Source: Raja brachyura (Eukaryota). Taken from it: 64,000 nucleotides of DNA. Shown in pieces: positions 1 through 64,000 of this stretch. Position 1 is the first letter of the stretch, and each line of letters opens with the position of its first letter. The notes below the pieces were generated by a model. The model was given only the letters and a program-made list of their open reading frames with translations, had not been told where the DNA came from and did no database searches. The DNA is taken from the NCBI GenBank assembly GCA_963514005.1, contig OY740784.1:107384001-107448000 (forward strand), written 5' to 3'. A program made the position numbers and the translations under genes.

Positions 1-130
1 ACAACATCCACTGACTCTCCTTTGTCTGTCCTGCTATTTATTTCCTCAGAAAATTCCAACAGATTCGTCAGGCAAGATCTCCCCTTCCACAAAGCCAGGC
101 TGACCAGCCTATTTTATCATGAATTTCTAA
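1..130 (-). mobile_element. CR1 LINE reverse-transcriptase fragment (cut by window edge)
   Basis: The reverse strand encodes GRSCLTNLLEF and DKGESVDVV, typical CR1 RT motifs, with frameshifts. Confidence 0.8.
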
Positions 131-138
131 GTACTCAG

Positions 139-905
139 AAACAATACAAATTTATTTGTCACATGCACCAACTAAGGTACAGTGAAGTGAATTTGCCATG
201 CAGTGGAACAATTGACAAAAAGAACACACAGTACATAATAGAATCTAACATAGACATCCGCCACAGCATTCTTCACTATGGTGGAAGGCAACAAAGCTCC
301 GTCAGTCCTCCTTTGTTCATCTGTGGTCGGGGCCATGAACCCTCTGTAGTCGCCGCTACGGACGGCCAGATGTACAGACCCTCTCGTCGGGGTGATGGAA
401 ACTCCGACGTCGGGATGGTCGAACACACTCCATGGCTTGGTGTGCCCGAATCGGCCACTTTCTTACAGGAGATCGCGGCTTCAAGATGTTATAGGCCGCA
501 GGAGCTCTTCTCCGGCGATCCCCAGCAAGGGATCCCAGCCTCCGGAAGGTACGTCCATGCTACGCCCGCGGCTAGAAGCTGCGCAGACGACAGCCGCATG
601 ATGCCAGTCACCAGGCCAGCGATCGGAGCCCTCCTATCTGGCGACCCCCGGCAAGGGTTCGATGGAAAAGTTCACGCCGCTGAAGCTCTGGGCCCGACTC
701 CGGGAAAGGCCGCTCCAATCCAAGCTGTTAGGCCGCGAGAGGGGAGAAATGGGAAAAGTCGCCTCTCCATTGAGGAAGTGACTGAAAATCGGTTTCCTCC
801 TTTCTCCCCCCCCCCACCGCTCCTCACATAAGACATACCGAGAGACACTAAAACAAGCATTTGGACATTCTGCAAAAGGATATTAACAATCAACTGACAG
901 CGCAA
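139..905 (-). mobile_element. GC-rich non-coding SINE-like element ending in a LINE-type 3' tail
   Basis: The reverse strand ends ttcactgtacc..gtgacaaataaatttgtattg. The same tail motif ends the Rex1-like fragment at 28560-28615 and recurs at 36830-36870. The body is CpG-rich and encodes no recognisable protein. Confidence 0.55.
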
Positions 906-988
906 GAATGTGGCATATGAAGTGGGAAAAGATGAGACTGAAATTTCTGAAGGAGAAGTGATTTAAAAAAAATCAATAATTAATGTTT

Positions 989-1334
989 CAGCTGGTAGAG
1001 TTGCTGCCTCACAGCACCAGAGACCTGTGTGCAATCCTGATCTCACGAGCTGCCTGTGTGGAGTTTGTGCATTTTCCCTGCGACCACGGGTTTCTCTGGA
1101 TGTTCTGGTTTCCACCAACATCCCAAAGACACGCAGGTCAGCAAAGTCACTGGCCACTGTATATTGCCAGTGTGTCGATGCGTGATAGAATCTGTCGGGG
1201 AAGTTATGAGAATGTGGGGAAAATTTAAAAATAGGATTAATGTAGGACTAGTGTAAATGGTTGGTTGATGGTTGGGCGTGGGCTTGGTGGGCTGAAGGGC
1301 CTGTTTTCGTGTTGTATGTCTCTATAAGTAAGTG
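989..1334 (+). mobile_element. HE1-like tRNA-derived V-SINE
   Basis: tRNA-like head (ggtagagttgctgcctcacagc), central tgtgtggagtttg..tcccaaagac domain, CR1-derived tail gggctgaagggcctgttt. Confidence 0.8.
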
Positions 1335-1399
1335 TTGTGTCCAGTTTGATTTTGGTGTGCTTGTTCACAGAAATTAACTTGCAGGTACAGATGCAATTA

Positions 1400-2075
1400 G
1401 GAAGACAAATATCGTGGGCGTTTACTGCCAGTGTATTGGAGTACATAACTAAGTACATCTTGCTACGACTGTACAGGTTTTTGATGAAATATCATCTGAA
1501 GTATACTGTGCGGTTCTGTTTTCCTGATGTTCTCGCCTTGGAATAAGCACGGCAAATATTCACTAGATTGATAGGGTCGTCCATCGGCGAGGCAGTGAGT
1601 AACCCATGCCGATAGTCACTGGTCAGCCATGATCATATTGAATGGCGATGCAGGCTCGAAGGGCCGAATGGCCTACTCCTGCACCTATCTTCTATGTTTC
1701 AGTGGAATGCCAGGAGATGTCACAGAGACAACAGCGAGTGAAAGAGGCAGCGAGTTGATGCCAAGAGGTGCATAAACTAACCGTAATGTCAACAACAAAG
1801 CAGCACATGTAGGATAAGGGACCAGCCATTACAGTTATACAACATGGAAACAGGCCCTTCGACCCAACCTGTCCTTTCCCAGGATAGAGGATTCTAAAAC
1901 TAGAGGGCATAAGCTTCAGGCGAGGGGAGAGAGATTTAAAAGGGATTGCCTTTTTCACAGAGGGTTATCTGTATGTGGAATGAGCTGCCAGAGAGAAGCT
2001 AACTTAGTCAGCATGACAAAGGGGGCTGAAGATCCTGTTTCCATGTTGTACAGCTCTATGATTCTATAACTCTAT
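1400..2075 (+). mobile_element. Cluster of decayed CR1 3' fragments
   Basis: CR1 3' UTR cagccatgatcatattgaatggcg..cctactcctgcacctat..ttctatgtttc at 1624-1700, plus further tail pieces. Confidence 0.7.
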
Positions 2076-2439
2076 TTCTGCATCTGCGGGATTTCGCTCC
2101 TCAAGATTTTAAAGCAGCTTGGAAGGTTATTCAAATTTTAATCTCCCGATTCTTAAAGATGTTTATTGGCCTGAGATTTCCAGGACCATTTGACTGGATA
2201 GGGAAGGCTGCATTTGATGGCTAATTCAAAGCCTATTAAGAGCACAGTAGGGGAGCTAATGGAATTTATGCAAAACATGAATTAAAATGAAGAGGGAATT
2301 TTACGACCGTTTTATGGTAATGCAGAAGATTCAAATCAATTGTGCAAAAAGGGCTAGCTATACCTGAACACTGAGGCACTGGTACCATAGCAAAGAAACA
2401 GGCCCTTCAGCCCATGGTGACCAAGATGCCCCATCTTTT

Positions 2440-2655
2440 GTAGAAACAAGGAACTGCAGATGCTGGTTTACAAAGAAAAAGGATACAAAGTGTTGGAATT
2501 GCTTAGCGGGTCAGGCAGCATCCACGAAGAACCTGGATAGTTGACATTTCGAGTCACGACCGAAAGGAGGGTCCTGACCCGAAACATCACCCATCCATGT
2601 TATCCACGGATGCTGCTTCATCCGCTAAGTTCCTCCAGCACTTTGTGTCTTTTTT
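2440..2655. mobile_element. Penelope-derived fold-back mini-element (diverged)
   Basis: Left arm ggaactgcagatgctgg..cgggtcaggcagcatc..; inverted right arm gggtcctgacccgaaacatc..gatgctgc..ccagcactttgtgtc. Confidence 0.75.
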
Positions 2656-3755
2656 TTTGCCCCATGTTTTGCATTTTTTGGCCCATATCCCTCTGAACTT
2701 TCCGGCCCATGTACTGTCCAAATGTATTTTAAATGTTATTATACTTGCTTCAACCACTTTCTCTGGCAGCACATCCCATATACTAACCACCATCTGCGAG
2801 CAAATATTACCAATCAGGTTCGTATTAAAGCTTTCTCCTTAAAGAAAATCAACAAAGTTCAACGTGATCTTGTTGCTAGGTAGTACATTATTAGAGGATT
2901 GTGAGGGTGGGTGTTGAGAGAAGGTTTTTCATCACAAGGGGAGGGGGGGGTTGTGAACTGAGAACTAGTAGGCATAGGCTCAGAACGAGGAGTTGACCAT
3001 TTACGACGGAGACAAGGAGGTACTTCTTCTCACGGTGATAATGACACTTGTGGAATTCTCTCCACATTTGCTCTGGAGTCCGAGTCACTGTTATTCAAGG
3101 TGGTAATAGAAAGACAGACATAGAAATGACCAGGGAGAGAGGGATGTTGAGGAGAGCAGAAAGCTGGTGAGGGTGAGAGTGGGTCATCCATGATCTTATT
3201 GCAGGGCGGAGCAGGCTCGAGCGGCCGAATGGCGTCTCTTGGTCCCGGATGTGTACACTGACCATCCTTTCCCGTTACAGTCCGAGATATTTATCTCAGA
3301 TGGAACTCAGTAATGGACCTAGCAGATCGGAGACATCAAAAGTCTGTGCCAAGGTGCTGCTCTCAACATGGAAACAGTCATCCCACAATACCACCGCAAC
3401 ACTAACCTACGACCACTGCAAGCATCTCGAACAGCAAGGGAAGCAGTCAGCCACAAAAACAAAAGAGAGTGGTTAACAAACATTCACATCGAAGCCATGA
3501 CACGAGTCCAAGAAAGCTCCCTTACCAGACCAGACCTGCAAAAATACCACATCGCCCAAATTCTTCAAACTTTCAAGTCTTCTTCAAATTTTCCAAGCGT
3601 AATATTAATAATAATAATAAAATGTTTCGTGGTATTCCCCGAATGCAGTAAATTTCATTAGTTGAATTATGGGCAGTGTTTATTGTATGATTGATTATTG
3701 TATATTTATTCATTGCGTCATTTCAACAATGGGCCTGTAAAGCTGCCACAAGTAA

Positions 3756-4346
3756 AGGGGCTGTCCTGTCCCACTGCAGCGACCTAATTGGCGAGTTTAG
3801 AAGAGTTTAGGAGAGATTGAAAAAATGTCATGTTGAAGACCTCCTTCGACTATGTAGAAGACCTCCTTCGACTATGTAGAAGACCTCCTTCGACTATGTA
3901 GAAGACCTCCTTCGACCTCCTTCAAATATGTTGAAGACTAGCCTCGACTAGCTTCGGGAAAATTGCACACCGAATAGTGGAGAGTGAAGACGACCTCCTT
4001 CGATCTCCCATCGACTATGTTGAAGACTATCTACGACTACCTTCGACTACCCTCGATTACCTACAAATAACATGCCGACCTTCTACAACCTACTTTGACT
4101 AATCCTACGAGTAAAAAAAAATCGATTTTTTTCCATGGCAACCTTTTTTTACTGGCGGGCATTTTTCAACATGTTGAAAAATACGCCGCGACCTAGTTGA
4201 GGCCTCGAGTACGCGGGGACTACTCTTGAGCATGAAGGAGAGTTACAAAGACCTCCTAGGACCTCGTGTTGACCATGCTGCGAGCATGAGTCGAGAGCAA
4301 ACTCGCCAGAACTCGCGGATTAGGTCGCTGTAGTGGGACCGCCCCT
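3756..4346. mobile_element. PIF/Harbinger-type MITE, subtype A, with internal 22-bp tandem array
   Basis: Termini AGGGGCTGTC(CTGTC)CCACTG and TAGTGGGACCGCCCCT; TAA at 3753-3755 and 4347-4349. It interrupts a LINE 3' UTR motif (compare gcaagTAAgaat at about 45138-45149). Confidence 0.85.
3835..3916 (+). repeat. Tandem repeat (GAAGACCTCCTTCGACTATGTA)x3 plus a partial unit
   Basis: Directly visible head-to-tail units with no spacers, inside the MITE. Confidence 0.9.
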
Positions 4347-4519
4347 TAAGTATCTCATTGTCCCGTCCCTGGTGCAAATTACAAATAAACTAGTTCTGGT
4401 GATTATTCAATGAAAGAATTACAGCTAGAATCTGTCAATCAAATCTGTAGAATATGGATAGCTATAAAAAACAAGTATTTCTCACTTATGAGGAAACTGG
4501 CTTGTGGGCAGAACCCTAA

Positions 4520-4759
4520 AGGGCCTGTCCCACTTGGCGATCTTTTCCGCGACTACCGGCGTCATTTCAGTGTCGCCAAAAGATTTTGAACATTTCAAAT
4601 GTTCAAAATCGGCGACAAAAAAAAATTGTGACACTTGAAAAAAACACCGCCCGCCATACGTCATCACGCCTCGTCACCGCCGCAAATTTTTCGGTGACCT
4701 GAGCCATCTGTCAACGATGCCGGCAGTCGCCGAAAAAATCGCCAAGTGGGATAGGCCCT
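4520..4759. mobile_element. PIF/Harbinger-type MITE, subtype B
   Basis: Imperfect TIRs of about 44 bp starting AGGGCCTGTCCCACTTGGCGAT; flanked by TAA and TTA. Confidence 0.85.
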
Positions 4760-4864
4760 TTAGTAACCCAGGCACTGCCTGCATCTCAGATCATGAGAGA
4801 AATAGTTAGCGTAGTCAAACTCTTTTCCCCCCATAGTAAAAACAAAAGAACATGTGTTTAAGGT

Positions 4865-4993
4865 GTTAAAGAAGGAACTGCAGATGCTGGAAAATCGAGG
4901 GTACACAAAATGCTGGAGAAACTCAGCGGGTGCAGCAGCATCTATGGAGACAAGGAGATAGGTAACGTTTTGGGCCGAAACCCTTCTTCAGAT
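4865..4993 (-). mobile_element. Single-arm Penelope-derived 3' end within a decayed CR1 tail
   Basis: The reverse strand reads tctgaagaagggtttcggcccaaaacgttacc..ccagcatctgcagttccttctttaaca. Confidence 0.8.
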
Positions 4994-5509
4994 GAGAAGC
5001 TGTTATTTCACAGGGGATTTGATGGGTAATCTTTGCTGGAACCACTGGGTGGGACTGGTATCTGGAACTCGCTGACACAGGTGGTGGTGGTGGAGTCAGA
5101 TACATCACTCAGCTTAAGAAGCATTTAGATAGACACTTAAACTGACAAGTCAACAACGATACAGACCTTATGAGATCAAATGAGATTCGAGTAAATGGCT
5201 AAAAGGGTTAGCATGCAAGTTGTGGACTAAAAGGTCTGCTTCTCTGCTGTACGGTTCGCAAAAAACACATAATTGGAAAGTCATTTGGAATCTTGTTGAG
5301 GAAACAAGGCAGAAAGAGCAGCAATCATTAGCGTCCTTAATTGCAATCGACAAGATTAAATTGACATGCCTGCTCATTTTTCTGTCTATTGCACTAATTG
5401 TACAGATTTACGTTCAGACCTTAATTGCAATAATTTGCTGCAATGTCTAAAGAAATTCACATAAACGCATCCAGCTCACAAGAGCGTTTCAGAACCTGAC
5501 CGCTGATGG

Positions 5510-6020
5510 CTAAAGCCACAAACAGCAATGGCCCAGCACCGATCCATGAGACACACCACTAGTCACATGCCTCCAGTCTGTAACCTTCCACCACCACCCT
5601 CTGCATTCCTCCATTAAGCCAATTATTCATCCAGCCAGCTAGCTCTCTCTGGGTCCCATGCGATCTAACCTTCCAGAGCAGCCTACCATGCGGAATCTTT
5701 TCAAAGGCCTAGCTGAAATCTATATATACAACACCTTTGGTCTTGTCCTCGTAAATCTTTTCAATACATGTTCAAAAAGCTCAATCAAATCCACAAAGCA
5801 CGATCGCCATGTACAAAACTATGCTGACTATGAAAAAGGGTCCCATCCTGAAACGTCACCTACCCATGTTCACTTGAGATGCTGTTACTCCAGCACTCTG
5901 TGACTTCCTTTGTAAACCAGCATCTGCAGTTCCTTGTATTTACCGATTCACCCTTGTCTATCCAAATGCATACTTATCATACCCCTTAGAATACTCTCCA
6001 GTAACTTACCTGCCTCCACG
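5510..6020 (-). mobile_element. Decayed CR1 RT fragment containing a Penelope 3'-end insertion (about 5830-5943, +)
   Basis: Reverse-strand match to the CR1 region around gactagtggtgtg (VTSGV); inner gggtcccatcctgaaacgtcacc..ccagcatctgcagttcc. Confidence 0.65.
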
Positions 6021-6459
6021 AACGGTCAGCTATGTTTTTTAAAAACAAGTATCCTTCTTTATCCGTGTGAATTGGGGTCATTTAATATATCAGGATTGAG
6101 CTAATCTCTCTGAATGTCTCTGGAAAGAAAAGTTTGTCTTATCATCTATGTCCTTGCAAATGCATGATCGGAGGCCTCGAGATTTACCATTTTTTGCAAG
6201 CGGGTCCAATTATCTCCCGAGCACCTAATTATTTCTCGAAGCGAGCCTGTGTGCTGGCCATAGGGTCTGTTAGCAGACAATTCCATTTTAGTTGAAATGC
6301 CTGATTTAACGCTTACATTACAGCCTCTGACATTATACTGAAGTTTAGCAAGACCTTAAGGTTAAAACAGTCACCACCTTTCATTTATACAGGCAACCTC
6401 AAGTTAGAATCAGTGCTGCCTTTATCTCCAGCAGTTTTTGTTTGTAATGTATTGGTGGG

Positions 6460-6760
6460 ACGTGAGTGCCTCTGCCAAGCTACGCAGGGGCTCTGTGGAT
6501 TGCTCAGCCATTTCACAGACCGGTTAACAGTCAATCACATTGCTATGGGATTGCAGTACCACTTAGGATACACTGGGTATGGATGGCAAATCTCCTTCCC
6601 TTATACATTGACTGTAGCAGATGGGGTTTTATGACAATCTGGCCAGCAATTACTGTTTCCACTGCTGAGGCCAGCTTTTATTCCAGATTTAATTAACTGG
6701 CTGAATTTAAATTCCCCAGCTGCCGTCAAGTTTGAATCAGAAACACTGGATCAGTGACCA
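6460..6760 (-). mobile_element. 3' region of an older CR1/L2-group LINE
   Basis: cacattgctatggg..ggcaaatctccttccc..gatggggttttatgacaatc..aaattccccagctgccg, a shark LINE 3' region recalled from memory. Confidence 0.5.
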
Positions 6761-7024
6761 CAGCAAATTGGTACAAATGCAGGGCGTCACAAATGTGAAA
6801 TGCTAACGTCTCTCTCTCTCGACAATAGCTTCCTAAACAGCTGAGTATTTCCACCATTTTCTGTTTCTATTTGGGAATACTAGGCCAGCAACTACAGAAC
6901 GTGTGAAGAAAGAAAATAACTGCAGATGCCACAAACTTGGAGTAAAAATGGAAAATTCTGAAAACTACCAGCAAGCAGGCAGCATGTGCAGCAAAGGAAA
7001 GTTAACCTTACAGGTCACTGACTA

Positions 7025-7232
7025 AGTGTTCAAAGGAATTATAGATGCTGATTTATATCGAAGAGACACAAAGCCGTGGACTAACTCAGCTGGTCAGGCC
7101 TCATCTCTGGAGAAAAAGGATGGGTGACATTTCGGGACAGAACCCTTCTTCAGACCCGAAACATCGCCCATCCTTTTTCTCCAGAGATGCTGCCTGGCCC
7201 GCTGAGCTACTCCAGCACTTTGCGTCCATCTT
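7025..7232. mobile_element. Penelope-derived fold-back mini-element
   Basis: Inverted arms catctctggagaaaaggatgggtga and tcgcccatcctttttctccagagatg around acccttcttcagacccgaaac. Confidence 0.8.
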
Positions 7233-8174
7233 AGGTCACTGACTATCATCAGTACTTGGAAAGGTTAGAAATCAAGCATGTCCTAAGTTACAGGTTGAAG
7301 ACAAGTGAACAAAGCGAAAAAATGTCTGTGATGGGCCAGAGACCAAGACACCTAATTACTGTCTGACTGCGCCAACACGGGAGGAACGGTTTCTGCAGAC
7401 TCGTGCAATAAGTAAAACATGTTTCAATTGGGGATTATTTGGAGAATACTGATAGAAATGTATTTGTTGCAAACAGATTGATTAAAAAAAAATTAACTGT
7501 AAGCGAGCTTATCTCAGGGCTGAAATGGATCTGACTACATTGATCGGAATCAATGACTGAAAATGGTGCAAATATTCAGTATGCTGTTGGAACTTGAAGT
7601 AAGTTCATCAAATTAACTCTTGCTAATGGCTTTATTTAAGGAGGATCGCAAGGACAAGCCTAGGAACTATAGGCTGATGAGCATTACATCAGTGGTGGGA
7701 AGGTTACTAGAAGAGATTTTGAGAGACAGATTTAATTGGAAAAGGCAAGTTCTGATTATGGGATAGTTAGCTTGGCCTTTTGCATGTAAATCATGTCTCG
7801 TGAATTAGATGGTGTTTTGTTTCCTCAAGAGGTTACTAAGAGGACTGTTGAGGACAGGGTGGTAGATGTTGTTGAGATGAACTTTAGCCAAGCCTCTGAC
7901 AAGGTTCCACATGTTAGGGCTGGTTTAGAAGGTTGGAAAATATGGGATCAAGAAGGAACCAGCTTCCTTCTTGATCCCATACCGAACTTGATACCAAATT
8001 AACTGAGCGATAACAGACAGATGGTGGCAGAAGATTGGTCATCCAGATTACAAGCCTGTGCCAGAGGAATTCAAAGCTAAATTCAAGCCCGATTCCCCTT
8101 TATGATGAGACACAGGGGCCAGTGTAAAACTAGAAGGCGTAAGTTGAAGTTGAGGGGGGAAAGATTTAAAGGGG

Positions 8175-8392
8175 GGTTACACAAAAAGCTGGAGAAACTC
8201 AGCGGGTGCAGCAGCATCTAAGGAGCGAAGGAGATAGGCGACGTTTCGGGTCGAGACCCTTCTTCAGATGAAGGGTCTCGACCCGAAACGTCGCCTATCT
8301 CCTTCGCTCCTTAGATGCTGCTGCACCCGCTGAGTTTCTCCAGCTTTTTGTGTAACCCTCGATTCTCCAGCATCTGCAGTTCCTTCTTTAAC
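8175..8392. mobile_element. Young Penelope-derived hairpin element: perfect 89-bp inverted arms, 34-nt tail, 14-bp TSD
   Basis: Arms 8174-8262 and 8270-8358 are exact reverse complements; tail 8359-8392; AAGATTTAAAGGGG at 8161-8174 and 8393-8406. Confidence 0.92.
8240..8267 (-). ncRNA. Minimal type I hammerhead-ribozyme-like core
   Basis: The reverse strand reads CTGAAGA-A-GGGTC-TC-GACCC-GAAA-C-GTC. This is a CUGANGA/GAAA/UH core with a stem II hairpin and a palindromic ACGU in place of stem III, as described for Penelope-like elements. Stem I is weak. Confidence 0.55.
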
Positions 8393-8588
8393 AAGATTTA
8401 AAGGGGACCTGAGGAGCAATATTTTCATTCAGGGTTAGTGAATGTAGGATTGTACCTGCCAGAATTGAGGCAGGTACAATTACAACATTTAAAAAATATG
8501 TGGATGGTTCATGGATATAAAAGGTTGAGACCAAACACTGCCAAATGGGACTAGCTTGGACTAGTTGGCTAGTCCCATTTGGCAGTCC

Positions 8589-11159
8589 TTGAGGAATTGT
8601 AAAGGCAAGAAGATACTAATTGGTGTTATTTACAGACCCCCAAATAGTAGCCCGGATGGCATATAACAAAGGTAATGCCACTGTGGTGATGGGGGATTTC
8701 AATATGCAGGTAGACTGGGAAAATCTGGTTGGTTCAGGACCCCAAGAAAGAGAGTTTGTAGAATGCCTCTGAGATGGATTCTTAGAGCAGCTTGTAATGG
8801 AGCCGACCAGAGAAAAGGTAATTCTGGATTTAGTGTTGTCCAATGAACCAGATATGATAAGAGAACTCGAGGTAAAGGAACCGCTTGGAGGTAGTGATCA
8901 TAATATGGTTAGATTTAATCTGCAATTTGAGAAGGAGAAGGTTAAATCGGAAGTGTCAGTGATGCAGTTGAACAAAGGGGACTATGAAGGCATGAGAGAG
9001 GAGCTGGCCAAGGTAGACTGGAAAAGGATCCTAGCAGGAATGACGGTGGAACAGCAATGGCAGGAATTTCTGGGCATAATCCGGAAGACGCAGGATCATT
9101 TCATTCTAAAAAGGAAGAAAGATTCTAAGGGGAGTAGGATGTATAACAAAGCAAAGAGTAGCCGGAAGCCAGAGGATTGGGAAACTTTCATAGGACAACA
9201 GAAGGAAACAAAACGGGCAATACGGGCTGAAAAGATGAAGTACATGGGGAAGCTGGCTAGGGATATAAAGAAGGACAGTAAAAGCTTCCATGTTAAGGGA
9301 AAAAGAGTAGCAAAGTCAAATGTGGGTCCCTTGAAGGCAGACACGGGTGAAATTATTATGGGCAACAAGGAAATGGCAGAAGAGTTGAATAGGTACTTCG
9401 GATCTGTCTTCACTAAGGAAGACACAAACAATCTCCCAGATGTACTGGAGGACAGAGGATCTAAGGGGTAGAGGAACTGGAAGAAATTTTCATTAGGTGA
9501 GAAATAGTATTGGGTAGGCTAATGGGACTGAAGGATGATAAATCCCCTGGGCCTGATGGTCTGGATCCCAGGGTCATAAGGGAGGTGGCTCTAGAAATAG
9601 TGGACGCATTGGTGATCATTTTCCAATGTTCAATAGATTCAGGATCAGTTCCTGTGGATTGGAGAATAGCTAATGTTATCCCAATTTTCAAGAAAGGAGC
9701 GAGAGAGAAAACGGGGAATTACAGACCAGTTAGCCTGACTTCGGTGGTGGGGAAGATGCTGGAGTCAATTATTAAAGAGGTAATAATGGGGCATTTGGAT
9801 AGCAGTAAAAGGATTAGTCCAAGTCAGAAGAAGGGTCTCGACCCGAAACGTCGCCTATCTCCTTCGCTCCTTAGATGCTGCTGCACCCGCTGAGTTTCTC
9901 CAGCTTTTTGTGTAACCCTTAGTCCAAGTCAACATGGATTTATGAAAGGCAAATCATGCTTGACTAATCTTTTGGAATTTTTTGAGGATGTGACAAGTAA
10001 AATGGATGAAGGAGTGCCAGTGGATGTAGTGTATCTAGACTTTCAGAAAGCCTTTGATAAGGTCCCACACGGGAGAATGGTGACTAAAATTAGAGCACAT
10101 GGTATTGGGGGTAGGGTGTTGACATGGATAGAAAATTAGTTGGCAGACAGGAAACAAAGAGTAAGAGTGAACGGGTCCTTTTCAGAATAGCAAATATTAA
10201 TGATTTGGAAAAGGGAATTAGGAGCAACACTAGCAGTTTGCGGATGACACAAAGCTGGGTGGCAGTGTGAACTGTGAAGAGGATGTTAGGAGGTTGCAGG
10301 GTGACCTGGACAGGTTGAGTGAGTGGGCAGATGCAGTATAATATAGATAAATGTGAGGTTATCCACTTTGGCGGCAAAAACAAGGGGGCAGATTATTATC
10401 TCAATGGGGTTAGGTTAGGTAAGGGGGAAGGTGTAGCGAGACCTGGGCGTCCTTGTACACCGGTCACTGAAAGTTGGCGTGCAGGTACAGCAGGTTGTGA
10501 AGAAAGCTAATGGAATGTTGGCCTTCATAACAAGAGGATTTCAGTATAGGAGTAAAGAGGTTCTTCTGCAGTTCTATAGGGCTCTGGTGAGACCACATCT
10601 GTACACATTCAGTTTTGGTCTCCTAGTTTGAGGAAGGACATCCTTGTGATTAAGGCAGTGCAGCGTAGGTTCACGAGATTGATCCCCGGGATGGTGGGAC
10701 TGTCATATGAGGAAAGATTGAAAAGACTAGGCTTGTATTCACTGGAGTTTAGAAGGATGAGGGGGAACTTTGTAGAAACATATACAATTATAAAACGACT
10801 GGACAAGCAAGATGCAGGAAAAATGTTCCCAATGTTGGGCGAGTCCAGAACCAGGGGCCACAGTCTTAGATTCAAGGGGAGGCCATTTACGACTGAGGTA
10901 GAAAAAACGTTTTCACCCAGAGAGTTGTGAATTTATGGAATTCCCTACCACAGAGGGCAGTGGAGGCCAAGTCACTGGATGGATTTAAGAGAGAGTTAGA
11001 TAGAGCTCTAGCGGTTAGTGAAGCCAAGGGATATGGGGAGAAGGGAGGCACGGGTTATTGATAGGGGACGGTCAGTCATGATCACAATGAATGGCAGTGC
11101 TGGCTTCAAGGGCTGAATGGCCTCCTCCTGCACCTATTTTCTACGTTTCTATGTTTCTA
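8589..11159 (+). mobile_element. HER1-like CR1 LINE, 5'-truncated ORF2 (APE endonuclease C-terminus + RT), pseudogenised
   Basis: [80 protein letters not shown]; stops and frameshifts; 3' (TTCTATGT)n-type tail. Confidence 0.95.
9827..9918 (+). mobile_element. Tail-less single-arm Penelope-derived insertion inside the CR1
   Basis: 92 bp, of which 89 bp are identical to arm 8270-8358; 13-bp TSD TTAGTCCAAGTCA at 9814-9826 and 9919-9931. Confidence 0.92.
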
Positions 11160-11356
11160 GACCCGGAACGTTCGGGAGGGAAGTGGACATGAATTTCGTT
11201 ATGAATTTCCCTGGCAAAGATAGAAGAGGCTGTATGGCCTCACACCACCATCAATGGATCAAAATAGATTTCCTAGAAAATATATTAAAACTTTTCCCCT
11301 CACAAAAGCAATACCCAAATAACAAATATACTCAGCTATTATCAAATTCAACTGCA

Positions 11357-11515
11357 GTTTAGTTTAGAGCTACAGGGCGGAAACAGACCCTTCAGCCCAT
11401 CGAGTCCGTGCCGATCAGAGGTCCACACACACTAGCACTATTTTACACACACTAGGGACAATTTACAATTTGTCCAAGCCAATTAGCCTACAATCTTGTA
11501 TGTCTTTGGAGTGTA
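11357..11515 (-). mobile_element. 3' half of an HE1-like SINE
   Basis: gtttagtttagag..ggaaacagacccttcagccc..cacactagggacaattt..gtctttggagtg. Confidence 0.75.
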
Positions 11516-11624
11516 AGAGGGCTAATTGATGTGGGTAATAAATGTTGGAAGGCTGACAAGTGCTTGTATACAAGTAGTTCTGCTATAATGCAGCAGTTCT
11601 TGAAAAATCTCATGTTAAAGAAAA

Positions 11625-12060
11625 TCAAAAGTCAACAATCAAGTGTTTAATTTTCATGTGTACCAACGATTAAATTCCTTACTTGCAGTAGCATATCAGG
11701 CTTGCAAACACAATAAACACAGGTAATACATAATTTTTAAGAATTCAATAAATTAATGACAATACTCGTACCAAAAAAAGACTTAGTATCGAGTGCAAAC
11801 AAAGACAGTCCATACAAGTTATAGCCAAGGTTAGTGTTATGCAGTGTTCAAGAGCCTGATGGTTACTAGGAAGCTGTTCTTGAACCTGGAGTTCACAGTT
11901 CTCAGGCTCCTGTACCTCTTTCCCGATGGTAGCATCAAGATGAGAGCGTGTCCTGGGTGGTGTGAGACTTTGATGATGCTGGCTGTCATTTCCTGCAGAT
12001 TCCTTCGACGGCAGTGAGGTCAGTACCCATGAGAGACCAGACAGTGCCCACCACATTGCA
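11625..12060 (-). mobile_element. Rex1/Babar-like LINE 3' fragment
   Basis: The reverse strand encodes a decayed HPGHALILMLPSGKRYRSLRTVNSRFKNSF C-terminal motif, then a 3' UTR. Confidence 0.75.
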
Positions 12061-12664
12061 TTAAAAATACAAAATTGCATCAATTTCATCAGTGGGTAGA
12101 GTGGGGTTGGGAGCTAGGGAGTTTCAGTCTTGCAATAACAACATTATCTTTCTCATAAGATTTTTAAAAGTAACGCAATTTTTTTTGTTACTACAAGGTA
12201 AAATTACTGAAGGCTGTATATCTCATTGTTCAAGAGTTTCAATGGAACTGAAAGCTTGTCGATTCCCATGGCCTTTTGCAGTGAAATCAATAGGATGGGT
12301 AAGATACAATGCCGTCTGGTTACTACGGGGAGATTACATGGAGTCGGTATTTTTTCCTAAGGCAGCTTTTTTTCCCTGCTGTCACATTCCAAAGTAACTT
12401 TTAAGACGTTCTCTAGTTCCCGATCGAAATTGTGTTCCAACCAATTTGGCCCACGTAATATAAATAGTGCTTGCGAATTCATCAGTTGCGTGAGATCAAA
12501 TAGTGCTGTGGAAACAAAAATTGTAGCAGAACCATCTGTGTTTCCAATTTCAAATCGAGAATAAAGTAAACTAACTAACTACCTTCCATTCTCCTCCAAC
12601 ATTTTGCAGGATAAAGCTCGAACTGTGACATACCACATGCAATGTGCACAACATTTCTAAAGCA

Positions 12665-12975
12665 AGAGTGAAGAGTGTACAGGGAATGGAACCATGAAAT
12701 TCTTACTTGCTACAGCTTAAGAGGCCCATTACCTCAATAATATTATATACAACAATTAATAATAAAATAAATTATCCCTATCACTAGGTAACCAAGCCAA
12801 ACAGTGCAAACCATTCTGTTGTTCAACCAAAGGGAAGTCCATAGTAGTTCGGTACTGAGATTGGACTGTGGTTTGTTCAAGAGCGTAATGGTCGCTGGGA
12901 AGAAGCTGTTCTGGAACCTGGAGGTCACGGTTCTCAGGTTCCTGTGTTTTCTTCCCGATGGTAGCAGCGAGATAT
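12665..12975 (-). mobile_element. Rex1/Babar-like LINE 3' fragment
   Basis: ORF 12743-12928 begins TSRFQNSFFPATITLLN. Confidence 0.75.
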
Positions 12976-13819
12976 AGTGTACATTTATAACCTGATTTTT
13001 TTTTTTAATGGTGGGATGGATACTAATAATTGTATATGAGGAGATGGATCCACAATCCTTGTCAGTTGGACATAAACTGAGTCTTATTTAATACTGATTT
13101 AAAGGTATAAGCTGCTACAAATACTGTCCATTCGTCCCATATTGTGCATCGACAGTTGACAAGCTATTTAAATGATAGAAAGGAAATATTACAGTGAAAC
13201 AAGGTCATAATTGCCCATTACAAAATGAGTGTATGAAAATAAAGAATACCAGAGAGCAGCTGGTCTGATAATTTTGCTGCAGTTTCCTGCAGCTCTTATC
13301 ACCCTTCTCCCTCCTCTGTTTCCCACTGATTCTTTCACCTTGACAAGGCTGCACATAAACATAGCCCCTTGCCTGAATAAGTTGGCAAGCATTTTAACCT
13401 TGGCCAGCTGCTGTTGTTGCTTTTCAACATATGGATGAGACTAGGAAAGCCTTCCTTAGAAATTACGATCAGAAACCCACCATAACTGGAACCACTCTCT
13501 CCCCAAATCCAGTTAGCCCCTCAACAGCCATTTTGAAATAATTTCTCCCTGTATTTCAATAATAAAGATTCTACCCAACTGAACCATGGCAGTAATGGAA
13601 TGTCCCCTCTGCTGTCTACACATTGGATGTGTAGGATGCAACAGTCCAACAGCTTCTAGTTCCAGGGTCACATCACTGCGCAAGCACAAGTGAACACATG
13701 GATATCCGTGCGATGAAGAGCCTTTGTCACCACAAGGACTATATGGTCATCAAGCCAACATGGATCGATGCACCTGCTTCAGGTATCCCAATTACAATGA
13801 GACTCAACCTTCAGGCCAC

Positions 13820-14612
13820 ACGTGATTTGAAAACTGATGGCATTGTGTGCAGAAAGGAAGGTTGTTTCAGTCTGCAGCATGACACAGATCAACTAGAATG
13901 TTGAGTGGGGTAATGGCAAATGGGATTTGATCCTGACAAATATAAGGTGATGAATTTGGGGAAGGTTAAGTAAGGTGGGCAGGACACTAAATTATGGGGT
14001 CTGAGGACTATTGATGGACAGAGGGATCTCGGGTTACAAGTCCACAGATCCCTGTAAGTGGCAGCACAGGTGGATAGGTTGAAGAAACAGGCATATGCAA
14101 TGCTGGTCTTCAATGGCCATGACATAGAATAAAAGAGCTGGGACAACATATTGTAACTTTATAAAACTATGGGTTAGTGGACACATGGAGTATTGTGTGC
14201 TGTTCTGGTCCTGACACGATCGGAAGGATGGAAAGGAGGACTTCAGTTATAACGCTAAGTGGGACAAGATAGGTTTGTCAGCAAAGGAAGCTGAGGGATG
14301 ACCTAATTAGAGGATTTACAGAGTTGTGATGGATTGGGTAGATAGTAAAAGTATTTTTCCCATGGAGGGGCATCCCAGACTAGAGGGCATAACAAAAGGG
14401 GATGCGAGGGGCATTTTTTTACCGCGTGATTGGAGTTGTGAAAAGCACTACCTGAAGAGATAGAGATTCTCACAACATTTAAGCTTCTAGACAAGTCACA
14501 GAATTGTCAAGGCAAAGGACCCAGGTCCTAAATGGGATTACCGTAAATAGGTATACCGGGCAGTATAGATGCGCTGGGCTGAAGAGCCTGTTTCTGTGCT
14601 GGATGACTCAAT
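13820..14612 (+). mobile_element. Old CR1 RT C-terminus and 3' UTR
   Basis: Decayed WQMGFDPDK, QRDLGLQVH, EYCVLFWS motifs; tail gggctgaagagcctgtttctgtgctg. Confidence 0.75.
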
Positions 14613-15094
14613 GCCATTAGTTCACTCATGACCTGCTACAGTCCCAATCAGACAGCTGTGTCCTTCTGGACTTGGCCAGTTTGGTCAGTAGTGGTCTTAC
14701 CAAGCCGTAACTGGAGATGGATAATTATGTCTCTTGCTCAGAGTACATTCAGCGGCCTTGCACAGAATATGCTCGGGGATTGCGATGGAAAATTTTGGCA
14801 CATTGTCTAGAAGAACTGATTCAATGTCAAGCTTCCCTTTGATTATCTGTGTGATATCTCCCAGTTGAGACAAGTCTTCAGATGTTTGTGAAAACATTGC
14901 CAATTGATTGGCGCTGACTCAGCCATGTCAGAAATAAATGCCTGGTCAGTGATTGATGGTCTTTGTTTTATTTTATTTTTATTTTGTTATTTGTTTGAAC
15001 ATTGAGTTGGGTGAACAGGACTGTTTCTGAGCTGTCTGACTCTATGACTGTATTGCTTCAGAGAACTTTGTTCAATCATTTCAGAGGGCATCCT

Positions 15095-15522
15095 TTACAT
15101 CCATGCAGAGAGTGGTGAGGACGGCCGAAAAAATCATCGGGACCTCTCTCCCCTCAATCGGGGATATTGCGACCAAACGTTGCATGTCTAAGGCCAGCAG
15201 TATTACAAAAGACCCCACACATCTCCATCACGGACTGGTCACTCTGCTGCCCTCGGGCAAAAGATATTGTAGCATAAGGAGCAGAACATCAAGGTTCTGC
15301 AACAGCTTCTTCCCACGAGCCATCAGACTCCTGAATGCCATGTAATGGGCTGCCACCATTGTCTATTTATCCTTTTATCATTTTTATCCATTTTATCCAT
15401 GTTTATCCTTCTGTTAATTATCATGTTGCACAGGGAGCCAAATGCAACCGAATTTTGTTTGGAACTGCATATATCGATGTATTTCTAAATGACAATAAAG
15501 TTTGTTTGACTTGACTTGACTA
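15095..15522 (+). mobile_element. Rex1/Babar-like LINE 3' end
   Basis: ORF 15103-15345 QRVVRTAEKIIG..KDPTH..LLPSGKRYCSIRSRTSRFCNSFFPRAIRLLN; aataaa followed by a (TTGAC)n tail. Confidence 0.85.
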
Positions 15523-15699
15523 CCATCCTGCCCTCTAAAATGGCTGAACAAACCACTCCACATCCCACACATGCCAACAATAAAAAATCCACTTTAAGTT
15601 CTGGAAACCTGATTCACTTTCTGTATCGTCGGAGTCCCATCTCAGCAAAAGCAGACAACAATGATGGACTTCACCATTGCCTCTCATGCACCAGCACAG

Positions 15700-16192
15700 T
15701 CCTGAGCTGTAGGCCATAGGCTTAAGGTGAAAAGGGAGAGATTTAAGAGAAACCTCAGGCTCCCTCTTATCCTTTATCATTTTAGCTTCTATTTCCAATC
15801 CTACGACTGAGATAGAATTTATTGTTCTTGCTGTAGAATAACAGCAAAGGTTATGGGGAAAAGGCAGGAGAATGTGGTTGGGAGGAAAAAACAATCAGCC
15901 AAGATTGAATGGCAGAGTAGACTTAATGGGCCGAATGGCCTAATTCTGCTCCCACGTCTTGTGAACGTTTTCACTCAGAGGGTAGACCGTATCTGCAATG
16001 AGCTGCCAGACAAAGCTATGGAAGTAGATACAGTGACTTTTAAAGGACATTTGGACAGATATATACAGGAAGGAAGGGTTTAGAAGGATATTGGACAAGT
16101 GTAGGCAAATGGGACTAGCCCAGTATGGGAAGTTGGTTGGCATGGACAAGGTGGGTCGAAGGACCTGTTTCCGTGCTGTGCAGCTCTCTGAC
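15700..16192 (+). mobile_element. Stacked CR1 3' fragments
   Basis: ggccataggcttaaggtga; ttatggggaaaaggcagg..cctaattctgctcc; gaaggacctgtttccgtgctg. Confidence 0.7.
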
Positions 16193-18224
16193 TAGCACCT
16201 GAGGGCCTGTTTAAGAAAATATGGAAAATATTATACTCCACGGGCACCATGGCGAGGATGAGGACTGGACTGGGCACAGTTGTGTCGATGGAGCCTCTCC
16301 CTAGTAACTATCAGCTCCTTCAGAGAATTTTTAGGGAAAATACATCATCGAGTGAATGATTCTCCATGCCAAAAATCTATCAGCAATCTCTTTACATAAA
16401 TATGAAAATGAGGCTTATCTTTTATCATTCAAGCTTCCATTTCCAATCTGAGACAGGAATTTTTTTCTTACTGTAGAATAACAGTGAAACCATGACAACG
16501 GAGCTTTAAGAACCTGCAAGCTGGTCTAGACCAATAAATTTAAAAAAAAATTAAAATCAAGGAAGGTTTGTCTCAGGCACATTTCAACCTAAACTGTCAA
16601 AAAAACCTTCTTAACAAGAAAAAAAATCTTTAATCCCCAAATCCAGGCAAACCTATAAAAATATATTCTCACATTTATTTCACATTACCACATCTCAGAG
16701 AATATTTCATAACCATGTGTTGTTCTGAAACACAGCAGCCACTGCACGTAAAAGCAATGTTATGATGGACCTGTTTTTGGCAGTCCTGAATAAAATCCTA
16801 CACCGCTCCATTTTTATTGAGCTAAAAAAAAAACTCTCAGGAGGTGCATCTTCATTAAGTTTATTGGAAAAATACATGTTTCTTTGACGAAGGGAGAACT
16901 TCCATTCTTGAATGTCAATTAGTCAGGTTTCTGAACTGCACAACATCGACCGGTGTTCAGCAACGTTTTGCTAAGCTTTTGCTTTTCATTTAATCGCATA
17001 ACCTCCAATACTAGATGAGAGCGGAATAAAGAGTCAATTTCTTTCAGCTCAAAGTTAACAGCTCATCTCCACACCTCATTTAACTCACAAAATCCGATGT
17101 TTGCAATTGAAAAGTCGATCAGGCTGTAAATGTTTTATTTCATTATGAACGATCCAGGAATCAAAGAAAACAAATATAAACAATGCCATGCCTAGATAAC
17201 AAACATTAATTCAAGGGGACTCCATTCATAAACTTTGCCACCAATAGACCAATAGTCAGCCACACATTTATAAGAAGGCTGTTATTGGTCAGAAGCTCAC
17301 ACCGCAAGTCCCTTTGATGCTCAGTTGCCAAGTAACATGCAGAACGCGGTACAGAGCCATAGAGACCAAGCAGTCTCAGGTTCAATCCCGTCTCTGCTTT
17401 GATAGGGTGCTAAAATTAGCATTACTCTTCCTGGAATAAGGAAGAAGTGTCAGCTGGAGCTCCTGCTCCTGACAACATCCAACAGGCCGTGCTGGAAGAT
17501 GCACGTGTGAGGACATCTGCTGCAGGAACACCAGCCTGACACATAACCATCCCCCCCCCCCCCTCCCACCTTCCCACTCAATCTGCCAGCTCACATGTCT
17601 GCCCATCGTTCTGGCATTAAAGAACAGCCAGAGGTGGGGGCAGAGAATCAGCACCCCCGCACCAGCTGAACATCAGGAATGGGAAGTTGGGAAAATATAT
17701 ATGAAATCCCACATACAAAAAACATTCAATCACCAGTCAGATCCAGAGCATCACTCAGCTGCTATGCCTTCCTTCCCAGGTTCCCAGGAGTCAATGAGGA
17801 TTTGTGAAAGATTCAGAACATCTTTGAGGTGCTTTCTGTGTCCTCCTGGCAATCTCTTGCCGTGACAGAGTTTGAGGCAGAGTGTCTGCTTTGGGGATCC
17901 AACCACAGACAGGCAATGTAACCCACCACCCAAATGGTGCCTTGATGCTGGGGAATGGGCTTGGGAAAACATGCTGACAATGGCTCACTTATCCTGCCCG
18001 ACCATTTGGTGAATGTCTAGAAACCATTATCATGTAGCACTTATAATACCTCTCCAGTCCATTGAGTACAGAATGTCTTCAGATTGGGGATCAACACTAC
18101 CTGATATTCACAGCAGAAGGCGTAGATTATCGATTTGCAAGGGGTTGAAAGGTTACCTTGAATGAGTGAAAATACAGTGCTGAGGTTTCAATGTGATCAG
18201 CTGTGATCTTATTGAGTGGTGGAG

Positions 18225-19330
18225 CAGGATTCAACATAGAACGGTACCACACGGGAACTGGTCCTTCAGCCAACAATGTTTGTGCCGAACACGATACATG
18301 GAGTCATCTGCCTGCACATGATCGACGTCCCTTTATTCCCTGCATATCCATGTGCCTATCTAAAGCCTCTTCAACACCACTACAATATCTGCCTCCGCCA
18401 CCACCCCTAGCAATGCATTTTAGGCCCACACCACCCTACCCTCTGTTTAACAAATTTTCCCCCTCTTAAGGGGGATGGATATGCCCTCTGGTGTTGGACA
18501 TTTCCAGGGTACTGATTTTATACCCTATCCATGCCTCATCATTTTGTATAGTTCTATGAAGTCTCCCCTGAACCTCTGACGCTCCAGTGAACACAATCCA
18601 AGTCTCTCCAACCGCTCCCTGTAGCTGAAAACCCTTTAATGCAGGCAGCATTCTGGTAAACCTCCCCTGCACCCTCACCAAAGTTTCAAACATCTTTCCT
18701 GTAATGGGGCGACCAGAATAACATGTAATATTCCAAATGCAGCCTAACTAAAGTCCTTTAGAGCTGCATCATGACTGTTAAGGGACCGTCCCACTGTGGC
18801 GACCTAATCCGCGAGTTCTGCCGAGTTTCTCCTCGACTCATACTCGCAGCATGGTCAACACGAGGTCCCAGGAAGTCTTTGTGAATCTCCTTCATGCTCG
18901 AGAGTAGTCCCCGCATTCTCGGGGCCTCAGCTAGGTCGTGGCGTATTTTTCAACATGTTAAAAAATGCCTGCCCGTAAAAAAAGTCGCCATGGAAAAAAT
19001 CGATACTTTTTTTAAACTCATAAGTTTGTTCGAAGTAGGTCGGCATGTTATTCGTAGGTAATCGAGGGTCGTCGGTAATTGAAGGTAATCAAAGGTAGTC
19101 TTCAACATAGTCGAAGGAGGTCTTCAACAAGACATTTTTTTCAAACTCTCCTAAACTCGCCAATTAGGTGTCCACAGTGGGACAGCCCCTTTTTATTCAA
19201 TGCCCCTAGCAGTGAAGGTAAGCATATGCCTTCTTTACCATCCTATCCACTTCGGCTGCCACCTCTATTCATAGTAAGCTGTGAATTTGGAACAAGATCC
19301 ACATTGATGGTATTAAGGGTCTTGCCATTG
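18225..19330 (-). mobile_element. CR1 3' fragment (reverse) hosting a MITE
   Basis: ORF 18466-18693 contains VQGRFTRMLP; CR1 tail at about 18235-18300. Confidence 0.75.
18781..19190. mobile_element. PIF/Harbinger-type MITE, subtype A (opposite orientation to 3756-4346, without the tandem array)
   Basis: Termini AGGGACCGTCCCACTGTGG and CCACAGTGGGACAGCCCCT; the interior is the reverse complement of the 3756-4346 interior; TTA on the left. Confidence 0.85.
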
Positions 19331-19424
19331 AGTGGCTGAGTATCCTATTCTGAGCCTAACTTGTATGTGTGTAAGATCACTACTCAAAGTCATTTATTAA
19401 TCTTCTTAGTCTTACATTTGCCTG

Positions 19425-19890
19425 AATGTTGCCTGGGTTCCAGCAACTAAGTTACAGAGAAAGGTTGAACAAGTTAGGTCTTTATTCTTTGGAGCGCAGA
19501 AGGTTAAGGGGGGACTTGATTGAGGTCTTTAAAATGATGAAAGGGATAGATAGACTTGACATGGATAAGCTTTTCCCATTGAGGGTAGGGAAGATTCAAA
19601 CAAGAGGGCATGACATGAGAATTAAGGGACAGAAGTTTAGGGGTAACATGAGGGGGAACTTCTTTACTCAAGAGAGTGGTGGCTGTGTAGAATGAGCTTC
19701 CAGCATAAGTGGTGGAGGCAGGATCGATTTTAACATTTAAAAGTAAAGTGGATAGGTATATGGACGGGAAGGGAATGGAGGAGTATGGTCTGAGTGCAGG
19801 TAGATGGGACTAGGGGAAAATAAATGTTCGGCACGTACTGGAAGGGCCAAGAGGGCCTGTTTCCGTGCTGTAATTGTTATATGGTTATTT
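19425..19890 (+). mobile_element. CR1 3' end (ttatatgg-tail subfamily)
   Basis: ORF MLPGFQQLSYRERLNKLGLYSLERRRLRGDLIEVFK..TRGH; tail ctgtaattgttatatggttat. Confidence 0.9.
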
Positions 19891-20429
19891 AACTATCCAT
19901 CTGCAATGTTTTTTAATTTGTGTCATATAAAAGTTAGGTCGTATGGACAGAGGGAGATCAATGAGTTATGAGAAAGAAGACAATACTGGATTTGTTTTTA
20001 ACTCCCTACAGCTGAATGCAGTCTTTGCTAGGTTCTTCTACACCACATCATCTCCAGTGGTTGGAGTCCCAGTGCTATCCAATCCATCAAGAGGTACACT
20101 GGACACACTTCACTGCGCAACAACAAACAAAGAAAAGTCAGGACACACCATTGGCATTGACTAGTTTATTTTTCTCACATTTTGCCACAGATACATTAAA
20201 AACAATTGTTTCCCCTGCCATTCAGGCAGATCTTACTAGTTCCACTGTTTGTGCCCCTTCATTATCGCCTCTTCCCGGGGTCGATGAAAGAGCGTTCACG
20301 TCGCGGCCCTGTTTCCACCAATCATTCCACCACAAGACAGACACCATTGTATGCAGATGCCGAGAAGTGTGTACAGCTCTGGCTGAACAACTTCTAATCT
20401 TGTGTGTGGACTTGATAAGAAGAGAATCC

Positions 20430-20645
20430 CCTCTTCCCAGGGTAACAATGGGCCATTATGGGCTCCACCCTTCCCTGGTCATTTGTTGCCGGCCGTGCTT
20501 TGTTCTGGTCTTTTCTCACCTCCAATGCCCTCCATGCTACTTTCAGTCTGAAGAAGGGTCCCGATCGAAAAATGAGAGATTAACTTTCTCCAGAGTTGCT
20601 GCCTGACCCACTGAATGACTCCAGCACTTTGTGGCTATCTTCAGA
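20430..20645 (+). mobile_element. Penelope-like element 3' region
   Basis: aacaatgggccattatgggctccacc (also at about 42938), then cagtctgaagaagggtcccgatcgaaa..ccagcactttgtg. Confidence 0.7.
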
Positions 20646-21160
20646 TCATACCATACGAGTATGAGAGGTAGTGCAAAAGAAGAAACAAACAGATTGCAAA
20701 ATAGTGTTATAGCTCCAGAGAAAGTGGAAAAATACAAAGGCCACAACAAGGTAGATTCCTCCTCTCATAAGAGACTGATGAAGCACAGTAGATGCTGCTC
20801 CTCTCTTTAGTGGTATGTGCTTTCAAGCTTTTGTATCTTCTGCACAGCTGGAGAGGGGAGGGGAGAATGACCGGGTTGTGAGTGGTTCCTCATTATATTG
20901 GTTGTTTCTTGAAGCTGTGACTTGATAGTCGCGGAGGCTAAAGTCAAGCAAGATGGCATCACATAGACCACTCCAACATCAGTCATTGAGCTGCAGATAA
21001 CATACTTTTATACACATACTGTCGAGCACACTGGTGAAGTGTGCAAAAGGTAGGAGTTTTTTCCAAATACAGAAAGCTAGTCTGCTACACAAACATACTG
21101 CACGATACTGCTGCCACAACGCCCAACAGAGAACACTGGCAACATGCCCATCCACAACGT

Positions 21161-21463
21161 GACAGTGGCGTCGCTGGAAGAGCTGCTGTCTCACAGCACC
21201 AAAGACCCAGGTTCGATCCTGACCTTGAGTGCTGTCTGTGTGGAGTTTTCACGTTCTCCCTGTGACCGCGCGGGTTTCCTGTCTCCGTCCACATTTCAAC
21301 GACATGCGGGTTTGTAGGTTCATTGGCCTCGAACGTTACCCCTAGTGTGTAGGGAGTGTATGTGAACGTGAGATAACAAAAAACTAGTGTGAATGGGTGA
21401 TCGATGGTCGGCATGGACTCAATGAGCTGAATGGCCTATTTCCATGCTTTATCTCTAAACTAA
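21161..21463 (+). mobile_element. HE1-like V-SINE
   Basis: B-box ggttcgatcc, central domain tgtggagttttcacgttctccctgtgacc, CR1-like tail ending ctctaaactaa. Confidence 0.88.
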
Positions 21464-21469
21464 CCTACC

Positions 21470-22590
21470 CTGGGAGAAACATTGTGTGCATTCATTCTAT
21501 CCATGCCCCTTATTTCATACATTTCTATAGGATCACCCATCAATCTCCTAAGCTTTTAAGAATAAAGGAATCTATATGAATCAATCCCTTGAGTCCTGGT
21601 GGCATCCTTGTAAATCTTTTCTGCACTCTTCCCTGCCTAATAGCACCTTTCCCACAGAAGGGTGACCAAAATTGAACACAATACTCCAATTGTGGCCCCA
21701 CCTAAATCTTACACAACAGTCACATGGCATCTCAACTGCTATACTCAGCGGCCCGATTGATGAAGATGACCGTGCTTTCTTCGCCATTCTGTCTACTTGC
21801 GACACCACTTTCAAGGAACCATGTACTTGTACTCCTAGATCCCTCTGCGCTATAACTCTCCCTATGGCTCTGCTATTCACTGTGAAATTCCTACCCTGTT
21901 TTGCTTTCCCAAAATGCAACACCGCATATTTATCAAATTAAGCTTAATTTAGGTTCACGAGATTGATCCCTGGGATGGCGGGACTGTCAGACGAGGAAAG
22001 ATTGAAGAGACTAGGCTTGTATTCACTGGAGTTTAGAAGGATGAGGGGGCAATCTTATAGAAACATAAAATTATAAATGGACTGGACAAGCTAGATGCAG
22101 GAAAAATATTCCCAATGTTGGGCGAGTCCAGAATCAGGGGCCACAGTCTTAAAATAAAGTGGCGGTCATTTAAGACTGAGTTGAGAAAAAAATGTTTTCA
22201 CCCAGAGAGTTATGAATTTATGGAATTCCCTGCCACAGAGGACAGTGGAGGCCAAGTCACTGGGTGGATTTAAGAGAGAGTTGGATAGAGCTCTAGGGGC
22301 TAGTGGAGTCAAGGGATATGGGGAGAAAGCAGGCACAGGTTATTGATAAGGGACGATCAGCCATGATCACAATGAATGGCGGTGCTGGCTCAAAGGGGCG
22401 AATGGCCTCCTCCTGCACCTATTTTCTATGTTTCTATTTTACATTCCTTAACCCACATGCCCAGATGATCAAGATCCTACTGTCACCCTTAATATCTTAC
22501 TTCACTGCCAATTTGAGTGTCACCTGCAAACTTACTAACCATGCCAAATTGTTGATATAGATGACAAACAACAAAGGGCCCCAACAGAGA
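21470..22590 (-). mobile_element. Reverse CR1 RT fragment interrupted by a sense CR1
   Basis: ORF 21581-21922 LHFGK..QRDLGVQVHGSLKV; it resumes at 22440-22590 with decayed YIN.L and SKFAGDT motifs. Confidence 0.8.
21950..22437 (+). mobile_element. Young CR1 3' end (TTCTATGT tail)
   Basis: RFTRLIPGMAGLS.EERLKRLGLYSLEFRRMRG; highly similar to 10665-11159. Confidence 0.92.
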
Positions 22591-23519
22591 CCACCTGCTC
22601 TATACTCTCATGTGAACAAACAGTTGAAATCCAAGGCCTCAAACATGGCACTAAGCTCCTAGTCCTGGCACAAAGACTCTGCTTCAATCAACATTCGAGA
22701 AAGAAAATTCCAAAGATACACAACCTTGAGAAAATAGGTTGCACTTATTTCTGGCGTAAACTGGCAACCCATTATTTTTCAACAATGATCTCTATCTAGT
22801 CCTACACTCTCTCACAGGGAGCAGCATTCTCCTCCTGTCTGGGCCCCTCAAGGGTATGTTCCAGTGATCACCTCCTACTCTTCATCATTCCACATGTTTT
22901 ACAAATCAGAATAAACCATGACCATGGCCAGCCCACACCACAAAGGAAAAAACTATGAATTGCTTCTTTCAGTATACTTGTGTCCTAGACTAATTGATTG
23001 CATATTCTGAACATTTTTGCATTTAATTTCAATTTTTAACTGGAATTTCCATTTAATATGAGCTTATGATGGAAAATATACTGACGTTTTATACCACAGA
23101 CATTAAATAGGTTATAGCTCTTTGGATGTGTGTGATTTTTGCGTCTTCTCTGAACAACAACTGCCCTGAAAATGCAGTGATATTTGAGAGGTTTGAGGAA
23201 GTCAAGACACAGTCATTTCATGGATGTTCTGAATATTTGCTTAACCTTCAGCCTCCTGTCAAAAGCAACCCTCTTTCAGCATCTCTTGGTCAATATCGTG
23301 TCCTGTCTCAGTCACTGCTCTGCACGAGCACGGCTGAAATATGATATTGCAATGTTCTGATGTGGGAGTTATTTTTTTAAAATCAAAACACCAGATTCAA
23401 AAACTAACTTTATTCTATTAAAATTATCTTAGAAAATTGTTGATATACTTTTCCAGATCAAACTTTCCTCATTCCTGCCGGATGCACCAATCAGGCAAGA
23501 CAAGTGTGTGAGCCATGTA

Positions 23520-24030
23520 ACAACAGATAAATAAATATACAGTAATCAACATTACAATAAATTAATATTCAGTAACAGGGTAATTAGACCGTAATAGAAA
23601 TAATCCAAAGTTTGCAGTCCAAGCAAAAACAAAGTCCATCGCAGGTCGTTGCTAGACATGAGAAACTGCAGATGCTGAAATCATGAGTAAATCACAAAAT
23701 GCTGGAGGAACTCAGTGGATCAGGCAGCACCTGCGGAGGAAATGGAGAGATGACATTTTGGATCAGCTCCCTTCTTCAGACTCGGATTGCTGAGATAGTG
23801 TTGGCAATGTGGTTAAGCCGCCTGATGGTTGCTGGGAAGAAGCTTTAATTGAACACGGTGGTCATGGTTCTCAAGCTCTTGTACCTTCTTCTTGATGCTA
23901 GCAGCGAGATGAGAGTGTTGCCAGGGTAGTGTGGGTCATTGATTTTAATAACTGCCTTTTTGAGGTAGTGCCTCCTGTAGAGCCCTTTGATGTTTTGGAG
24001 GTCAGCACCATACGATAGACCAGGCAATGT
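23520..24030 (-). mobile_element. Rex1-like fragment containing a Penelope arm (about 23655-23782)
   Basis: ORF 23845-24147 INDPHYPGNTLISLLASRRRYKSLRT; inner actgcagatgctg..cccttcttcagact. Confidence 0.7.
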
Positions 24031-24144
24031 CAACCACTCTCTGCAGCCATCCCACGATGCTGCTGACTTGTTCATATTTATTCCACTTGAAATTGCGCAA
24101 TATAAAGTGTATTTATTCCTTATCCTTAGTTCAGTCATTTCACG

Positions 24145-24560
24145 CAATCGATGTGGAAAAGATGTTTCCGCTAGTGGGAGAGTCTCGTGATTGTGGATGA
24201 TCAGCCATGATCACATTGAATAGCAGTGCTGGCTCAAAGGGCCAAATGGCCGACTCGTGCACCTATTGTCTATTGACCAGAAGCCATCGTCTCAAAAAAA
24301 AAGGATGTTCCTTTAGAAAGGAGATGAGAAGGAATTTCTTTAGTCAGTGGGCGGTGACTCTATGGAATTCATTGCCACAGATGGCTTTGGAGGCCAAATC
24401 ATTGGATATTTTTAAGGCTAGATTCTTGATTAGTGTCAGGGTTTATGTGGAGAAGGCAGGAGCAGAGGGCTAAGAGGGAACGATAGATCAGCCACGATTG
24501 AATGTCAGAGTAGACTTGATGGGCCAAATGGCCAAATTCTGCTGCTATCACTTATATGAA
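24145..24560 (+). mobile_element. CR1 3' end with a nested ~88-bp CR1 tail (about 24188-24275)
   Basis: MFPLVGES / TRSHRL..RRNFFSQWAV is split by an inserted tail ending tattgtctatt. Confidence 0.75.
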
Positions 24561-24989
24561 ATAAACTTTCCATCTGAAGGTACAATTCTGGAATGGAATC
24601 CAGCCAAACTGCAGAGAAATGAATGGAGTGGATTTAACATCAAGTTAAACAGAGTTTACCTCTAACAGTTCTCACTTATGACACCAAGTTACATTTTCTG
24701 CAACCATTCAACCCAAGTGTCACCACGATTTACTCAGACTTTTAGCTTCAGGTTGTTCAGTTATAACCTCAGTGACAGGTGGCTTTGGGAGAGCCCATCA
24801 ATCAGAATAACTCACAGTAATGACAGGATGAAAAGAACAACTCCCAACTACGCCACCTAGCCCTACATTCTCTGAATGAACGATTTGCTGCAACCATGTT
24901 TATCTGTCTGCACGCTATCATGGGGTAGATTTTAGTCTTGACGTTCGCATCCTGATGGTTAACAATGCCCAAGCCCCACACTGTGCCCA

Positions 24990-25995
24990 GAGTTATAAAG
25001 CACGGAAACAGCCCCGTCATCCATGCCTTCCGAGGTACCTTCCTGAGATCCAGTTTGACTGATTTTAGTCCATATCCCTCTCAAAGTTTCCTATCCACAC
25101 ACTTGTCTAGTTGCCAAACCAAGCTGTGATGCATTCCAATGGAATGCTGCCTGATCTGTAGAGTTTCAGCATTTTCTCTTAATATTTCATGAATTGTTAT
25201 TTCAAAATATTTTTCAGCTGAATTCAAATGTTCAATTGCAATATTGGGATGCCACAAAAAACGCTTTGTGCTTTCTTTCCATCTTGGGCAATGTTCCTTC
25301 CCCAACAAAATTAAGCAAATAAAATTATGAAAAGATGCAGAGGGATATAGATAATTTGAAAAGTTGGCAGAGCATTGGCAGATAGAATTTAGTCCAGGCA
25401 AGTGTGAGGTAATGCGTTTTAGCAAGTCAAATACCAAGAGGACTTATTAAGTAAGTTGAGGGGACCTAAGGAGTGGTAATTTACAGTGACCTTGGGGTGC
25501 AAGTTCACAGCTCCCTAAAAATGGTTATGCAGATGGATAGAGTCATCCGAAAAGGCAGTGAACACGCTTCTCTTCAGTCTGAGGCATTGAACGTGGTATC
25601 AGCTTTCTACAGAAACCATAATCGTATTGCTCTCCATACATTTACGTAGGGCACAGTGCAGAACAGGAACAAGGGTTTCAACCCACATTGTCTGTGCCGA
25701 ACTAGTTTTCAAAATATACTAATCTCTTCTACTTGCTCATGATCCATATTTCTCAATTCACGGCATATTCGCGTGTCTATCTAACAGCCCCTTAAACACC
25801 ACTGTTGCATCTGCCTCTACCACCAGCCCCGGCAGTGCGTTTCAGGTCCTCACCATCCCGTCTGAAAAGCTTGCCCCGTGCTTCTCCTTTAAATTTTGCC
25901 CGTCTCGCCGTAATCTTTGATATTTCCACCTTGGGAAAAAGTTTCTGATTGTCCACCTTATCTATGCCTCTCATAATTTTCTATACTTCTTTCAG
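24990..25995. mobile_element. Mixed-orientation old CR1 fragments
   Basis: WQIEFSPGKCEV on + at about 25375-25420; ORF 25792-25974 MRGIDKVDNQKLFP on -. Confidence 0.65.
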
Positions 25996-26739
25996 TTCTA
26001 TCTTCTATAACTTACTTTTCTCTGAACATTTGTCTTACTACCCATAATTAAATAAATGGAATATATATTACATCAGCCGTTAACGATTTACATACACATA
26101 CATTATTATTTCATTACTATTATTGCTACTAGCTTGAAAAACACTTTAAACTGTATGGGAGAATGTGCGTAGTGCAGGGTTTCCGTAAGTGAGATCAATC
26201 ATAAATGGGGACCGCCTGTCACTGGTTTACAGCATGTCAAGGATTGGGCTTACTCACTTCCTCCAAATTTTCAACCTCTGGTTAGATCTTAGGAACACCT
26301 CTGCCTCCATGTTGCCTGAAAAAACGCAGACACTGAGCAAACAGTGTACACTTGTTTCAAAATCTATACAAGTGCAGCAGTCTGAAATTCTTAAATTCAG
26401 CTTCTAAGAGCTCGGCTTTGATCATTCTTTTAATCGGATGAAGTATGATCTGCCCCTTAGTGTATCTTGTTTGCACAGCTTTAAATCACTTGGTGAACGA
26501 GTCTGGACACTGGCCAGCGATCCAAAGCTGGTCATTATAAGTAAAAATAATAAATCCAAGGTCCAAAACCCACAAAATCAAGATAATTTGTTGCCTCAAA
26601 TAATAAGGGTCTTGAAACAGCAACGGAAAAATGCAGCAAGCGCAAGTAGAAAAGTGTGCCGCAGTCAATTCAAACACTGATTAGTCGATCTCCCACAGTG
26701 CAAAAGGAAAATAATTTTCATCCTCCTCTACTTCATTAG

Positions 26740-26930
26740 ACAAACTGCTAAAGGAACTCAGCAGGTTTGGCAGCAACTGTGGAGGGAAATGGACAGACAA
26801 CATTTTGGGTCGGGATCCTTCTTCAGACTAATGGAGTGGAGGAGAGATAGCCGAGGTGAGGAGAAGTATAGGGGAGGGGCAGTTTGTCAAATGATAGGTG
26901 GATCCAGGTGAGGAGCAGTTGATCGGCAGT
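26740..26930 (-). mobile_element. Penelope 3' region
   Basis: ggaactcagcagg..cattttgggtcgggatccttcttcagact..gataggtggatccagg. Confidence 0.65.
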
Positions 26931-26964
26931 CTTGCTTAGGTGACATTGAATACATCACCTCGAC

Positions 26965-27200
26965 AAGTGGGAATAAATCAGCGGAACCTTTTCAAATACA
27001 CCCATGGGATCTTTAAAGACTATGAGACAGCAGAAGACGACGCTTCATCCAAGAGACAGGAGCTTCAGCAATGTGGCACTCCAAATGCATTAATCTTGAG
27101 AGTGTTGCAGTGGACCAGAATGACAGCCTGGTGCTCATGCTGAGGTCTCTGATGTGGGACGAGAACCCACAATATTCACACTGATGTGGTGAGCAATTTA
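26965..27200 (-). mobile_element. Ancient Deu-domain SINE (SacSINE1-like)
   Basis: Reverse strand ttgtgggttctcgtcccacatcagagacc..caggctg..ggagtgccacattg..tggatgaag..aaagatcccatgg resembles the recalled SacSINE1/DeuSINE consensus. Confidence 0.55.
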
Positions 27201-27389
27201 TTATTGACACTACCGTCACTAGCCAATTAAAGGTATTTGACATGCCTCAAGTGGGAAATAAAGGAGACAGTGGGAGTACAGGAAGATGAACACATCAGAA
27301 AATAGAAACTAGGGCTATCATCTAAATTAAGTCAAGGTGGTGTCTGGGAGAACTGGGTAATGTGTGATGGAGAACTGGGTAATGTGTGA

Positions 27390-27674
27390 TGTGATGCTGG
27401 AATCCCGAGCTCAAAGCAAACTGCTGGAAGAACTCGGCAGGGCAGGCAGCATCTGTGGAGGGAATAAAGGAAGTGGAGCAAAGGAATTGAAGAGTAAAGA
27501 AAGGGGAGTAATGGAATTGAAAGCAGGGCTGTCAGCAGGGACGGAATGCACAGACAACATTTCAGGTTAGCACCTTTCTTCACACCGAAACATCTGACCC
27601 AAAACGTCATCTGTCCATTCCTCCCACAGATGCTGCCTGACTCGGAGTTTCTCCAGCACTTTGTTTTCTGCCCA
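27390..27674. mobile_element. Penelope-derived fold-back element with 12-bp TSD
   Basis: GGTAATGTGTGA at 27378-27389 and 27675-27686; arms ggcagcatctgtggagg and cctcccacagatgctgcc. Confidence 0.75.
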
Positions 27675-28154
27675 GGTAATGTGTGAACAAGAGAACCAAA
27701 ATGAAAAGTATGGGGAGCATTTTACTAACACCATATCAACTGCATTTTTCCAAATTATGTTAAAGGCCATTCTGCCCATCATGTATCTGCCAGCTCACAG
27801 AACAATTCCAGTCCCCGCTAACATATTCTAACATGCCAATCAGATTTTATCATTCATCCACACAAGGGACAACTTGCAGCTACCAATTAACCTCAGCATT
27901 TGCACACGTTCGGGACATGGGAGGAAACCAGGGTAGCTAAGTGTTTACAAGGGGAATATGCAAAATCCACACAGAGGTTCAAGAGGCTTCTGATGCTGGG
28001 ATCCTGAAGCAACAAACGTTCTGCTGGAGGAACTCAGCTGTTTGAGCAGCACCTGTGCGAGGAGTGGCTGAGGTTTGGGGTTGAAGCCCGTATTCAACCA
28101 GGTTGCAGGAACAATGGGTCAGCACCTTGACCAGCACCACCAGTGTGTTATCCA

Positions 28155-28615
28155 CCATTATACAAACCAACCACCCTTCCATTGATTCAATTACACCGCA
28201 CACTGCCTCAGCAAGGCCACCAGCATAATCAAGGACACGTTGCACCCTGGCCACTTGCTCTTCTCCCCTCTCCCATTGGGCAAAAGGTATAAGTGTGAAG
28301 ATGCAGATTCAGGGACAGTTTCCCGTCAGCTGTTCTCAGGCAACTGAACCATCCTATCACACAAGTAGAGCGCAGTCCAGTGCGCTTCAATCTATCTCAC
28401 TTGGAGACCCCTAGACTATCTGTGATCGTACTTTACTGGACTTTATCTTGCACTAAACGTCATTCACGTTATTTCCTTTATGATGTATCTGTACACTGTG
28501 GATGGCTCGATTGTAATCATGTATTGTCTTTCCACTGACTGATTAACAGACTACTAAAGCTTTTCACTGTACCCTTTCACTGGTACACATGACAATAAAC
28601 TAAACTCAAACTCAT
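28155..28615 (+). mobile_element. Rex1-like LINE 3' end
   Basis: CLSKATSIIKDTLHPGHLLFSPLPLGKRY; tail gacaataaactaaactcaaact. Confidence 0.8.
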
Positions 28616-28784
28616 TTCCAATGTGGTAAACTGTGGTATTATTCAGAGAAAAATAATGTTATTTCACGAGTGACATGTCAAATGCATTTTATTAACATTT
28701 TCATTTGAAGGCCTTTGTCTTTCCCAGATGATTGGGCTTGGAGCCAGTATTTACCTCTGGAGCACAAGATTCTGATTAAAATCT

Positions 28785-29620
28785 GATTTAATTCCCTTGT
28801 CTAAATCGTTAATATATATTGTAAATAACTGGGATCCCAGCACCGAGCCTTGCGGCACTCCACTAGTCGCTGCCTGCCATTCTGAAAACGACCCATTCAT
28901 TCCTACTCTTTGCTTCCTGTCTGCCAACCAGTTCCCTGTCCATGTCAATACCCTACCCCCAATACCATATGCTCTAATTTTGCACACTAATCTCTTGTGT
29001 GGGACCTTGTTAAAGGCTTTTTGAAAGTCCAGATACACTTTCTCCCTTATCCATTCTACTTGTTACATCCTCAAAAAATTCCAGAAGATTAGTCAAGCAC
29101 GATTTCCCCTTCACAAATCCATGCTGACTTTAACCAATCCTGTCACTGCTTTCCAAATGTGCTGCTATTACATCTTTAATAATTGACTCGAGCATCTTCC
29201 CCATTACCGATGTCAGGCTAACTGGTCTATAATTCGCTGTGTTCTCTCTCCCTCCTTTCTTAAAAAGTGGGGTTACATTGGCTACCCTCCAATCCACAGG
29301 AACTGATCCAGAATCTATAGAACATTGGAAAATGATCACTGCATCCACGATTTCTAGGGCCACCTCCTAGAGTGCTCTGGGATGCAGACAATCAGACCCC
29401 GGGGATTTATCTGCCTTCAGACCCAACAATTTACCTAACACCATTTCCTGACTATTGTGGATTTCCTTCAGTTCCTCCCCCCTCCTCAACCCGCTAGTAT
29501 TTCTGGGAGATTAATTGTTTCTTCCTTAGTGAAGACAGAACCAAAGTACTTGTTTAACTGGTCTGCCATTTCCTTGTTTCCCCATTAGAAATTCACCTGT
29601 TTCTGACTATAAGGGACTAT
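28785..29620 (-). mobile_element. CR1 RT fragment
   Basis: ORFs 28751-29038 [23 protein letters not shown] and 29130-29363 VPVDWRVANVTPLFKKG..NYRPVSLTS. Confidence 0.93.
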
Positions 29621-29680
29621 ATGTCCTGTTCAGTTGAAACCAGGCGGACATTTCGATAATGTCTTTAAATGGAGTTAAAT

Positions 29681-29712
<32 letters not shown>

Positions 29713-30360
29713 GTGCAGCTCACCCATTTCTATCAGTAACCACCACCCATACTGCAGATGGTCATTACTCTTTGTGCAAATTTGCCATGTAATACTGACT
29801 GTTGTCTGCAATAAAAAGTGTGCAATAATTCTGTGGCATAATTCCTTCATCCTTCTATGATCCGAACCCCAAAAAATTCGATGCAGACATCGTTTCAAAA
29901 TTGCCGCAAACTCAATGAATGAAACCCCCAGCGAGCAGCACTTGCCATCGCATTGCAGCTGCTTCTGTCAGGCAGAAAGCCTGTTAATTAATGGTTGCTA
30001 CGTTTTACTGCCAATCTAGTGCAGCCTCAGCAACAACACTCCCTCCTGTAATGAAGAATAAAGCAACCCTAGAAAATTGGATTTCAAAACAGAGCAGGAT
30101 TGCAGTTAAAGATTTTTTTTTTTCCCCAACAACAAGCACCATACATCTCCAGAGATGACAAGTTTGTGTCATGTTGCACCTTGTGCAGATTACAGGGTTC
30201 AACAACACTGGCATCAAAAGTACAGTCTTGTCATTCAGGGAAACGATGTTGCGTATCAGTAACAAAACTATCCAAGTGAAATAAATCCACCATCTGCTGA
30301 CCTAGTGCTAGAACACAGATTCATAGAAATTTACAGTATAATAAACAGGCACTTTTTTAA

Positions 30361-30630
30361 AGTTTAGTTTAGAGATACAGCGCGGAAACAGACTCTTCAG
30401 CCCACGCAGTCCGCGCCGACCAGAGATCCCCGCACATTGACACTGTCCTACACAAACTAAGGACAATTTACACTGATACCAAGCCAATTGACCAACATAC
30501 CTGTGTGTCTTTGGAGTGTGGGAGGAAACCGAAGATCTCGGAGAAAACCCACGCAGATCACGGGGAGAACGTACAAACTCCGTACAGACAGCACCAGTAG
30601 TCGGGATCGAACCTGGGTCTCCGCTGCTGC
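30361..30630 (-). mobile_element. HE1-like V-SINE (5'-clipped)
   Basis: B-box (gatcgaacc on +), central V-like domain, (CTAAA)n tail. Confidence 0.88.
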
Positions 30631-30709
30631 ACCTCGGCGCAACTTTTACATGACGATCAAGCTGGCATATTGGGCTGCATTTGGCCAATAGCCCTCTCCA
30701 TATTTGTTT

Positions 30710-31390
30710 AGAATAGGAACAGCCCTTCGGCCCACAATACCCGTGCCGAACATGATACCAAGCTAACTAATCTCATCTGTCTGCACACTATCCACATCCG
30801 TCCATATCCATGTGCCTATCTAAAAGAGCCTTAAACGGCATACCTTCACCACCACCCTTGACAGCACATTCCAGGCACCAACCACCCTCTGAGTAAAATA
30901 TCTTGCCCCGCATATCTCCTTTAACCTTCAACCCTTCCATCTATGCCCTATAGCCTTTGATATTTTCACTCGGGGATATGACCGTCCACCCTATCTCTAC
31001 CTCTCAAAATTTTATATCAGGTCTCCCCTCAGCCTCCAGCTTTCCATAGAAAACAATCTAGGTCTGACCAACTACCCGTTATAACTGATAACATGCAATC
31101 CGGAAATTAGTCTGAAGGTCCCGAGCCAAAACGTTCTCCAGAGATGCTATCTGCCCTGCTGAGTTACTCCAGCACTTTGTTTCTTCTTTTTCTCATTCCG
31201 GTAAACCTCTTAGCCAAAGTGTCATACAGCACAGAAACAGGCTCTTCGGCCCTACTTGCCCATGTTGACCAAGATACCCCTTCAACTTGTCGCACATGCC
31301 TGCATTTGGCCATTATACCTCGAAACCTTTCCTATCCATGCACTCTTCTGCACCCACTCCAGAGCCTTCACGTCCTTTCTGTAATGAGGT
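30710..31390 (-). mobile_element. Reverse CR1 tails with a Penelope arm (about 31110-31185)
   Basis: ggaacagcccttcggccc..; tagtctgaaggtcccgagccaaaacg..gagttactccagcactttg. Confidence 0.65.
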
Positions 31391-32267
31391 GACCAGAATG
31401 AAACTAAAAGGCATCTGCCAAGAAGCTGGTATGAAGATGGCAGGTTAAATAATTGCCTCCTGCAGTGCCACAATTGTATGATCTGTGTGGGCTGTGATTT
31501 ACCAAGCAACATCTCCCATGGCACAGCTATCCTGCAGACATCCTGTGTTATACTTGACCTTGTAATATATGATATTCGGATCTTCGTGTGTGTCACAGGC
31601 ATACCAACATTTGCATCATCTTCTTCAACCAATTAGAGCCACTCATTTTATTAGGCGATGGCAATCTTTTATTAGGATGTGACATTGCTGAGTATATGAA
31701 GTTTATATTTAATTAAACAATTTAATGAACTAATTAAATAGCACAATTTATATCCACAAATGCAGTCCCTCAAACTGCAGATCTCTGAATGAGTTCCACA
31801 CGCAACCACTGCTCTAGGCCATTGCCAGTGCTCTGAAGCAATCACCCAAATCTCTGATCTTCATGTTTTCGACACCCAGAGCTACTCTTTCTGTTGTATA
31901 ACTCAACCAACTGCATCGGCTCTGGAGTTCAGCATTCCCCAGTTGGACCACTGGCAGTAAAGGAAAGATTTACATGCCCATGTAGCGGCTTCACCAGCCA
32001 CAAACAAATTGATCACCAGGAACTGAAATAAATCTGCAAAGCATGGAAACAGGCCCTTCAGCCCACCGAGTCCACACCGACCATTGATCAGCGGCAGTTA
32101 CTTTCACATCGCCTCTGGAGTCCAGCTCTTTTGCTCATGTTTATGAGACATTACGACAATTGAGACATTTGATCCGATATAGGTATAGGAAGTGTTTGGA
32201 GGCTGTGGGCCAAAATGGAATTAAACACAGGAACCTGTTTGGTGTTGTTCAGCTCTATGACACATCT

Positions 32268-32715
32268 GTTATGAGGTCAGGATCTGAGCGACTTTGGCTG
32301 GACCCATCTGAGCTTCTGTGAGCAGGATGTTGCTACGCAGGTGTTGCTTGACAGCACCATCGATTACCCCTTCCACCACGTTGCTGATGGTCGCATGTAG
32401 ACTAATGGCGTGGTAGCTAGCCAGACTGGATTTATCTTGCTTCTTATCGCCAGAATATACCTGGGCAATTGTCCACATTGTTAGGTAGATGCCAGTGTGG
32501 CAGCTGTACTGTAACAGCCTGACCAGGAGGGTGACAGGTTCTGGAGCTCAGGTCTTTAGTACTAGTGCTGAAATGTTGTCAGAGCCCACAGCCTTTGCTG
32601 CATTCAACACCTTTAGCTGTATCAAGGTATGGAGTGAATTGATTTGGCTGGTTCATCATCTATCATGCTGGGGATCACTGGAGGAGGTCGAATGGATCAT
32701 TCACTCGGCATTTCC
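32268..32715 (-). mobile_element. Older CR1/L2-group LINE RT fragment
   Basis: ORF 32269-32478 KKQDKS..YHAISL..ISNVVEGVID..LLTEAQ, a decayed NYRPISLL..LLTDAQFGF. Confidence 0.75.
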
Positions 32716-35221
32716 GAGGTTACAAAAAGATTTAGATTAACTGGGAAAGCGGGCAAAGGAATGGCAGATTTAATTCAACCCAGACAAGCGCAAAGTGATG
32801 CATTTCGAGGGCAGGACGTGTACAGTAAATAACATGCCCCTGGGAAGGGTTGTAGAACGGAGAAGCCAAGGGAGTTCGTTGTTCCCCAAATGTGGTGGCA
32901 CAGGAAGACTAGGTAGTGGAGGCAATGAATAGCACGCTTACCTTCATTGTATCAAGAACTAAAGGGCCCAGGTTCAAGGTGCGAGGGGAAAGATTTAAAG
33001 GTGACCTAAGCAGCAAGTTTTTTCACACAGAGAATAATGGGTTTATGGAATGAGGAAGTAATTGAGGCAGGTACAAATACAATATTTAAACAACATTCAG
33101 AGATGTTCATGGATAGGAAAGGTTTGAAGGAATATGGGCAAAGTTCGATTATATCTTAATTGGTCTGCAATCTTTGGGATATTGGCCTTGCCACCCGCAC
33201 CATCAGTGAATAAAATGTCAGCACAGCTATGCGGTTAGAATTGACTATGGGCCAAAGGTTGCATTGCATTCCTGTCCATTGGCTGGAGCCTTAGATCCAG
33301 TTCAACACTCTATTCCCAGACTGAGGACACGTTGCTCATTAGGTGTATCCTATCTCGATGAGGAAGTAAACCAACATAAAAAGTTCAATGGCACCACACA
33401 AAGATATTGAGAACTCTCCAGAACTCTTGGATTATATTCATCTTCATCCAACGGCACCAAAAGTAACCCATTTGATACTTGGTTCGTGACTGTTTCTTGC
33501 TGTGTGTCCTTTTGTGACACTTCAAAAATAGCCAATGCACTGTAAAGCACTGTAGCATATCCAGAGACTGTGGAACGGCTTTTTAAACGTTATCTCTTCT
33601 TTACCTATAGATCCAAAAACTATTGTATTTATTGAGAAACTATCTACCCAAATGAGGCCACCATCAACATTTCTATCAATCCCAGACAGAACCCCACTTT
33701 CATAGATTGGGGTTCTGTCTGTGCATCCCGGGATTTCAAATCCTGATTATATATTGTCCCGTTTTACTATCCTTGGATCCACTTGGGTGGAGGGGGGGGT
33801 GCAGAGTCCAGCCATGTAACACTGGAAGCATTAGCGAATATAGTATATTACTCCAGAGCCCGCTCCTGTGCTGCCTGAATCCTGTTTGCTTTGATGGATT
33901 GAATTTGATGTCTTGTGATGGCAAATTGGTGAAGATCAATAGCCAGTGAAAATGGGAGTTGGGAGCCAGCTTCTTGAACATTTTTATATTTTAGCTTGCT
34001 ATGAAACTGAAATGAACAATGCTGCATCCACAGAGGGGCTGAGTACTTGTCTGTCACTGCATTGTCAGGGCCCGAGGCATAGCTCCGTTATGTTTTTACA
34101 TCTGCAGGCAGTCAGCCCCCTCATCCCTTGTGATTAATGAGGATTTAGTGTACGCAAAGAGACTTTGTTACTAATCCCTGCGTTTTCCCAGCCAGCTCAC
34201 ACATTGACAGAACGGCCATGTTGATAATCAGTCATCCTCCAAGAGGTACTCGGGACAACCCTAGTATTTACCCAGCCTGCAGAGGAGGCAGCTTGACTTT
34301 GTGAGGTCAATCAAGATCTACTTCCCTGAATTAAACATTGACACAAAGCATGTTGAGAATAATGTAGACTGAATGACATGATACAGCATCATACATCTTG
34401 AGTTCAAATGCTATGATTACCAGAATTCAATAATTTACTCATCTGAATCAGCAACAGGAAAAATATAGGCAGGCTAATAATTCTAGCTGGATCACAATGT
34501 TCTTTAAGGAATGTACCATGTCTTCCAACGTAGGACTCCAGTTCTATGCTTGACCATTGACTGCTACTGCCCCCCAGGGCAATGAGAAATGAATGCCTTC
34601 TCACACAAACCACGTCGAGACCATCCTTTAAAATCAACTCCAGGTGCAGCAGAATTCAATTAATGCTTCTTCTGCAAAATCTATTGATAGATTAAATCAT
34701 AATAACTTTAAGTGTTTGCTTTTTATTAACTAATTAGCAATAGGTCAGATATAAAGGAATTAAGACAATATACAAATGGCAGATTGGATTGCATGAAAGA
34801 CTGAAGTGATTTTTCTCCTTGAAGCTAATTAGGTGACTCTCGGGTGGAGTCTCATCTAAACAGACATCTAACCCATCGGCTTACTCTGGAACCCGGTCCC
34901 TGCACATTTAGGCTATGCCTAAAGAAAGCTGCTATTCATTGTGACTTCCCATTGACAACCATCAAAATCTGAGGATTGTGGATTTGATGACAGTTCCACC
35001 AAGATAGACAGTGGTTCTAACCCCAGCTAAAATGATAGGATAGTTCAAAGAATATATATCAATTTCACAAGAAATTATTTAACATATCTATATCCCAATT
35101 TTAATCATAGCCTCCACCAATCATAGATATGCCCTTTGTCCTAGTCATCCCTCCCTCAGCAACTTAAAACTAACTTGTTTCCTTCCTTCCCCATGTTCTG
35201 ATGAAGGGCTTTGATCTGACA

Positions 35222-35833
35222 TGTTGAGTACAAGAGCAGGGAGGTTGTACTGCAGTTGTACAGGGTTTTGGTGAGGCCACACCTGGAGTATTGCGTACAG
35301 TTTCCAAATCTGAGAAAAGACATTCTTGCCATAGAGGGGGTACAGAGAAGGTTCACCAGACTGATTCCTGGGATGTCAGGACTTTCATATGAGGAAAGAC
35401 TGGATAGACTTGGCTTGTACTCGTTAGAATTTAGAAGACTGAGGGGGGATCTTATAGAAACTTACAAAATTCTTAAGGGGTTAGATAAACTAAATGCAGG
35501 AAAATTGTTCCCGATGTTGGGGAGGTCCAGAACAAGGGGTCACAGTCTAAGGATAAGGGGGAATTCCTTTAGCATCGAGATGAGGAAAACATTTTTCACA
35601 CAGAGAGTGGTGTGTCTCTGGAATTATCTGCCACAGAGGTAGTTGAGGCCAGTTCATTGGCTATATTTAAGAGGGCGTTAGATGTGGCCCTTGTGGCTAA
35701 AGAGATCAGGGGGTATGGAGAGAAGGCAGGGACAGGATACCGCGTTGGATGATCAGCCATGATCATATTGAATGGCGGTGCAGGCTCAAAGGGCCGAATG
35801 GCCTACTCCTGCACCTATTTTCTATGTTTCTAT
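35222..35833 (+). mobile_element. CR1 3' end
   Basis: ORF 35256-35642 YRVLVRPHLEYCVQF..VQRRFTRLIPG..TRGHSL; (TTCTATGT)n tail. Confidence 0.93.
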
Positions 35834-36444
35834 AGCGAGGACAGGTTTTCCTGTCCACAGACTTAACATTGACCATTTTGAGTACTTTCAGCTTTTATTT
35901 CAGATTTACATTATCCACCCCCCCCCCCCAATTCATTTCCCTCTATTCCATATCAAGGAGATCATTTGATGTTAACCTTCCCTCTTTCCACTTTGGATGT
36001 TTTGATGTTCAGATTGAACTGCTATTTACAGTCGAATTTGTAATTATCCTAGTAAAGTTGACCAGAACCCAATTATTGTTTTTATTTCTGGTCTTTTTCA
36101 TTTTTCACAATTATGTAAATTCTAATGATGTCCAGTGCCACCAAGATACTTGGCAGATGATATAATGACATTGGGAATAATCTGTGAGAATTTAAGGCAA
36201 CTGATATAGGTAATGATACCTTATGTACAGAGATCAACTAAATGAGGTCACATTAACAAGGAGTAAAATCGACAGGTTTCAAATAGTCTCAATTTCAGTA
36301 AACATAGCTGATATTGACAATGATTACTGTGAATCTGCCAAATTTTCCAAAAGCTTCTCCAATTCTTAATGCATTTCGGACAAGGAAATTCTGTTTTCCT
36401 GTTAAAGTCTTGTCTGCAAATCGCTCAAGTCATACTTGAATATG

Positions 36445-36627
36445 GGGCACACAAAAGGCTGGAGAAACTCAGCGGGTGCAGCAGCATCTAAGGAGCGAAG
36501 GAGATAGGCAACGTTTCGGGCCGAAACCCTTCCTTCGCTCCTTAGATGCTGCTGCACCCGCTGAGTTTCTCCAGCCTTTTGTGTACCCTCGATTTTCCAG
36601 CATCTGCAGTTCCTTCTTTAACACTTT
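36445..36627. mobile_element. Penelope-derived hairpin element with tail and TSD
   Basis: TCATACTTGAAT at 36430-36441 and 36628-36639; same arm start and similar tail to 8175-8392. Confidence 0.9.
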
Positions 36628-37721
36628 TCATACTTGAATGTGATTGACATTTAGCTGTCCTCTGAAATCGCCAAGCCAGGACAATGCAGAATCAATTAGG
36701 AAGAGCGTACCTCTTTTGCAGACCTTGGAATTTTACCCTGTAACACGACATTCTGCATTCTGATATTTTTCGCTTTGCATTAACTCTTGTACTTGTATAG
36801 TCTGATTGACTGGATAGCGTGCATGCAAAGCTTTTCACTGTAACTCAGTACACGTGACAGTAATAAATCAATAAATGCTAGTGTAGCCAACAATGTCAAA
36901 TCCTGTGAACAAATTAAAAGAAACGTACAACAAGTTGGGATGGCAAACTGTATAATTGCATTTATTGCAAATGGATACGAATTCTTGACAAAGACCAGGA
37001 GCCCTAATTATAAAGGGGCCGAGGGAGAGCATAACTAGACCTTTTTACACAGGTCTGGTCTCTCCATCTAAGGTGCTTGTATAGGGTGAATGCAACAAAG
37101 ACTCACATTAATTTCTGGATTGGCATGCTAAGTTGATGTTTTCCCTGGCCAAGTGGAGTCCATCAGTCAGAAGAATGGTCCAACCCCAAACATCACCAGC
37201 CCATGTTCTCTAGAGGTGTTGCCTGACTCGCTGAGTTACACCAGAATTGTCTTTTTGTTGGAGTCCATTATCCTCTGTCGGACTACCCATTATTCCAGAT
37301 TCATCCTGGACTGCAAAAACACTTCCCCAGCACATCCATCAACCTCTACCACCTTCTGACCCACTCTCTTCAAATGCAAAAAACGCACACAATCAAAAAG
37401 TTAGTCATGCGCTCAATTGCCTGGCTGAAGATGCATTTTCTTACGATTTGAAAATGGAATATACATTTTGCACAGGTCAGGAGCCAAAGGGTGATGGGGG
37501 GACTAAGGGAGCTGGGAAAACCCAAACACACTAGGGTGACAAGGTTACTAATAAATACGTGCCATCTAACAGCATTTCCATCAACAGCATCCATTACTTT
37601 TTTTTGGAAGATCAGGATTAGACTGACTGGGCAGTAAACTGTACAAGTTCAGGAATGCCACTGTTCTCCGCAGTCACCATCTGCCCACACAAAGGCAGGT
37701 TCAATTCACGTTGTGCCAGCA

Positions 37722-38004
37722 TTTAGTTTAGTGTTAGTTTAGAGATATAGCGTGGAAATAGGTTTTCAGCTCATCAACGATCATCTGTACACTAGTGTCA
37801 TCCCACAAACTAGGGACAATTTACAGAAGCTAATCAACCTACAATGCTGCACGTCTTTGGAATGCGAGAGGAAACTAGAGCAGCCGGAGAAAACCCACGC
37901 AGTCACAGGGAGAACGTGCAAACTCCGTACAGACAGCATCTGCATTTAGAATTGAACCTGGATCTCTAGTGCTGTAAGGCAGTAACTCTACCACTGTGCC
38001 ACCC
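37722..38004 (-). mobile_element. HE1-like V-SINE
   Basis: The reverse strand begins gggtggcacagtggtagagttactgcc; B-box ggttcaattc; (CTAAA)n tail. Confidence 0.85.
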
Positions 38005-38034
38005 TTATAATAGGAGGTAATAAACCAAAAATAG

Positions 38035-38765
38035 GTGGGGGAGAGCAGGTAGTGTAGAGAAAGCAGGGGCTCTGCAGAAGGACTTGGATAGGTTGAAGGG
38101 ATTCAAAGTAACATCAGCAAATTTGCAGATGACACCAAGCTGGGTGGCAGTGTGAACAGTGAGGATGCAGGGTGACTTGGACAGGTTGGGCTAGTGGGCA
38201 GATACAGTTGAATGTGGTAAAATGTGAGGTTATCCACTGGTAGCAAAACAGTGTGCAGTTTTGGTCCCCTAATTTGAGGAAGGACATTATTGCTATTGAG
38301 GGAGTGCAGCATTGGTTTACATGGTTAATTCCCAGCATGGCGGGACTGTCATATATTGAGAGAATGGTGCGGCTGGGTTTGTATTCTCTGGAATTTAGGA
38401 GGATGAGAGGATATCTTATTGAAACATATAAGATTATAAACGGTTTGGGCACGCTAGGGGAGTCCAGAACCAGGGGCCACAGTTTAAGAATAAGTGGTAA
38501 GCCATTTAGAATGGAGACAAGGAAACACTTTTTCTCACAAAGAGTTGCGAGTCTGTGGAATTCTCTGCCTCAGAGGGCGGTGGAGGACGGTTCTCTGGAT
38601 ACTTTCAAGAGAGAGCTAGATAGGGCTCTTAAAGATAGTGGAGTCAGGAGATATGGGGAGAAGGCAGGAACAAGGTACTGATTGGGGAAAGTCAGCCATG
38701 ATCACATTGAATGGCGGTGCTGGCTCGATGGGCTAAACGGCCTACTCCTGCACCTATTGTCTATA
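38035..38765 (+). mobile_element. CR1 3' fragment with internal deletions (TATTGTC tail)
   Basis: SKFADDTKLGG; ORF 38253-38681 QFWSPNLRKD..RLGLYSLEFRRMRG. Confidence 0.9.
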
Positions 38766-39189
38766 AACCTATCCTATCCCTGCAACTTTCCAAATGTTTT
38801 ATAAACGTGGTGATACTACCTGCACCAACTCCCTCCTCCAGCATCTCGTTCCATACACCCACTACCCTTTGTGCAAAAAAGTTGGCCCTCAGGTTCCTTC
38901 AGATGTTTCCACTCTCCACTTAAACCCATTTCCTATGGTTCTTCATTCTTGGACTCTGGGTAAAAGACTGTGCATTTACCATATATACTCTTTCATGGAA
39001 TATACCCATCATTTTTAGCAAACTTGCCATGTTAGCAAATTTGCCATTGAGCACCTTGATATTGTGAGGGCATTGAACTGGTAGTACAAGTAAACTGCTA
39101 TAATCTATTGATAATATCAAAGGAAAATGGGTAATGAGCAGTGAACCAGAGAGCACAGTCCCAAAGAGCACAGTCCCTTTGCCTAAAAA

Positions 39190-39900
39190 AGAAACTGTTG
39201 GATGGAAATGGACAGTGAACATTTCAGTACAGGACCCTTCTTCACACTGATAAACGTAGAGATTAGATAGTTAGTGAGAGGAAGTGGTGGGGTAAGAATT
39301 GGCAAATGATAGGTGGATTTGTGTGAGAAGGAGCTAACAGGCAGAGAAGTCAAGTTGGGAAGAGAAGGGTGCTATAGTAACAAGTCTGAGGGTGCAAAGG
39401 TTGGTAAGATGGATAAATGGGAATGGGAGAGGGTAGCAGGAATGAGGGGCCTAGGTAGGGAAGGGTGGGAGATGAGCGGCTGGAGGATGGGAAAGAAATA
39501 GATGCTAATTCCTTACCCCATCTCTTCCCAACCCTCTGTCACCCCTCCCTACCGTGTACCTAAAAGTGGCATCAAGTTGGAGGTATTGGGCCTTACACTG
39601 GCAGATCCACTGAATACAAAGGCAGGTCTGGTGAAAGTCAAGGATGAGGGGATTCCATCCGTGTTCCGGCTGGGAAGGCGAATGTGAGAACACACAAGGA
39701 AACCGGAACTGGTGCAGTTGAGAATGCTGTCAACTAAGAAGGAAGGGAAACCACAGTGGAAGCAAAAAGGAAGAAACATTTGAAGTAGCGATGTGGAAGA
39801 CTGCTTTGTCAGACGAAATGTGACTGAGAAAATAGGAGAACAAAACAAGTCCTTTCAGGAGCAAGCACATTTTTTTTTTCAGATTTCCTGAACTCCTCAT
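39190..39900 (-). mobile_element. Decayed Penelope-like element (3' region and coding remnant)
   Basis: ggacccttcttcacactga, a purine-rich 3' UTR, and reverse-strand FHIATSNVSSF / GFPS-like remnants of the RT C-terminus. Confidence 0.55.
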
Positions 39901-40064
39901 CCATACCACTGCCAGAATGTGTGCAGGCAAAGACATAAAACTATTCTGCAGGTTGCTGATCCCAGTCAGTTACTGAGATCTGACCATAACTGATCCCAGT
40001 CTGACTGAGGTTGGAGGATAAGTACAAAAAAGTCAGGATATGAAGGGTAGACTTCTATACTTAG

Positions 40065-40233
40065 AAAGACAAAGTACTGCAGTAACTCAGTGGGTCAGAC
40101 TGAATCTGAAGAAGGATTCCGACCTGAAACACCGCCTATCCATATTCTCCGGGGATGCTGGCTGACCCATTGCGTTACACCAGCACTTTGTGTCTTCGTG
40201 TGTAAACAAGCACGTGCAGTTCCTTGTGTCTAT
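40065..40233. mobile_element. Penelope-derived fold-back element
   Basis: agtaactcagtgggtcag..tctgaagaaggattccgacctgaaac..ctgacccattgcgttac..gcagttccttg. Confidence 0.75.
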
Positions 40234-40253
40234 ATGCTATACCTGTCCCATTA

Positions 40254-40615
40254 GCAAAGAGGTCCTTCTGTAGTTGTACAGAGCCCTAGTGAGACCACAC
40301 CTGGAGTATTGTCTGCAGTTTTGGTCCACTAATTTGAGGAAGGACATTCTTGCTATTGAGGGAGTGCAGCGTAGGTTTACAAGGTTAATTCCCGGGATGG
40401 CGGGACTGTCATGTGCTGAAAGAATGGAGCAGCTGGGCTTGTACACTCTGGAGTTTAGAAGGATGAGAGGGGATCTCATTGCAACATATAAGATTGTTAA
40501 GGGTTTGGGCACGCTAGAGGCAGGAACCATGTTCCCGATGTTGGGGGAGTCCAGAACCAGGGACCACAGTTTAAGAATAAGGAGTAAGCAATTTAGAACA
40601 GAGACGAGGAAACAC
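40254..40615 (+). mobile_element. CR1 fragment lacking its own 3' tail
   Basis: YRALVRPHLEYCLQFWS..TRDHSLRIRSK, which runs directly into the Helitron-like segment. Confidence 0.9.
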
Positions 40616-41077
40616 GTGTGGAGGAGGGAAATGGGGAGGGATGGAGGAGGGAGATGCCCCGTCCATATCTACCCTCCCATTCTCTCTTCTCCTCCAACCC
40701 TCTCTACCTCCAACACTCTCTACCCCCCTCCCTGTCTACCCCCTCCCTCTCCCTCCTCTACCCCATCTCCCTCTGTCCCACTCCTTCTCTGCCCCCCTCT
40801 CTACTCGCCTTCCCTCCCTCGCCATCACCTCCCTCTCTACCCCATCCCTCTCCCTCTACCCCATCCCTCACTGCCACCCCTCCATCTCTACCACCCCTCC
40901 CTCTCTAGGGATTGAAGTGGGAGGGTGGAGGGAGTGCTGGGGGATGAGAAGAAATGAGCCGTGCCTGCACAGTTGGGGGCTATGCTTGAGTGGTGCAATA
41001 CTGCATTGGGGGAACGGGTGAGTGGTGGAATCTTGTGTTGGGGGAGCAGACCAACTGGGGTCTGCACTTGGGTCTAG
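40616..41077 (+). mobile_element. Non-autonomous Helitron-like 3' portion
   Basis: Hairpin GCAGACC/GGTCTGC (41046-41065), then CTAG (41074-41077) followed by T; the subterminal gggtgagtggtggaat motif is shared with 48720-48905. Confidence 0.6.
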
Positions 41078-41559
41078 TATGTATCAAAACTAAAATCATC
41101 CCATTCACAAGTTCACACTTTACATTCAAATTAATCTCCAGCGAGAGTTTCCAACAACTGCAATGGTACGAGGCCTTCTAGAAAGCTCCAAAATTAAGCT
41201 TGCTGTTTTATTAAACAATGACGAAATTTGAATTGCAGTATTTCTCCGTAAGCAATGGTTTTGATTTGTGACATATCGACAATCACATTTAACAGTTATT
41301 TACTTTCCTGAGAAGCTGACAACTGAGCAGATATAACAATCAAATTGTTCTATAGAGACTTTATAAAGTTGCCTGCAGTTATTTAAAATCCAATTTTGCA
41401 TAACTGGAGTCCAAAGTGAGTAAAATGCTTATTTTTCCCATAAATTTATTTGCAGCTGCTTTAATAAAACAGCATTGCAAATATATATATTGGTTAGACT
41501 TCATTTGAAGTATGGTGTACAGCTCTGGTCTTCACTACAAGAAGGATGTGACACTATTA

Positions 41560-42003
41560 AGGGCCTGTCCTACCAGCATCCGACTCCATGCGATGAGCGC
41601 GACCAAACCAGCAGCGAGGGCCGCGCGGAGGTTGGGTGAGTGGCGCAACGCGGCGCAAAGTGAGGAGAACCTGGAGCGAAGTCATAAGGTAAGTTCTCCA
41701 GGACAGAGAGGGCACACCGAGAGGGGCACAGAGGCACACACACAGAGGGCCACGGAGGCACCTACAGAGAGGGTCACGGAGGCACGACGTCGAGACGGTG
41801 TGTAATGCGTCGAGGCGACTGCTAGCCGACAAGCCGTTGCCGCGCGGAATTTTTGAACATGGTCAGTTTTTCGGAGCCCCGGGCGATGTTGGGACGAACT
41901 CCGCACAATTCTGCACGGCTCCGGCGATCGAAGTGGGACGGCTCAAGCGACCACGTTAGGTCGTGCTCATCGCATAGAGTTGCATGCTGGTGGGACAGGC
42001 CTT
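41560..42003. mobile_element. PIF/Harbinger-type MITE, subtype C, inside an old CR1
   Basis: Imperfect TIRs of about 50 bp starting AGGGCCTGTCC; TTA at 41557-41559 and 42004-42006; it splits CR1 KKDVTL / VQRTFTTMLPG. Confidence 0.88.
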
Positions 42004-42434
42004 TTAGAGTGCAGAGGACATTCACCACGATGTTGCCTGGAATGGAGGGCTTTACCAACAAGGAGAGAATGGATAGCTGGGTTTAAAATTACTGCAGGCT
42101 AAGGACTTAAAGGAGATCTGTGGGCCATGTTTTTCCACAAAGAGGGTGGTGAATATCTGGAACGAGCTGCCAGAAGAAGCTTTTTGATTTTCATAGGGAA
42201 GGCATAGAGGGATTGAGGCCTAATGCATGCATACAAAGAGCATTAATGCAGATAGCTGGCATGGCGGACAAGGTGGGCCATTCAGGCCAGCTGCTGTGCA
42301 GTGTTATTCCATGGTTCTTTGATATATTTTTCCGAAAGGGATGTGGAAGGAAACCAGAACGCCAGAGGAAACCCACAGAGTTACAGGGAAAACATGCAAA
42401 TGCCACTAGATCAGCATCCCAAGGTCTGGATTGA

Positions 42435-43365
42435 ACAAAAAAAAAACTTGTGGAGAACTCAGTGGTTGAAGCAGCATCTGTGATCGAAATGGACAGATGA
42501 TTCAGTTTGGGACATTTCTTCAGACTGATGGAGTAGAGGTGAGATAGTTGGTAGAACGAGGTGAAGAGGAAGAGCAAGGCAAAAACTGGCAAGTAATAGG
42601 TGAATTCAGGTTGACGAGGGATTGATTGGCAGATGAGTCAAGCGGGAGAAAGGTGTAAATGGGGAGAGGTTGGGAACTTTGTAAATGAGAAGGTGGGGGT
42701 TTACTGAAATTGGAGAATTCAATATTCATGCCGAGGCCAAATGCAAACTGGAGGAAGAGCGCCTCATATTTTGCTCGGGCAGCTTACAATCCAACGGTAT
42801 GAATATTGATGTCTCTAACTTTAAGTAATCCTTTCATCCCCTCTCTTGCCGTCGCTCCCCCATCCTAGTCGTCATACTAGTTTCACTGTCATCCTACTGA
42901 GTTTACTGTTTATCTCTTTATCATCTTCCCCTCAGCCAACAATGGGCCATTGTGGGCTCCACCTTTCCTTGATCATCATTGTTGGCTTTAATCTGTCTTT
43001 TTGCATTATCTTTCATTATTTTTTTCTATGTACCTTTTCATATCTCGCGGTTCCCACTCCCCTGTGAAGTTGAGTCTCGACCCAAAACATCAACTATTCC
43101 TTTTCTGCAGAGATGCTGCCTGATCCACTGCCTTCCTCCAGCTTTTTGTTTTTATCTTCAATGTTGATACCGTTGGGTTGTAAGCTCGCCAAACACAACA
43201 AGAGCATGCTATTCCTCCACTTTGTGTGTGGCCTCACTGGCAATAGAGGTAGAGAGCAAACAGGATAGTATGGGAATTAGAAGGGACATTAAAATGGCCA
43301 GCAACCGGGAGCTCCGGCAGGTCCTGGCAGACTGAGGATGTGTTGAGGGACACAGTCACCTAGTC
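42435..43365. mobile_element. Reverse Penelope-like element with a sense Penelope 3' fragment (about 42730-43160) inserted
   Basis: Sense CKLEEERLIFCSGSLQSNGMNID; reverse MNIEFSNF on the left and a GIY-YIG C-terminal remnant on the right. Confidence 0.75.
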
Positions 43366-44734
43366 TAGACAGGGGGTTGAACCTGGGTCTCTCTCACTGT
43401 GAAACATCAACTGTACTCGCTGTGGATTGCCAAATGCATTTTTTATAAATATCACCACTGGTATATTACCCAATGTCCATCACTCAATGCCAGTTACAAA
43501 GGATATAGAAATCTGGAAGTGTAAAAGATGTTGTGCGATCAGCAAATCTATTTCACAGTTTCAATGTACACAAAATGAGAACACTACACAGCCAATATTA
43601 TACCTCACTAGCACCACCACTGAATAAAGCATTCAAACCAGCCATCAGTAAAGCAACACTCATTTTCTGTGTAGATACATACACATCATTCCAGAACAAA
43701 CAACAAGCCAGAAGGAATAGACAGTGATGTTTATCTTCTATGACGGAAACCATAAGACGAGTAAATTAAAATGTTACAAACCTATTTTTGACAATAACCT
43801 TACGTATCAAGATACTTCCTCTTTCCCACCTCCTTTTACCATTACCGCCACCTTATCGAAACCTTACCTTGATGTCCTGTCCTTACAGAGCAGGACAGTG
43901 ACAGCAGGTAACAAATATCACAGGTGCAGTGGAGTGCAAAGCAGGGAAGCCGCATGGAACTCTCACTCCAACTCATTCAAAACCCTGGGTCACTTCAAAA
44001 GTCCAATGCTGCTGAGTATTCTGAGGACCGACCACACGCTCTTCCCACTACAGCAAACAGACACTGAACATTGATTATCTGATGAGAGCTAGGAGTATTG
44101 GTAACAATGCCTTCCCGTCAGTGTCATTAGGATTTTGGAAGAAGGATAACTATCCACCTCCACACAGAAACAGGAGCACTTTCAAATGTTCCCGAGGGAA
44201 CGCAAATGGAGGATTAAATCACAACCCCAAACATTACAAGTACACCAGACACTATACAAAGCTTTGTAATGAGGTAACAATCTTGGAGAAGAAATGACAA
44301 TTTTCTGACAATCGAGCCTGCAACTGTAGCAGAAAAAGTTCAAATGGTCATCTAGAGCACAGGACACATTCTGCCACAGGCCAGCACCAAAGCATAAGAG
44401 TAGTTGACCAAAATGAAAAATGTATGCACAATATGACTAAACATTCTCAGTGACAGCACACTTCAAAAGTATGAGATAGCTAAATGCTGCAGATTTTGTA
44501 CAATTATCATTGGTCGTCACTCGCTCTCGAGTAAGACTATGGCATCTAGTCTGTGGTGTTGGGATGTGTACTGAGATGGCTGATTGAACCAATCTGTTTT
44601 TTGAGATTCCTGCTTCCTCTTTGCTTCGTCCATTCTACCTCATATGAATGAGCACCACTTTTTACACAGGTATGCCAAACGGTACGGTCAAGACATTAGA
44701 AAATGCATTCAACTTTCAACAACTCAAATGGCAT

Positions 44735-45195
44735 TTGCGGAGTTGTAGACCCTGTCGAGTCCATCACTGATACTGACCTCCCCAACACTGAAGATATCTA
44801 TAGGAGATGCTGCTTCAAAACGGCTGCCAACATCAAAGATCCACACCATCCTGGCCATGCCCGCATCTCGCTGCTAGCACCAGGAAGGTGGTACAGTAGC
44901 CCAAGAACTGGCACCTCCAGGTTCAACAACAGATTCTACCCAGCAACCGTCAGGCTATTGAATGATGCACAACACTAACCTCAACAACTGATCTTCCCTA
45001 GTCTGTGTCTTTGGTTGCGTTACAAACTTCGGTTTCGTATTAATCATGTCTACCTAGTATTAAGAGTATTCATTTATTGTATTATTGATTATATATTTAT
45101 CTCTGGGATATTGCGTTTAAGGGCTTATTTAGCTGCAGCAAGTAAGAATTGTGTTATTCCATTGCCAGTAGGTATGACAATTAAACACACTTGCC
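44735..45195 (+). mobile_element. Rex1-like LINE 3' end
   Basis: ORF 44703-44978 IKDPHHPGHARISLLAPGRWYSS..SRFNNRFYPATVRLLN. Confidence 0.85.
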
Positions 45196-46734
45196 TTTTG
45201 TCTAAAGGCATGTATTAACTCACTATTAACAGACTTCCTGCATAATATTCCATTTGACCAGATGAGCAAGATAAAACAGGCATAAAATGCTGCAGCAGCA
45301 TTCATTAACGTCAGAAAATGAATATTAATTAATTAATTCCAATTATAGAAAGCCAAACCAAGGAAATAAATTACAAAATATGAATCAGCAAACTAGCAAA
45401 GCCCATTGTTTTAGATTGTCCAGAGGAGCATAGTAGCATTAATGTTACATTTCTGGATTAATATTCAGAGATTAATATTTGTATTTTATGGGAATCAAGG
45501 GATATGGAATAAGTGCAGGAAGGTAGCATGACCTGACTGAACATTGGAGCAGACCAAGTAACTTATTCCTGCTTCTGGCCCGAGGATCCAGAGACATTTG
45601 TTCAAATCCAGGGCAGCTGGAACATTTATATTCAGGTAAATAAATGCATCTTCTCATGTCCCACAATCCAATCACATAATCCAGCAATATTTATTGTTTT
45701 AACTTGTGTAATGGGCCAGGCAACAATGTTTAGAGGGAATGTAGCAGGGTAAATATTGCCAAGTAAAAGGAAGATTTGTTTTGTTTTACACTAAAAATCA
45801 AGGACAAGTGTGTGCGGTGATGCGTTGTTAATGCATTTTTACACCAGCTCTTTATCAGACTCAACATACTTTATCCACTTCAACATACAATAATTCCATT
45901 CTGGCAAAAGTACTTTGACCCCAAGCATTAATTATGCTTCTCTGTCCACAGAGTCGCTCCCTGACCTGATTTGCATTTCCACCATTTTTATCTTCAATTG
46001 ACTTCAGCTTCTTTCACCACACAACCATCACAGTCTAGATTCTTAATTTCGAAATGAACAGATAGGTATATCAGAACTTATACAAATAAAATGAATTGAA
46101 TCCTGTCCTTAAAAAAAGAGCATTTAAAGCTAGAAAGAACAGTAATTATATGTATATATTATCTTTCTCATGTTCACTAATGTGCAAATTATCACCAAAA
46201 TGAAATTGCAAATCAAAAGAGTGATGCACTTTCACCTGCTTGTATAAATACATACATACCTGCACAGTTCTTCAACGTCAATATTCTAGTGCGAATTTTT
46301 ATGGCACATAAACACTCTTGCAGTGAAGTCCTTCAGTGTGTTTAATATCTGGATGAATTTGATCAACTATGAAACAACACATAATTTAGCACTGCTTTTT
46401 GTAATAATAACAACTGGAGACACTAGTTTTGTATTTGCTTTCAATGTTTTTTTCAAAAGGACTGAGGATGTAACTTTGGACAAGGTTGTGAGGAGTGCCT
46501 TGCAGCCAATTTAAATGATTTCCATCAGGGACTGACTAAACTTTCCAAAGCTGCAACTCGAGGATCAAATGGACATTTCCTGCCCAGTAATCAGTGTCCC
46601 TTGTAACCATTGTCAAATGTTTCTCTGACCTTTTTTGAAGATGTGCTTAGAAATGCCCTATTCTCAGGCCTCTACACATGCCCCATAACTCGACAGTTTG
46701 ATAGGATTTAAGCTAACACGCTTTATGAATTGTG

Positions 46735-46950
46735 GACACAAAGTGCGGAATAACTCAATGGGTCAGGCAACATCTACGGAGAACAGGGATACATAATATT
46801 TTGGGTCGGCACCATTCTTCAGACTGAAGAAGGATCCCAACCCAAAACGTCACCTATCCATATTTACCAAAGATGCTGCCTGACCAATTAAGTTATTCCA
46901 GAACTTTGCAACTTCATTTTTAAACTAGCAAATTGCAGGACCTTGTTTCC
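46735..46950. mobile_element. Penelope-derived fold-back element
   Basis: Symmetric centre ttcttcagactgaagaa; arms aactcaatgggtcaggca and tgcctgaccaattaagtt. Confidence 0.78.
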
Positions 46951-47479
46951 ACACTATATGGGTCCATTTACTTAAAAAGATTTAATGCCATTCTTTCTGA
47001 GGCAAGTACATAGATAAAAATCAAGACAGGTAATTGAATGGTCCAGTGTTTTATTGCATCATCAAATCGAGAGTCAGTGAGGCAGAGACCACTGATAGGA
47101 TGAAGCAAATGCGAATAAGTTTGTGGATATAGTGCTACAAAAATAAATTGGTTTGTTCGGACATTCAAGCAAGGAGCTGGCATTTGTAAAAGGAGAAAAA
47201 TTATTGAATGCTCCACCATAATTATGTTGGTTAAAGGTATATTACTTAAGCTAACCTGCACTATCGCAAAGTGGTATAGAGTTGGCCCTGGTAGTCCTGC
47301 AATAAAGGTGATGGATGAGGACATTTGCCAGGATTTGTGCTTTTGAACTGACCTGCAATGACACATTGTCTTTGAAAAAAGGATGAGATTAAATCTAAAG
47401 GGTTGCTAAGAGGTAAACCACCTCACAACCTGAAGATCATAGCAAAGCTCTGCAGTCCAATCTTATCTACTATTCAGAC

Positions 47480-47895
47480 ACATGGAACTGCAGATGCTGG
47501 AACCTTGTGCAGATTGCTACACAGAACTGCTGGTGTAACTCAGCGAGTTAGGCAGCATCTGAAGAGTCCCATCCGAAACATCACCTATCCATGTTGTCCA
47601 GAGATGCTGCCTGACATGCAGAGTTACTCCAGCACTTTGTGTTCCACCTATCTAATATTTGATAGGACGATACCCCTATGCAGATTAGGGAAATCGAGAA
47701 CCAGTGGACATAGGCTTAAGGTGAGGGGGGAAAGATTTAATGGGAATCTGAGGGTGAACTTTTTGCACACAGAGGGTGGTGGATATATGAAATGAGCCGA
47801 CTAAGAGATTGTCAAAGCAAAAACTATAACAAACATTTAAAAGACATTTGGCCAGGTAGATGGATAGGAAGGTTTAGAGGGCCATAGGCCAAATG
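47480..47895. mobile_element. Penelope fold-back remnant (47480-47645) followed by a CR1 3' fragment
   Basis: ggaactgcagatgctgg..ctgaagagtcccatccgaaacatc..; then LGKSRTSGHRLKVRGERF. Confidence 0.7.
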
Positions 47896-48293
47896 TGCCC
47901 CTCCCTGTGCCCCCGTGTCCCACTCTGTGCCCCCGTGCCCACCTCTTTCTACCCCCCTCCCTCTCTAGCCGTGCCTGCAAGTGGATAGGGCGGTGATGGG
48001 GTAAAATGAGCCAATGCATAATATTAATATAATAGCTAGGGGGGGTGGTTAGTGTGTGTGTGTCTGTGGGGAGTGGTNNNNNNNNNNNNNNNNNNNNNNN
48101 NNNNNNNNNNNNNNNNNNNNNNNNNNNNNNNNNNNNNNNNNNNNNNNNNNNNNNNNNNNNNNNNNNNNNNNNNNNNNNNNNNNNNNNNNNNNNNNNNNNN
48201 NNNNNNNNNNNNNNNNNNNNNNNNNNNNNNNNNNNNCCACCCCCACAACTGCGCGTTGAGGGGACGGGACCCAACGGGTCTCACTTGGTCTAG
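47896..48293 (+). mobile_element. Helitron-like 3' portion spanning the assembly gap
   Basis: Hairpin GGGACCC-aac-GGGTCTC (48266-48282), then ACTTGGT and CTAG (48290-48293) followed by T. Confidence 0.6.
48078..48236. other. Assembly gap (159 N)
   Basis: Run of N. Confidence 0.99.
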
Positions 48294-48905
48294 TTTATTA
48301 TTAAAACTCTCATCTTGTTTGTTTGTCTGTCTGTGATTCATGCCCTGAATTATGCCAAAACAGTACACGGAGCACTACATTTAATAGCACCACCTTACTC
48401 ACCATTGTCCTGTTGTGTATTAAGTTTCGTTCAGATTGATGGTATATTTTACAAGTTATTCACATTTTGAACTTTACAAAATTCAGCTTGAGAAAAATCA
48501 GTTCAAGTTGCAGTAGCAGTTAGCAGCTATGACATCACAATGGGATCTCATTTACATAAACTGCCGACTTAACTTTTCGCTGTAACAAAAATCCAATTGC
48601 ACTGTAAAAAATCCAATTGCACCTGCCCGTTACAATGTTGCAAATCACAGGACACCGAGTCCTGGCAGTAAGTGTAATTGGAATTTTTAAAGTGAAATGG
48701 AAATTTTTAAAAGCTTAATAAGAGGGAGGGTGAAGAGGAGGGGGAGGAAGTGCTGGGGGATAAGGGGAAATGAGCCGCCCCTGCGCAGTTGGGGGCGATG
48801 GGTGAGTGATGGAATATCGCGTTGAGGGAATGGGTGAGTGGTGAAATATTGCATGGGGTACCAAGCCTCCTGTGGGGGCTATTGGCGAGTGGTGGAATAT
48901 TGGTC
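48294..48905 (+). mobile_element. Second Helitron-like element (5' part with TTTG/TCTG microsatellite, 3'-truncated)
   Basis: tttattattaaaactctcatc followed by ttgtttgtttgtctgtctg resembles non-autonomous Helitron 5' ends; the downstream block matches 40915-41035. Confidence 0.5.
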
Positions 48906-50769
48906 CCCCAGGCCTCACACAATTTTATAAATGTCTAAGGTCACCGCTTCAGCCTCCTACGTTGCAGTGGGAATATACTCAACATATCCAATCTCACTAA
49001 ATAAAGCCCTCCATTAAAGGCAACATCCTGGTAAAATGTAAGATGGTGAATATCTGGAACGATCTGCTGGTGGTGGTAATGTAGGCAAATAGATTTAAAA
49101 TCTTAAAAGCCATTTGGATAAGTGCTTGGATAGGAAAACAGAGAGATGGAGGCCCAACGAGGACAAATAGGTTTAGCATGGACAGGCATCACCATCAGCT
49201 TGAACAGGGTGGGCCAAAGAGGCCTATTGTTTGCAATACATCTTTATGATTACGATAGAATACTCTACACGTGTGGATGAATGCAACTCCAACAATTCTC
49301 AGGAACATTCACACCATCTAAGAGAGCAGTCTGCTTCATTGTATCAGTGCGGACACCCACAATACACAGCATTTACCTGCCACAACTGCTCTGACAGCAC
49401 CACCTAGCTCTGTAAGGTTTCAAGTGCCTGAGAGCACCACCTGTGCATTACGCTAAGCCTCACTCCTTGCTGATATGGAAATATATTTGCGATTCTTTCA
49501 TCTTAGCTGGGTCTATATTCTGGAACTCCTTCTCCAACACCATTGTTGGGATACCTTCACCTGAAGGAAGGCCGGAGTGTATGATGACCTACCTCCTCAA
49601 GACCAATTCGGAGTGCCAAAATATCAAATGCATCCTGGCGTCAAATCATCTACTATTAAGAGCCAAGATCTTTCCAAGTTCTTATTTTTTTAATGTATTT
49701 ATATATCATGTGCTGAGCATTGTTGGCAAGGCCAGCAATTAGACTGATCCTAGAAATGGCCAAGTCCTCTCTGGCAAAGTTACTGACTTGAGGAAACTAG
49801 TCCGAAATATTACATTGGAAATACACAAAGCATACTTGCAGAATACCTCTATTAAATATTACATCACCCCAAAATTAACTTCACTGCTTACCATAAATTA
49901 AAGCTTGGCTTTGGTGGTGACCATTAAATATTTTGGCAGTCTAGTTCTACTGTGGCTTGGCAAACAAAGTTCAGTTGAGATCCAGTAGCAATAGTTTAAA
50001 AGGCTGCAGCCCAAAATGTTATATCAGTTACACTGATAGGGAGACAGTGACAGGGAAACAGAGTCTGCATCCCACCAAATCCGCATACAAGCACCCTTAA
50101 CTTAACATACTACCTAGGCAGCAGCAGCTCTAAGTTCCAGCAACGGAAATCCAAAGCCAGATACAGCTTAACCCAGACCAGACATGTCATTCATCATTTG
50201 ACTAATCATGACTTCCCAGTTGTTATTATATATGCCTCTATTTATAATGCCCAAAATCCAGTTTGCGTTTTATATCTACTTCATTCTACCCTGCCACTTT
50301 CAACGAAATGAACGTACAAAGCCCTAGATCTCTGTTCTTTTACTCCTATTGGAATTGTTCCCTCAAGTTTATAATGTCTCTTATTCTTCCTGCACAAAGA
50401 AAACACTTCTCATTTCCCACCATAACACTTCATCTCACACCTATGCCACCAGACTATCTATCTCCCCTTGAAGTTTAGTATTCCCTTCCTCACCGTTCAC
50501 TGCACCGTCAGTTTTTATATCAACTGCAGATTTGGAAGTTTATCCTCAAGCAGCTCAGTCCAAGTCATTTATTCCTGGCCTTGGGAGTCTATTATGAGGC
50601 ACATTATCAAACACCTTTTGCAGACCATGTACCACATTTCATTCACCAAGCCCCTGTTATACATCAAAAGGCTGTACCAAGTATAACATCTGTGGTTGGC
50701 CAGATACAGGACAGTATTCTGATGGGTTAAGAATATTGTATGGACAAGGGCTGATTACGTATATTCAGC

Positions 50770-51170
50770 ATAGTTTTGTACATGCGAGATTGCATCTCAC
50801 AAATCTGTTTGAGTTTTTTGAAGATATGATGAGAGTACATCTGAAGACATTGTATATATGAATTTTAGCAAGGCATTGGACATGGTAGACTGCTTTGGAA
50901 GGTTAGTTCGCAAGGGATCCAAGGAAAAATGGGTGAATGGATAGAAAATTGGCTTTATGAAAGGAAGCAGAGGGCGATGGTGGGAGGTTGTTTTTCAGAC
51001 TGGAGGCCTGTGACTAGTGGTGTGCCTCAGGGTTCGATGCTAGGTTCATTGCCGTTTGTCATTTAAATCAATGATTTGGATGAGAACATACAAGGCATGA
51101 TTAGCAAGTTTGCAGATGACACTGGCTGGTGTTATAGATAGTGAGCGTGGTCGTCACAAATTGCAGCCGG
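50770..51170 (+). mobile_element. CR1 RT fragment
   Basis: [39 protein letters not shown]. Confidence 0.88.
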
Positions 51171-52114
51171 TTCTGTTGAATTGAAATGTGTAGAAGAAAA
51201 TCACTGCTTCATAAAGTATTGTATATGTCCAATTGGATGCGGAAAAATGTCAAAGATGTTAGGGCAGGTGAGGGATTTCCTGCAGTTGCATGGGTAGTTC
51301 TATGAGAAGAGGAGAATTATTAGAGATAACAGAGACAAAGGAGTCATTGAAAACCAGAGGGTAAAGGATAAAATAGTAACCGTGCATACAGTGTCAGGAC
51401 AGTACAAGTGGCCTGTACAAATGGGCAAACCTGCAGAGTATGGGAAAGCAACTTTATCTTGGCAGATAACAAGAAATAAACAAATCAATTCCAACAGGTT
51501 AATACTTGGACTAATCAGGAAAGGAATCAAATTCAGTTGAAAAAAGCATTACTTTCAACCAGAACTCCCTGCACTAAAAATACTGTAAAGTTCACCCATG
51601 CAGGTCGCACCATCTAGAACAGCAGCTACTAAAAGGCTGTTCTTGGAAACGCAAAGTCAATGTGATAAGTTAACTAATAATAAAATGCACATCAGCTGCA
51701 AGGCTCAAAATATTTTCCTTCTGATATATTTTTTCTAAATCTTGCGGGTAATGTCCATAGTCAGCATGAAATACCAAGTAGGTGGGAATGAAAACAACAG
51801 CTGCAACACACCACCACCACAGCAGCTGTTTCCTGAAATTATCCCCTGTAACCACCACAGAAGCCTGCAAAAATTGGAGAACTTCAATCCGTGTGTGCAG
51901 CTCCCTTAAGTTTAATGAACACACGCTATATTTGCTGCACATGATGTGATTTAAGCAGTGGAGAGGCAAAGTGCTGCATTGGCTGAGAAGTTGCCGAACA
52001 TCTCAATTCAGTCTGTAAGCCCGACTCCAAGCTTCCAATTACCCATCAATTCTTGGACCCATTTCTATTCTGACTCCTCATTCTTTGCTTGTGCAGATCC
52101 AATGAAGCTCAATG

Positions 52115-52250
52115 AGTCTGAAGAAGGGTCTCAACCTCAAACGTCACCCATTCCTTCTTTCCAGAGATGCTGCCTGTCCCTCTGAGTTACTCTAGCATTT
52201 TGTGTCTATCTTCGAATTAAACCAGCATTTGCAGTTCTTTCCTACACAAA
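52115..52250 (+). mobile_element. Single-arm Penelope 3' end with tail
   Basis: gtctgaagaagggtctcaacctcaaacgtcaccc..ccagcatttgcagttctttcctacaca. Confidence 0.8.
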
Positions 52251-52469
52251 ACTCAATGTATGTTGGCAGAGCAACGTTTCTTCCACTGACAAGGCACATT
52301 ACAGCTTAAGACATGGTATCGAGTCCAGCAATTTCAGATGAATCCGTGAATTGGATGCAGTATCGTATTTATGATGTCACAGGGTTGCAATTCCCATGAA
52401 AGCTACATAGCAAATTCAACATTTAGAAGACTTTGTTGTTTTAAATAATATCTCAGGACCTGGACATAA

Positions 52470-53480
52470 TTAGCAAGACCGACACAATGTTCTATCTTGA
52501 GAGGATTGTGGTGAGTTGCCTTCTTCAACTTCTGCAGTCCTCCTGGTGAATCCACTCCTATGTCATTGCTACAACGGATGTAATGGCAATTTCTTAACTT
52601 TCCAATTATAGAATCTAGACCCGGTGAAAGCCTTCTAATTCAGGACTTTGGGGGAAAAGTGCAGGTAGTGGTGATCCATGCACCTGCAGCTCATCCTTCT
52701 TGGTGGTGTAGGTCATGCGTCTAAGTGAGGATGAGAACTTGGCGTAGCCTGGGAACAAACTGCAGAGCAATTCATAGACGGACACACTGCATGCACTTTG
52801 TGCCGCTGGATTTAATGAACATCCAAGATGGTGGAAGTGACACATGTCAAGCTTTCAGCTTTGGCCTTGATGATGGCAAGATATAACGCTCTCTGTTTCC
52901 CATTGCATCGCTTGACAAGTAAAGACTATTCCATCGTGGTCCCTGATTTTTACATTGTGGAAAGGCATTTTGAGGTGCCATAAACCGAGCCCCTCATCAC
53001 TGGATTCCCAGCCTCTGAGCTGCTATTGTGCCCACAGTATTTGTGACTGATTCCGCTAACTTTCAGCTTAATAGTGATCCCCTTGATGTTGATGGCAGAG
53101 GATCAGACGATGATATTAAGGATAGGTAGGAGGTTGGTCACGCTTGGAATGGTGATTTTTTTTTTGCGGCACATAACTTATTCATACTTATTAGCCCGTG
53201 CATGCAGTTTCAGTCTTGCTAGGTTTATTAATGTCATGTGTACCGAGATGTAGTGAAAAGCTTAGTTTTGCATGCTATCCCAACAGATCAGATGTACTAT
53301 ATATAAACGCAATCAAGTCAAACAGCTCCTTAATTTGCTGAGCTACAATCATCAGCGAACATCACCATTGTTAGAAAAACATAATTGATAAAGCAGCTGA
53401 AGATGATTTGACCAAGGACACCCTCCCAAAAACCAGTCTATTCCGGGAGCTGGGAAAATTGGCATTCAACCACCATAATC
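52470..53480 (-). mobile_element. Older CR1/L2-group LINE fragment
   Basis: Reverse-strand LGQIIFSCFIN and MFADDCS motifs at about 53340-53415, plus a decayed 3' region. Confidence 0.6.
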
Positions 53481-54199
53481 ACCATCTAAATGTGCAAGAT
53501 GTTATTCTAGACACAAGTGCTTTCCCCTTGGCCTTAATGTTATATATATCTTTTAAATATTGAGTTTTAAATCTTTTAATTTCCCAGGCCCAAATAGAGA
53601 ACCCAGGTTGTTAAGAGAAACAAAGGAAGAAATAAAAGATTCTGACCATCATGTTCTTAACCATTTGGCTTCAGGCTTGGTGCCAAGGGATCAGATGGTT
53701 ACCAATATGGTTCACTGTTTGAAAAAGAGAGAGAGACACACACACACACACACACACAGTAATCATGGATCAGTCAGCCAGATATCAGTGGTGTATACAT
53801 TTAAGGTTCAGCATAAACAGACACAGCCACATATAGTGCCCTCCATAACGTTTGGGTCAAAGACCCAACATATATTTATTTGCCTCTGTACTCCACAATT
53901 TGAGATTTGTAATAGAAAAAAAATCACACGTGGTTAAAGTACACATTGTCAGATTTTATTAAAGGGTTTTTTTTAAATACATTTTGGTTTCACCATGTAG
54001 AAATTACAGCTGTGTTTATACGTAGTCCCCCCCATTTCAGGGCACCATAATGTTTGGGACACATGCTTTCACGGGTGTTTGTAATTGTTCAGGTGTGTTT
54101 AAAATGACTCCTTAGTGCAGGTATAACATAGCTCTCAGCACCTAGTCTTTCCTCCAGTCTTTCCATCACCTTTGGAAACTTTTATTGCTGTTTATCAAC

Positions 54200-55605
54200 G
54201 CGAGGACCAAAGTTGTGCCAATGAAAGTCAAAGAAGCCATTATGAGACTGAGAAACAAAAATAAAACTGTTAGAGACATCAGCCAAACCTTAGGCTTACC
54301 AAAATCAACTGTTTGGAACATCATTAAGAAGAAAATTGTGAGTTTACTAATCGCAAAGGGACTGGCAGGCCAAGGAAGACCTTCAGAAGAATTCTCTCTA
54401 TAATAAAGAAAAATCCCCAAACACCTGACAGATCAGAAACACTCTTCAGGAGTGGATTTGTCAATGACTACTGTCCGCAGAAGTCCTCATGAACAGAAAT
54501 ACAGAGGGTAAACTGCAAGATGTAAACCGCTGGTTAGTCGCAAAAATAGGATGGTCAGGTTACAGTTTGCCAAGACGTACTTAAAAGAACAACCACAGTT
54601 CTGGAAAAAGGTCTAATGGACAGATGAGGCAAAGATTAACATAGAGTGATGGCAAGAGCAAGGTATAGAGGAGAGAAGGAACTGCCCAAGATCCAAAGCA
54701 TACAACTGCCCAAGATTCAAAGCATCACAAGGACATCCTTGTAATTGAGGCAATGCAGCGTAGGTTCACAAAATTGATCTCTGGGATGGCGGGACTGTTA
54801 TATGAGGAAAGAATGAAAAGACTAGGCTTGTATTCACTGGAGTTTAGAAGGATGAGGGAGAATCTTATAGAAACATATTAAATTATAAAAGGACTGGACA
54901 AGCTAGATGCAGGAAAAATGTTCCCAATGTTGGGGGCCACAGTCTTAGAATAAAGGGGAGATAATTAAAGACTGAGGTGAGAAAAAATGTTTTCACCCAG
55001 AGAGTTGTGAATATATGGAATTCCCTGACACAGAGGGCAGTGGAGGCCAAGTCACTGGACGGATTTAAGAGAGAGAGCTCTAGGGGCTAGTGGAGCACCT
55101 ATTGTCTATATTTCATACCACCTCATCTGCGAAACACGGTAGTGGTTTCATGGCCTTGGCATGTAATGGCTGCTGAAGGTACTGGCTCACTGATCTTCAT
55201 TGATGATACAACTGCAGATGGTAGTAGCATAATGAATTCTGAAGTATATAGACACATCCTATCTGCTCAAGTTCAAACAAATGGCTCAAAACGTATTGGC
55301 CAGCAGTTCTTTCTACAGCAAGACAATGATCCCAAACATACTGCTAAAGCAACAAAGGAGTTTTGCAAAGCTAAAAAATGGGCAATTCTTGTCAATCACC
55401 CGATCTGAACCCAATTCACCATGCCTTTTATATGCTGAAGAGAAAAGTGAAGGGGACTCGCTCCCAAAACAAGCATTAGCTAAAGATGGTTACAATACAG
55501 GCCTGGCAGAGCATCACCAGAGAAGACCCCCAGCAACTGGTGATGTCCATGAATCGCAGACTTCAAGCAGTCATTACATGCAAAGGATATGCAACAAAAT
55601 ACTAA
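54200..55605 (+). pseudogene. Tc1 DDE transposase pseudogene
   Basis: HTH region VRDISQTLGLPKSTVWNII, GRP, WTDEAKIN, QQDNDPKH, SPDLNPI, KGYATKY*; frameshifts, stops and a CR1 insertion. Confidence 0.92.
54728..55112 (+). mobile_element. CR1 3' fragment nested in the Tc1 transposase
   Basis: KDILVIEAMQRRFTKLISG..RLGLYSLEFRR; tail cctattgtcta. Confidence 0.9.
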
Positions 55606-55766
55606 ACATGATTACTTTCATTTACATGACATTGCTGTGTCCCAAACATTATGGTGCCCTGAAATGGGGAGATTACGTACAAAAAACAGTGCTGTAATTT
55701 CTACGTGGGTGAAACCAAAATGTATCAAAATGGCCTTTATTAAAATCTGACAATGTGCACTTTAAC

Positions 55767-57661
55767 TAGAGTTAAAATTGGCATGTAGTAAAGGCAATGC
55801 TACGGTTGTTATGGGAGCTTCAACATGGGACTGGGAAAATCAGGTTGCCACTGACCCCAAGAAAGGGAGTTTGTGGAATGCCTCTGTGATGGATTCTTAG
55901 AGCAGCTTGTATTGAAGTCTACCAGGGAGAAGGCAATTCTGGATTTAGTGTTATGTAATGAACCGGATTTGATAAAGGAACTTGAAGTTAAGGAGCCATT
56001 AGGAGGTAGTGACCATAATATGGTCAAGTATAATCTACAATTGGAGAGGGAGAACGGTAAATGGGAGATGTCAGGGTTACAGTTGAATAAAGGGGACTAT
56101 GGAACCATGAGGGAAGAGCTGGACAAAGTTGACTGAAAAAATACCCTAGCATGGATGACAGTGGAACAACAATGGCAGGTATTTCTGGGAATAATACAGA
56201 AGGTGCAGGATCAGTTCATTCCAAAGAGGAAGAAAGTGTCCACGGGGAGTAAGGGGCGACTGCGGCTGACAAGGGACGTCAGGGACAGTATAAAATTAAA
56301 AGAGAAGTACAACGTATCAATGATGAGCGGGAAGCCAGAGGATTGGGTAATGTTTAAAGAGCAATAGAAGATAACTAAAAAGGCAATACGGGGAGAAAAG
56401 ATGAGGTACGAAGGTAAGCCAGCCAAGAATATAAAGGAGAAGCTTATTTAGGTATGTGAAGAGGAAAAAAAATAGTTAAGACCAAAGTTGGACCCTTGAA
56501 GACTGAAAAAGGTGAATTTATTATGGGGAACAAGGAAATGGCAGATGAGTTGAACAGGTACTTTGGATCACTAAGGAGGACACAAACAATCTTCCTGATA
56601 TACTAGTGGCCATGGGATCTGGGGTGATGGAGGAACTGAAGGAAATCCACATTAGGCAGGAAATGGTGTTGGGTAGACTGATGGAACTGAAGGCTGATAA
56701 ATCCCCAGGGCCTGATGGTCTGCATCCTAGGGTACTTAGGAAGTGGCTCTAAAAATCGTGGATGTATTGGTGATAATTTTCCAATGTTCTATAGATTCAG
56801 GATTAGTCCCTGTGGATTGGAGGGTAACTAATGTTATCCTACTTTTTAAGAAAGGAGAGAGAGAAAACACTCCGTCATTTTCGCCACCTCCAACGTGACC
56901 CCACCACTCGCCACATCTTCCCATCTCGCCCTGTCTGCTTTCCGTAAATAACGCTCCCTCCGTAATTCCCTGGTCAATTCTTCCCATCTCGCCCCCTCCC
57001 CGGGCACTTTCCCGTGCAACCATAAGAGATGCTAGACTTGTCACTTTACCTCCCCCTCGACTCCATTCAAGGACCCAAGCAGTCATTCCAGGTGCGACAG
57101 AGTTTCACCTGCACCTCCTCCAACCTCATCTATTGCATCCGCTGCTCTAGATGTCAGCTGATCTACATCGGTGAGACCAAGCGTACGCTTGGCGATCGTT
57201 TCGCCGAACACCTCCGCTCGGTCCGCAATAACCAATCTGATCTCCCGGTGGCTCAGCACTTCAACTCTCCCTCCCATTCCGAAGCCAACCTTTCTGTCCT
57301 GGGCCTCCTCCATAGCCAGAGTGAGCACCACCGGAAATTGGAGGAGCAGCACCTCGCAGTTTACACCCCAGCGGCATGAACATTGACTTCTCCAATTTCC
57401 GGTAGCCCTTATTGTCTCCTCCCCCTCTGCTCTCCCTCAACCCTCTGGCTCCTCCTCCTCCTTTTTCTCTGCCTCAGAGGCTGGCTCTCTGGATACTTTC
57501 AAGAGAGAGCTGGATAGGGCTCTTATAGATAGCGGAGTCAGGGGATATGGTGTGAAGGCAGGAACGGGGTACTGATTGGGGATGACCATCCATGATCACA
57601 TTGAATGGTGGTGCTGGCTCGAAGGGCCGTATGACCTACTCATGCACATATTGTCTATTGT
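55767..57661 (+). mobile_element. CR1 (endonuclease to RT N-terminus, then 3' UTR) nested in the right Tc1 TIR
   Basis: AILDLVLCNEPD..SDHN, KSPGPDG, VPVDWRVTNVI; the RT core is missing; tail tattgtctattgt. Confidence 0.9.
56868..57465 (+). pseudogene. Neptune-type Penelope GIY-YIG endonuclease remnant
   Basis: Cys-rich linker PCNHKRC*TC, then FTCTSSNLIYCIRCSRCQLIYIGETKR..DRFAEH..VAQHFN..LEEQHL..GMNIDFS; stop at about 57405. Confidence 0.9.
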
Positions 57662-59379
57662 CACATGTGATTTTTTTATATTAAAAAATCTCAAATTGTG
57701 GAGTACAGAAGCAAATAAATAAATGATGGGTCTGGCCCAAATATTATGGAGGGCGCTGTCGATCCAGGACAGGCAACCTGGATTTGTCCGGGGAAGTCTT
57801 CACCAACTAGGTTGACATTTTCAGGCGAAGGCGATTAGGAGGTCATGGCACACGTTGGTGTTAAAAAACGCACTTTGTTTTTTAAGGGCACCATCTCAAC
57901 AATAAAGTCTGCGTTTACAAAATGTTTACAAAATCAGTTGGTAATTTTTCCAGTGAAGAGGAAAGTAATTTTTCAAGTGAAGTGACTTTGAGTCGGGCAA
58001 TGTCACAGCAATGAACAAAGCCACTATTTTAGCTACCACTCTGGGCTGGAGCCAGACTGGCCGTGACCCCATTCATTCCCACTGCTAGAGGCCAGGTTTA
58101 CTGCCAGCCACACTCCAGGGCAACGGGCACAATTCCAGTCCCACCTCCAGCCCCATTACTACAAGCAGCTTCATGCCAAACTTGCCATCAACCACACTCC
58201 CGGGTGGGATCCAAGACAAAGTGACAAATAGTTTCAAAATCTAGCTCAGCGGGAGAAAGCAAAGAGCAATAGTTGGCAAGAACTTTATCAACTGGAGGGC
58301 TAAAGACATTAGATCTGTATGTCAAATATTCAGATGGTGCTCGGCAGATGAAATGTTAAACCAAGATTTCAAACTTCAAAAATTCATCTTAAGTACCAAC
58401 TGCAAATTTTTTCCAATATTTGGACAATGTTTCTCCCTCTACAACCAAAAATGAGAAAAATAAGCTTTACAATATTTATGGCGAAACATCATCCTGACTC
58501 TGGGGCAGATTTCCCAGCCTCAGCCCTGCAGTTCATCCTCAGTCGACAACGTCTATGAAAATTAGACGGCAGAAATTATTTCCTAATCAGAAATGGTTTG
58601 TGTGCCTCGGGGAAAGATCTGATGCCACAAGGAGTTCCAAACGCTTAATTATAGCTCTAAATATAGTGATATTTAGATTTTCACCTTAATCTTATTCTGC
58701 TGTCCCAGAGTGTCCCAATCAAACTAATCACTACAGACTTTCTCCCAAGAATAGAAGTTCTATTATAAATCCTACTGCTGGGAACATGGCAGCACAAGAC
58801 ACAAAAAATCTCGTCCAAAATTCGAGATTCTAACAATCTGGGTGTAGCATGTATTTTTAATTTCCATAATTCAGATTCTCTCTGTCAAGCACCCTCTAAT
58901 TTGTATACACACATTACTGCAATAGCCCATCTTGCTATGTTGTACCTACTCCTTCATTAATTATGATCATGACTGATCTTCCATCTCAGCTCCAGTAATA
59001 AAGTCAAATTAAAATCAGACATTCACTTGTGGGGGGGAATGGACAGATGATGTTTTGGGTTGGGACCATTCTTCCGATTAAAAGCATGAAGAGTCCCGAC
59101 CCAAAATGTTGCCTGTCCATTCCCTCCCCAGATGTGTTACGCACAAGATTTGAGCATCAGCAGTTTCATGTGTCTCTATTACTTATCGGTGTACAAATCA
59201 ACTGTAAGTGCCAATCACAGCAAACAGGATCCTCTGTCAACTTAACCTACCAGAGATTACATAAACAGAGCCTCTGGCCAGCAATGTCCGGGCAGACCAT
59301 CAATTACCCATCTATACTAATTCCATTTACTGGCACTTGATCAGTGGCAGTAAATGTAACTGTTTGCCTAGGTACACTT

Positions 59380-59750
59380 AAATCTTTTGCAGACAAACCA
59401 CTTTTACCATCCACTTCAAGCAGTCTGTTCCTTATGCAAACACCCTCACAGTGAAAATATTATTCTTCAAATCCCTTCTAAACCTATTGTTCCTTACCCT
59501 AAACCTATGTCCTCTAACTTTTGACATATCTCGGGTAACGTTCACTACCACCTACTCTGTATATGCCCGTCCTCTTGGTGGTCTTATTATCTGTGGCCCT
59601 GTTAATGAAAGCTAGTGTCTCAGAAACTGTCTTCACCACCTTCGCTATCTCTGCTGCCACCATCAACAATCCTTGGATTTACACACCAAGGTTCCTCTGT
59701 TCCTTTACTGTTCCCTTGGGTCTTGCGATTCATTGTGTATATTCTATTAT
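59380..59750 (-). mobile_element. Old CR1 fragment
   Basis: Reverse-strand QRNLGV..LMVAAEIAKVVK motif and a decayed TRGH region. Confidence 0.55.
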
Positions 59751-60074
59751 TAATCCTCCTTCAGAGAATTATACTTTTACGCAAAGGCTGCTCTGTCAAC
59801 TTGGGCCTCGTCTATATTCAGATCTGGAACTCGATGGGAACAAAGGAAGTCCATTCAATCCCTCAATTTTGCCCTACCATCTACATCATGGCTAACATAT
59901 TCTCAAAATGTCCCACGGTTCAGCAGGAATTTAACAGCAGGCCTGAAATGAAAGTGAGCCGAGCTTGACAGACTTTCCGTTCCCGTATTTATTTGGGTGG
60001 GGCATCGTTTACAAATTCTCTGACAAATTATCCACTTGACAACACAGATTTCAGGGACAGTAAACTGCAAACAT

Positions 60075-63000
60075 CAGGGCTGCCAACATTGGGTGAGAGT
60101 TGGGAGACCAAGCCCGAGCGAGGCGTAGGTGCCTCCCCCTCCCATGGTATGGAGCTTTTGCATTTTTCAGCTTGAAATTGTGCAATCTGTGCATACTGTA
60201 GCGAGTCTTTTTAAAGTACACTTGAAAGCAATATTTATGCTTTAAATTGGATTAGCTATGAATATGGTTAGGCTAAATTACATTCCACAGTAAAGCCAGG
60301 CTCTGATCAACAGGTGCAGCACAGGAATCATCTTAATGTAATCATGTATGGAGATCAGATTATAATCAAGCACTTGGCCCATGTTGACCAATCTGGGTCT
60401 CACTGCCCACCTGGTATTACTCCTGACCCTGACTCCAGTTGCATACCTTCTCGCATTCCTGACCCCGAGTCCAGCCTTACACCTGGGCTCCATTCTACCC
60501 TGATCATAGCTGCTTACCTGCTTAGGTTCCCAGTGCTGAACACTCCCAATGTCCCAGCTTTGACTGCACACCTAGTACTATTCCAGACCTTGACTTTGGC
60601 TGCACACTTAGCCTTGCTCCTAGCCCCTCTGCACTGACAATATATCTGGCCCACACATAAAACCCCATATCTGACCCCCCTGGACTTAAGTCCACAGGTA
60701 CTTATCTAATGCGCTAATCTTTTATGGGGCACTTCATGGACCAAATTTTGCATAACAAAATTTGCTGAATCCATTGGCTTCCTTGTTATCCAACATGCTA
60801 GTTACTTTGTCAAAGAAGTCATCAATTGGTTGAACACAATTTCTCATCCATAAAATTATACTCACTCAGCTGTATAAGTATTCTATTACAATTTCCTTCA
60901 TTTTCCTAAATGTCCTGAAGTCATTTTCACCCCAATATTTTCAGTATTTTGCTGTCTTCTTCTCAGCTGGAACTTTTCCGAAATGCAAAGTCCAATAACA
61001 ATATATATATATTAAAGCAATAATATTCTATTTAATGTGATCTTGAGAGTACATAATATTTTCTGTGGTATTCATAACACGACAATGATAAAAAGATTTT
61101 TGTTTTGATTGCACCTACCAACATGCATACATTATTATTTTACAGTTAATATGTACCAAATACAAATTTTTGTTCCAATGCTCCTCATTCCCAATTACTT
61201 TTACATTGAAGTGATTGAAATCCAAGTGAAGTTTAAATGGCATCCGAAAAATAAAACCTTCGGAATGGATGATATTCATTAGGTGGTTGGTTGGAGTCAG
61301 TATCAGAACAATTACTATATTAAACTTTGAATCTTCAGATGTCCTGTTCAAGCTAAAACTAAAGACAAATAATAACCTCCTCACACATTCCCCTGCAAGT
61401 ATCTCTGTCACTCCTTTAAAATATGCCCCTTCTTTGAACAAGCTTTTAAACATTGCATCTGAATCTGATTACACTCCTTGAGGATGTTCATCTATGTGTT
61501 CAATTAATAAAACAACGAGATTGGGGACATTTCTATTCAACTTGTCAAAGGAATTTTGGGGGGGGGGGGGGCGGTGGGTTAGAAATAGTGAGGTAAACAA
61601 ACGTAATAGTTGAGTGGCAAATTACAATAGTGCTACCTTCCCAATATTTAACTGAAGGAAATAATGGGTTATCGGGGCTGTATGTTGTGACAGACACTTT
61701 GCATTTCATTTTAATATTACACTATCCGATCTCCCTGGATAATCCGGATTAATAAGTTACGGTTTTATCAATTAATTACAAATCAGGACAATTACAAATC
61801 AATAACATTAGCCAACTCCGAAATATGAAGCGCTGAGCATTGGGATCCAGACATCACGGACAATTGGCCACAGTTTCCCGCTCACATCTGGATGCTCTCT
61901 GTCTGAACCAGGGGCCGCGGAACGTTTTTGATAGTTGGGGGGGGGGGGGGGGGGGGCTGAGCGATCACTGATCACTGGCCTTGGGGGTACCCGGCGAGGC
62001 AGTGGCACTGGCCGAGTGGGGGGTGGGAGGGGTGCCGGGCTGGCGAGTCACTAGCTGCAGCTCCGGCCATGGAGCAGCTGCAGTGCAAGGGAGGTAGGGA
62101 CTTTTTTTAAATTTGATGTATTAAAATCATGTTTTAGTACATTTTAGATGTATGATTTCAATGTTTTTTGTTTAAAGTATTTTTAAGAGGTAACTTTTTC
62201 TACACTAAGGGTGGTAGGTGTATGGAATAAGCTGCCAGAGGAGGTAGTTGAGGCAGGGACTATCCCAACATTTAAGAAACAGTTGGACTGATACATGGAT
62301 AGGACAGGTCAGGAGGGCTTTGGACCAAAAGCAGGTAGTGTAGCTGGGACATGTACGCGGGTGTGGGCAAGTTGGGCTGAAGGGCCTGTTTTCACACTGT
62401 ATCACTCTATGACTACATTATACCTTCACTATGCATGAATGCTTCAAAGTCACGTGGTCGAGTTTTAATGCCATATACTCAAGCATAGAAACATAGAAAA
62501 TAGGTGCAGGAATAGGCATTCAGCCCTTCGAGCCAGCACTGCCATTCAATATTATCATGGCTGTTCATCTAAAATCAGTACCTCTTTCCTGTTTTTCCCC
62601 CATATCCCTTGATTTCGCTAGCCCAAAGAGCTAAATGTAACTTTCTCTTGAAAACATCCAGTGAATTGGTCTCCACTGCCCTCTGTGGCAGAGAATTCCA
62701 CAGATTCACAACTCTCTGGGTGAAGAAGGTTTGTCCTTATCTCAGTCCTAAATGGCCTACCCCTTATTTTTAAACTGTGACCCCTGGTTCTGAACTCCCC
62801 CAACATGGGGAACATTTTTCCTGCAGTTACAGTAAGTGAAAATCTAGCAGGCAAGCAGGATGCTTTCTCCAACCACCCTTATTTGAAGGCCACTATCTTC
62901 CACCGCTTCTACCCAGTGCTTGGTACCTACTTCCAGCAGCCACTGGTTGTCCTCCAAGATGCACCGAGCCACAGCCTGGTCCATGTCATCACCAGGGCGA

Positions 63001-63682
63001 ATTCAGCACAGACTCACACGGCTGCGGCGCAACGCTTCCGACGGCCCGGGACTCTTGCACTGAGGCTGCTCCATGGCCGGAGCTGCAGCGAGCGGCTCGC
63101 CAGCCCGGCAAACACTCGCCAGCTCTGGCTCCCTGTCCACATCTGCCCCCGCCGCTGCTTCTGCTTCCATCCCTCCGTCCGCCCCAACTCTCCAACACCC
63201 ACGACCAGGTTGCTCAGAGCACAGCAGCGCCTCGTCCAAAGCTGGAGATATTGAAACATGTCTAGCCAAAAAAGTGGGGGGGAGGGGGGGGGGGGGGGCT
63301 GCAGCCTCCCTGTTCCGCAGCCCATGTACCTCTCCCCTGCCGCTCGTCGGCCTCGCTCATGTCAGCCGCTTCCCACAAATTCTTAAATTCTGACTGCCGC
63401 CGGGAGCAGGACATGGCCTTACTTGCTGCGCTGGGTGACACTCATTCACTGTCCCGTCCGTGTCTTTCAATGTAAATTTGCATGGGGACATGGTTTGGAG
63501 GTGTGTGACGGTTCGGTCAAGTGCGAATAACAGAGAATAAGAATGCTGCTGCTCACATACAAGCAATTGTTATTAGTTTTGAAATTCTCGGTCTCACAGA
63601 GCGTGAGAAATTCTGTGATCAGCGTGAGAATTGGGCAAAATGCGCGAGTCTCACGCTCAATGCGTGAGAGGTGGCAGCTCTG
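60075..63682. mobile_element. Possible hAT-like non-autonomous composite element
   Basis: Termini CAGGGCTGCCAAC and GGTGGCAGCTCTG; GTGAGA/TCTCAC subterminal motifs at both ends; flanks aaacat and aagcat. Confidence 0.45.
62185..62825. mobile_element. Two converging CR1 3' ends (62185-62415 +; 62485-62825 -)
   Basis: Tail ctctatgact on +; catagaaacatagaaaataggtgcagg marks the reverse tail; ORF 62618-62872 GKMFPMLGEFRTRGHSL. Confidence 0.85.
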
Positions 63683-64000
63683 AAGCATGTTGCCCCAAAG
63701 ATGCCAAGCAAGAGAACAAATTACTCAGCAAAACAAGGGAACAAATGATAATAATAACAATCCAGACGATAAGGCATGAAAAACTGGTCAAAGCATAACC
63801 AATGAGCCGACCCAGACTCAACATAGTTGAAAAACCATAACGGCAAACTGAAAATGTAGTCTACATATTTTATCTCACTCGTTATAATAGGGCAGTGGAG
63901 AGTATTGTAGAAGAGAGACCCAAGGGTAAATAAAGGTACATAAAAAGACACATAGTCATGAGGTAACTCAGCAGGTCGGGGAGCATTTCTAGAACATGGA

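Follow-up and report, generated by a model that had tools for sequence, protein, structure and literature searches.

Insertions of endonuclease-bearing (EN+) Penelope-like elements (PLEs) have been described as having an inverted pseudo-LTR (pLTR) and an optional tail (Arkhipova et al., 2013, PMC3846280; Craig et al., 2021, PMC8557442). A cysteine linker of the form C-x2-5-C-x2-C, located between the reverse transcriptase (RT) and the endonuclease (EN), is given as a mark of Neptune and Nematis (Craig et al., 2021). The insertion process has been studied in vitro for PAc, a Poseidon element from Anolis carolinensis, whose protein was reported to cut and extend both target strands, with reverse transcription beginning at two mapped sites that delimit the tail (Frangieh et al., 2024, PMC11167929). 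In the same account, the PAc hammerhead depended on protein, and insertion in vitro could proceed without it. Minimal hammerheads from PLEs have been characterised as well, with no cleavage described for the monomers and weak cleavage for the dimers (Cervera and de la Pena, 2014, PMC4209133).

The locus considered here comes from the skate Raja brachyura and was analysed within a window of 64,000 nucleotides, that is, the whole stretch of DNA under study, which contains 159 N in total and an assembly gap at about 48080–48240. A 218-bp insert with no open reading frame (ORF) occupies positions 8175–8392 and interrupts the 3' part of a LINE, which we take to be of the CR1 type; the neighbouring LINE frames gave weak endonuclease and RT matches, under the Pfam cut-offs. 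The insert is flanked by identical 14-mers, both on the plus strand, the left one (8161–8174) lying in the 3' fragment of the host LINE and the right one at 8393–8406. Between these target-site duplications (TSDs) are found a left arm on the minus strand (8175–8262), representing the pLTR end without the tail, with its 3' end (8175) at an inner start site; a 7-nt loop (8263–8269), which forms the head-to-head junction and contains the first five letters of the minus-strand hammerhead core; a right arm on the plus strand (8270–8358), representing the sense pLTR end with six letters clipped at its 5' side and fully complementary to the left arm; and a 34-nt PLE tail, also on the plus strand (8359–8392), with an outer start site at 8392. 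The perfect arms measure 89 bp (8174–8262 and 8270–8358), with base 8174 belonging to the left TSD too, leaving 88 bp inside the insert. All parts of this anatomy (218-bp insert, 89-bp arms, 7-nt loop, 34-nt tail and 14-bp TSD) had been proposed by a sequence-only reading of the window and are present in the sequence. As an RNA, the 218-bp hairpin folds at -192 kcal/mol (z = -27.5), a value equalled by none of 200 shuffles. The region of the target 14-mer occurs only once in each of five other copies of the host LINE (32957, 47699, 1895, 59521, and 25917), and the TSD score at this insert is 14, with no score above 9 among 150 random position pairs, which indicates that the duplication is genuine. 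Given that both the arms and the TSD are perfect, the insertion is recent.

The DNA around the insert has features of its own. Three perfect hairpins lie in host LINE DNA within 350 bp of the element, at 7941–7981, 8449–8480 and 8537–8586 (arms of 18, 12, and 19 bp, respectively). Together with the element, they account for four of the six perfect inverted repeats in the 64 kb (at least 12 bp, spacer of at most 15), all four within 7941–8586. At 7941–7981 and 8449–8480 only one arm aligns to other LINE copies, and these two hairpins therefore look like local template-switch inversions. Other isolated perfect hairpins, of 14 bp, occur at 4582–4610 and 33683–33721.

When compared to the published accounts of EN+ PLEs, the insert shares the inverted 5'-truncated copy, the tail at one end only (34 nt here, 30–40 bp as described), the TSD (about 8–14 bp, variable or none, as described) and the short palindrome at the inverted junction. 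It differs in consisting of two pLTR ends only, with no ORF between them, as well as in its cartilaginous-fish host and its sharp 5' edge. Unlike an autonomous EN+ PLE, it lacks an RT-EN ORF and constitutes a truncated product. The best explanation is that the insert was dead on arrival, a fully 5'-truncated copy of an EN+ PLE of Neptune/Nematis type, of which only the last ~95–129 nt of the pLTR were laid down, twice and head-to-head.

A PLE origin had already been suggested by the sequence-only reading, which proposed a match to PLE 3' ends as a test, and such matches were found among older relatives of the arm. These relatives, 69–76% identical, follow remnants of RT/GIY-YIG ORFs at three places in the window. 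At 42733–43150 on the plus strand, the C-terminus of a PLE ORF (42733–42825) is followed by its 3' UTR, with ~240 pyrimidine-rich nucleotides before an older arm homologue (43063–43150, 75.6% identity); in a local search, the frame aligned to the C-terminal end of proteins from rays and sharks (60.6%, E = 3.5e-8). The same order of ORF and arm has been detected on the minus strand at 42733–42451 and at ~39850–39230, where the upstream frame resembles the same ray and shark proteins (E = 2e-5). Based on this homology, the arm is assigned as the pLTR end of a PLE, linked to the ORF through its older relatives. No ORF-linked copy of the young subfamily (8175, 9827, 36445, 4864) occurs in the 64-kb window. 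In EN+ PLEs, the first codons of the ORF are overlapped by the pLTR and tail; here, translations of the arm and tail gave no match to 341 proteins, none of which is a known full-length skate PLE (best E = 0.46), and no ORF start was found. The region at 42436–43344 is itself a nested old PLE structure, in which two different PLE 3' ends are joined head-to-head at 42733, inside their ORF ends, with another inverted ORF end, the third, at 43158–43344; its arms belong to different subfamilies, unlike those of the short fold-backs.

The enzyme group is indicated by a broken PLE remnant on the plus strand at 56860–57403, comprising the end of the thumb, a C-x4-C-x2-C linker (at 57015, with a stop inside) and a GIY-YIG domain (57059–57355). 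The domain passes Pfam PF01541 (26 bits, cut-off 22.6), and its best relatives are skate, ray and shark proteins that carry RT motifs, the C-x4-C-x2-C linker, which is found in P0001–P0016, and GIY-YIG. These relatives link in turn to 97 proteins of 822–1939 aa, most with an RT Pfam match and some with a GIY-YIG match too, and a profile-free search with P0005 confirmed a large protein family. Taken alone, neither the 31-aa C-terminal peptide nor the 26-aa linker piece matched Pfam. The mobiliser is likely a Neptune-type or, more strictly, a Neptune/Nematis-type protein; the linker in the 57015 remnant and its relatives agrees in this wider form with the earlier proposal of a Neptune-type enzyme. 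The endonuclease remnant begins directly behind a LINE fragment and carries a short deletion close to the C-terminus; its last bases (57387–57403) form a 17-bp inverted match to 57330–57346.

A sensitive search with the arm and tail as query detected 27 matching stretches in the 64-kb window, ranging from 66% to 100% identity. Among them, a solo arm without the tail (9827–9918, plus strand; 9814–9931 with its 13-bp TSD) lies within a LINE RT frame, is identical over 92 nt to the arm at 8175 and breaks off precisely where the tail would begin. A second young fold-back (36430–36642, plus strand) has its own centre, one tail, an exact 12-bp TSD (15 bp with one mismatch) and a private variant common to both of its arms. 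A solo arm with the tail, 91% identical and with no clear TSD, is found on the minus strand at 4864–4992 and served as the reference for the contig alignment. Clear TSDs of 12–14 bp, each different, were present in five of the 16 insertions tested (2441, 7025, 8175, 9827, and 36445); two more have 10–11-bp matches with one mismatch, inside the range of 150 random pairs, and the remaining ones have no TSD, so that 11 of the 16 lack a TSD clearly above random scores. The identical-arm insertions at 9814–9931 and 8161–8406 are only 1.4 kb apart, both in LINE copies, and a single source that re-inserted locally could account for this close pair. The 9814 TSD ends in bases similar to the native ones of the 5' edge, with 4 nt of microhomology.

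MITEs of the Tc1/mariner type are defined by inverted repeats at each terminus together with a constant TA duplication. The insert is short and non-coding, with inverted repeats and a high copy number, as would be expected of a MITE, but its repeats are not terminal, a 34-nt tail being present on one side, and the TSDs of the family measure 12–14 bp, all different, with no fixed TA seen. There are solo arms as well, and the arm shows homology to PLE 3' ends. A DNA-transposon origin is thus given a negligible probability, being excluded by the TSD and homology results, which agree with the previous suggestion that the element moves by reverse transcription.

In public data, the right half of the insert or part of it was present in 20 of the 23 runs listed, under seven organism labels, with all sampled words found in 17; the runs with partial word shares include three metatranscriptome runs. 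Alignment to the related solo copy (4835–5020) recovered 42,491, 5,127, 3,720, and 19 contigs in four runs; these are assembled contigs, for which the RNA status of the runs was guessed and one run was marked as probably DNA. The arm family is a major repeat. No description of it in skates or sharks was found by title or abstract start, a search that did not extend to subscription papers, Repbase or Dfam.

Copies of the family end at either of two 3' sites separated by 34 nt, and all three products expected of two start sites are present: the arm only (9827), the arm with the tail (4864) and the two joined head-to-head (8175). On the 5' side there is a sharp edge, located at the start of the hammerhead core, with the sequence TCAGTCTGAAG. 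Among the 22 of 473 rows listed, loose contig ends with unrelated flanks were counted at the 5' edge (4992; 279, 47 and 28 contigs in three runs), at the tail end (4864/4863; 300 and 24 contigs) and at the inner site (4897/4899; 14 and 14 contigs), with a flank agreement of 0.35–0.43 in the rows listed. Loose ends at 4903–4910 and 4949–4956 were rejected as element ends and attributed to subfamily differences. The contig variant table was left out of the assessment of core conservation, as contigs that differ there are clipped and the table has no entry at 4964–4992, even at places where the reference copy departs from its relatives. These 3' ends recall those reported for PAc, where two 3' ends likewise bound the tail, the hammerhead lies a short way upstream and, as would apply here, both target strands are cut (Frangieh et al., 2024). 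The outer end lies 120 nt from the start of stem II here, and 111–118 nt into an ORF starting at stem II in PAc. In contrast to PAc, which belongs to Poseidon, the clade here is of Neptune/Nematis type by its cysteine linker.

The predicted ribozyme cut lies ~28 nt downstream of the 5' edge, which argues that the edge is not made by cleavage. Directly before the edge, a pyrimidine tract followed by YAG is present in the four copies with native upstream sequence (20547, 26827, 42524, and 39246), where these stretches span 20480–20547, 26827–26895, 42524–42592 and 39246–39310; the 39246 copy also has a branch-point-like CTAAC ~25 nt upstream. An edge of this kind fits the initiator consensus. 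It fits a 3' splice site as well, as in Drosophila virilis, where the PLE intron is described as ending at helix I (Cervera and de la Pena, 2014) and, by the account of Schostak et al., lies 46 bp after the start site. The tract and YAG before the core are possibly an intron end or an initiator.

The way in which the inversion forms can be approached through the fold-backs of the window, seven of which are readable (2441, 7025, 8175, 36445, 40062, 46733, and 47478), those at 27535 and 59025 having been left out as too decayed. The centres of all seven are different, each has exactly one tail, and in each at least one arm starts at most 7 nt from the TCTGAAG edge. A tail at one end only is already known for PLEs (Craig et al., 2021); if arms picked their start sites independently and at even odds, one tail in seven out of seven would have a chance of ~0.008. 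In two young fold-backs, the arms show no differences over 54 nt within an insertion and 1 of 54 and 4 of 83 nt between insertions, and this pattern of agreement within and difference between insertions indicates that both arms derive from one template. Strand-switch joints were also detected in the contigs, five of them distinct among the eight joints listed of 12; the other three of the eight share position 4949, which adjoins two private mismatches, and were disregarded as potential artefacts of the alignment. The differing centres, the single tail and the solo arm that stops at the tail boundary together argue that the palindrome arises at insertion, and against a fixed unit of 218 bp. It is considered probable, on this evidence, that the locus is a PLE pLTR stub with an inversion built at insertion. 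The earlier view of the 218-bp hairpin as a self-propagating mini-element is not supported, since the centres differ in all seven and solo arms of the same sequence exist.

An inversion arising after insertion, through template switching during replication or through repair of a hairpin where the DNA is locally unstable, would be in keeping with the three short hairpins (12–19 bp) in the adjoining host DNA. Such an origin is nonetheless highly unlikely, as both arms lie exactly between the two TSD copies, seven sites repeat the layout, and inverted pLTRs are presented as a general PLE trait (Arkhipova et al., 2013; Craig et al., 2021).

For the inversion built at insertion, twin priming is put forward tentatively, as a route that falls a little short of probable: both nicks would prime at two start sites of one RNA, followed by run-off and joining of the cDNA ends. 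An RT/GIY-YIG protein would cut both target strands, 14 nt apart. One 3'-OH would serve as primer at the inner start site, and its counterpart at the outer site, at the end of the tail, with the same RNA reverse-transcribed from both; the two cDNAs would run to the 5' edge of the template near TCTGAAG. The cDNA ends would then be joined head-to-head, with one untemplated base at 8175 and with 2–3 nt of microhomology or the edge palindrome elsewhere. No paper on twin priming in Penelope elements was found by title.

Twin priming on the same RNA and snap-back of one cDNA predict identical final DNA. In snap-back, the cDNA primed at the tail end would reach the 5' edge, fold on a palindrome, copy itself and jump to the other target strand at the inner site, which would account for the identical arms and the single tail. 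The 5' edge is indeed a small self-complementary sequence, TTCAG-N-CTGAA, which forms the exact centre of the 46733 fold-back; the three C's of the inner site match the G's that end the left TSD, and junction palindromes have been taken as self-priming by Arkhipova et al. (2013). However, at most of the centres the two sides are unequal, one arm having lost from 6 to more than 40 nt, and the 9827 solo arm uses the inner site without tail or inversion, which argues that this site starts on its own. Snap-back is regarded as possible, on the improbable side.

The twin-priming account may be taken further, into a reading that we consider doubtful as a whole. The fold-backs would represent a large natural record of PLE inversion, with one RNA copied twice by a protein dimer, from two start sites into two nicks, and with both cDNAs stopping at the 5' edge, that is, at the start of the hammerhead core behind the pyrimidine tract and YAG, instead of at the ribozyme cut. 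The stubs would then be complete run-off copies of the RNA 5' end and not random truncations.

The source RNA may have been different. Under a rather unlikely alternative, the template would be a dedicated short non-coding RNA of ~130–150 nt, similar to a SINE or retrozyme, that stems from the pLTR and is copied by a Neptune-type protein acting in trans, with the inversion still formed at insertion; this alternative is compatible with an insertion-built pLTR stub, the source RNA being the sole difference. It would agree with the very high copy number (42,491 contigs in one DNA run), with the sharp 5' edge and its unrelated flanks, and with the young subfamily having no ORF-linked copy in the window. 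Non-autonomous PLE derivatives have already been published (Craig et al., 2021; Li, Clavereau and Pollet, 2026, 10.64898/2026.07.22.740005), and the insert resembles the animal non-LTR retrozymes of the latter report in being non-coding, pLTR-related, hammerhead-bearing and found in a chondrichthyan. Those retrozymes are described as head-to-tail tandem repeats, whereas a head-to-head pair with a tail is present here, and no head-to-tail tandem array of arm units occurs among the 22 TRF rows of the window. Head-to-tail joints with 12-, 29- and 33-letter linkers do occur in contigs (12 of 61 rows listed), but these linkers are unlike each other, and their ends resemble the sequence natively found upstream in ORF-linked copies, as would be the case in partial tandems of ordinary PLEs. 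In addition, stubs of the same form would result from run-off at the 5' end of an autonomous mRNA. The 12-letter-linker joints, which lead from the tail end back to the core, occur in two variants with depths of 164 and 84, compared with ~20–30 for apparently single-copy contigs of the run; in the rows listed, the 29- and 33-letter linkers come from other runs than the 12-letter one. It is possible that the head-to-tail joints reflect a small tandem unit of ~140 nt.

The remaining feature of the arms is a minimal type I hammerhead core, located on the minus strand at 8240–8267, with a predicted cut between 8240 and 8239. From 8267 to 8240 the minus strand reads CTGAAGA-A-GGGTC-TC-GACCC-GAAA-CGTC, which contains the core C3-U4-G5-A6-N7-G8-A9, G12-A13-A14 and N-U-H, an extra base before 10.1, G10.1-C11.1 and a palindromic 15.2-16.2. 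The sequence-only reading had placed this core on the minus strand of the left arm; the core is intact, but its first five letters lie across the loop, outside the arm. Its identification as a minimal type I hammerhead stands, with the extra A after A9 being a listed feature of PLE minimal hammerheads. The metazoan families are reported to share the type I core, the extra nucleotide between 9 and 10.1, G10.1-C11.1, the palindromic 15.2-16.2 without loop III and a mostly solo occurrence with some opposite-strand pairs (Cervera and de la Pena, 2014). Steric constraints forbid a loop II of 2 nt, and stem II is therefore better drawn as 4 bp with a 4-nt loop, compared with 6–8 bp in the published families. 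Stem I is 1 bp (U-G) in the 8175 copy and 2 bp with native upstream bases, within the earlier estimate of at most 1–2 bp, and compares with 4–5 bp in the published families and 2 bp in D. virilis. Two supplements of Cervera and de la Pena (2014) contain no shark or skate hammerhead. A second core, damaged by a U4 to A change, is read from the sequence across the junction on the plus strand (8265–8292).

A relaxed minimal-hammerhead descriptor gave three matches in the window, all in the arm family, against 0–1 per crude shuffle (n = 10). The Rfam search that had been proposed as a test gave no hammerhead model match up to E = 10, the 19 matches listed being below-threshold miRNA, snoRNA and similar models, and the exact core patterns had no matches in metagenome, viral and prokaryote contigs. 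Across 16 arms, mostly from decayed copies, stem II is paired in 79.7% of cells and the whole hammerhead structure in 78.2%, against 14.5–45.7% in slid controls; the covariation score was reached by 374 of 500 shuffles of these 16 mostly decayed copies. A downstream block is about as conserved as the core. In computed folds, the probability of stem II is 0.0000 in both full transcripts, where forcing it costs 27.5 kcal/mol, and ~0.005 in the isolated arm. As the antisense arm would be made first in either transcript and the core thereby trapped, the ribozyme is unlikely to act in the 8175 copy. The dimer model cannot apply in cis, given that the motifs lie on opposite strands and the plus-strand core is damaged. 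By its sequence, the motif is a genuine member of the family, and the fold models indicate that it is most likely inert in the 8175 copy, where it would be a passenger of the pLTR, folded away in the transcript.

This bears on the reading of the 218-bp hairpin itself as a ribozyme-active mini-retroelement, which would be transcribed, cleave itself as a dimer and reinsert. One strand does carry an intact core, two motifs lie close together and the arms are perfect. Even so, this reading is most improbable: the fold-back centres differ in seven out of seven, a single transcript would never hold two intact cores, the core is sequestered, with a 1-bp stem I and a covariation no higher than in shuffles, and the 5' ends lie upstream of the cut site instead of at the cut.

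The inverted pLTR, the tail, the variable TSD, the extra A after A9 and the minimal hammerhead are all published PLE features in the sources cited above. The 8175 insert has a known PLE insertion layout with a known ribozyme motif, and its value lies in its use as material. If transcribed, the perfect 89-bp hairpins would act as sources of double-stranded RNA, with possible consequences for small RNAs and editing, and not as ribozymes. The origin of the inverted ends and tails of PLEs is treated as still unsettled in the published accounts (Arkhipova et al., 2013; Craig et al., 2021; Frangieh et al., 2024). In a young family whose arms are perfect and TSDs clean, and which has two 3' ends but one sharp 5' edge, a genome-wide count could separate twin priming from snap-back, and the same family could locate the 5' end of the PLE RNA. 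Should the run-off reading of the stubs be true, many thousands of copies could serve to test it.
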